The notes beneath the pieces are model-generated. The model saw only the letters and a program-made list of their open reading frames with translations, had not been told where the DNA came from and did no database searches. The position numbers and the translations under genes are program-made. From Selaginella moellendorffii (Eukaryota; Plantae; Lycopodiophyta): a DNA stretch of 64,000 nt. Positions 1-64,000 of the stretch are shown piece by piece; the stretch's first letter is position 1, and every line of letters starts with the position of its first letter. The DNA lies in NCBI RefSeq assembly GCF_000143415.4, contig NW_003314337.1, positions 451,234 to 515,233 of the forward strand, read 5' to 3'.

Positions 1-204
1 ATTGCCAGGATATATCCTTAACCAGCTCTTCTTGCTTTGAAAGTCAGACAACCATTGGGGCCGGTCGGAAGATCTGAGGCAAGAAACGGTAAAAGTTCTT
101 ACCAGAGAACTTGGTTCCTTTTTTTCTTTTCTTTCTGATATCAAAGAGGAGCCAAGCATCCATCGCTTTTGCTGCCTCCAAAAACAAACATAAGATGCTG
201 TAAA

Positions 205-1771
205 TTACGTCAGTTTTAGCTTCTGCAGGCAGACATAGAGATATGTTAAACCAACGGCGAGTCAAACAAAACTGACAGGCATACCTTCATTTTCAAGAGG
301 AGCTCCTTCGCCTTGGAGTTTGCCTTGAAATGATCTCGAATCGGCTGTGACGCATAAAAGCATCTGAGCTACCAAGTGACAGCATATGCATTCAAAAATG
401 TCACGAACCTGCAGTATTTTATTCACTGATTCCGTAAGTGCATTCTTCAAGTCGCCTGGATGAACAGATCCCGCGGAATAATCGCTACTCAAGTCCTCTA
501 CAGACGTGAATGTCCTGTGAGACAAGTTACCAAGCGTGTGAGCGACGCATCAACCACCTTTGTGTCAGGAACAAAATAAAAGAGAACACTTTTTGCGTAC
601 TTAGTTCCCTCATCCGAGCGAGGCTTGATTGTTAGCTCTCGGCACCACGGGAAGACGATGAGCTTCGCCAGATCCATGCAGGGATTTTTCTCTAAAACCT
701 TTTCGGCACAGAAGGCCCCGTTGATTTTCTTCTTCACGTCCTTCTGAAATAAGCAGAAACGTGGAGTTTATTCTCTAGACTTTATGCCTCTGAATACCGA
801 CTGACCTCCTCATCGTCCATAAACAAGCATGAATCTGGGCTGCTCCTTGACATCTCCTTTTGTGCTTCAAGACTCTGCAAACGCTCCAGGCTTGGCAACA
901 TAGCTAAATTCTTTGTAAGTGGCAGAAAACGGAAAAACAATAAAAACTAGATACTTACAATTGGAGAGAAAAACTGGCCTGCGTTCTTTATCAAAATCAT
1001 TGCAATAGTTCCCAATCATGTTAATTACATTGTGTTTATCAGCTCCCAGCAAGCAAATGTGAGCCTAAAGAAATAAGGAGATCCAAACTCGAATGAGTAT
1101 ACACAATCGAGTTAAAAGCTACCTTGGTTAAAAACATGCTTGCGCACTGCATGCATGGGTACAGTAGCTCCGAAGAAGGAATCGTTTCCTCCTCCCAGTT
1201 TTCAGATAGTCCCAAGCAACTAGCAAACAAAAACAATACAATACTTTAGAACGCTGAAAATGACTATAGAAATCCAGACCTTAGAACTCGAGGAAGATCA
1301 CAGCGCCGAGCAACATCCAAGACGAGAGGCCAGTACTCGGCAGTCCTGGGGCCATTGATCACGTCCGAGGCCCAGATAAACTCCACCTGATCGACTTTCA
1401 TGCCGGCAGCTCTCCACACCTCGATCATATACTCTCCCGCGACTCTAAGTTTGGTCTTCTCGTTCTTCACACAGTAGCGCTGCTCCGCGACCCAATCGCC
1501 AATCCAAATCTTCACGGAGCAGCCGGCATCCACGAGCTGATTGACAATCAGCGTCTTCAAAAGCCCCTGGGGAGAGGTTCCACAGCTAAAACTCGCGATC
1601 GAGTGGCAAACAAATGGAAATTTCTACCTGCGCAATTGGCATTCGCTGCCGCGGCTCGAACGAATCGAAGCAGATCGGGCTGGCCTCACGACCGACGATC
1701 GCGCGCAGCCCGTCCTCGTCATCGCAAGAATGCGCGACGCTCCGGATCAAGCGGAAGCGCTCCTCCTCCAT
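205..1771 (-). CDS. Cytosolic-type tyrosyl-tRNA synthetase paralog with degenerate catalytic motifs (multi-exon)
   Basis: Exons read ICFDSFEPRQRMPIAQG, GCSVKIWIGDW, YWPLVLDVARR, LYPCMQCAS, MLPSL..EMSRSSPDSCLFMDDEE, NPCMDLAK and HPGDLKNAL, colinear with plant TyrRS. Introns are GT-AG. ATG at 1771; the last exon encodes KLKLT* (222-205). Confidence 0.88.
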
Positions 1772-1777
1772 CCCCAA

Positions 1778-1786
1778 AAACCCTAG
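1778..1786 (+). promoter_or_regulatory. Telo-box (AAACCCTAG) just upstream of the TyrRS-like ATG
   Basis: Motif aaaccctag lies 6 nt before the ATG. Telo-boxes are typical of translation-related plant genes. Confidence 0.45.
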
Positions 1787-1807
1787 CAGGCAAAGGTAAA
1801 AAGTTTT

Positions 1808-3669
1808 CTACACATTTTCTACTCGTGTTTGCCTATCGGCGGACATCAAAAGCTGGAGCGCTGTGTCGGAGGCGACGTGATGAACTTGGCTACTGCCTCT
1901 CAAAGAAATTACCACCTCCGGTAAAATTGCTCTGTCACTTCGGTGAACTTCGAGCAGTGGAGTGTTCTCCGTCGCTGGCGGATCATTCACTCTCGAGTGA
2001 GCATCGCGCTTGCAAATCGGGCAAAACGATCGTCTCGTCGTGAGCCAGTGATCCACACAAGTTGCGTGGAACTCTGCAAGAGAAAGAGCAAAACTTAAGA
2101 AGCATGAAAGAAAACCATCCGATCTTACCGTGTTGGCAAGGAAGAACTCGCAGCTTCTCGTCCGCGATATAATCTTCCAAGCAAATCGCACACGTCTCGC
2201 TGGAGACGCTGTTTGCCCTGTAGATCAGAGTCGGCAGGAGCTTCAAATCTCGGAGGTTCATTCCGAGAGATTCACGTAGGAAGAGAACTCGCGAGCCGAT
2301 TGTCCTAAGCCTGTATCTCCGGATCAAAAAGAGGAGCAGCGAAGTAACCATGCCGCTCAAAAGTAGCACCAGCGTCGCGGCCAGCAGCGATCGCGCCGAG
2401 CTTTCCATGCTGGGAAGAATGTAGCACGTCGTGCCATTGAGATTGTAGTAACTTAGTAGCGCTTCTCCAGCGGCTTTGGAGACGAAAACAGCGGGAATGC
2501 GAATTCCCTGCGGATCTCCCGACACTGGAAAAATAAAAGGAAATGGAGAAGGAATGAAATCAAAGAGAGCAATCTCATGAGCAAGCTTACTTGTGACCAG
2601 CGAAGGAAAATCTTCAGTGTTGTAAACGATGACCGCGGCATACCCTGCATTTTGCGCGTGAAGCACCTTGTCTTCGAACAAGCACTTCCCTCGAGCAGCA
2701 AGAGCGATTGGAAGAAACGAAGTGTTGTTTGAGAATGGAGGACTGCTCATCGGATCACAACCATCGTGAACAAATTGCAAAACTCCGGAAAGACCACCTT
2801 CCGGAACTCCGGGACCTGAGATCAAAGTCCGTCGTATTTAAGCAATGAATGAAAAAAAAAAACTAGAAGCAAAAAACGTGGATTCGTCACAGGCAAAAAA
2901 ACATAAGTTCCTTGCACACAAAAAAGAAAACCTCGGTAGGCAAACGCAAACACAAAAACCAAAAGCGTGGCAGACAAAAACCATTAAGTTCCTTGCAAAC
3001 ACAACAAGTATATCTCGATCAAGGAATTCATCCAACACGGACGAGAGAAAAACAAATGCACGAGAAAAATCTCCACTCCAACTAAGAACCAAGGAATTTA
3101 ACGATCCTCGCAGGCGAGCTCAATCACCGACTTAACGCAAACAATGGTAGCAAACACACCAACAAAAAAACCAAAAGCGTGGAATCCTCGCAGGCAAAAA
3201 CCAGTAAGTTCCTTGCAAACACAAAAAACATCTCCACAAGGAGAAAGAGAAAAGCACGAAAGGAATTCATCCAACAATGACGAGCTCAATCAATCTGGGG
3301 AAATAAAAAAGGAAGGCACGAGAAAAACCTCCGCTCGAACACAAAAAACCAAGAAATTTAATGATTCTCGCAGGCGAGCTCAACCACCGACTTACAAGCC
3401 TCTTGACTCATTCCAAGGAGGTAAACAAAAACTAGACTTCTCCAAGCCGCCAAGCAGAGCAAGAACCCTAATGTCGATCGCTTACCGAAAGCCGCCTCCA
3501 CGTCCGGGAATGGCAGCGTCTCCTTCCCGGCGGTGATGAGCACGACGAGCGCATTGACCCTTCCCAGCATCAATGTCAACGCGAGCAGCAAGAGCGCGGC
3601 TATGGCGATCGAGAACTCCCGCATTGTCACGGACAAGGCGGCGGCGGAGGAGGAGGACGCCTCGGGCAT
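1808..3669 (-). CDS. RMR: Receptor homology-transmembrane-RING-H2 (PA-TM-RING) protein, vacuolar sorting receptor/E3 ligase
   Basis: Signal peptide, [12 protein letters not shown] domain ([26 protein letters not shown]), TM helix and RING-H2 (CAICLEDY...[21 protein letters not shown]). The start may be 3669 or 3624. Confidence 0.9.
2865..3395. repeat. Imperfect tandem duplication (~260 bp unit) in RMR intron 1
   Basis: ctcgcaggcgagctcaa(t/c)caccgactta occurs at ~3107 and ~3367; taagttccttgca(c/a)ac occurs three times. Confidence 0.7.
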
Positions 3670-4176
3670 CGCCTTCCCTCGGCGAAGACGATACTTTCAA
3701 AATTTTGCAAAAGAGAAATGCCCTTGCATCTTGACCGTTGAATCCGGATAACAATACTAAGATCAAATAAAATCTTTCCCCTGGGTTTGCCGAGATTCGA
3801 ACATGGGCACTCTGCGCTAGGTCAGAGGAATTTTCGGGATCTTTTTCCAAGGTACATTCTTTGATTCTTTGAAATCTTTTTGCCCCTTTAACACTTACAA
3901 TGCGCGGCGCCGCGCATTGCTTCACGTGGTCTTAATATTCTCTAGACAAAAACACAACTCGTGAAACACCGGTCACCTGGCCACCGCCACCTTTTCTGTG
4001 TCTATTGTCCTGTCCGGCCCAACAAATGTCACTCACAAGTTTCAAAGGTACTAAATCCAATGTTATAACATTTGGAAGATTACGACAACATATATATCTA
4101 GAAACATCTCACCTAGTCTTATTTTCTCACCAACAAGCATTTCTTCGAATCCATACGTGCATGGCTTTTTCTAACC

Positions 4177-5799
4177 TTAGTATGGAGGTGACGGAACTGG
4201 GGATTTGTATACTGGCGCTGGCGAGGAGTAAACCGGCGACGGCGATGGACTCTTGTAAACCGGGGATGGGGAGGAGTAGACCGGCGATGGAGATTTGTAA
4301 ACCGGGGATGGGGAAGAGTAGACCGGCGATGGAGATTTGTAGACCGGGGATGGGGAGGAGTAGACTGGCGATGGAGATTTGTAAACCGGGGATGGTGAGG
4401 AGTAAACCGGAGATGGAGATTTGTAAACTGGGGATGGTGAGGAATAGACTGGCGATGGAGACGGGCTTTTATACACTGGCGATGGCGATGAATACACTGG
4501 CGACGGTGATGAATACACTGGCGATGGCGAGGGTGATTTATAGACGGGGGATGGAGCTGGGATCACAACTGGAGCTGGGGACGAGTACACTGGGCTGGGT
4601 GACGGACTCTTGTAGACTGGTGACGGGGATGAGTAGACTGGCGATGGGCTCTTGTACACTGGTGACGGGGAGGAATACACCGGCGACGGGCTCTTGTACA
4701 CTGGTGACGGGGAGGAATACACCGGCGACGGGCTCTTGTACACTGGTGATGGGGAGGAATACACCGGCGACGGACTCTTGTACACTGGTGACGGGGAGGA
4801 GTACACAGGCGACGGGCTCTTGTAGACTGGTGACGGGGACGAGTAGACCGGCGACGGACTCTTGTAGACTGGTGAAGGGGACGAGTATACCGGAGACGGG
4901 CTCTTGTAAACTGGCGAAGGAGACGAGTACACCGGTGACGGGCTCTTGTAGACCGGGGATGGCGAGGAATATACTGGCGATGGAGATGGGCTCTTGTAGA
5001 CTGGAGATGGCGATGAATATACCGGCGATGGGCTCTTGTAGACTGGAGATGGAGATTTGTAAACGGGAGATGGTGAAGAATATACCGGCGATGGGCTCTT
5101 GTAAACTGGTGACGGGCTCTTGTACACCGGCGATGGCGAGGAATACACCGGCGAGGGAGACGGGCTCTTGTACACCGGGGATGGCGAGGAATATACCGGC
5201 GAGGGAGACGGACTCTTGTAGGCTGGGGATGGCGAAGTTACCGGCGCGTCGTAGTAAGTTGCGGGGCGGACTTCGGACAGCCGGCGAGACGTGGGCGAGA
5301 ATTTGGTGCAGAAATCCAGCGGCTGCTCGGGCCTGAAGCTGAAGGGCCCCGTGTACTTGATCCGCGATTGGGTAGTGCCGAGACTATTCCCGCCCAGCTG
5401 AATGAGCTCCTCCTCGGTGTGCGCGGCGATGGCGCAGGCCTCGAGCGGACTGCTAATGACCCTCACGGAGCAAAGCGCGGCGGAGCCGGGCACCGCGACG
5501 CTGAAGAATCCCGCGGCGTTTGTGGTGGCCTCAATGGCGGAGGAGCGATCTTTGCAGTCGACGGCAACTCTGGCACCTACATTGCACAGAAGAGCAGAGA
5601 TTTAGAGCCCGGGAGATCATACGTGATGAAATATACAACCTTGGAGGAAAGAGCTGAACTTGGTGAAGCGGCCCTCGATGCATTGGTCGCAAAAGACTCT
5701 CCCTGCGATGGTGGTCGAGAGCTCATCGGCCGCGAAGGCCGTGAGTAGCATCGAGGCTAAGAGCACCGTCATCGCTGCTACTGCCTTGGAGGAGCCCAT
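4177..5799 (-). CDS. Chimeric hydroxyproline-rich glycoprotein: signal peptide + Pollen Ole e 1 domain + SPSPVYK/SPSPVYS repeat
   Basis: Exon 1 reads MGSSKAVAAM...IAGRVFCDQC; exon 2 contains CSVRVISSP..C and YTGPFSFRP, followed by >40 seven-residue SPSPVY(K/S) units. Confidence 0.9.
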
Positions 5800-7032
5800 G
5801 ATCGAAAACTTGAACTTGCAGAGATCTTCCTCAAGAACAACAAGTCTAAGAAACAGATGAAGGAGCGGAGAGATCCCAAACACACACAGAGAAAGAAGAG
5901 AATGAAAGCTTGCTGTGTGCGCTTTCGTTCACTCCTCCTCCTGCCACAATGCAGCACAGGTTTTCGAAGAACAAGCAAACCTGTGAGCTCATTAAATACA
6001 CGTCCAAGACACAGCACAGGCCTTTACCAGAGGGTAAAAAAAATTCTTTCTCATTTAACCTTCTTTACTTCGCCCCCCCGGCGGGTAACTTCGCGGTTGC
6101 TTGCCAGACGGGGAGCGACGCGTTTCTCACCTCTCCAACCAAAAAAACTCGAAACTCTCGGGATTGGATCGAATTCAAGGAGCAGGGAATCGGCGTCGAA
6201 TCTTGGGCGAATCTACGACTAAAACACACATCGCTACGCGTCGGAAAGTTAAATGCGCAGTGCTGCCTGGCACATAGCTGGTCTGGTCTGCCTGGACTCA
6301 CATATAACGGGAATAAAAACACAGGGCTCGCCCTTTTTGATCAAAACTCCACGGTTTTGATTTCATACAAGCTTTGACACTCCGAAGCACACCATTTGAT
6401 AAGTTCTTTAAGCTCTTTTGCCCTTTTGACCCTTGCCACGGCTGGCGGTGCCAGTGACAACATGGTAACTTCGCGGTAGTAGCATAATCCACCGTGATTT
6501 GGTAAACTTCTTGGAGGTGTTTCAAAGCTTTGGAGGTCGTGAGTGATCACGATCGTGAAAGGAACGCCCGTCGATCGATCGAGAGAGAGATGATCGTGAT
6601 ATTCGATCGACTGTGAGGATCTCCAGCGGAGTAAATGCGGGTGGTAAGAATTGCCGCCAGCTCACTCGCGCACACACACACATCTCGCTCATGACCGTCT
6701 CGTAGCGTCGGGTATTTTTTTTCATTTTTTTTTTCTACCTTTTTTTTTGGGTGAGATCACTGAAACACCCGTGAGAAGCTCTGCAGACTGCAACAGGGAA
6801 GTGTGTGTTTCGTTGTCGTAAATCTTACCTAGGTATGATTATCTCTGACGCAAATCAAGGTTTGGGAGGTTCATCATATTTGTACGCCGACACTGCATTC
6901 AAGGCTCTGCAAAACTCTAAATTCCACCACCTTTGCAAAGTTTGCATGCATCGGTGGTGGCAGCAAAGTCATCATATTCTGCAATTCCACCTTTTGCATG
7001 AAAGTTATCTGGAAGGTGGTAGAATCCTCGGT

Positions 7033-7498
7033 CTAGGGCAGAGCGTCTTCTTCTTCCCCCCACTTGAGGGTGGCGGATTCCATCCCTTTGGCTTTGTCTT
7101 TGACAAACCAGTCGCAGATAATTCCCGCGTTGAGGCTCTCCATCGACCGCCCTTCTTGTTTGGCTATCACCTTGAGCAAATTCAACGAAGAAACCTTGCA
7201 AAACATGATAGGTCCAGTCATGGAAGATAGAAAGGATGAAAGATCGCGAGATTTTCCCTCGCCAGGGAGGAGAAAGGGAGAATTTTACCGTGAGGCGAGC
7301 GAGGAAGCGCTCGTGAATGCCCAGCCCCGACATTTCGATCAATCCGGCCTCTTCCGCGGACAGGAAAGTCTCGGGATTGTTAGCTGCCGCCGGCGCCTTG
7401 CTCAATCTGGTAGAGCGAATGCCGCGGGGATTCGAGAGCTTGAAGCGATTGCTGGAGATTGGCAGCGATTGGAGCGAGCGGGAAATCGCGGACTCCAT
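7033..7498 (-). CDS. Small conserved putative plastid protein of unknown function (2 exons)
   Basis: Ser/Arg-rich transit-like N-terminus. The spliced core HERFLARLT|VSSLNLLKVIAKQEG..LNAGIICDWFVKDK resembles a plant/cyanobacterial conserved hypothetical family. Confidence 0.7.
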
Positions 7499-7552
7499 GT
7501 GGCGAAGAGCCCTAAAAATGCCACCATAGCTGCTGGGATTTTGGATAACGCG

Positions 7553-8468
7553 ATGGCGCGGGCGGGAGTGGCAGTGCCGGATTTCGCCGCAGCTCCAGCT
7601 CCATTTCCTCCTCGATTTCCTCCTCTTGGTGAGATCGTCCCGTCGTAGCTTCCTGCATTGCGATTTCCACTGATGGATGAGTGGATTTCAGGAATCCCTT
7701 CGGTTGTTCGTGTCGGGGCGATCCAGCAGCGATCCAGCAAGCGCTATTGCGGCGTCTGCAAGGCGAGCGAGAAGGATCAACAAGGTTCGGTTGCTCCCTC
7801 CTCCTAGTGTTCTTCGTGTGCGATTTTTTGGTGTTGGAACAATTCTAGATAAAAAAATCGAGGAGTCGAGAAAATTCCAGCTCCAAGCAACCGAGGTTCT
7901 AGCGGAGATTCTCAAGTCGGCCGAGAAAGAGAAGCGAGCGGAAGAACTCGTGGACAACTTAAACGAGGAGTTCTTCTACATTGCATCAACATATCTATCG
8001 ATGGTATGATCAAAGTTTTTCCTTTCACTCGCCATGGCTCCATAGTTTTCTCCATTCTCTCTTGCAGGCAAAGAAAGAAGCCAATGTAGAAGTGGTAAAT
8101 CAAGTCGAGAATGCCTTGAAAGCAGCCATGGCAGCCAAGGACAAGACACTACGCCCGGAGATCCGGCTCTTCAACAAAGTTAAGCAAGTTTCTCGATTTC
8201 TTAAACTTTCTCTCGACCGAGCGAGCATTGTTCCGAGGATTAAACCTCTCCTTTCTTCGCTGTTACAGCTTCTAAGGGACAACAGCTCGGCCGAGCGGCA
8301 GCAAACTATCTCCGAGAACCACGCATACCTCCACGAAGGCAGCTATTTCTTCGAGCTGCTCGATCGAATGACCAAGGACGTCGAGTCCCAGAAGAGCTCT
8401 CCCGATCGAACCAAGCTCGTTAGCCAGCTCCAGATCATCCGCAAGCAAACCAGAGACGTGGCCAAGAT
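7553..8468 (+). CDS. Putative plastid helical protein of unknown function (5 exons; 3' end runs into the assembly gap)
   Basis: GT-AG-bounded exons join in frame: MARAGV.., EEFFYIASTYLSM|AKKEANVEVV..TLRPEIRLFNK|LLRD..SYFFELLDRMTKDVE. Confidence 0.65.
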
Positions 8469-8568
8469 NNNNNNNNNNNNNNNNNNNNNNNNNNNNNNNN
8501 NNNNNNNNNNNNNNNNNNNNNNNNNNNNNNNNNNNNNNNNNNNNNNNNNNNNNNNNNNNNNNNNNNNN
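8469..8568. other. Assembly gap (100 N)
   Basis: Run of N. Confidence 1.
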
Positions 8569-9280
8569 GAACAAAGTACGAGAGAGAAATCATCGGGGCC
8601 GGTGGATTGGATCTCGATCTGGAATGCCACTAATTGACCCGGAAGCTTTCTCTTTAATTTTTGTAAGCTTTGAGGGCGCCAACTTTTCGAAAACTTGTTG
8701 TAGCGGCAAAGGGTGGTGGAAAGAATGCGACTTAAAGCTGAGCTCTCGCTCTCCTTTGATATATCAAATTCCTATGGTGTTTCTAGAAGGTCGGGTTTTG
8801 ATTGATTTCTATAATGTCCAGGCGCGTGCAAACTATTCTGATCGATCGATCGATTAGAGAGGATAGCACCAAAACAATGGTTGCACAGAACCATCAATAC
8901 CAAATCAATCAATCATACACCGGATGGGATTTTTTCCCCCGTGATATATTCCCACGCTTGACGACGATCTACTTGCGAAGAAGAAGAGGACAAACAAAAC
9001 CACAGCTCCAAGCTTGAGTAGCGCCAAAAGCTTGTAGGATCTTTTCCTCGTAGCCTTTTGGAAGATGCAAACAAATAAAATCAACCAAGAGATCACTCTT
9101 GATCTCTTAGATTTTGGATAGATCTCTGTGATGATCGAGGCGAGCAAGAGTATGTGTCCTCGCGATCCCGCGCGCGCGCGTGAGATGGAATGCACCCCTC
9201 TTCTTCCTCCCCGGCATTTTGTCTGCATGAGAATTGGAGAAAGCTCTGCTAAAGGCTCGTCTCTCCCTCGCGCGCGAGCG

Positions 9281-9532
9281 CTACCTGTTGTGGAGCGGGT
9301 TCGGACCCGTGGGTGCCAGCCGCTTGGACGCACCAAAGACCGACGAGGCGGGATCGATCGGTGGCGGGATGCGCAGGGGATTGGACAGCGGAGCCCCGCT
9401 CGACTTGCGCGCGCCGGAATTGGGCGAGGGAGAATTCGCGGGCAAACGAGGAATGCGAGCGGCGGAAGCGGCGAGAATCAGCGCGAGCGCGAGGAAGAGG
9501 AGAATAGCTGCATTGGGAGGGCGAGGAACCAT
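9281..9532 (-). CDS. CLE: CLAVATA3/ESR-related (CLE) peptide precursor, 83 aa
   Basis: Signal peptide AAILLFLALALILAASAA, a variable region, and C-terminal FGASK-RLAPTGPNPLHN-R* (CLE dodecapeptide). Confidence 0.9.
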   Translation of the reverse strand: MVPRPPNAAILLFLALALILAASAARIPRLPANSPSPNSGARKSSGAPLSNPLRIPPPIDPASSVFGASKRLAPTGPNPLHNR

Positions 9533-10809
9533 CTTCCGCTCTCTTAATTTCGGCCAATTTGGTGGATGGAGGGGGAGAGAAGAGACAAAGAGAAAGTGAG
9601 AGAGTGAGAGGGGAGGGGGGAGGCGATCGCTCTCCAAAACATAACAAAGCCAAAAGCTTCTTTCTTTCTGGAATTCTTTCTTTCCTCCACAAGCAAAGCA
9701 CAAGGACACTGGAAAAACAAATGCTTAGGCTACCTCGTTAGAAGAAGAAAGCCTTCGTTTTAACGGAGGAGGAGAAGTGTGATTGATTGAAACATGACTG
9801 TCAGTGGTGTCTTCGTGAGTGCTGATTCGAGTCATTGAGTGTGGTGATTGATTAGGCAAAACATTGAGAGCCAGCATATTCGGGGGCGCATCTTTCCTGT
9901 GCTATCGCGCCGACGCGTGATGAGCAATGCGACCGACCGATTCCATAGCTGCATGCTTTCGCTTTAAACTAAACCAAGCCCAGCTTTAAAAAAAAACTTC
10001 TTGACCCTGTCACTCCAGTTTGCTTAAGTCAAATCGCTTTGATTGGATCTCTGGCACGCTTTGCAATGCAACAACAACATCAAAAACTTCTCGCTGGGAG
10101 TGGGAGTTTCTTCGCTTAAAAACGATAGAGTTTGATCCAAGCCCGAAAAGCCCACACACACACACACAGGGAGAGAGAGATAAAATATATGGAACAAAGC
10201 TCGCTAGTGGTGAGTGGGGTCTGCGCTTGTCCGTGGCCTTTTTGGGCGACCGGGGAATCGCTGGCGAGCTTGGAAGATTCGCTGGATTTGACTTAACAAG
10301 CATTTTCTTTCCATGAGTTTATCGAAAGGCATCACCTCTAATGGCGGCAAGCGAATTATCCCTGTCAAGTTAGAGGAGACGGAGCATCTCAGCGATGGTT
10401 ACCTCTCAAAGCCAGATCTTTCTTCTTCCTTTTTTTAACGACTTTGTCAATATGCTTTGTCCATCCAGACTCTAGCCATTAACTTGCGTGAGGTCCTCGT
10501 CTGTGTCTCTATAGTGTGTCTCTCTCTGTGTGTTTGTGTGTGTGAATCAATCAGCGATGCGGCAGCTTATAAGTACATCTGGTGTAACAACAGCTCGGCT
10601 TTTCGGAAAAGTGGAGGTCTACAAGTCCCCTCCCTGTCTGCTGTCTCTGATAAGGACGGAAGATCAAGTCAAGCTACAGCTCAAACAAAAACAAAGGAAA
10701 GGAAAAGCAGAAAAGCAACACACGTACCTTCCAGTAATGCGTAAACGGTGTTGCGGGAGATTTTCGCTGTTTGGTGTTACCCAAGAGCTCTCTCCCAGCG
10801 AAAGGATGA

Positions 10810-22383: not shown

Positions 22384-24921
22384 TTAGAAGAGCTCTTCCT
22401 CTTCCTCTCCAGCGATGGAGGACATATAGGAGAGCTCCACAAACGCGGCGGCGCCGTAGGGTTCCCTCTCGATCACGCTGCGCGCCGCGGCGCTCCCGCG
22501 GCGCACGTCCCCCTGGATCTTGCACGCCGCAAGCAGCGTCTTCCAGGTAACATCGCTCGGCCCGCACGGCATTCCCTGCAGGAAATCGTACGCCTCCTCC
22601 AGCTGCCCGGCGCGAGCGAGCAGATCGATCAGGCAGCCATAATCCTCCAGCCCATGGCCGACGCCATAGTCCGGCCCCATGGAAGCGAACGTCCGCGCGC
22701 CCTTCTCCACCAGCCCGGCGTGGCTGCACGCCGACACCACCGCCAGGAAGGTGATGTGATCCGGCGCCACGCCGCGCTGCTGCATCGCGTGGAAGAAATC
22801 GATGACGCTCTGGCTGTGCCCGGTCTGCGCGTATCCCCCCAGCATCGCGTTCCAGCAGGCCAGAGTGGGCGCCTCCACCGCCTCGAAGATCCGGCGAGCT
22901 TCCCCCAGATTGCCAAACTTGCTGTGCATGTGGATGAGCGCCGTGGCGACGAAGACGTTAGATTCCAGCCCGAGCTCCCGGGCCCGAGAGTGGACGAGCT
23001 TCCCTTCCCGGTGGGCCGAGACGATCGTGCAGGCCTCTAGCACCGTCGTGAAGGTGACCCTGTCCGGCTCGAGCTCCATCCGCTGGAACAGATCGATGGC
23101 CTCTTGGCAGCTCCCCAGATCCACACAGGCCGCGATCACCGACGTCCACGACACGATGCTCTTGTCCTCGAGCCGATCAAACGTGTTCCTCGCGTCCTCC
23201 AGGCTCTTGCAGCGAGCGTACATGCTGATCAGCGCGTTGGCGACGTTGTTGTCAGCTTCTAGCCCACTCTCGGCGATCAAGCCGTGGAGTTTCCGTCCGT
23301 AGCTCACCCGGTCCGGCGACACGGCGCTCAAGGCCAGGAGAAACGTCGCACGGTTGCCCGAGGCTCCTTCCAGCAGCATCCGCGAGAACCACTCGAGCGC
23401 TTCACGCGGCTGGCCGTGCCCGACGCAAACGCCCACTATGGCGTTCCAGGCGAAGACGTCCCGCTCGATGATCTTCTCAAACACCCGCCTCGCATCGCCC
23501 AAGCTGCCAGTTCGCTCGTACATGTTGACGAGAGCGCTGCCAATGAAGGAGTCCGAGTAGAGGCCGGTATCGACGATCCACCCGTGGAGCTGCTTCCCGA
23601 CGCTCTGGCACTCGACGGCGCTAACCACGTTGAGAGCCGTCGTCCTCGTCGGCCTCACTCCATCCAGCAGCATCAGCCGGAAGATCTCCAGAGCTCTCGA
23701 GTGGAGCGACTCGTCCCGGCCGTAAGCAGCGATCATGTTGTTCCACGACACCACGTTCTTGCCGAGGATCCCATCGAACACTCGCCGGGCCTCGCCGAGA
23801 TCTCCACACCTGCTGTACATGGTCACCAGTGCAGTCCCGGCAACGACGTCAGTCTCGAGCCCAAGGCGAGCAACGCGAGAATGGATCGACTTACCATCCT
23901 CCAGGCTCTCGGGTGCGGCACAGGTGCTCAGAGCAATGACGAGCGTGGTCTTGTCCACCGCCACCTCGCTCGGCATCCTCCGGAAGAGCTCCAGCGCCTC
24001 GCTAGAGAAGCCGTGCTGCGCCAGCGCCGCCACCATCGCGTTCCACGACTTGACGTCCCAGCGCTTCATCCGGTGGAAGACGTCGTGAGCTCGGTCGAGG
24101 CAGCCACACTTGCTAAACATGTTGATCGAGGCGTTGGCGACCATGGTGTCGGTCTCCCACTCGGCCTCCACGACGTTGCCATAGACGAGGTCGGCGTCCC
24201 GGGCGCTGGAGCAAGCTGCGAGCACCGCCAGGAAGGTGATGTTGTTTGGAACCACGCCCTCGAGCAGCATTCGCAGGTAGTATCCAAATGCCTCGGCTAT
24301 ATGCCCGTTCCGGGCATACGCCGTCACCATCCCGGTCCAGGAGATCACGTCCCGCCGGGGCATCCTCTGGAAGAAGCGAGCAGCGCCATCGAGATCGTAG
24401 CACTTGGCCAGCATCTTCATCAGCGCGTTTCCTATCACGACGTCGCTCTCCAGGTTCTTGTCAACGATCAATCTGTGGACTAATTCTCCCTGCGCCAGGC
24501 TCTCGCAGGCGTTGAGGATGCTGATGAAGGTGACGCGATCCGGCAGGACCCCTTCCAGCTGCATCCGGAAGAAGAAGAGCCAGGCCCGGTCGACATCTTC
24601 ATCGTCCACAAACGCTGTCACCATGCTCGTCCAGAGAACCATGCTGCGGTCCAGCATCTGCTCGAACACCCGGCTCGCATCGTGGATGCTGCGGCACTTG
24701 ATGAACATCCTCACGACGCTGGCACCGAAGAACCCATCCAGCAGGATGCCCTGTGCTTGGATCGACGAGTAGACGCTGGTGGCCTCGTGCAGCAGCTTTC
24801 TCTCGGCACAGAGGTTGACGAGCTTTAGAAATTTGGAGTGGTCGTCAGAGACGCTGGGCTGGCTGGTAAAGGCTCTCTGCCAAAGCTGAAGCGTGAAGCA
24901 ACGACAATGCGCTCTTCTCAT
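22384..24921 (-). CDS. PLS-class pentatricopeptide repeat protein with E domain (organellar RNA-editing factor type), intronless
   Basis: Repeated P-L-S motifs (DVISWTGMVTAYA, ALVTMYSRCGDL) and ACSHAGLVEKG..YGCLIDLLARAG..MPCGPSDVTWKTLLAAC. No DYW domain. Confidence 0.95.
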   Translation of the reverse strand: MRRAHCRCFTLQLWQRAFTSQPSVSDDHSKFLKLVNLCAERKLLHEATSVYSSIQAQGILLDGFFGASVVRMFIKCRSIHDASRVFEQMLDRSMVLWTSMVTAFVDDEDVDRAWLFFFRMQLEGVLPDRVTFISILNACESLAQGELVHRLIVDKNLESDVVIGNALMKMLAKCYDLDGAARFFQRMPRRDVISWTGMVTAYARNGHIAEAFGYYLRMLLEGVVPNNITFLAVLAACSSARDADLVYGNVVEAEWETDTMVANASINMFSKCGCLDRAHDVFHRMKRWDVKSWNAMVAALAQHGFSSEALELFRRMPSEVAVDKTTLVIALSTCAAPESLEDGKSIHSRVARLGLETDVVAGTALVTMYSRCGDLGEARRVFDGILGKNVVSWNNMIAAYGRDESLHSRALEIFRLMLLDGVRPTRTTALNVVSAVECQSVGKQLHGWIVDTGLYSDSFIGSALVNMYERTGSLGDARRVFEKIIERDVFAWNAIVGVCVGHGQPREALEWFSRMLLEGASGNRATFLLALSAVSPDRVSYGRKLHGLIAESGLEADNNVANALISMYARCKSLEDARNTFDRLEDKSIVSWTSVIAACVDLGSCQEAIDLFQRMELEPDRVTFTTVLEACTIVSAHREGKLVHSRARELGLESNVFVATALIHMHSKFGNLGEARRIFEAVEAPTLACWNAMLGGYAQTGHSQSVIDFFHAMQQRGVAPDHITFLAVVSACSHAGLVEKGARTFASMGPDYGVGHGLEDYGCLIDLLARAGQLEEAYDFLQGMPCGPSDVTWKTLLAACKIQGDVRRGSAAARSVIEREPYGAAAFVELSYMSSIAGEEEEELF

Positions 24922-25167
24922 GAACTCTTCAAGCGCAGGTAAAAGCACACATGAAAGTAGTTGAAGAGAGAAAAAAGTATTTAAAGAATCTGCTACCTAG
25001 AAGGAGCAAAAGAATTCGTAGCTATCAGAGAACCACCCAAAGCCTTGACGCGTGATCTAAACATTGCTACCCTGGAAAGGAAACACAAGAACACACATGA
25101 GATCAAGAAGGAACTCCGAAAACTTGGCACATACCAGATGGATCGATCGAAACCAGCTAGAGATCCT

Positions 25168-25996
<829 letters not shown>

Positions 25997-26210
25997 TCAG
26001 CAAAGGCGGCAAGGCGCTAAAAGAAATAAACACTTCCTCCCTATAAACCCTAGAAGCTTGGATAGTGACAACAAATTTTTTTAATGCCACATTAAAGCTT
26101 TATCTAACGACACGTGCTGACTGGGCTAGCATTGTGCTGACTAGGAACATCTAGGGCACACGCACGACACGATTTTGAAATTTTAGGGCAGGGGCAATGT
26201 CGCCATAGCT

Positions 26211-27273
26211 ATGGCGACTGGAGTTTCGCTGGCGCTACGGCCAGGGCAGCGCCCCTGGCCCTCGTTCCAATCTCCTCTTGCTTGCGGGGATAGATCTCGC
26301 GCTAGGGCTCTTCCGCATTCCTTGCAGCGGCAGCGGCTGCCAAGCTTATCCTCCATTTTCGCCGCTCGAGCTGCCTCTTCTTCCACAGGCTCGGATTATC
26401 AGGAGGCGCAGCAGCAAGGAGAGGAGTATGCCACCAAGGCGGCGCCAAAGAAGAAGCAGCGCCGGCTCCAAAAGACCTTCCAACATCTGGCGCACAGGCC
26501 GGTGGAGCGCCCGAGATATCTCCTCTGGACATCCTGTAAGTCACAAATCCTTCCACTCCTCGCTTAAACCCTATACCCTGAATCTCCCTCCAGGTGCCGT
26601 GTTCGTCTTCCTGATGCGAAGAGTGATCTTCGAGGAGCTCGCTCGCTGGCCCGGCTTCTTCGTCGAGCTCTGGGAGCTCCTCAAAGCTCTGGGCATGCTC
26701 GTCGCCAAGCTCCTGGCACTCCACGCGAAGGACACAACAGTGTGGACAGTCACATACTTTGGCTGGGCGGGGCTCTTCCTCGTCGACCTCTACCACTTCA
26801 TCGTCGACTACGCGCCAGTCTGGGGCCTCCTCACCACCATCGCTCTCACCTCCGCGGTCGTCAGCCTGGGCGAGGCCGTGAGGTCCAAGGCCGCCAACCA
26901 GCCATGGATCGTCCGGCTCGCCACCCTCGCGGGCCTGGGAGCCTACCTCCACATCTGGGACTTCGCCGTCACCGCGATCATCCTCGCGCTCCTCTCGGCG
27001 GCCTCGTATCTCCGCAACAGGGACGTGGTGACGGCGCTGCTACCAAGCGTGGCGACGCTGGTGGCGGTGGGGAGGCCGATCGTCCAAGCTCCCGCCATCG
27101 CCACCTATCTCCTCCTCGCGATCTACATGAACTGGGCGGCTCCGGAGAAGAGAGTGGACAAACCCGAGGCCTGGACGTCGCCTCCAATCCTGGTGGCTTT
27201 CGCCATCGCCATTGGCATGAATGTGGCTGTGAATTGGCTGCGCTCCCGCCACCTTGTTTGGCTTGCAACTTAG
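26211..27273 (+). CDS. Plastid multi-pass membrane protein, EMBRYO DEFECTIVE 1273-like (2 exons)
   Basis: Transit-like N-terminus; intron 26536-26593 keeps the frame. RDVVTALLP..LVAVGRP and the C-terminal RHLVW resemble the EMB1273 family. Confidence 0.7.
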
Positions 27274-27356
27274 AGCTTGTTTAAGGCGAGCTTAAACTTA
27301 ATCACCCTTTTTTGTCAAATTCTATAAAAATAGGCCAAAAGCAACTAGGGTTTGTA

Positions 27357-28208
27357 ATGGCCAGCGCAGAAGTGGAGTCGACGAGTGCGTGGCTGGAATC
27401 CCATTACCAGGTTTTGGGTCGTCTTGGTGGTGGAGCTTATGGGTCGGTCTTCGCTTCCAAGAGGAAAACGAAGTTTTTTCATGCGAAAACAGAGGCATGC
27501 AAGGTGATGGATAGCAGAAACGCCAACTTGTGTGATCACGAGGGTAAGATTATGCGAAAGCTACATGGGCTGGAGGGAGTAGTGTCACTGCACAAAGCAC
27601 ATAAGGACTCGGAGTGTACTTGCCTTGTGATGGAGCTGTGCGCGAGCGATCTGATGGCGGCCTTGGGTACGGAGCTTACGCCGTACCATGTCCCGACGCT
27701 GGCGAATCACTTCCGCCACCTTGTGCAGACCGTGCAAGCCATGCACAGGCTTGAGGTCGTGCACCGCGACCTCAAGCCGGAGAACATACTCGTGACCAAA
27801 AAGGGGGAGCTAAAGCTGGCGGACTTTGGTGTGGCGGTGGATTGTAGCAGTCGTCCCAGGGGCTCTCCGCTTAGAATTCAGGGCGAAGTGGGGACGAGGA
27901 GATACTGGGCGCCGGAGATTGTGAGCGGCGGGGGATATGACGAGAAGGTGGATGTGTTTGCGCTGGGATTGATCCTCTACTTCATGTTGGAGATGAAGAG
28001 GCCGTTTGACGGGTTTGATCCACATGGCGAGTGTTTCTTCGAGGAGAGGAGGCTTGTTTTTGAGCAGAGCCCTAAAGCTGCGCAGGATCTGATTATGAAG
28101 ATGACTGAAAAGGACCCATGGAGGAGGATCACGTTGGAGGCGGCCTTGAAACATCCCTGGCTCCAAAGAAGAAAACACTTTGATTTTGTAATCACACACA
28201 TTGTGTGA
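27357..28208 (+). CDS. Minimal intronless Ser/Thr protein kinase (CAMK group, PPCK-like architecture)
   Basis: GGGAYG, ACK, HRDLKPEN, DFG, APE, DVFALG. No regulatory extension. Confidence 0.9.
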   Translation: MASAEVESTSAWLESHYQVLGRLGGGAYGSVFASKRKTKFFHAKTEACKVMDSRNANLCDHEGKIMRKLHGLEGVVSLHKAHKDSECTCLVMELCASDLMAALGTELTPYHVPTLANHFRHLVQTVQAMHRLEVVHRDLKPENILVTKKGELKLADFGVAVDCSSRPRGSPLRIQGEVGTRRYWAPEIVSGGGYDEKVDVFALGLILYFMLEMKRPFDGFDPHGECFFEERRLVFEQSPKAAQDLIMKMTEKDPWRRITLEAALKHPWLQRRKHFDFVITHIV

Positions 28209-28330
28209 ACTTTTTTATAACTTATCAAAACAGTGTTCAGTGCTAAAAATGATTCTGGTTAAATATTAAACAAAAATGGGTTAATGGGTTATTAACATAA
28301 TAATGGGGAAACAAAAATAAATACGAATTT

Positions 28331-29492
28331 CTAGAGTGGACCTGCTGGCTCTTCTGGGATGACCTTGCAACCCTTCTGCAGGGTCACATTTGGGGAGATG
28401 TACTGCCCAGCCAAAATAAAGTCGGTCATAATCCTGTAAAAGTGCCCCGTATAGTGAACACCATCGAAGGTAGTATACTCATCCGGGTCCTTGCAAACTG
28501 TGTATGAAACATTGGCAGTCCCACACCCGCACAGGCCACCTCCATTGCAGTTGTATTGCCCTCCGCCACCGCAGCACGACTTAAGATTCGTCGTGAATCC
28601 ATACGTATCCATGTTCTCGATCACCTCAGTGTTGGCCGCATTCCAATCAAAGTAGTAAACATTGAGCCCCGTGTAATTCTGCCGGAGCTCCCCTGCCATC
28701 GTCTGCATGGCCGAGTTAAAGACGCTGACGAGCTCGCCAACCTCCACAATGCACCCATCCTTGTCCAAGTGGTACGTCCCCGGCTGGTATTCCCCAAACG
28801 CCTGGAGATACGTAGGCGCGCAATCCGCCCGGGGCATGTTAAACAGCAAGACGTTGCGCGCCCCGGCCGAGTACAAGGTGGCGATGGCGTCGGCGAGGCC
28901 CTTGACCACGGCAGGGACGACCACCTGGACGACATAGTTGCCACCCTGCGCCAGCCCGAAGTTGATGTCGTCCCCTCCAATCTCCACGTAGACGAGCGCA
29001 CTCTCGTACCACTGCTGGCTCGTCTGGCGCCCATACCGCGCGATGGTGCTCTTCTGGTGACGCAGGAAGTTCTGGACTTGCGTGGACAAGATATGGGGGC
29101 TGGTTGCCCTGGACCGGGATGACGGTGGCGCCGGCGTAGCCAAAGTTGAGGCTGACGAACTCGCTGCCGTTGTAGGAGAGGCTGGCGATGGCCAGGTTCT
29201 CGAGGCGGAGATTGGAGATGAGCAAGTCGGGGATGAGGAGGCCGTCGCTGTAGCGTCCCGTGGGCCTGCCGTAGGTGACGCCGTAGGGGTCCCTGCCCGC
29301 GAGGGCGGAGAGGGTGTCGCCGCTGCCCATGCCCTCGCGGTAGCGGTTGCCTGAGTCGCTGAGGGAGTCCGAGAAGGTGAAGAGCGCGGTGGGGCAGAGC
29401 GTGCCTGGCTTGGCCTTGCGGGAGGCCTCGACGGAGACGAGGGCGATGGCGAGCACCGCGAGAATTGTGAGAAAGGTGGCGGAGGAAGCCAT
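28331..29492 (-). pseudogene. Secreted GDSL (SGNH) esterase/lipase with one internal frameshift
   Basis: Signal peptide, FSDSLSDSGN and PTGRYSDG lie in one frame; EIGGDDI, CCGGGG and FDGVHYT lie in another. The switch is at ~29095 with no intron. Confidence 0.75.
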
Positions 29493-29874
29493 TCTTTCTT
29501 GCCTGAGTGCTGCTGCTGCTGCTGTGGTGGATCCACGTCGGGGATTATATACTGGTGGAGGAGGTGCTGATTCTGCGATGCAAGTGCTAATCTCATTATC
29601 TGTAGTTGTATTCTTGAAATGGTGATGTGCAATCTTGGAAGTCTTTGCTGATTGATGGAAATATTGTTCTTGGAAGCTCTTTTGTTCTTTTTTAAAAATC
29701 ACCAAATGGATTTCCCGAATATATTTATAATTAAAAAAAAAGTAAAATCACGAGCAGAATATATACGTATTATACGCTCCATCTACTTTTATTAGTAGAG
29801 ACCTTTTAGGTCGACACTTTTTCGATATATCTCTTTGGCCTCTACACGTCTCTCTCTCTCTCTCTCTGTGGCCT

Positions 29875-30266
29875 CTACTCCGATCTCGCCGCATAGCGCT
29901 CCACCTTGGCATCGTTGAGATTGATCCCCACCATGGCCTCGCCGAGCCCGCAGCTCACCTCCGCCACTACGTGCGGATCATTGTAGTGCGTCACCGCCGT
30001 GACAATCGCTCGAGCTCGCGCCGCCGGGTTCCCACTCTTGAAGATCCCCGACCCCACGAACACTCCATCGCAGCCCAGCTGCATCATCAGCGCCGCGTCC
30101 GCGGGCGTCGCCACCCCGCCCGCCGCGAAGTTCACCACCGGGAGCCGCCCCAGCTGCTTGGTCTGCCTCACCAGCTCGTAAGGAGCGCCAATCTCCTTGG
30201 CGAAGCTGAAGACCTCGTCCTCGTCCAGGCTGCGCAGCCGCCGGATGTCGCCCATGAGCGATCGGA

Positions 30267-30297
<31 letters not shown>

Positions 30298-30804
30298 GCC
30301 CGCCTCGCCCTTGGTCCGGATCATGGCGGCGCCCTCGGTGATCCGGCGCAGCGCCTCGCCCAGGTTGCGGCAGCCACACACGAAGGGGACGTGGAAGTTG
30401 TGCTTGTTGATGTGGTTGGCGTCGTCCGCGGGCGTGAGGACCTCGCTCTCGTCCACGAAGTCCACGCCGATCGACTCGAGCACCTGGCCCTCCACGAAGT
30501 GGCCGATGCGCGCCTTGGCCATCACCGGGATCGTCACCGCCTTCTTTATCTCCTTGATCATGCCCGGGTCGCTCATCCGGGCCACGCCCCCCTCGGCGCG
30601 GATGTCCGCCGGGACGCGCTCCAGCGCCATCACCGCCACGGCACCGGCCTCCTCCGCGATCCGGGCCTGCTCGGCGTTCACCACGTCCATGATCACGCCG
30701 CCGCGCAGCATCTGCGCCAGGCCGACCTTGACGGCGTAGGACGCCTTCTTGGGCTCCGCGATGGCGCCATTGCCATAGACGGCCACAACGCCGTTGGCAT
30801 CCAT
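29875..30804 (-). CDS. PDX1: Pyridoxal 5'-phosphate synthase subunit PDX1 (309 aa)
   Basis: [52 protein letters not shown]. Probable 5'UTR intron at 30812-30907. Confidence 0.98.
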
Positions 30805-31799
30805 CGCCGCGCTGCCAGAGGGAAAAAGAATCAATCAATCCCGCGATTCCAATGGAAATGCGACCCGAAATATCGAAGATCTGGGAGGAAATGCCTCGGG
30901 ATTTTACCTCTTCCGCTACTCCTCGAGTGCTCGCGCTATCGGAACCCTAATCTCTGTGGCAGTCAAAAACCCTGAAGAAGAAAAAGAAACGAAAAGCGTG
31001 ACGTGGCGCGGGCCCGGTCGTTGGATGGAGGCGTGCGGCATCTAGAGCCTTCGAGAATAATCTATGGCGGAGCATAAAGTTCCGCGAATATGCCAATCGT
31101 ATCGCTTGTGGTGATGGTTTACTGTCCAAAATGGGGTCAGCTTTCCAATGTTTTTTTCCATGATTTTGTAAAAAAAGATATCATTTAGGAACCAAAAGTT
31201 TTTATGTATAAAATTCATAAAATCTCATTATTCCGAAATCCTATCGTTGTTAACGAACTCAATGGATGCTTTGTCACGAACCTTAGCAACAAACTTCGAT
31301 ATTGATTGATCCCTTGCTTAGATTAGCAATGAATGAGCATGAACCATATAAAAAGCTTTTGATCACAAGATATTTAATGGCGAGAGACCGTCGTGATCAT
31401 CTAAAGAAAACATCGGTGTCAGATAAACCACATGGTCGGTCACCAGATAAAAGAAAATTAAGAAAAGAGAGAGAGAGAGAGAACCACACGAAAAATAGAT
31501 CAACAGATCACCGAAGATGACTACTTTTCAACCACAAGAGACGAAATCAGCAGCAGGAAAGAGAGCAAAAGATGAGAACGATCAAATCCAATGAAAGAAA
31601 AGAAGTAGAAAAAAAAAAAAAAAACGAGCCTGGCCTGCCTGGAGCGATGGATGGATTCATCGTTGTCGACGCCGATCCTTCGTCGCGATCTCCAGCTTGC
31701 TCCTCGAATCGAAGTCGATCTCTCGCATGAATCCTTGATTTGATTGGCTTGACTAACTGAGCGAGCTTGCTTGTTGTCACCAAGAGATCATCGAATCGA

Positions 31800-33509
31800 T
31801 CACGGCTTGGCACAGTAGCACGACACCGCGGCCGCGTTTCCAGTCGCCCAGTTGAGCTTGCTCTTCATCATCTGCGAGCTTCCCTGGAAAGCCCGGTGGA
31901 TCCTGTTGCTGCCACTGTGATTCACCACCCCTTGCGCGGAGTGATTGGCGCTGGCGGCGGCGTTGTGAGCGGTGATCTCCCCCTCCGCCACCGCCGGAAG
32001 AACACCCAGAGGAACCGACATGACGTCGTTGAGCAGACTTATCCACACTGGTCGCATCAGTCTCACTCGCAAATTCCCGATGCCTTCGCTCGTCACCTGG
32101 TTGCAATTCCGGACCTTGAGCCGGGTGAGCGCCGGGCATCCATTCCCGAGCCCCTCCACTCCCAAGTTGGTGATCGAGCACGACCGGATGCACAGCTTCC
32201 GGAGCGCGCGGAAGCGGGTGGCGATGCAGCACAGCTCCGCGTCGCCAAAGCTCTCGCAGTTGCACACCGCCAGCCTCTCCAAGCTGGCGCAGTTGGAGCC
32301 GATGATGGTGAGGCTCCCCACGCTGATGCTCAGCCGGATGAGCACCAGCTCCTGGAGCTCCCGGCAGCGCTTGGCGATGGAGATGAGCCCCTCGTCGCCG
32401 ATCCGGCCCGAGCGCCAGCCGTCGAGCCGGAGGCGCTTGAGGTGGCGGCAGCCAAACGCCACCGCCGAGAGGCCAAAGTTGGTGCACTCGGACGCCTTGA
32501 CGACGTAGAGCGCCTCGAGGGACTTGCACTGCGCCACCGCCTGGAGGCCGCGATCGCTCAGCTGGAGCCTCTCGACGTGGAGCTCCAGGAGGTGCGGGAG
32601 GTGCTCGGTGATGGCCTCGAGGAGCTTGTCCCAGTGTCCCAAGTTCTTGGAGAGCCGGAGGACCTGGAGATTCGGGGAGCCGATGATCAGCGGCCCAAAC
32701 AGCCTCGCGTTGCGCAGCTCCTTGAGGCACAGCTTCCTGATCCGCCCACACCCGGGCGAGATGAGCAGCTCTGGAAAAGCCTGAGAGATCCCCCGGAGCC
32801 TCTTCACTGCCAGGCTCTCCAGATCAGCGCAGCGCTGGAGCAGGCAATTCAGACCCAGCGGCCCAAACCCGCAGGATCCACACGAGAACTTCTTGAGCGA
32901 GCGCGCCACCCGTGAGAAGTGGTCGATGCCTTCGTCGGTCACGTCCTTGCATCCCTTGAGCTTGAGCTTGACGAGCCCCTTGCAGTGCTTGGAGATGAGA
33001 ACCAGCGCACGGTCGTTGATGCTGGGATCTCTCCTATCGCACTTGAGCGTGATCTTGGTAAGCTGGACGAACCGCGAGCAAATTCGCGGGAGGAATGGCA
33101 TCACGTCCGCGTGAGCTGCCAGCGACAGCTGCGTCCGGCTGCGTCCTTCCAATCGGTGCCATCGCCGGCACACGAGAGAGCTCTGGGTCCTGTCGCCCGG
33201 GCTGAGCTTGTGTAAGATCCACTCGAGGCATTCGTCCGGCACAAGCAATGTGAGATCTTCCTGCTCGACCCACTCTTCTTCCTCCTCCTCTCCATCTTGA
33301 GACTCGAGTTCCAGAAGATCTACAGCGCGATGGCGATGCTGTTGGAGCTGCTGCTGCTGGAGCAGCTGGTGTTCTTGCTGCTGGAGGAGAAATTTCCCAA
33401 ACTTTGCCTGCTCGAATTGGCCGTGGTGCCGGCTTGGAATCTGGAGGAGGTAGTCGTGCTCCGATTCCTCAATGTACGTGCAAGCGATGGACGATCCAGC
33501 CTGCCCCAT
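31800..33509 (-). CDS. F-box/LRR protein, VFB/SKIP2 type
   Basis: MGQxxS start, F-box LVPDECLEWILHKL..SLVCRRW, KITLKCDRR, KKFSCGSCGFG and LRRs. The N-terminus has a poly-Q/acidic insert. Confidence 0.92.
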   Translation of the reverse strand: MGQAGSSIACTYIEESEHDYLLQIPSRHHGQFEQAKFGKFLLQQQEHQLLQQQQLQQHRHRAVDLLELESQDGEEEEEEWVEQEDLTLLVPDECLEWILHKLSPGDRTQSSLVCRRWHRLEGRSRTQLSLAAHADVMPFLPRICSRFVQLTKITLKCDRRDPSINDRALVLISKHCKGLVKLKLKGCKDVTDEGIDHFSRVARSLKKFSCGSCGFGPLGLNCLLQRCADLESLAVKRLRGISQAFPELLISPGCGRIRKLCLKELRNARLFGPLIIGSPNLQVLRLSKNLGHWDKLLEAITEHLPHLLELHVERLQLSDRGLQAVAQCKSLEALYVVKASECTNFGLSAVAFGCRHLKRLRLDGWRSGRIGDEGLISIAKRCRELQELVLIRLSISVGSLTIIGSNCASLERLAVCNCESFGDAELCCIATRFRALRKLCIRSCSITNLGVEGLGNGCPALTRLKVRNCNQVTSEGIGNLRVRLMRPVWISLLNDVMSVPLGVLPAVAEGEITAHNAAASANHSAQGVVNHSGSNRIHRAFQGSSQMMKSKLNWATGNAAAVSCYCAKP

Positions 33510-34312
33510 TCTTCGTCGAGCCCCACGGATCAAAAATCCAAGAATCCAGATCCAGCAACGAATTCCCCCCGCTGGCAGTAGAGATTATTCCAAGAACTGG
33601 GAATGCTCGCAAGAAACCGGCTATGGCAGAGGATTTCCACGCCGATAGACATCATGCCGGTGGAAATTTCAGCAACAGCGCACCTGTCCCTGCTCCACTC
33701 ACCGATTAAAAAATCCTCCTCGCGATCGATCGACTGCCACTGCCGTGTCGTGTTGCCTCTGCGCACCCCAATCCCTAGCTAGGGAGCTACATTCCTTTCC
33801 AGCGCCCTAAAGATTCCATGGCGAGTGAGTGCGCTGGTCATTTTAGACGACGGATCTCCGCCCAGGAAGCCATGGCGTGCGCAGAATCGCGCATGGATCC
33901 TTCCTCGAGCCCAAAAGAAGAAGCCCGGAAGAAAGAAGGGAATGGAAAATGGAATGAACGAGTAAACATCATATTTACTTTCTACGTGCTACAAAACCCC
34001 TATCCCAACGGTAGGATTTCGGCCATCGGGACCGTCCAGCAATTCCGTCGCAGAATCCCCGCCCATCGCTGGCCGTTGGAAACCGGTGGTGACAAGAATC
34101 ATTCATTCCGGCGCGGTAGATATTCCCTTGCCCGGGCAGCTATTTCGTTGTTATCCTTCCAGAGCATTTCTTTCAAGAAACGTTATATTGATTCCAACGA
34201 TGGAAACCACCCACCAGAACAAAAATATCCCAAGGAATATCCAGCCCTAGCGAATATTCAGGCCTATGCTACCCAGGGCGAATATTCGTTCTTCGTCCCC
34301 ACAGCGGAGTGG

Positions 34313-34732
34313 CTACAGAGAACCTGCGCCGCAGTCGTCCTCGTCCATGGCCCAATACCCAAATTCCTCGAGGAGCTCGTCCCCGATGGCATCCTCGAGC
34401 CACTCCTCGGCCTCGCACAGCAGCGACGGGCTCATTCTCACCATGAGGATGCAAAACTCGTGCTGGTTGAGCGCGCCATCACCGTCGTAGTCCCCCTGCA
34501 CCACCATCGCCCGGAGCTCCTCCTCGCCCAGCTCCTCCAGCCCTAGCAGCGCCGCATTCCTCTTGAGGCTGCCCAGCGTGATCGTCCCCGTCGCCGGGTC
34601 CGCCAGGAGCTCGAACCCCTTGCACAGCTCCTCCATGAAGTCCTGCTCGCCCAACCGCCTGGCCATCACCGGGAAGTAGTCCATGAAGCCAGCACCCGCT
34701 GGATCCACCGCCGCCGCCGCCTCTAGACCCAT
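34313..34732 (-). CDS. Calcium-binding EF-hand protein, KIC/PBP1-like
   Basis: FMDYFPVMARRLG..ELCKGFELLAD..ITLGSLKRN and the EF-hand GDYDGDGALNQHEFCILMVRMSP. Confidence 0.92.
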   Translation of the reverse strand: MGLEAAAAVDPAGAGFMDYFPVMARRLGEQDFMEELCKGFELLADPATGTITLGSLKRNAALLGLEELGEEELRAMVVQGDYDGDGALNQHEFCILMVRMSPSLLCEAEEWLEDAIGDELLEEFGYWAMDEDDCGAGSL

Positions 34733-35353
34733 CAAAACTGGATTTTTCCTCGCGGCTCGAGAGATCTGGCGTACTGGGTCGCCAAATTCTCAAGCCCGAG
34801 CAGCGCCCAAGATCATATCTCGCAGCAGCCCCCTACGTGCATCCCGACGACCCTCTTTTGTGAGTCTTTCACCCAAGTTTCGTCGTTGCTTCCTTCCGAA
34901 AGAGGTCTTTTCTCTTCTCTGGCCGGCCCGGCCAAAAAACTCGGTCTCGTCTGCTCGATTCTCTCGGCCATCTGGAGCCAACTCGGGGTTGCCGGGCCGG
35001 CACGACGGCGACGCAGCCACCCAGCACAGCCAAAACTTATGGCAAAGCTTTTTTCTCTTCTCTTCTTTCCTTGCAAAAACCTGGTGAGAGAAAAGCTCGT
35101 CACAAACACGAAACGACGACTGCATGAAACGAAACAAAATATAAAACTACAAAAAAGTCTTGCCTGTCAGCAGACTTGTTTTGTTCACATCCTTCCTGTG
35201 CTGTGCAACTGTCAACCAATCACACAACACACGAACTTATGGAGCTAGAATAACGAAAGAAAAGAAGCGAAAAAAACATCCAAACATAAAGCGTCCCTGG
35301 AGCGTAGCAGCAGCAGTAAGAAGAAAAAGCAGTAGCAATAACAGCAAACCTCG

Positions 35354-38300
35354 TCAAGCTTGCTGGCCGGTTCCAAACTTGGAGTTGAAGAGAGCTTTGA
35401 TGAGCGGTATGACCCCGATGAGAGCGATCTGGAGCTGCTCCGAGGAGCTCAGCCTAATAGTGATCTGCCCAGCTCCACGGTTATTTAGATTGCCGCGAGC
35501 CACCACCATTGTCTTCCCGACCATGAACTGCGACTGTAAGTTACCCCCGAGAGCCATATCGCCGTGCCAGTTCATCACCGACAGTCCACACGTCGAGAGC
35601 GATCGTCCCAGCGGGAAATCCTTGTCCCTCAGGCTGATCTCCACCGTGCCTCCATAGGCAGTGTCTCCCTTCCCGGTGAGCGCGCCCCCGTTCATCACCA
35701 CCTTCACTCTCCTCCCGATCATCAACCTGTCCTCGATCTTCATCCCGTAAGCCAGAGTGTCGCCGATCATCGTCATCGCTAGGCCGGCGATCGTCTTGTT
35801 CTTCTTGAAGTTGCTGAACCTTGTCTCGCTCCTCAGCGTGTAGGAGAAGTCCTTCCCCACCGTCTGGACGTCGAAACCGGCCTGCGACACCTTCCCTTCT
35901 CCGTGCTTCATCGATGCCGCGCACTCGAGCGTCACGTTGGCTTCCTTCTTGTCCTTCGTCACCTGGCCGCTGAGAGACGCTGGGATCTTGCCATACGTAA
36001 ACATACGCTCCATGTTGAAGCCATCGTAGCCGCTGTCACGGTCCCAGCCATGCAAGTCCATCACAGGACGCACAAGCCACTGACTTGCAGTTTCGAGGTA
36101 GCGGTACCGATGAACAGGATTATCGGAGTCGAAAGTAGGCGGCAGTTGCATATCCGGAAGTGGCACTGGGACCGGTGCCGACTTGTTGTCATCGTCATAG
36201 CCGTCGTCAACTGGAGCCGGATACTCTTCGGCAGAATCAGACGATGCCGCGCGTTTCTTCATCTCCCTGCGCCGTCGAATCTCTTCCTTCCACTGCTTCT
36301 TCTGGAAGAGCTTCTCCCTCATCTGCAGCTCCTCAAAGTACTCGTCCCTGCTCGATTTGTCAAGCTGGTCCAGCTCGTCCCTCGTGAGGCGTCTGAATGG
36401 AGGAAGTTCGTCGTAGTCTTCCTCATCAGAGTCTTCCACGTCCTCAATATCGTCATCAGTGTCGTCTTCGCCAACCGCATTCTCGTCGGAATGCTTCAGC
36501 GGAGGCCGCGACTGAAGTAGCGACGACAGCAGGAATGGAAGTGGCGGAACCTTGGACCGCATGAATGGCTTGCCGGGAGTGCTCTCCTGAAGTTTCAGGA
36601 GAGAATTCGCTTCCGCCAGTATCTTTGATGCGAAGCACAGTAGTAAAAGTTGAGGCTTCCAAACTTGTCCATTCGGAAGAACCCTCTCACCGGACCTGTT
36701 CGTTCTGCAAGCTGAATGATTCTCCACAAGCGACACCGGGTTCATAAGTCTCATATCACCCGCTGCTTGACGAATAGTTTGCTGAACAACGTGCGAGCGC
36801 TGTGCAACAAACATCTCGTAGCTGAGAGGAAGGCCGTTGGGTCCATCGGGAGGAGCCGAAGAAGCATGCGTCAGGACAACTATCGCGTTGAACCAAATGG
36901 CAGCTCCAAAAGTATCCGTGATAGTCCGTAGCAGTGGAAGATCACCATAGTCCCTGCTCTGCATGTCGAGCCTGTCAAAGTAGAGTACAATGTCTGGAGG
37001 AGACTTCTTGATAAACCGCTTGACAGATGCCATGATCTTCTCATTGTGGCGTTGATCGGCCACGGCAGGTAGCAGTCCAGGAGTGTCGATAACTCGCAGC
37101 TTGATTCCATGAACCGTGCCAGTAATCTCCTGCACCTTCTTCGTCGAGTATGCAAAAGCATTCGTCTCGGTCTTTGCCTCGTCGAAGAGAGAATTTATGG
37201 TGGCACTCTTGCCAACTCCAGACTTCCCAAGGACCATAATGGTGCAAGTAAAGTCCAGCTCCTCCTGGCCAGCTGCTTCCTGTTCCTCCGCGATAGCACT
37301 TGCTCTCTCAAAACGGAAAGCGCTATTCCTGCTTGAGCTGCGCCCCCCTCTCAACTGCTCGGCTAGGCCAAGCCTGTAGAGGACTTGTGCCACCACAGCG
37401 TTGTTCGCAGGCTGTCCCAGCCTCTGGGCGAGTCTCAAGAACTTCACCCGTATCATCTGCAACTTTTCTCGTGTTTCCACGTTCTCGTCATTCGGTTCTC
37501 CATTGGTGTCAGCGGCCTCAACAGCTGTTGTAGTTTCAGAGCCGCCAGAAGGATTGTGAGCAGCTACTTGAGTGTTCCGTGCTCCCTCAATCGAAGACAA
37601 CAGCCGCGTCGCTGTCGGTTTGGCAGGCAGTGAAGGACCGGCAGAACCAAGTGACGGCGTCTCAGTTGCCGCAGCAGCTTGAGCGAAAGCTCTCAACGCT
37701 GCACTCGTATCAACCTCTTCCTCTTCCTCCTCGTCAGAATCCGTCTCAGGCACTGGTTCACGCTCCTCCTGGGACCTTACTGCCTCTGCAGCCGAGCCAA
37801 TAACATCTGCTTCTCCATGCTTTTCATTCCCAGCTTCCTCGGGCTTCTTATAATCTACTTCTTCATGCTTTCCATTCTCATCATTCTCGGGCTTCTTATC
37901 TGGGAAGTAGTCCATGTCAGTATGAATAAAAACACCACAGGAGGAATAAAAAACTTTACCGTTTTCGATGCGATCAACAATGTCGCTTGGTTCCTTTACT
38001 GGTTCCTTTCCTGGTTCTTTTGGTTGTTCCTCTGGTCCTGCTTGCAGTTCCTCAGCTACTGGTCCCCCTTCCACTCTTTCGGTTTGAGGTTCCTCGTGTA
38101 CTTTCTCAGCTTCTATCTTCTCAGCTGGTTCTTCTATCTTCTCAGCAATCATCGGCTCGTCGCTTCCTTCGGGACCATCGTCGTCAGCTCCCAGAACCCG
38201 CAAGCCTTCCGCCGATTGAGGCTCCTCAATCGCTCGAGGCTCATCTTCGTCAGCTACCTTAGTATCAAAATCATCGGTACTCACTCGCAAGCCTTGAGCC

Positions 38301-38914
38301 GACTGAGGCTCCACCGCCTCGGGCTCCGGGTTCGTTTCCTCTTCTTCTTCTTCCTCACCATCCATATCTCCTATCTTCTCCACTGGCTCGTCAGCTTGCT
38401 CGGATTCCAAATCCTCGGTAGAGACCTTGGCCACAGGCATGGCGGAATCGTCAAAGTCCCCAGTCTCTCCAGTCGACTCCACTCCATTCTCACCCTCTTC
38501 GTCATCATCACTGCTGCTGCTACTGCTGGAGCTACTGCTGGAGCTCCCTCCTCTCTTATCCTCGGAAGAAAGCACTGCCTTGGGCATCACCCTGGCGGTG
38601 TCCGACTCCTCAATCACCTGGGCCCGCGGGCTGGCAGCAGTGTCAAAGCTCCCAGTGGAAGACCCAGCCATCCTCTCCAGCGCACTGTCGAAGCTCTCGC
38701 CGCTCCCAGTGCTGTCGCCGCCATCCTCCACATCCTCTGACACGGGCGCCCGGATTGGAATCGGCGACGACACCTCCTTCTCGCCAGGGAAATCGCTCAC
38801 GGCCGCCTCAATCTTACCCGGAGAAGCTGCCGATTCTTCCATGGCGGCATTCTTCGATTCCTCGGGCAAATCGGCCGTGGCTTCCGGAATTCCATCAGCG
38901 GCGGCCGGCTCCAT
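35354..38914 (-). CDS. TOC159-family (Toc132/Toc120-like) chloroplast import receptor GTPase, 1186 aa, intronless
   Basis: Acidic A-domain, AIG1-type G-domain (GKSGVGKSATINS, IDTPG) and M-domain (HRYRYLE, HGWDRDSGYDG). Confidence 0.96.
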   Translation of the reverse strand: MEPAAADGIPEATADLPEESKNAAMEESAASPGKIEAAVSDFPGEKEVSSPIPIRAPVSEDVEDGGDSTGSGESFDSALERMAGSSTGSFDTAASPRAQVIEESDTARVMPKAVLSSEDKRGGSSSSSSSSSSSSDDDEEGENGVESTGETGDFDDSAMPVAKVSTEDLESEQADEPVEKIGDMDGEEEEEEETNPEPEAVEPQSAQGLRVSTDDFDTKVADEDEPRAIEEPQSAEGLRVLGADDDGPEGSDEPMIAEKIEEPAEKIEAEKVHEEPQTERVEGGPVAEELQAGPEEQPKEPGKEPVKEPSDIVDRIENGKVFYSSCGVFIHTDMDYFPDKKPENDENGKHEEVDYKKPEEAGNEKHGEADVIGSAAEAVRSQEEREPVPETDSDEEEEEEVDTSAALRAFAQAAAATETPSLGSAGPSLPAKPTATRLLSSIEGARNTQVAAHNPSGGSETTTAVEAADTNGEPNDENVETREKLQMIRVKFLRLAQRLGQPANNAVVAQVLYRLGLAEQLRGGRSSSRNSAFRFERASAIAEEQEAAGQEELDFTCTIMVLGKSGVGKSATINSLFDEAKTETNAFAYSTKKVQEITGTVHGIKLRVIDTPGLLPAVADQRHNEKIMASVKRFIKKSPPDIVLYFDRLDMQSRDYGDLPLLRTITDTFGAAIWFNAIVVLTHASSAPPDGPNGLPLSYEMFVAQRSHVVQQTIRQAAGDMRLMNPVSLVENHSACRTNRSGERVLPNGQVWKPQLLLLCFASKILAEANSLLKLQESTPGKPFMRSKVPPLPFLLSSLLQSRPPLKHSDENAVGEDDTDDDIEDVEDSDEEDYDELPPFRRLTRDELDQLDKSSRDEYFEELQMREKLFQKKQWKEEIRRRREMKKRAASSDSAEEYPAPVDDGYDDDNKSAPVPVPLPDMQLPPTFDSDNPVHRYRYLETASQWLVRPVMDLHGWDRDSGYDGFNMERMFTYGKIPASLSGQVTKDKKEANVTLECAASMKHGEGKVSQAGFDVQTVGKDFSYTLRSETRFSNFKKNKTIAGLAMTMIGDTLAYGMKIEDRLMIGRRVKVVMNGGALTGKGDTAYGGTVEISLRDKDFPLGRSLSTCGLSVMNWHGDMALGGNLQSQFMVGKTMVVARGNLNNRGAGQITIRLSSSEQLQIALIGVIPLIKALFNSKFGTGQQA

Positions 38915-39175
38915 AGCTCAGCTGCTGCTCGATTGTCGTCGCGAGGGGCTGCGAATTTCTTCACGCCACCGGCGATGGCGGCATACCCTAGCCCACGAAA
39001 AAGGACAGAAAAACCATTTAAAAGCCCTAACCCTAAATTTGTCCTGCTCCACAGCGCATGGCTACCACCCGATTCGCCTTATCACGAACTTTGGCCCTCC
39101 TTATCGCGACGCCAGGTGCTTGCGTATCCACCGTCCGCCATAGCTCTCCAACTTAATAGCTCCAAAAGAAAAAAG

Positions 39176-39500
39176 AAAAGCCCATGAAAAAAATCAATGC
39201 ATTGCTTAGCTGAAAAAAGATATTTTTTGGATTAATTTGCAAGCCCATGAAAAAAGAAATAATTAATGCATTGCTTTTGGACTCGAAGAATTGTTAGAAT
39301 GATACATTGTTACAAACAAGTGTACAGAAAAGAACAAAAAAAAAAAGAACTTGGCTCCGAGAAAAAAATAAAGAAAAGCCCACGAAAAAGAAAAACTCAA
39401 AAGGCATTGCTTAGCTGAAGAAAAAAGAATTTTTTGGACTCGAAGAAATGTTAGAATGATACATTGTTACAAACAAAGTGTACACAAAGTGAGAAACTAA
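39176..39500. repeat. Local tandem duplication containing site II-like (TGGGCT) motifs upstream of the TOC gene
   Basis: aagccca...gcattgctt occurs three times; ttggactcgaagaa.tgttagaatgatacattgttacaaaca occurs twice. Confidence 0.75.
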
Positions 39501-39617
39501 GAAAAAAAAAAGAACCTTGCGAACTTTGCCTACCGGTTTTAGTCCAAAACTTCTTGGCTGGCCATCGCTTGAATGCTACGAGCTTGTTGACGAGGTTAAA
39601 ACTCTGTGCCGGGTTCT

Positions 39618-42036
39618 CTATCGTAGAGTGCTAAATTTCTCCACCGGAGCCGACTGCTCGAGCAAGTATGCGGCCTGGAAGCATGCAGCCGCGTCTTTGA
39701 GCCGGACCTCCTCTTCGTGGACGAGTCCGAGATTAAACCACGCGAGGTAGTTCTTTGGCTCCAAACGCAGCGCTGCCGTGAGGTAGCTCCTGGCAACCGG
39801 GAAAGCTTTGCTGCCGCTGCGCTTGAGCGCGCCTCCGAGAGCTACTTGGCTCGGGACGTGGTCGGGATCCAGGCACAGAGCGTTGTTATACGAAGCCATG
39901 GCCTGCTCCTCTTGGCCACGGCACTCGTAGAGATATCCTGGACGAAGAAAAAACGCAAGTTTTGGTTCTTTATGTAACGGAATAAAAAAACTCTATGCAT
40001 GATCAGAGTACCTGTCTGGAACCATGTTGTAGCAGGAGACTTTTTAAAAGCCTGTGCTTTTTCTAAGCACATCTCCGCGTCACGCCACTGCGACAGCGAT
40101 GTATAAACGCCGGCCAGATCTTGCCAAACTTCAACTTCTGATACGCTGTCGCCTCCATTCTGCGAAATTCATCATTCATGAAAATGGCTAGCAAAAAGAG
40201 AGAGAGAGAGAAAAGATGAAAGCGAAGGAGATAAGAGTGCCTACCTTGGAAGATGATCCAGTAGTTTTCCTCTGCGCCTGGACAAGAGCCAGCAGCAGCA
40301 TGAAAGTCTTGATCGCCTCGCTAGTTTGCATCTGAGCGAGCTGGAGCTTTCCTTTCGTCCGGAGGAGCTCTGCTTGCTCCCACTTTGCAGTTTCTTCCAG
40401 AGCAGCATTGATCACCACCTCCGCATCGACGTGTCGCTGTTGAGCGGATAGAACCAGAGCCAGAAAGCGCCACGCTATGATCGAGGAGCCGCCGGTAAGC
40501 TCAAGGAATGACTTTGCGCAGTCCAGTGCCGTACTGAGATCTCCTTTCTCCGCAGACTCCATGCCAAAGTCGAGAATGGCGTAAGGATCCTTTTTCTCGA
40601 TGGCAACTGCGTCTTGCAGCGTTCGTAGCGCGTCGTCTTCGAGAGCGCACCTCTCCGCGTCAGACTTGGCATTCCTGGCCTCTTTCCCAAGCGCAGCGCC
40701 GAGCAGGTGACGCGATCTCCCCTTGAGATATCCAAGCTTCCCTTCCGAGAACAGGATCGCTCTTCGGCCATATTCCACTCCGTCGCGAGTAAGATCCGGG
40801 GACTCAACGCACAGTTTTGCGGCCAGAAGAAGCGATGGAACGTCGTTTGGCCGCTCGAGGTGGCTGAGCGATTTCTTCAAGACGTTTACCGCTGTTTTCC
40901 CCTGTCCCGCGGCACTGTAGCAGAGAGCAAGGTTGTACCACCTATCGGATCTGCCATAAGTTCCTGGTAAAACTTCCTCGAACTGCTGAGCCAAGGCGTG
41001 CGACTGACCACAGATGGAAAGTGCGAACGAGAGATGTTCCATGATGGTGTAGTCCCATGGAAGCTTTCTCAAAGTGTTCTTCCGGAGGAGGATCTGGAAC
41101 AGGAGAATTGCCTCTTCTACGTTGTTTTTCGGAGTGAAAGCGCCTTCCACCTGTGCTGCTAAGCTCGGAGCTCCGGCCTCGACTCCACCATACAGCAGCA
41201 ACACCGCAAAGCTTTTCTGTATCCTTCCCGAGCACTCGGAGTCCAGGTTCCAGGGATTAAGTAGAGCTCGCCGGTACGCAGAGATGGCTTCCTGATATAA
41301 TCCCGCCTCTTTGTAGAGCTCCGGCAAAAGCTCCACAGCTTTGCTCACGATGTCTTGGAGCTTACTGCCGCTCCAACTTTCTGGAATCCCCTGCGGCAAT
41401 GCCGAGTCGATCGTATCCAAAATACTTCGGCATTCCTGAGCAGCATCTGGAGGAAAAAAACAACTGTCAACTTTCGAGAGCATTAAACAAAACTTCTCTC
41501 ACCGTTCAGGCGGCCGAGCTTCTGCAAGGACTTCGCTTTCAAGTAGATCGCCTCGAGCAAAAGGCTTGCAGCATGCAACGATATGCTCTGGCCGGATTCC
41601 GTCCGAGATCGCCCACGCCGGTGCCGGCCCCTCTCCGCGAGAGAGTGTCTCATCCTCGGAACAATGGTGGTGATATCTATACCGTCGAAAACTTGCAACG
41701 CGGCCTCCACATTGCCTCGCTGATACTCGAGCCTTCCCAGCAATGCTCTCGCTTCCTACATTCCAATGCCAAGTTCGTTCAAGAGGGCCTTCTTCTCTTT
41801 GGAAAAGCGAAAGAAAGAGCAGAGAAAAAATGACCGAGTACCTCGAAATTGAGAGACAAAGCTTCCCGGAGCGACGATTCGGCCTCCTCGATGTTGCCTT
41901 CGTCTAGCTTTGCCTCACCCTCCATGGTTTTCGCGGAGAGGCCGCTGGCGGCCGCGTCCATGGAAGCGTTCGCGGCCTCCGGAGAGCTCATGCTCTCCTC
42001 GAACATGAATTGCTCCCTCGAACAGTGGCACATCAT
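39618..42036 (-). CDS. NPG1/NPGR-like calmodulin-binding TPR protein
   Basis: MCHCSREQF start, EAESSLREALSLN, LGRLEYQRGN, FTPKNNVEEAILL, TPR repeats and C-terminal LEQSAPVEKF. Confidence 0.93.
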
Positions 42037-42410
42037 CTTCTTTTCTCTTTCCTCTCCCCGCGAGAAAAAAACAAAAGAGAGATGCCTCCAAAAAATTATA
42101 CTTCAAACTCGCTGGCTTGCGCCCAAACCCTGCGAGAGCAGCAAACGGCATAAGCCACGGCCAAGCCAGCTTCATTCATGGCGCTGGGAGAATGAAGCTT
42201 TTGGTCCCACATTGCGGTCGTAGCGACGCCATACCTCGACATTGCGTTGGCGCAATCGGCTCGCTCCTCGCAGCTCCTCCATGGCGTCACGATTGAGGAA
42301 CGAAGCCGCCATAGCCGTCGCCCGCCGCACCATCGCACGGAAGAAAGATTAGCTTAATCCATTAGGTCAAAAGTGTTCGTTGCAAGGTGAGCTTTAGGGC
42401 AGAGCGAGGT

Positions 42411-42482
42411 GGTCCTATGGTCTAGTGGTCATGACTTTGGATTCTGACTCCAACAATCTGAGTTCAAATCTCAGTAGGACCT
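42411..42482 (+). tRNA. tRNA-Gln (anticodon CTG), sequence variant
   Basis: Acceptor stem GGTCCTA/TAGGACC, anticodon stem TTGGA/TCCAA with loop TTCTGAC, T-arm CTGAG-TTCAAAT-CTCAG. Confidence 0.85.
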
Positions 42483-42489
42483 TTATTCC

Positions 42490-43930
42490 TAACATTATTT
42501 TAGGGTGAAAGATTGATTACCTTATACAAAATAATATAATGTATATAATGTATATAATCTTTATGAAATATATAATGGATATCAATTATATATATATATA
42601 GAAATTAACCACCTCTTTTTCAATTTTTATTTAATAAATATATTTAATTTATTTTGTAGTCAAGGAAAATACTTGTAAAAGAAGCATTTTATGTATCTAA
42701 TAATTAATGCAAGAGTACAACACTAAGCCAATAACTAATACTTTACTCTTAAGGGTAAGGATTTTTTAAATTATGAACTTTAACTTACAATAAGCTATAT
42801 TTGATGCTAAGATATTTTCTCTTGATAAAACATGATTAAACCATTGATAGATTCATATGTTCAACAGTTAGTTTATATATTTTTATACTTTGATTATCTG
42901 TCTTTTCTTTTAAAATAAATATAGTATTTAAAGCCAAAAACAAAATCTTAATAAAATCTTCTTAGAATAATATGTTGTTAGGGTTACATTAAGCAATGTT
43001 ATTGAAGTTATTTTTAAATACAAAAGCTCTATTTATAAATGTAATTTATTATTAATTTCTTTAGTCTCTTTAATTTTAGTTATTTTGTTAGAGGTGGTAC
43101 CACATAATCTATTATAAATATCTTTCATTATTAAAAATAGATATTTGATCTAGATTTGGTAATAGCAAAAATTTGTTACAATAACCTTGATGGAAAATAA
43201 ATATTTTTAAAATTTTCAAATTTTTTAAAATAACAAGAGTCTTTCATAAAACAAGATTAAATTTAAGATAAATATTTCTCATTATTATTAAATCCAAAAA
43301 GGATAAAATAGTTTCTCTATAGCTATTAATTTTAAGTTATAATCTATTTACATAACCATCAAATTGGTTTAAGTAGTAAATTTATCAGTAATATAAAATT
43401 TGTTTTTTAATTATTTTATAAATTTTTAATGTTTTATAAGGTTTATTTATTATCAAAATAGTTTTAGATTTTACCAATTTATAAACATTTTTAAAATTTA
43501 TAAATTTATTATAAATTTCTTTTATCAAATGATGAAGGAATCCTTTCATTATCATATTAACTATGAAAGTGTTTGAAAATGAAATGTTACTCCTTATTAT
43601 ACACACTTATTTAAAGTAATAGTTATTCTTCTATTTGCAAATAAAATATTTATTATATTATTTTTTGATTTTAACCTAGAATTAATTAATTATCTATCTT
43701 TTTCTATTTTAACTTTACATAATAATTTATAAGGTGTATAAAAATATGTAACTATTTCGCTAGATTGCTCCATGAATGTCCAAAGAAAGTGAAAGAGCCT
43801 TTGTATTCTCACAATTGCAATTTCACTCCATTGAAATGTTGTATAAAGCAAATTCTCAGATTGAGTTGGGATCAAGAAAAGTTTGAGAAAGATAAGCACT
43901 AATTAGTGGTTTATAATAATCAAAAGTTCT
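42490..43930. mobile_element. Extremely AT-rich, CpG-depleted island, probably a heavily decayed transposon
   Basis: Abrupt composition switch between GC-rich genes. Almost no CG dinucleotides and no credible ORF. Confidence 0.45.
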
Positions 43931-43978
43931 TTCCCTTTGCACTTGAGCCCTAGCTCGCTAGGGCAACTCCATTCGGCC

Positions 43979-45967
43979 ATGAGCAGGCTTGTGGCAGCTG
44001 CCGCGCGGCGGGCCGCCCGCTGGAACTCCAGGTTTGCGTCCTCCTCCGCCGCCGCCGCCTCGCTCACCATCCCCGATGAGCGGTTCACTCGCTTCAACTC
44101 GCCCGTCCCTAGCACCGTGGATCACAGCAGCATCCTCGCCACGCCCCCGACGCGCATCACCACGCTCTCCAATGGCCTGCGCGTCGCCACCGAGTCGAAT
44201 ATGGCAGCTGAGACCGCCACGGTCGGGGTGTGGATCGATGCGGGCAGCCGATTCGAGACGGATGCTACCAATGGCACCGCCCATTTCTTGGAGCATATGA
44301 TCTTCAAGGGGACCAAGAAGAGGAGTATGCAAAAGCTGGAGGAGGAGATCGAGAATATGGGAGGCCATCTCAATGCCTACACCTCGCGCGAGCAGACCAC
44401 GTACTACGCCAAGGTTCTCAAGAAGGATGTGCCGGTCGCCGTGGATATCTTGGCCGACATTCTCCAAAACTCCAACTTTGACGAGGACAGGATCGCGCGA
44501 GAGAGGAATGTGATTCTCCGGGAGATGAAAGAGGTAAAGAGGCTCTTTTCTTTTTCTTCTTTCTTTCGTTTCTCTGAGTGCTTTTTTTCTTCCTTTCTTG
44601 TTCTTGATCAGGTCGAAGGGCAGATGGAGGAAGTGGTGTTTGATCACTTGCATGCTACTGCCTTCCAGTACAGTCCTCTGGGCCGGACAATCCTTGGACC
44701 CGAGGAGAACATCCGCTCCATCACGAAGGAAGATCTGGAGAACTATATTTCGACGCATTACACAGGGCCACGCATGGTAAAATCTCTGTCTGGGGTTCTT
44801 GTTTCATTGATCTTGTCTTCTTTTCAGGTTGTCTCTGCTGCTGGCGCTGTGAATCACGATGCCCTCGTCCGGGATGTTGAGAGGCTGTTTGGCTCGCTTC
44901 CAAGCGACGGCACCACAGCGGCCGATCTCGTCGAGAAAGAACCAGCTTTCTTTACTGGGTCCGACGTAAGTTTTGTCAAACTTGTTGTAGGCTCCTGCTG
45001 ACATTTTCTTGTTTTGTTCTTACAGGTGAGGTTTAGAGACGATGATATTCCACTGGCGTATGTTGCGATTGCTGTCAAGGGAGCCTCATGGACCGACCCG
45101 GATTCCATTCCCTTGATGGTTATGCAGACGATGCTTGGCTCATGGAATAAGAATTCCGGAGCTGGGAAGCATATGGGGTATGTATCTGTGATGATTGAGT
45201 CCACTCTTTCAACTTTTCCGATTGTACAGGTCAGAAATGGCCCAAAAGGTGTCAGCGAACAATATCGCGGAGAGTATCATGGCATTCAACACAAACTACA
45301 GTGACTCGGGATTATTTGGAGTCTACGCTGTTGCAAAGGTTTGTTTTTTCTTTCTTTTTTTTTTTTGTTCTCGTTTCAGTTTTTTTGGAACGCTCTTAAT
45401 TTCCTTCCTTGACCTCTCCAGCCAGACGTTTTGGACGACCTTGCATGGGTAATCACGCGAGAGATGACCCATATGGTCTACCATGTTCGCGAGGATGACG
45501 TGATTCGTGCTAGAAACCAGGTTGGTTTTCCTCAAAAGTCCTTCAGAAGCACGATTTAGTTCTAACGACACCGTGGTTCGGGATGGATGCAGCTCAAGGC
45601 CTGCCTGTTACTTCACCTCGATGGTACCAGTCCCATCGCCGAGGACATTGGACGCCAGGTACTTCCTCGCGCGAAAACAAAAAATGCTGACTCCAGTGTC
45701 CGTAACTTTTGCAGATACTCACGTATGGTCGTAGAATTCCCCTGGCGGAATTATTCGCCAGGATCGATGCTGTGGATGCGGCGACGGTGAGGAGAGTTGC
45801 GGAGCGTTTCATCTACGATCAGGTTCGTGAAAGTCATTGGTTTTCCTTTTGGGTTTCAACTAAAGGTGAGAGTTTCCCAGGACTTGGCTGTTGCTGCCGT
45901 GGGATCGCTGCAAATTCTTCCGGATTACCACTGGCTGCGCCGCCGGACATACTGGCTGCGATACTGA
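43979..45967 (+). CDS. MPPbeta: Mitochondrial processing peptidase beta subunit (M16)
   Basis: Presequence, [44 protein letters not shown]|ILTYGRR and C-terminal RRRTYWLRY*. Confidence 0.96.
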
Positions 45968-46557
45968 GATCATGACGAGAGAGGCCACCACATTGTATGG
46001 ATGTATCGTGGGAATAACGACGACGAACTGAGAGAAAAATTTAAGATGGAGAGAGAGCTAAGCTAATTGTATGTGTTCCTGGAATTTTGGACAATGGGAG
46101 AACTTAAATAAGCGGATCTTTCACTATGTGGCCGGTGTATATTCCGTCTGAGTAACCGTTCGGTCTGGCGGACGGAATGGAATGGAATGGAATGGACCAC
46201 TCTTGTTTATTTGAGCTGCCACTTTGTTTTTTCGGGCTTGTCTAGCGTCAGGGAAAAAAAGGCGCTGTTTGATCGACACAGTCTAGGAAATCGAGAGAGG
46301 AGAGCGAGCATGGAAGAATCGATTTGAGTGGCTTGGGAGCTACTGGATTGCCTGCCAAGCAAGGCCGCTTAAATCGCGAGCTGGTTCTTGATTGATCAAT
46401 CGTTTCCAGGAAAAAAAGTTCACTTTTTCTCTCGAAAATCTTTGTAGAGCTCTTCTTGGGTTCTTTGATCAATCGCCTCAAGTTCCTTCCTTGATTCACA
46501 GCAACGGAAAAGAAAAGCTTTTCTCTCTGGGAAGAGAAAAAGAGGAGCTCGCTAGCT

Positions 46558-47430
46558 ATGGGGGTGGCACCGATGATTGCCGGCGGGGGCCGGCCGAGAT
46601 CGGTCAAGATGGTAGATTTGAGCAAGCAGGACAACATAATCGACGAGCCCACCAGCGTCCACTGCGAGAAGGACGTCAAGTGCTGGAGATCTCTCGCCTC
46701 GATGCTGGGCTCTCTCGTGATCCCCTGCTGCTGTGGCTGCAAGCTCCAATTCGAGACCAAGATCCGGAGCTCCTCCACCTCCTCCTCCTCCTCCGCCACC
46801 ACCACCACATCCCCTCCAATCTCCTCCAATTCCTCCTCCAAGGACCACGATTCCTCCTCCAAGCGATCCTCCTCGGTCGTCACCGGCACCATCTTTGGCC
46901 AGCGCAAAGGCAAGGTGGTGATGAGCATCCAGGAGGATCCCCGCGAGCCGCCCGTGATGCTCCTGGAGCTGGCCATGCCCACCGTCCTCCTCGTCAAGGA
47001 GATGTCCTCGGGGCTCCTCCGGATCGCGATGGAATGCGAGAAGAGGCACGAATCATCAAACGAGCCATGCTCGCCAAGGAAGAAGAATCACCGCCACCAC
47101 CAGCGCGACCGGCATCTCTACTCGGAGCCAGTGTGGACGATGTACTGCAATGGGCGCAAGGTTGGATTCGCGGTGAGGAGGCCCTTCACGGAGCCCGACA
47201 GGGCCGTGCTGGGATTGATGCAATCGGTCTCGATGGGCGCTGGAGTGATCCCCGTCCAGAGCTCCTCCGGGGATCCCGCGGGTTCGGATGATCAGGAATT
47301 GGACGAGCTCATGTACATGCGCGCTACGTACGAGCGAGTAGTGGGATCCGCGGACTCGGAGTCGTTCCACATGATCAATCCGGATGGCTCCCCAGGCCAG
47401 GAGCTCAGCATTTTCCTCCTCCGAGCCTAG
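46558..47430 (+). CDS. MIZU-KUSSEI1-like DUF617 protein
   Basis: VTGTIFGQRKGKV, LLELAMPT..LVKEM.SGLLRIAMEC, WTMYCNGRKVG, SMGAGV, ELSIFLLR. Confidence 0.95.
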   Translation: MGVAPMIAGGGRPRSVKMVDLSKQDNIIDEPTSVHCEKDVKCWRSLASMLGSLVIPCCCGCKLQFETKIRSSSTSSSSSATTTTSPPISSNSSSKDHDSSSKRSSSVVTGTIFGQRKGKVVMSIQEDPREPPVMLLELAMPTVLLVKEMSSGLLRIAMECEKRHESSNEPCSPRKKNHRHHQRDRHLYSEPVWTMYCNGRKVGFAVRRPFTEPDRAVLGLMQSVSMGAGVIPVQSSSGDPAGSDDQELDELMYMRATYERVVGSADSESFHMINPDGSPGQELSIFLLRA

Positions 47431-49123
47431 AAGAAGAAGAAGAAGAAGAAGAATCTTTCTTCCCCGTGATCACCGGAAGAACAAGGTAGAGCACGATGCA
47501 TGTTTAAACAAGAATAATTTCCCTGGCTTTGTGTGTTTCTTTACATTGGGGGCGGGAGAATTTGGAGGTGGGCGATCCATCCATTTGGGCTCGCTCTCCG
47601 GGCGCCATCGAATCGATTCGAGGGTCACATTCTGTCCAGCTGGACGAATGGATCGATGGATTGATCGACGCGCGCTATATAGCTTTTACTATGCATAGAA
47701 TAGGATAGTTGGGCGCGGTTTTCTTTCTTCCTCGGGCTTTTCTAGATTGATCTTGATCGATTGGCACCCGAGTTGTTTAAGCGAATTTGTGTGAGGCCAG
47801 CATTCCTTGTTCGTGATCTCCTGGTACACAAGGAGTGCATCGAAATCACTCGACGACACAAAACGCACACCCCCGAAAAATTCCGTGTTCTATAAAAGAA
47901 ACGGGGGGGAATATTCGTGGAGATCCTCCCCGCAGGGCCACACATTTCTGGTTGCAAGCACCCGATTTGCAGTTGAAGCGAAATCTTCTGGCCAAATGGC
48001 TATGGTCCACAGGCTACTTCTTGAAAACTATATTCGTATGCTTTTATAATAAAAGTATGAATAGTGTATACACTTTTATTATAAAAAAAGTATTAACAAT
48101 GTATACGGCTATAAAAGCATAAAGGTTTGGATGTATTATTTTGTTTTTTTGTTTCCTAGCTCCTTGTATTGTACTTCACGCCCATGACCCAAGTTGCGCC
48201 TTTGTGGCCAGGAGAATATGCCAAAAACGAACGTTCCTACAGCGCACGGTATATCCACCTCGCTCTGTACAGTCCATATCCATCCACAAGCATAAAATGG
48301 AAAGCTACAAAGAATACTAGCTGGTTCCACCATGACTAGTTAACTTAAAACACTGCTAATTTCACAGGTTAAAACGCTAATCCCTACAACTTGTGATTAA
48401 TAATCCAAATGGTCGGGAGTGACCACAGGCAGCTTTGCCCATCCTGTCTGTCCTTGGCGCGTCCATTTTCTTCCATCCATCGCTGGCCGCAACGAGAGCT
48501 TTTGTTTGCACGCGTGACCACCTCTCCAAAGAAATCTCTCCAAGAGAATCTCCTCTGAAAAGCAGCCCAAGATTTTTTTCTCCCTCCATTTCCTGTGGAT
48601 GACTTTGTTTCTGCCTGCGCTGCTTGCTCTTGTTTTGGCTTTGCTTTTTGCCCGGCTTTTGCTTTGCTTGTCTCCTCCATAGCTATGGCTCTCCGCGATT
48701 TGCTTCCTGTTAAGCCTCGGCCTCTGGATTGAATCTAGCTGTGAGACTTTGAGAGGAGGAGCCGCGACCACTTTGCGCGCTTTGTTTATGCCTGTCTGTC
48801 CGGGCCTCTGCAAATTATTCCCATCCCTTCCTTCTCTCTTTCAACTAACTTTGCCTGTCAGCTTGATATTCAACGCGATTCGCTTGGCAGCCAGCAGCGG
48901 CAGAAGCAGTAGCCACACTGTCAATATGCCACTGGAAACTCTTGGCCTCTCTTTTTTTTCCTCCACTTCTTTAAAGAGGGTGTGTTGGTTGGTCGAGCTG
49001 CAAGTGCACACAGAGTGTTTATAAGCGAAGAACACGTTCGAGAGCGCAAGAAAAACTGGTGCGAAAACAAAAACAGCAGTGCTTACCCGTGAGGCGTGGC
49101 CTGCAGGAGTGCATAAATATCTC

Positions 49124-51743
49124 TCAGTTGGTGCCAAGAGTTTGTTGCTCGCATTGCTCCAGATTCTCGAGTGACCAAGAGTTGGCATCGTTTTTATTGT
49201 CGAGCCTGAGCAAGTGCGTGTGGAAGCGACGGAGCGTGCTTCTGTGCCCGACGCTAATCACGGATATCCCTGATGTTTTCAGCACTCCATATAAATGTGC
49301 CTGCGCAGCAATAACATCACCATCATCATCATCATCATCAAGAAAAACTCAGCACAGACCTCAGTTTCTTCGTCGAGAGCGCTGGTTGCTTCGTCCAGGA
49401 GAGCGAGCCTTGGTTTTGAAAGTAGCATACGGGCGAACGCAAGGCGCTGCTGCTCTCCCAGGGATAACACGCTGGACCAGTCGGCGAAGGAGTCCAAGCC
49501 ATTGCAGCGAGTGAGGAGTTGTCCCAGCTTTACTTGGCGGAGAACTTCCGCTAGCTGATCATCAGCTGGCTCAGCGCTTCGGGGTTTTGGTCGTGTGGAG
49601 GATTGCGAAAGTAGGCCTACATGCACGAATGATGTTAAAGCTAGAACTTTGTGAAGAACAAAGGAGAAAACAACCATCATCAAGGTCCTCTTTCTCTTCC
49701 ACGTTCCATGTTGGATATAGGAGCTGCTGTTTTAATGTTCCAAGGACCATGTATGGCTTCTGAGGAAGAAACAAGATATCCTCTATGGTGCGTTCCAGCA
49801 GGATGGAGCCATTGGACTTGGAGGAGTTTCCGGTGAAGTAGCGTTTGATTGACCCGCTTCCACATTTCCAGAGTCCAGCAATAGCTCTTAGAAGCGATGT
49901 TTTTCCACTCCCACTGGCACCCATCACCTATAAAATACGTTAAAATACAACACATCCAGCTTTGCTAATACGAACCAGAAGATTTTGTCCTTGAGAGATA
50001 CTGAACGTGAGGTTTTCGATAAGAACCAATGTATACTGAGGGGTCTGGAGCGTTAACTCCTCCACTTCCAAAAGAAGAGGCTTTGCATCTTTGTCAACGT
50101 AGTCAAAGATTTTGATGCCTTTCAGATCCTCAGTTGCTACTTGTGCATCCAGTATATCGCTGAATTCACCTGTAAGAAACAATAAGAAACGACAACCATA
50201 AAATAGGAACAAACAAGCCGAAAGGAAATATATAGAAGCGTACCCAGACGATCAATAACAGCAGAAAACGAGCTCAGCGACTGAAACTGATATATGATCA
50301 AGGAAAAGTCGCCAAGGATGTGGTTGAACGCAGAAAAAGACTGATTGATAACCCCGAAATCAATCTTGCCAGTAAAATAGAGTGGAGCAACAACGGCTGC
50401 AGGTAAAACCTGGATCACATATCTGTAGCCGCTTTGGAAAAACTGAAGATTTCTCGAAGCTAAGAGCAGTTGCTGTAAAGCCACAAATGAAAAAACATTA
50501 GTTTTCAGAACACTTGAAAAAAAAATACCGCCTAGAGAGCAACAAAGAGCACGGGGGCAACACAGTGCACTCGCGATATTTACCACAAGAGAAAAGCTCG
50601 TACACTGTAGTTGTCAAAGGTTTGTCTGAAACGCTCCAGCAGCAGCTGGATCTCATTAGTTTCTCCTTGATAGAACGCAATAGACTCGGTATTTTCTCGC
50701 ACGCGCACCAAGCCATATCTAAAATCAGCTTCTCTCTTTTCTTGCATAAAGTTAAGATCCACTAGACCCTGCATTTACCGGAGCTGAGCAAGATATAAAA
50801 AGATAAATAAGACAATCTACCTTTCCTAGCGCAACGCTTATCGCAGTGCCGCCAATGGAGTAAACTACAAGAACTCCAAAGAGCGGTGGATATATGCTGT
50901 AAAGAATACCGCTGAAGGATATAAGATCGATCGTAGCGTTGAAAAGAGCTAGGCTGAATCCCAAAGCGGTGGCTGTGAAGGAGTTTAAATCGTCGACCAC
51001 GCGTTGATCCGGGTTATCCACAAGCGACTGAGACTGGATGTTGTAGAAAGCTCTATTCTCAAAATATCGTTCCAAGTAATACTTTGTCATCCATGCTCTC
51101 CAGCGAAGAGACAAAGTATCACGGCTATAGTCTCGGAAGACAAACACCTTCAATCAAAGGGTTGATGGTTTCAATCGTTGAAAAAAAAATAGAAGAAACC
51201 ACCAAAAGCTTACCGGGATTCCAGCAATGAATGCTCCCAGATAGTATAGTAGCTGCCGAGTGAATTGCTCTTGATCCTTGCCTGAAAGAAGAAAAAAAGA
51301 TACACATCAGAAAATAGTCTAAAACTTACTTGCGAGTGAGTTGTAGAAATCTCTCCCAAGGAAGTTAAATCCCACGCTTATTCCCGTCGTTGCGAGTGTG
51401 AGAGCGAAGACACCAACGAGGCGGATTCTTGCCTGTGATTTGTCATCCGAGCTCCAGTATGGCGCAGCGACCTTGGAAAATCTTCGAAAAAGAGTGCCAA
51501 GGTCTGACGGCGATCTCTGTCAGTGCAAGGCCATCGTTGCTTAGCTACGAGAAAATGTAACGGTAGTACCTTTCGCTCCGATGGAAGAAGAGGATCAACA
51601 ATGCAAGGCTCGTCCTCATCGTTCTTGACGGCAACCATGGCAACGATGGAGGAAGATCTTCGTGCAGTCCTCGACTTCCACTTGTGGCGATCCATGGCGA
51701 GAGGACTGAATGCGGCGGCTGTCGCCATAGCCAGGAGCGCCAT
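49124..51743 (-). CDS. ABC transporter subfamily D half-transporter (ABCD2-like), multi-exon
   Basis: [31 protein letters not shown], Walker [32 protein letters not shown]. Confidence 0.93.
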
Positions 51744-52020
51744 AGCCTGAGCACAAGACACATATAAGTGATATCCCTAGCTCTCAAGTTAGTTTAATTG
51801 AATTTTTTTTAAAGCTGAGCGGTTTTCAATTTTACTTCCAATTAGTGTTATTTTAGAAAGCAAAACGTTAAAGGTTTTAAAGAAACACATTTATTAATTA
51901 CAAAATCAGATGAAGTATATCATTAATCAGAGAAAATGCAGTAAATTTTGACAATATTTAAATAAAAAATAAAAAATCATGAAACTCTATAAAAATTAAT
52001 ATTAATGAATAATAACAATT

Positions 52021-54500
52021 TGATTATATGAGTGCATGAAAAATTGAATACAATATTTAATTAGCCCAAAAACCATAGTTTATATACAAAAGTGAGTGGT
52101 ACAAATTCAAACAAATCCAATAGCTACTAAAATCCCACAACACTAATAATAGTGTATAATATTATAATTGTATATTTGGATTTTATATTGTCCCCTCCTC
52201 TCAAAAGGATAGAAGGTAATTAAGGTTCTTTAGTTGATAGGCTAGAATTTGGAATAATATTAAGAGGAGGCATAAGTAGATCTGTAAACAAATTAACACT
52301 AGCTTATCCACCACTAACCAGTTGTAACTGATTAAAATTTCCATTTTATTTTAGTCATTTAATCATGTTTTTAACCACTTGGGGGAATCTTACACACAAC
52401 TTTCATAAATCTTCTTCTAAACTTAAGGTGCTTATTAGTCTTTTATATATTCTCCCAACTATATTGGCTTTGCACTTGGTCAAAATGTTTTATAAGTCTA
52501 ATTCCACTTCATACCACCGATGTACCAACTTTATATGCTATTCACATTATCTTATTAACAATCCAATACCATTTGCACCACAGTCTATCTTTCTAAACTA
52601 GGCCATCTGTCTATGAGTGGTCCTACATCTTAGCATTCCTAAAATACCCCAAGACATAAAGAATACCATTCCCCAATATCCCTTATTTAATCTCTACTAA
52701 ATCCTTCTTTGTCCATGGTTGACACCACAATTGTTTTAAGGCTTAAAGATTTATCTATTAAGTCTTACTAACCTTTAAGACTTTCTTACCATGAGATCAT
52801 AATCTTAGTCATTAAGCAAAAGGACCATTCTTTTTCCTTTCCACGGTCCAGGATTTTGGGATGACATTTTAAAACATTGTAGCCCAATGTAACTCTCATA
52901 AGTACTCCCCCCACCATCCACCACTAAGGTGCCTCAACCATATAGCTAGAATGAGGTTCTAATGAGCCATACAAGGTATCTAAGTAAATAATGCCATCTA
53001 TATTTAAATTGGGAGCATCTACCATTTAATCTCCTAGGGGAGTTAGAGTCGACTTTTGAACACTTCACTAAGTCACCTCACTTATTTGTCCATGTTTACT
53101 CGAACTTTGGACTCTTTAATATTTATATCATCACCTAATATGTGAGTATAGTTTTCCTTGATCACACTAACTTTCTGTAGCCAAACTATGTTATACTAAA
53201 ATCCTCCCCTTACTATCCCACAAGGACTTACCAAACCTTAAGGGTTTAAGAGATGATCACTTTGGGCTTTCACTCTTGGACTTGAATTTAGACTTGGTCT
53301 CGGTCTTGGTCTTAGTCTTGCTCAGACTCGATCTCAAACTTGATTTTGGACTTTACAAACTTTATCTCAGACTCTATCTTAGGTTCCTTCTTAAACCTAA
53401 TTTCAAACTCCATCTCAAACCCAATCTTGGACTTCATCTTAGGCTTTATCTTGGATCTAGTTTTGGACTCCATCTCAGATTTAATCTCAGATTCCATCTT
53501 AAACTTGGTTTCTATATTTTCATGTGTCATGACACTTGTCTCATGTCAATCATTCTTTTATCCCTTACTTGAGACTTGCTTCATACTCATTCTTTAAGCA
53601 CTTTTTTGGGAGTTTTACACCCACTTTCGACTTTCCAAATCAAAATTTTTAGTCCAAATGTGTTATGCTTGTTTGACTTCTACCTTAGCCACTACCACCT
53701 AGATCACCTTCTTACCTTTGGTTACCTTGCCACTCCATCTCTTAGAGTTTTTGATTTTCATCAAATTAAAGCACTTAAAAATCCCATATATTGAAAACCT
53801 ATTACCTTTTCCATAATTTGTAAACATCCACCATATAATGGTTTCTCACCTAACTTATTAGTTGAATACCTTTAATAATTTCCATTCTTGGACACTAGTT
53901 TTTTGTTCCTATTCAATAATTGCTACACCAAACAACTTAGGATTGCTACCTCTATCTTTGGGGTTATCTTTTTGTTTCATAACAATGGCTCTACTTTGCA
54001 AAGTCTAGGGGGTGTTCACTTCTAATAAGTTTCATTAGCATTTTCTGTTGCAAGCTTAATCTTGCAACCCTCCCATATGTCATTCTTTTGAGATTAGACT
54101 CATAATACTATTATATTGTTATAAATCATTTCACCTTATATGTCATTCTCACTTAGTCACTTACCATTACCAAAAGTTTAAATCACTATTTTGAATTAGA
54201 AACCTTGTTCTTTAACCCAATAAGGAGTTTGTCCTTACTTAAATCATATAGTGATCCCACATAAACATTTCAATAGATTTACCATATATTAAATTTGCCC
54301 AACCTTTAAGTTATTAACCACAACCCCAAGTATATCCTCCACACTTGGTGGTGCACCCAAGCCAACACTTCTAGCCAAAAGTCCATAACAATTAAAATTG
54401 GGTGTCTCTATTGTCTCATGCACTAGAGAATTCAAGTTATATGTGTTAAGCTTCTATACCCAACTCACTAACCATGAATTATGATTCTTGGGCATCCTCT
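52021..54500 (-). mobile_element. Highly decayed LTR-retrotransposon copy A (LTR ~52021-53720 plus adjoining internal remnant)
   Basis: Colinear with 57797-61093 (ttagcccaaaaacc, agctactaaaat, tttgggctttcac, gccactaccac, gaaccttg/attc). Confidence 0.75.
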
Positions 54501-54549
54501 ATTTGGTGGTATACCTAAGCCAACCTCTTTACTAAAAGTCGATGACTAT

Positions 54550-55600
54550 TTGTAGCGCGAATGTGACTTTGGGTATTGAAAATTACTTGTCGGTCAGTCC
54601 TTACGGACACTCTTTCCTTATTGCCATGACAACAGAAAGTCGGTATTGCTGGACCTGTTATCAGTTTCCCACTTGAGTTAGTTGAGAAACTGGTCAATGT
54701 CCATGCACTTAAATTGGATAAATATAAGGTAGGAACCTTATGTGTTTCTTGTTAAGCATACTCGACCTGGTTTGAGAAACTTGTGTCATTGGGCTAGTAT
54801 CAAGAACCCCCACAATATTGAGTTGGTCCCTCAATATTTGCTAAATGATAACTTACTATATCTGCCAAACACCCTCGCTATCATGCCCTTTGTGTTAGTC
54901 TCATTTCAGTTTTAAATACTATTTATGGAAAGTGTTTAGATTTGCTCATTTGGCATATTTATAGAATGTAGAGATTGTTCTGAACACAATGTTGTTCATC
55001 ATGTGTCCAAATTCGCAATCTAGGGGTATTTTATATTTAGTAAGTTTCAATTTTGTCCCAGAGACTAACTCTTGATACTAAGGGAGGTTTGGGGTTAAAA
55101 GCCCAAAGTGTGTGTTCCTCAAGGGGGAGGGGAGGGGAGGAGAGGGGGGGGGGCTATAGGGGGTCTAAATGTATAATAGGGATAGTGGATAGGTTGGGCA
55201 TGACTGACAAACCTGAAGCATAGTTTAATTCTCACTTGTGTGCTTGTCCTTGTTCTCCATTTGGCTTGGGTCTAAGCCCAACTCCACACTATGCTAGTTA
55301 GTGGAGTACCTATATCTTCGTGTTAGGCCACCGGTATGCTAAAATAGTGCTAGACTCCATTTGGCTTCGTTTTGTGTACTGATTCTGGCATTGGGATGTT
55401 AGATGCTCTAGGACTGTTTCAAGTTGTTCCATGCTCCTATCCCTTTGCTCCTTGGGTTGTACACTCGGGAGTGGTTCCGTGCTCTAGTGCCATTGCTCCT
55501 TGGCTCCATACTTGGGACACTAAAGGGTTGACACTCAAACTCAACTTTTGTATATGCATTTATAGACAGCATTGTATGGGATGACTCTTCACACTAATAC
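54550..55600 (+). mobile_element. Possible 3' end of a second LTR element: purine/G-rich PPT-like tract (~55121-55153) followed by a putative ~450 bp LTR
   Basis: aagggggaggggaggggaggagaggggggggg is followed by a CpG-depleted unit ending ..CA near 55600. Boundaries are inferred. Confidence 0.4.
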
Positions 55601-57790
55601 ACCAAATTTATAAAGATGCTAATTAGCTTCTTTTTTCATACATGCATTACTAATTATAGTTTAGGAACCTAATTCCTTTAAGCTTTCAAGTCCTCTCACT
55701 TGATAAAGTAGTTAATCAACTTATGATTATGCATGGACTCCTCCATATTTGGCCTAATATGCCTCCCTTCTTGAAGTCAACACTTTTAATTAGGATCTAT
55801 GTTCCTCTGACTTACTAATCTCACTTAACAAATCATCTAACCTGTGTAATATAATTCTATGCATAAGTGTGGAAGTCCTTAAATATTGATTTTTATTTAA
55901 AGCCATATCTTTGGACACACGGGAACTATTTTCCCAATCTTGATAGCCTCACCTCATAATAAACTTCAAGATCACACTTTTGTTATATTACTCCAATTTC
56001 ATACATTCTTATAAACTATTTGTACTCACCTTTCTCAGTACCAACTTGTTTTTCTTCATTTCTTAGCTTTCTAAGACCTCTCCTTTCATAAGCTTCCTAC
56101 TTGTCATTTAGTTTAACGTAGATAGTTCCACATTTTCAACTCTTTATGGCACAATTATTAGAAGTAGCAAAACTCCTGAGCACATATTTGGTTCCCCACC
56201 CCTAACTTATATAACCATTATAGATTATATCTCTTAATTTCTATAATTTAGTTCTATTTATTTACTATTTACTTGTGGTTTCATACATTCTCTTTATTAT
56301 TTTCATCCATGCTAAAATAGTAGCTTTGCACTTTCTACCATCGCATTAATAAGTCTTTTTAGGGATGAATTTTATTCAATAACTTAAGAAGTGGTTTTCT
56401 CAATTTGGATATCCTTCATATATAATAAATGTAACGAATTTTGGTGACAATATCATACATATTTGCTATCATATTCTCCTTTAAAAAAATTATTATTGTT
56501 ATAAACTATTCTTTTGTGATCATCTCTTTAATTTTTGGTTATAATTTAAATTTGAATGAATAAATTTTTTTATTGACTATCATTTAGATGAGTATCTTGG
56601 ATGTATATCACCTTCCTCACACTGATGATCTTTTGGATCATATAGAGAAGAGTTGTTAATTCACTAAGTTAAATATTACTTTTGGGTAGTTCATGAAAAC
56701 CCTTGTTAAAAAAACCTTAATAGAAATGGGATTGGCATATCCTAAATTGGAAGGTATAAGATTTGTGTGCCTTAACCAAATATTGATAAAGGTGTAGAAG
56801 CACTAGCAATAAATTGTAGGATATAATAACTATTGAACAATTAAGAAAAAGTTTATATAATTGGTTGAAATAGTGGGATTTAACTTCTTAAGACTTCTTG
56901 TCAATATAAGAAAGAGGTTAAATACATCCTTTAAGGGATAAAATGTTTATATTGTGATATAGTGAGTCAATGTTATAATAGGAAATATTTATTATTTAGG
57001 AAGTCTATCATTGAAAAAAATAAGCACATAAAAACATTAAATAAATGGTGTTTGGTATTATGAGGGCATTAGACAAGACCCAAAAGACTAAGTCTTTAAA
57101 TAATAATGGATAAAAGGTGTTATCTAAAGTTCAAGGTTGAATAAAGTTAAGAAAAGGGGATGTCTATTTATACAAAGTGGATAAGGCCAAAAAAATCTTA
57201 GCATAAATAGCAAAAAGTATATAAAATCCCAAGAGTAACAAATGTTAATATTAGTGTGTAGGATTACAAGGTGGGGTTAAGAGATTTTTGAGTGAGAATT
57301 ATTTAGTAATAGTTTTAAATAATAATTTATATTTTCATTGCTTATGAAATAATTATTTATGTTTTAAACCAAGCATGACAACAATAAATCTTTGCATTTA
57401 TCTAAAGTAGTAAAGAAAAATATTTTAAAAAGAAAGCCTCATATTTCCTTTTAAATAGGATAATAAATTTTTAGTTAATGTATAAAATTTGTTTTAAAAA
57501 GTTTTTATCATTGATCAATCAGCTAATAAAAAAGGTTTTTTTTAAATTTAAAAAATAATAGTTATTTCAAGAATAAACAGATTTATAAATATATGCAAGA
57601 AGGATTATAAAGACATATATATAACTAAAAAGGGTTTAAGAATTACAAAAACATAGACATAATATAAAAAAGATTAATGTATAAAAATAATTCCAAATAT
57701 ATAAATATAACCAAAAGAATGTGATACTTTTTTGATTAAAAATATAATATTTTCTTTATGGGCATCTAATACTTTTTTTTCTAATACTTT
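55600..57790. mobile_element. AT-rich, heavily decayed repeat DNA
   Basis: Very low GC, near absence of CpG, no ORFs; lies inside the TE nest. Confidence 0.45.
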
Positions 57791-57796
57791 TTATTT

Positions 57797-60700
57797 TGAT
57801 AGTATGAGTGTATGGAATATGGAAAGGAAATATAAAAAATATGCGTCTCTATTAGCCCAAAAACCCATTTATATATAAGAGCGAGTGGTTTGGATTGAAA
57901 CCAATCTGACAGCTACTAAAATTCCATTATGCTAATATTAATATATGACATCATAACCATATACTTGGACCTCACATCATCCCCTCCTCTCGAAATAATG
58001 GAAGACCATCACAGGACTCTTGTAGATGGGCCGGGATCTAGAGGAATATCAGGAGGAGGAATTAGTGGATCTATAAGTGGTACTAGGTCTTCTTGATCCT
58101 TTGTATAAAGTGTTTCAACTGTTACACATGCGCAATTTCTGGAGGATTAGTCTGCTAGGCATCATGCCGAACCTCATAAACTTGTGGTCTAACATGCCAC
58201 AACACTTAATATGGTCCTTTCCACTAAACAAGGAGCCCATTAAATAAACCATGTACCATAAGATGAGGAAAACGGATTAATACCAAGTTATCCACTTTAT
58301 ACTTTGCAAGTGGATGATGATGGGAGTTGTAATGTTGTTGTTGTCCCACTTTTATGTGGCCTAGATGTTTGGCAGATTATACTCGGACAAGTTGGAGAAT
58401 GCTCTTAACCACACCTTTAACCACTTGGAGGAGTCTCACTCACAACCTCCATAGGTTTTATTCCGAACTTGGGGTTTTGCTAGCCCCAAGAATGATATCT
58501 GTGCCACTCAACTGTTGCACTTGGTCCAAGTGTTCCACGTGTCTGGTCCCATGACCGACACCCAAAGGTACCATTGACAAATTGGCCTGTTGCGCTAAGG
58601 CCATGCCCATTCACCTTTGCCATACTGGTGGTACAATACCACTTGCATCACAATCCCATCTCTCCAAAACTGGGCCATCCGTCCATGAGTGGTCATCCCA
58701 GATCCACTCCTTAGCATCCTTAGGATGCCCACAGACATGGGGAATAGCCTTCCCCAATATCCCTTTATCAATTTCTATTAAGTCCCTTTTTTGTCAATGG
58801 CTATATTTGCTAACACTACCACTAAATCAAGGCTTGCAGGCCCAGCCACTAAGTTCTATTGTCCTCTGGGACTTCCTCACCATGTGACCGTATTCTTAGT
58901 CACTACACTAGAGGATTTCTCCTTCTTCTTTCCCCCGTTTAGGACTTTGGGACAACATTTTGGAACACTGTGGCCCTATGCGAGCCCCGTGGGTACTCTC
59001 CCCACCTTCTGCCTTTAGGTGCTCTAGCCGTGGGCTTAGAGCGAGGTTCCATTGAGCCACACCAGGTATCCAAGTAGGTAGTGCCACCCACACTTGGACT
59101 GAGAGCATCGACCATTCGATCTCCTGGGGGAACTAGAGCCAGCTCTTGAACACTTCACTAAGCTACCCTGCTTGTCGGTCCGTATTCACTCTAGCTTTGG
59201 ACTTCCCAGTGGTTATCCCATCACCCAACACATGGGTGCAACCTTCTTGGGCCAAACTAGCCTTTCCTGGCCAAACTGGCTCCACTGGAGTCCTCCCCCT
59301 ACTATACTTTTCGAACTCTCCCCAGGGTCTGGGAGACAAATGCTTTGGGCTTTCACCCTCTCAGACTCGAACTCAAACTCGGACACGGACTCGGACTCGG
59401 ACTCAGACTTAGACTTGGACTTGGACTTGGACTCGGACTCGAACTCGGCCTTGGGCTCGGTCTCGGCCTCAGCCTCGGTCTTGATCTTGGTCCCTGTCTC
59501 AGTCGCGGTACCAGTCTTGGTTCCGGTCTCAGTCTTAGTCCCGGTCTTGGTCTTGGTCTCGACTTTGGACTCCATCTCGGGTCCTTCTCAGGCTCCATCT
59601 CAGGTCCATCTTGGACTCCATCTCGGGCCCATCTCGGGTTCATCTCGGACTCCATTTCGGGTCCATCTTGGACTCCATCTCGGTCCATGTCAGACTCCAT
59701 CTCGGGTCCATCTCGGACTCCATGTTAGACTCCATCTGGGGTCCATCTCGGACTCCATCTTGATCCCCATCTTGGACTCCATCTTGAACTCCATCTCAGG
59801 TCTATCTCGGACTCCATCTTGGGTCCCTTTTCTAAAGACTCTCTTATGGCTAGCTTCATGCTTGTTCCTTGAGTACTCCGTTAGGAGTTCTACTCCCACT
59901 CTCAACCTTTCAAGTTGGAGCTTTTAGTCCAAACATATTACACTCGTTTGGCTTTTGCTTCAGCCACTACCACGTGGCACCCTTTTGACTCCACTTTGGG
60001 GCTTAGGGATTTGTGTCTCACAACTCCACCACCTATAGACGAAGTTTGATGTCCTCATCGAACTATAAACCATTTTATAAGGCAACACCAACATGTATTA
60101 CCCTTTCCATCCTTGGCACCCAACCAATATTCATCAATGGTTTTACACCAAAAGCTCACCATGATTTCTCCATCCTCTAAGGAGCATAGCCTCTCTAACA
60201 TAAAGACTCGATCGATTGCATATAGTGGTTCTTTCCCTTTTAGTGGTTTAGTTCTTGCTAAACCCGTTAGAGGCACCTCCTCTATCTCAATTCCACTACT
60301 CACTCTCAAGTAGTTTCAGTTCTCATTGATATAAACTTGCACTCTGGAACTTTTAATTTTGACTTCTTAGAGTCAATTTCCTAAGTGTCTCCAACACTTT
60401 ACATTGCACATATTGTACAACTCTACTTCCCCATCCTTGGAAGTTCTCTACTTGAGGGCACCGTCATCCTCTTTTCTATTTTGTGCCACCTTTGGCACTA
60501 AGTTCTAATCATCATAATTCGTGCTAGAGCTATCCATGGCCCTAACATTTGGCTACTTTGCCGCTTTTGCCCTTGGAGCTTTCACCTTTGCCAACTTGGA
60601 GCATTTGGGGATCCATCCTTGGAAGCATCCTTCCTTTCCCACAATCCGTTATCATCCAACATATTAGTGTTCCATGGCTAACTTTACTATTTGGATTCCT

Positions 60701-61093
60701 TCCAATAAATTTTATGGCCCACACTTGGCCACTAGTCTTTTGCTTTTATCCTTTGATTGTTGCACTAAGCAACATAGCATCAATACCTCCATTTTCAAGG
60801 TATTTTTTTGGTTCCATGGCAAAGGCTCTATTTTGCTAAGTCCAGAGAGTGCTCACCCCTAGAAGGTCTCTTTAGTATTTTTCTGTTGTGGGCTCTATCC
60901 ATGACCTAATTTAGTGACCCTCCTATGGGTCTTTTATAGAGATTATTTTCTTCGGACTCATTATACTATTGCATTGACACAGCTGATTTCCTTATATGCC
61001 CTTCCCACTTGCTCACCTTGACCAAGCCACACCATCATCAATAGTTCAAATCAACACTTTGAACTAGGAACCTTATTCCTTAAACCAACCAAG
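57797..61093 (-). mobile_element. LTR-retrotransposon copy B: internal remnant (61093-60035), PPT (60034-60023), ~2.2 kb 3' LTR (60022-57797)
   Basis: The minus strand reads aggtggtggagt then TGTGAGAC.. and the LTR ends ..ATCA. It is homologous to copies A and C. A Ty3/gypsy affinity is only inferred. Confidence 0.75.
59363..59825. repeat. LTR-internal minisatellite: hexamers (GACTCG/GTCTCG) followed by 11/12-mers (GGACTCCATCTC)
   Basis: Visible directly. Equivalent arrays occur at 53275-53510 and 61297-61612. Confidence 0.9.

Positions 61094-64000: not shown

What the first reader, a model, noticed from the sequence alone, without database searches (positions are those of the whole stretch)
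205..1771. Stand-alone pseudo-TyrRS: catalytic motifs lost, anticodon-binding motifs kept
Seen: an intact spliced ORF colinear with plant cytosolic TyrRS. Against the recalled consensus, the active-site motifs are all altered: YDGFEPSGRMHIAQ>FDSFEPRQRMPIAQ (substrate-binding Tyr and HIGH-like His lost), ADWFAQLN>GDWVAEQR, MQCAD>MQCAS (Tyr-OH-binding Asp lost), QLGMDQ>LLGADK and KMSKS>EMSRS. The anticodon-domain motifs A(Y/F)C and HPGDLK are retained. Known: TyrRS is a dimer that binds tRNA across subunits, and trypanosomatid double-length TyrRS is a pseudo-dimer with one catalytically dead, anticodon-binding half. Inference: this may be a separately encoded dead subunit that forms asymmetric heterodimers, or a tRNA-binding regulator.
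Basis: partly seen in the sequence, partly recalled or inferred. Interest (0 to 1): 0.75.

Follow-up and report, generated by a model that had tools for sequence, protein, structure and literature searches.

The report
Expressed dead tyrosyl-tRNA synthetase copy, spikemoss
The spikemoss Selaginella moellendorffii transcribes, correctly splices and keeps under purifying selection an extra full-length copy of its cytosolic tyrosine-tRNA charging enzyme. The copy's catalytic and acceptor-stem-binding residues are gone but its pocket for the first anticodon base is intact, so it is a pseudo-enzyme, not a decaying pseudogene or a working synthetase.

Summary
A 9-exon, all GT-AG gene on the minus strand (ATG 1771, TAA 207-205) encodes 352 aa. 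It is identical to RefSeq XP_002986840.2 of Selaginella moellendorffii, which is annotated as an ordinary "tyrosine--tRNA ligase 1, cytoplasmic".

- **Origin:** all 8 introns sit at the same positions and phases as introns 2-9 of the Arabidopsis and Sphagnum cytosolic TyrRS genes. It is therefore a DNA-level duplicate that lost exon 1.
- **Expression:** all 8 splice joints appear in contigs of four RNA-like runs from four studies, and every transcript keeps the in-frame stop.
- **Selection:** the two genome haplotypes differ at 7 synonymous and 2 non-synonymous sites (pN/pS 0.08, p=0.0005). Introns diverge three times more than exons.
- **Lost residues** (bean TyrRS numbering): Y64F, D201S (tyrosine OH); H74P (HIGH); K253E/K256R plus a 5-aa insert (KMSKS); S70R, G71Q; Q216K; acceptor-arm R174S, R181N, R217H.
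- **Kept residues:** the G34 pocket H336-P337-x-D339-x-K341 and C281.
- **Fold:** intact (pLDDT 89, TM 0.92 to bean TyrRS).
- **Relatives:** no ortholog was found elsewhere, and its terminal branch is about 12 times the median.

The mechanism is inferred: a non-catalytic dimer partner or tRNA-Tyr anticodon binder. I could not retrieve the canonical Selaginella TyrRS. This scan earlier noted a dead TrpRS copy on other DNA of this genome.

The parts
205..1771 (-). Whole coding gene of the TyrRS-like pseudo-enzyme (9 exons, 352 aa). It equals RefSeq XP_002986840.2 of S. moellendorffii.
   Evidence: Gene model; identity to P0306; splice joints in 4 runs.
1628..1771 (-). Exon 1 (aa 1-48). It corresponds to canonical exon 2; the canonical exon 1 (N-terminal extension) is absent. 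It holds F35 (was the Tyr that binds the tyrosine OH), S37, R41, Q42, and P45-I-A-Q (1639-1628) in place of H-I-A-Q.
   Evidence: Residue roles come from PMC1934993 and PMC11791061.
1280..1566 (-). Exon 2 (aa 49-144, first Rossmann half). GDWVAEQR lies at 1500-1477. R141 (=R171) is kept and S144 (=R174) is lost.
   Evidence: Pfam PF00579 hit, E 2.8e-5; PDB alignment to 8zmi.
1123..1219 (-). Exon 3 (CP1 and tyrosine pocket). N151 (=R181) is lost. Y164 and Q168 are kept. MQCAS lies at 1152-1138, with Ser in place of the Asp that binds the tyrosine OH.
   Evidence: PMC1934993.
959..1064 (-). Exon 4. LLGADKH lies at 1052-1032: Q216K (alpha-amino/carbonyl contact) and R217H (contact with C1/A73 and the acceptor arm).
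   Evidence: PMC1934993 (Arg193/Gln192 of yeast) and PMC11791061 (R217A nearly abolishes activity).
806..903 (-). Exon 5. It carries a 5-aa insertion in the KMSKS loop, and EMSRS at 856-842 in place of KMSKS.
   Evidence: The exon is 98 nt against 83 nt in Arabidopsis and Sphagnum. This is the lowest-pLDDT block, 58.
601..743 (-). Exon 6 (start of the C-terminal domain). AFC lies at 716-708 (Y280F, C281 kept). K277N, K278G, P282A and P283E are changed, and there is a 1-aa deletion.
   Evidence: PMC11791061.
409..514 (-). Exon 7. HPGDLK lies at 462-445 and is intact. It corresponds to H336, P337, D339 and K341 of bean TyrRS and to H283/D286 of M. jannaschii, the G34 pocket.
   Evidence: PMC1934993.
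285..344 (-). Exon 8 (C-terminal helix).
103..222 (-). Exon 9. It holds the last 5 codons and TAA (207-205), then 3'UTR running down to 103.
   Evidence: Contigs run continuously from 222 to 103 in all four runs.
35..102 (-). A further GT-AG intron inside the 3'UTR, 102 nt after the stop. It is spliced in X2, X6 and X7 and retained in X1.
   Evidence: Joint 34/103 and record 1 of X1.
1772..1810 (-). A 36-nt spacer plus the TAG stop (1810-1808) of the upstream PA/RING-H2 gene. The TAG is in the same frame as the TyrRS-like ATG, and transcript contigs are continuous across it.
   Evidence: Sequence; gene table of L001; contigs.

Best explanation
This is a living gene for a catalytically dead tyrosyl-tRNA synthetase, that is, a pseudo-enzyme.

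Shown:
- It arose by DNA-level duplication of the plant cytosolic TyrRS gene. All 8 introns are at homologous positions and phases. It lost the first exon, which encodes the N-terminal extension.
- It evolved very fast but always in frame.
- It is transcribed, correctly spliced and under strong purifying selection today.
- The TyrRS fold is intact.
- The residues needed to activate tyrosine are replaced: the Tyr/Asp pair for the tyrosine OH, the His of HIGH, the first Lys of KMSKS, and the Ser/Gly of the ATP loop. Three arginines that hold the tRNA acceptor arm or wobble loop are also replaced.
- The H-P-x-D-x-K element that reads anticodon base G34 is untouched.

Inferred:
- TyrRS works as a dimer in which one tRNA lies across both subunits: the acceptor end on one catalytic domain, the anticodon on the other subunit's C-terminal domain. 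Only one site is used at a time.
- The pattern of losses fits a subunit that serves only the anticodon-binding side. The most likely mode is a non-catalytic partner in a dimer with the active TyrRS, an unfused counterpart of the dead half of the trypanosomatid double-length TyrRS.
- A second possible mode is a homodimer that holds tRNA-Tyr without charging it.
For: - **Gene model and identity:**
- **Intron positions:** identical to Arabidopsis and Sphagnum.
- **Expression:** all 8 joints seen in contigs of 4 runs from 4 studies, with the stop included.
- **Haplotype comparison:** 9/1059 exon differences against 13/509 intron differences; 7 synonymous and 2 non-synonymous; pN/pS 0.078; binomial p=0.0005.
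- **Neutral simulation:** when the sequence is mutated neutrally to the observed 53% amino-acid divergence, 0 of 2000 runs keep the ORF.
- **Local contrast:** a tandem partial copy of exons 7-9 just downstream has decayed, with out-of-frame indels and a stop.
- **Residue mapping on bean TyrRS 8zmi:**. Roles come from PMC1934993 (Tyr43/Asp177 bind the tyrosine OH; Tyr170/Gln174/Gln192 bind the amino group; Arg193 reads C1/A73; the Asp reads G34) and from PMC11791061 (R171A, R174A and R217A each almost abolish activity; K341, P337, Y280 and C281 are in the anticodon-side contact).
- **Fold:** pLDDT 89.4, pTM 0.88; TM 0.92 to 7sc6.
- **Half-of-the-sites and cross-subunit binding:** PMC1934993, PMC11791061.
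- **Trypanosomatid precedent:** PMC8319005.
Against: - No binding, dimerisation or activity data exist.
- The anticodon side is not untouched: K277N, K278G, P282A and P283E. The C-terminal domain is only modestly better kept than the catalytic domain (25/36 against 81/151 invariant columns).
- I could not retrieve the canonical Selaginella TyrRS, so complementary degeneration in a partner is untested.
- No ortholog was found in any other species. Selection is therefore shown only from two haplotypes (9 differences) and from ORF retention.
- Translation is not shown directly. The ATG lies only 36 nt after the stop of the upstream gene, and the contigs cannot give a transcription start.
Confidence: 0.55

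Rival explanations
1. It is a selected non-catalytic protein whose function has nothing to do with tRNA. The TyrRS fold would be reused as a small-molecule sensor (the remodelled pocket has lost the OH-specific contacts) or as a protein-binding scaffold.
For: - The pocket changes Y64F and D201S are at the same two positions that are varied in engineered M. jannaschii TyrRS to accept other aromatic side chains. Many such variants appear among the PDB hits.
- Y194 and Q198, the amino-group contacts, are kept.
- Part of the anticodon-loop patch is changed.
- The grass degenerate paralogs have lost even the HPGDLK element yet persist.
Against: - The G34 element H-P-G-D-L-K is kept letter for letter in a protein that changed 43% of otherwise invariant columns.
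- No ligand or partner is known.
Confidence: 0.25
2. It is still an enzyme. Either it is a TyrRS with unorthodox motifs, or it is a ligase that activates another amino acid such as phenylalanine or a modified tyrosine.
For: - The ORF is under selection.
- The fold is intact.
- E68, D of the ADW motif, Y194 and Q198 are kept.
- Archaeal and eukaryotic TyrRS already tolerate variant signatures such as HIAQ and KMSSS.
Against: - No histidine is left in the HIGH position (PIAQ).
- The first KMSKS lysine has a charge reversal to Glu, and a 5-aa insert sits in that loop.
- S70R and G71Q fall in the ATP loop, and Q216K is changed.
- R174S and R217H replace residues whose alanine mutants almost abolish activity in bean TyrRS.
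Confidence: 0.08
3. It is a transcribed relic: an ordinary duplicate on its way to decay, or a passenger in the 3' part of the upstream RING gene's transcript that is never translated.
For: - Only 36 nt separate it from the upstream gene, and contigs run across both genes.
- It has a very long branch, 2.56 against a median of 0.21.
- No ortholog is known.
- The 3'UTR intron could make the mRNA a target of nonsense-mediated decay.
Against: - The haplotypes differ at 7 synonymous and 2 non-synonymous sites (p=0.0005), and non-synonymous-site divergence is 10 times below intron divergence.
- 0 of 2000 neutral simulations keep the ORF at this divergence.
- All indels are multiples of 3 and all 16 splice sites are intact.
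- The neighbouring partial copy did decay.
- In run X7 the contig covering this gene has 2.3 times the depth of the contig covering the RING gene. This is weak evidence, because the figures are contig means.
Confidence: 0.05
4. It is one half of a longer protein: either a double-length TyrRS whose other half lies outside the window, or a PA/RING-TyrRS fusion made by reading through the in-frame TAG at 1810-1808.
For: - Plants do have double-length TyrRS, for example At1g28350 and P0002 of 753 aa.
- The upstream stop is in the same frame as the ATG, which has a 1 in 3 chance of happening by accident.
- Contigs are continuous across the spacer.
Against: - Every contig carries exon 9 with TAA 207-205, and there is no alternative joint from exon 8.
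- The 9.7 kb downstream on the allelic scaffold holds only a decayed fragment of exons 7-9 and then a CRAL-TRIO gene.
- The upstream TAG is present in both haplotypes.
Confidence: 0.03

Closest known systems
C-terminal pseudo-monomer of the double-length TyrRS of trypanosomatids (Leishmania major 3p0h/3p0j; Larson et al. 2011, as summarised in PMC8319005)
   Same: Both are TyrRS-fold units that have lost class I catalytic residues (KMSKS is replaced) while supplying the anticodon-recognition site. This gives an intrinsically asymmetric dimer with one active site. Both are of the same plant/apicomplexan/kinetoplastid TyrRS type (E 5e-81, TM 0.86-0.88).
   Different: - The Selaginella unit is encoded by its own gene and ends at its own stop. 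It is not fused to an active half.
- It originated independently, from the plant gene, as its intron positions show.
- Its partner and its asymmetry are not demonstrated.
Plant cytosolic TyrRS (Phaseolus vulgaris 7sc6/8zmi; Arabidopsis At2g33840; Sphagnum, Diphasiastrum orthologs)
   Same: - Same fold (TM 0.92).
- Same exon-intron structure for 8 introns.
- 44-48% identity.
- The G34 pocket, C281, R171, Y194 and Q198 are kept.
   Different: - 81 of 187 near-invariant columns are changed.
- HIGH, KMSKS, the Tyr/Asp OH-binding pair, Q216, R174, R181 and R217 are lost.
- It has no N-terminal extension.
- It has a 5-aa insert in the KMSKS loop.
- Its terminal branch is about 12 times the median.
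Double-length plant TyrRS (At1g28350; P0002, 753 aa)
   Same: It is another duplication product of the plant cytosolic TyrRS.
   Different: There both halves are fused and both keep HIGH and KMSKS-like motifs (PMC9437257). Here there is a single, unfused, degenerate unit.
Degenerate TyrRS paralogs of grasses (rice Os08g0191800 = LOC_Os08g09260; Triticum/Aegilops XP_048547275; Lolium; Sorghum SORBI_3004G240600)
   Same: They are stand-alone, full-length TyrRS paralogs annotated as ordinary TyrRS. They have lost the His of HIGH and the OH-binding Asp, and most have no KMSKS.
   Different: - They have independent origins. They group with each other or stand alone in the tree, not with the Selaginella copy, and their best hits are monocot enzymes.
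- The Triticeae and Sorghum clade has also lost HPGDLK.
- I did not test them for expression or selection.
Dead TrpRS paralog of the same genome
   Same: As described in those notes, it is from the same organism and the same class Ic dimeric synthetase family, and shows the same pattern: catalytic site destroyed, anticodon side kept, expressed and spliced.
   Different: It is a different gene family on other DNA. I did not check it here.

Membership tests
Class Ic tyrosyl-tRNA synthetase, archaeal/eukaryotic type (Pfam PF00579 tRNA-synt_1b) | Homologous Rossmann-fold catalytic domain plus a C-terminal anticodon-binding domain | tested here: met
   - PF00579 hits on exons 2, 3 and 7.
- E 1e-105 to bean TyrRS over residues 3-351.
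- AF2 pLDDT 89.4.
- TM 0.92 to 7sc6.
Class Ic tyrosyl-tRNA synthetase, archaeal/eukaryotic type (Pfam PF00579 tRNA-synt_1b) | HIGH signature (H-I-A-Q in the plant type; the His is invariant) | tested here: not met
   The sequence is P-I-A-Q, i.e. H74P. The column is at least 97% conserved in 157 canonical plant enzymes.
Class Ic tyrosyl-tRNA synthetase, archaeal/eukaryotic type (Pfam PF00579 tRNA-synt_1b) | KMSKS signature | tested here: not met
   The sequence is E-M-S-R-S (K253E, K256R), and a 5-aa insertion lies just before it.
Class Ic tyrosyl-tRNA synthetase, archaeal/eukaryotic type (Pfam PF00579 tRNA-synt_1b) | Tyr and Asp that hydrogen-bond the tyrosine hydroxyl (yeast Tyr43/Asp177) | tested here: not met
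   Y64F and D201S. Roles come from PMC1934993.
Class Ic tyrosyl-tRNA synthetase, archaeal/eukaryotic type (Pfam PF00579 tRNA-synt_1b) | Tyr/Gln/Gln that bind the alpha-amino group (yeast Tyr170/Gln174/Gln192) | tested here: inconclusive
   Y194 and Q198 are kept, and Q216K is changed.
Class Ic tyrosyl-tRNA synthetase, archaeal/eukaryotic type (Pfam PF00579 tRNA-synt_1b) | Arginines that hold the acceptor arm, C1-G72 and A73 (bean R171, R174, R217; yeast Arg193) | tested here: not met
   R171 is kept. R174S and R217H are changed, as is wobble-loop R181N. Mutant data are in PMC11791061.
Class Ic tyrosyl-tRNA synthetase, archaeal/eukaryotic type (Pfam PF00579 tRNA-synt_1b) | G34-recognising element (M. 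jannaschii His283/Asp286; bean H336-P337-x-D339-x-K341) | tested here: met
   HPGDLK at residues 310-315 is intact. Roles come from PMC1934993.
Class Ic tyrosyl-tRNA synthetase, archaeal/eukaryotic type (Pfam PF00579 tRNA-synt_1b) | Tyrosine activation and tRNA-Tyr charging | not testable with these tools
   This needs ATP-PPi exchange and aminoacylation assays.
Asymmetric TyrRS pseudo-dimer (trypanosomatid type) | Two TyrRS units fused in one double-length chain | tested here: not met
   The stop at 207-205 is present in all transcript contigs. No second half lies downstream.
Asymmetric TyrRS pseudo-dimer (trypanosomatid type) | One unit has lost its catalytic residues but kept anticodon recognition | tested here: met
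   PMC8319005 for the comparison.
Asymmetric TyrRS pseudo-dimer (trypanosomatid type) | A partner unit that is catalytically active, with which it forms the dimer | not tested
   The canonical S. moellendorffii TyrRS did not appear in the lists. No complex prediction was available.
Decaying (unitary or duplicated) pseudogene | Disrupted frame or splice sites, no selection on protein sequence | tested here: not met
   - The ORF is intact and all 16 splice sites are GT-AG.
- pN/pS is 0.078, p=0.0005.
- 0 of 2000 neutral simulations keep the ORF.

The most novel reading that the evidence does not exclude
Selaginella may run its class Ic synthetases as obligate asymmetric heterodimers made from two genes. 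One gene would encode an active subunit. The other would encode a dead subunit that contributes only the anticodon-binding side. This would be an unfused equivalent of the trypanosomatid TyrRS pseudo-dimer, and it would apply to TyrRS (this gene) and, according to earlier unchecked notes of this scan, to TrpRS as well. Independent degenerate TyrRS paralogs in grasses would then mark a recurrent way of regulating or specialising tRNA-Tyr charging in plants.
Probability: 0.2. Interest if true: 0.8.

Novelty: new variant of a known kind. Interest (0 to 1): 0.55.

Why it matters
Catalytically dead synthetase relatives are known as truncated paralogs, splice variants, or the fused dead half of the trypanosomatid TyrRS. 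In the literature I could search, I found no description of a full-length, separately encoded, selectively maintained dead TyrRS. Databases label this protein, and the similar grass proteins, as ordinary cytosolic TyrRS. That will mislead counts of functional synthetase genes and evolutionary-rate studies. One such study simply trimmed the 'poorly aligned' part of the rice copy (PMC10098043).

TyrRS binds one tRNA across its two subunits and uses one site at a time. A dead subunit that keeps only the anticodon pocket is therefore a natural experiment on half-of-the-sites activity. It may also be a regulator of tRNA-Tyr availability. The gene is small, expressed and easy to test with standard assays.

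Tried and rejected
- **Canonical Selaginella TyrRS.** I tried to retrieve it to date the duplication and to look for complementary loss in the partner. Searches with the pseudo-copy and with the Diphasiastrum enzyme listed only the best 120 of hundreds to thousands of plant TyrRS, and it was not among them. tblastn found no other TyrRS in the 64-kb window or in L001.
- **Region-limited search.** A search on the pseudo-specific part (residues 138-240) found only the protein itself. So there is no close ortholog in that database, but coverage of other Selaginella species is unknown.
- **Phylogeny.** The careful search did not finish, and the quick tree leaves the copy unplaced on a 2.56 branch next to the outgroup, with a long-branch warning. 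I draw no conclusion on the age of the duplication.
- **Papers not held.** Larson 2011 and Barros-Alvarez 2017 could not be read. I used reviews and Tsunoda 2007 instead.
- **Double-length reading.** Rejected.
- **HGT or retrocopy origin.** Rejected by the conserved intron positions.
- **Domain-wise dN/dS across orthologs.** It could not be done because no orthologs were found.
- **Transcription start.** The contigs cannot give it, so independence from the upstream RING gene is unresolved.
Full report
**What is there.** Reading the minus strand of 1-1900 and assembling exons by their GT-AG borders gives a 9-exon gene. The exons are 1771-1628, 1566-1280, 1219-1123, 1064-959, 903-806, 743-601, 514-409, 344-285 and 222-205. 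The CDS is 1059 nt and the protein 352 aa, with the TAA stop at 207-205.

The protein is identical to P0306 = RefSeq XP_002986840.2, "tyrosine--tRNA ligase 1, cytoplasmic" of Selaginella moellendorffii. The older GenBank models (EFJ29361 and EFJ12170, 359 aa) read into intron 8 and have a wrong C-terminus.

**It is a TyrRS homolog with an intact fold.**
- Pfam PF00579 hits exons 2, 3 and 7.
- The whole protein matches bean (Phaseolus vulgaris) TyrRS 8zmi/7sc6 at E 1e-105 over residues 3-351.
- An AlphaFold2 model built with 40 homologs has mean pLDDT 89.4 and pTM 0.88. The weakest block (58) is at the KMSKS loop.
- The model superposes on 7sc6 with TM 0.92.

**Origin.** I mapped the exons of the Arabidopsis (L002) and Sphagnum (L003) cytosolic TyrRS genes.
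- Their exons 2-10 measure 154 or 148, 284, 97, 106, 83, 146, 106, 60 and 21 nt.
- The Selaginella gene's exons measure 144, 287, 97, 106, 98, 143, 106, 60 and 18 nt.
- In a three-way protein alignment, all 8 introns fall in the same columns with the same phases.

The gene is therefore a DNA-level duplicate of the plant cytosolic TyrRS gene, not a retrocopy or a foreign gene. It lacks canonical exon 1, which encodes the N-terminal extension. All length changes are multiples of three: +1 aa, +5 aa in the KMSKS loop, -1 aa and -1 aa.

**Expression and splicing.** Twenty public runs hold 23-52% of the sampled words of window 150-1900. That share is about what exons alone would give. I laid contigs of four runs from four studies on 1-2300. 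All eight introns appear as CT..AC joints at the predicted borders in all four runs.

Exon 9 runs on from 222 to 103 in every run, so the TAA is part of the mature RNA. No alternative joint leaves exon 8. The runs are labelled only "RNA?", but contigs that lack all the introns are spliced RNA.

A further intron (102-35) lies in the 3'UTR. It is spliced in three runs and retained in one.

Upstream, contigs run without a break into the PA/RING-H2 gene. Its TAG (1810-1808) lies 36 nt before the ATG and in the same frame. Contigs cannot show a transcription start. In run X7 the contigs break at a SNP (1832), and there the TyrRS-like part has 2.3 times the mean depth of the RING part. This is a weak hint of an independent promoter.

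**Selection.** L001 (GL377577.1) is the other haplotype, 97-98% identical to the window.

| Comparison between haplotypes | Result |
|---|---|
| Exon differences | 9 of 1059 nt |
| Intron differences | 13 of 509 nt |
| Flank differences | 18 of 744 nt |
| Synonymous / non-synonymous exon differences | 7 / 2 (V90A, F333L) |
| pS / pN | 0.031 / 0.0024 |
| pN/pS | 0.078 |
| Binomial p | 0.0005 |
| Non-synonymous sites vs introns, Fisher p | 0.00014 |

A third allele seen in RNA adds I157L. The ratio is as low as the dN/dS of working plant synthetases (0.08-0.34 in PMC10098043).

Random substitution of the CDS up to the observed 53% amino-acid divergence gave a mean of 9.7 stops, and no intact ORF in 2000 runs.

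There is a built-in contrast about 440 nt beyond the window's start, on L001 12150-12560. It is a tandem partial copy of intron 6 through exon 9. It is about 80% identical where alignable, but has 24-, 21-, 11- and 10-nt indels and an in-frame stop. That is what decay looks like at this locus.

**Which residues are lost and which are kept.** The alignment to 8zmi reproduces the numbering used in PMC11791061.

| Function | Bean TyrRS residue(s) | State in the Selaginella copy |
|---|---|---|
| Tyrosine OH contacts (yeast Tyr43/Asp177, PMC1934993) | Y64, D201 | Y64F, D201S |
| ATP contacts | S70, G71, E68 | S70R, G71Q; E68 kept |
| HIGH | H74 | H74P |
| KMSKS | K253, K256 | K253E, K256R, with a 5-aa insert just before |
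| Alpha-amino contacts (yeast Tyr170/Gln174/Gln192) | Y194, Q198, Q216 | Y194 and Q198 kept; Q216K |
| Acceptor arm (R171A, R174A and R217A each almost abolish activity; yeast Arg193 reads C1 and A73) | R171, R174, R217 | R171 kept; R174S, R217H |
| Wobble loop | R181 | R181N |
| Anticodon side, G34 pocket (M. jannaschii His283/Asp286) | H336, P337, D339, K341, C281 | all kept |
| Anticodon side, other | Y280, K277, K278, P282, P283 | Y280F (yeast has Phe here); K277N, K278G, P282A, P283E |

Against 157 canonical plant enzymes, 187 columns are at least 97% conserved. The copy keeps 106 of them: 25/36 in the C-terminal domain and 81/151 in the catalytic domain.

**Relatives.**
- Apart from its own cluster (two haplotypes plus the RefSeq model), the best hits in 5.8 billion clusters are canonical plant TyrRS at 43-48% identity.
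- Canonical land-plant enzymes are 70-78% identical to one another.
- A search restricted to residues 138-240 found only the protein itself.
- In a quick ML tree its terminal branch is 2.56 against a median of 0.21, and its position is unresolved, with a long-branch warning.
- The canonical Selaginella TyrRS was not in any list I could obtain. Its existence is inferred from the need for cytosolic Tyr-tRNA.

**Mechanism.** TyrRS is a dimer. [quoted passage not shown] In solution only one site per dimer is used (PMC1934993; PMC11791061).

The Selaginella copy has lost what subunit 1 needs, namely catalysis and the acceptor-arm arginines. It has kept the base-specific part of what subunit 2 needs. 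This is the pattern of the dead C-terminal half of the trypanosomatid double-length TyrRS (PMC8319005), except that here the unit is encoded separately.

I therefore favour a non-catalytic dimer subunit or tRNA-Tyr anticodon holder. My confidence is about 0.9 that it is a selected, catalytically dead protein, and about 0.4 for the dimer/tRNA mode itself. Binding, dimerisation and inactivity are all inferred. The rivals are listed with their odds in the Rival explanations section.

**Known or new.** Reviews list the fused trypanosomatid pseudo-dimer and the Arabidopsis double-length TyrRS, in which both halves are intact (PMC9437257; PMC7564348). They list no stand-alone dead TyrRS. Text searches for such a protein found nothing.

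Earlier notes of this scan describe a dead TrpRS copy, and a TrpRS copy lacking anticodon elements, elsewhere in this genome. I did not check them. They make a class Ic-wide pattern worth testing.

**In passing.** Grasses carry at least two lineages of similarly degenerate TyrRS paralogs, all annotated as normal TyrRS.

Noticed in passing
Proteins P0269 (rice Os08g0191800 / LOC_Os08g09260), P0028 (Triticum/Aegilops), P0080 (Lolium/Festuca), P0123, P0148, P0135 (Sorghum SORBI_3004G240600): Grasses carry full-length TyrRS paralogs with degenerate active sites. Examples: HIAQ becomes TIAQ, DITQ or TIAE; MQCAD becomes MQCAG or MQVAA; KMSKS is absent in the Triticeae/Lolium/Sorghum clade. That clade has also lost HPGDLK, whereas rice keeps HPADVK. 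All are annotated as ordinary cytosolic TyrRS. They do not group with the Selaginella copy, so dead TyrRS copies arose several times in plants. I did not test their expression or selection.
   Followed up: partly
L001:12150-12560 (allelic scaffold, about 440-790 nt beyond window position 1, same strand as the gene): A decayed tandem partial duplicate of intron 6 through exon 9 of the TyrRS-like gene, with out-of-frame indels and a stop. Its exon-7-like piece keeps a working acceptor site. It is spliced to an upstream exon (donor at L001 12113) in RNA contigs, which explains the loose ends at window 428 and 484 and the extra depth at 386-539.
   Followed up: partly
window:1772-1810 and 1983-2825 (minus strand): The upstream PA-domain/RING-H2 gene ends with TAG at 1810-1808. 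This is only 36 nt before the TyrRS-like ATG and in the same reading frame. Transcript contigs are continuous across both genes, so overlapping transcripts, a bicistronic RNA or rare readthrough cannot be told apart from contigs. The sequence after the TAG (AAA ACT) does not look like the usual plant readthrough context.
   Followed up: no
window:35-102 (minus strand): A GT-AG intron in the 3'UTR, 102 nt downstream of the stop codon. It is spliced in three runs and retained in one. An exon junction that far after the stop could expose the mRNA to nonsense-mediated decay and so regulate its level.
   Followed up: no
window:23: Contigs of X1 carry an 8-nt insertion (CCTCACAT) behind position 23. 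Loose ends in X6 and X7 at position 24 show the same variant. This is an indel polymorphism in the 3'UTR.
   Followed up: no
window ~4200-5250 (L001:6420-7470): blastn of the window against the allelic scaffold gave several off-diagonal matches of 77-81% identity over 750-1036 nt. This indicates an internal tandem repeat region inside or near the gene called at L001 5873-7492.
   Followed up: no
GenBank EFJ29361.1 / EFJ12170.1 (P0001, P0307): The original JGI gene models miss intron 8 and end in 12 residues translated from the intron (359 aa). The RefSeq model of 352 aa agrees with the RNA joints.
   Followed up: yes
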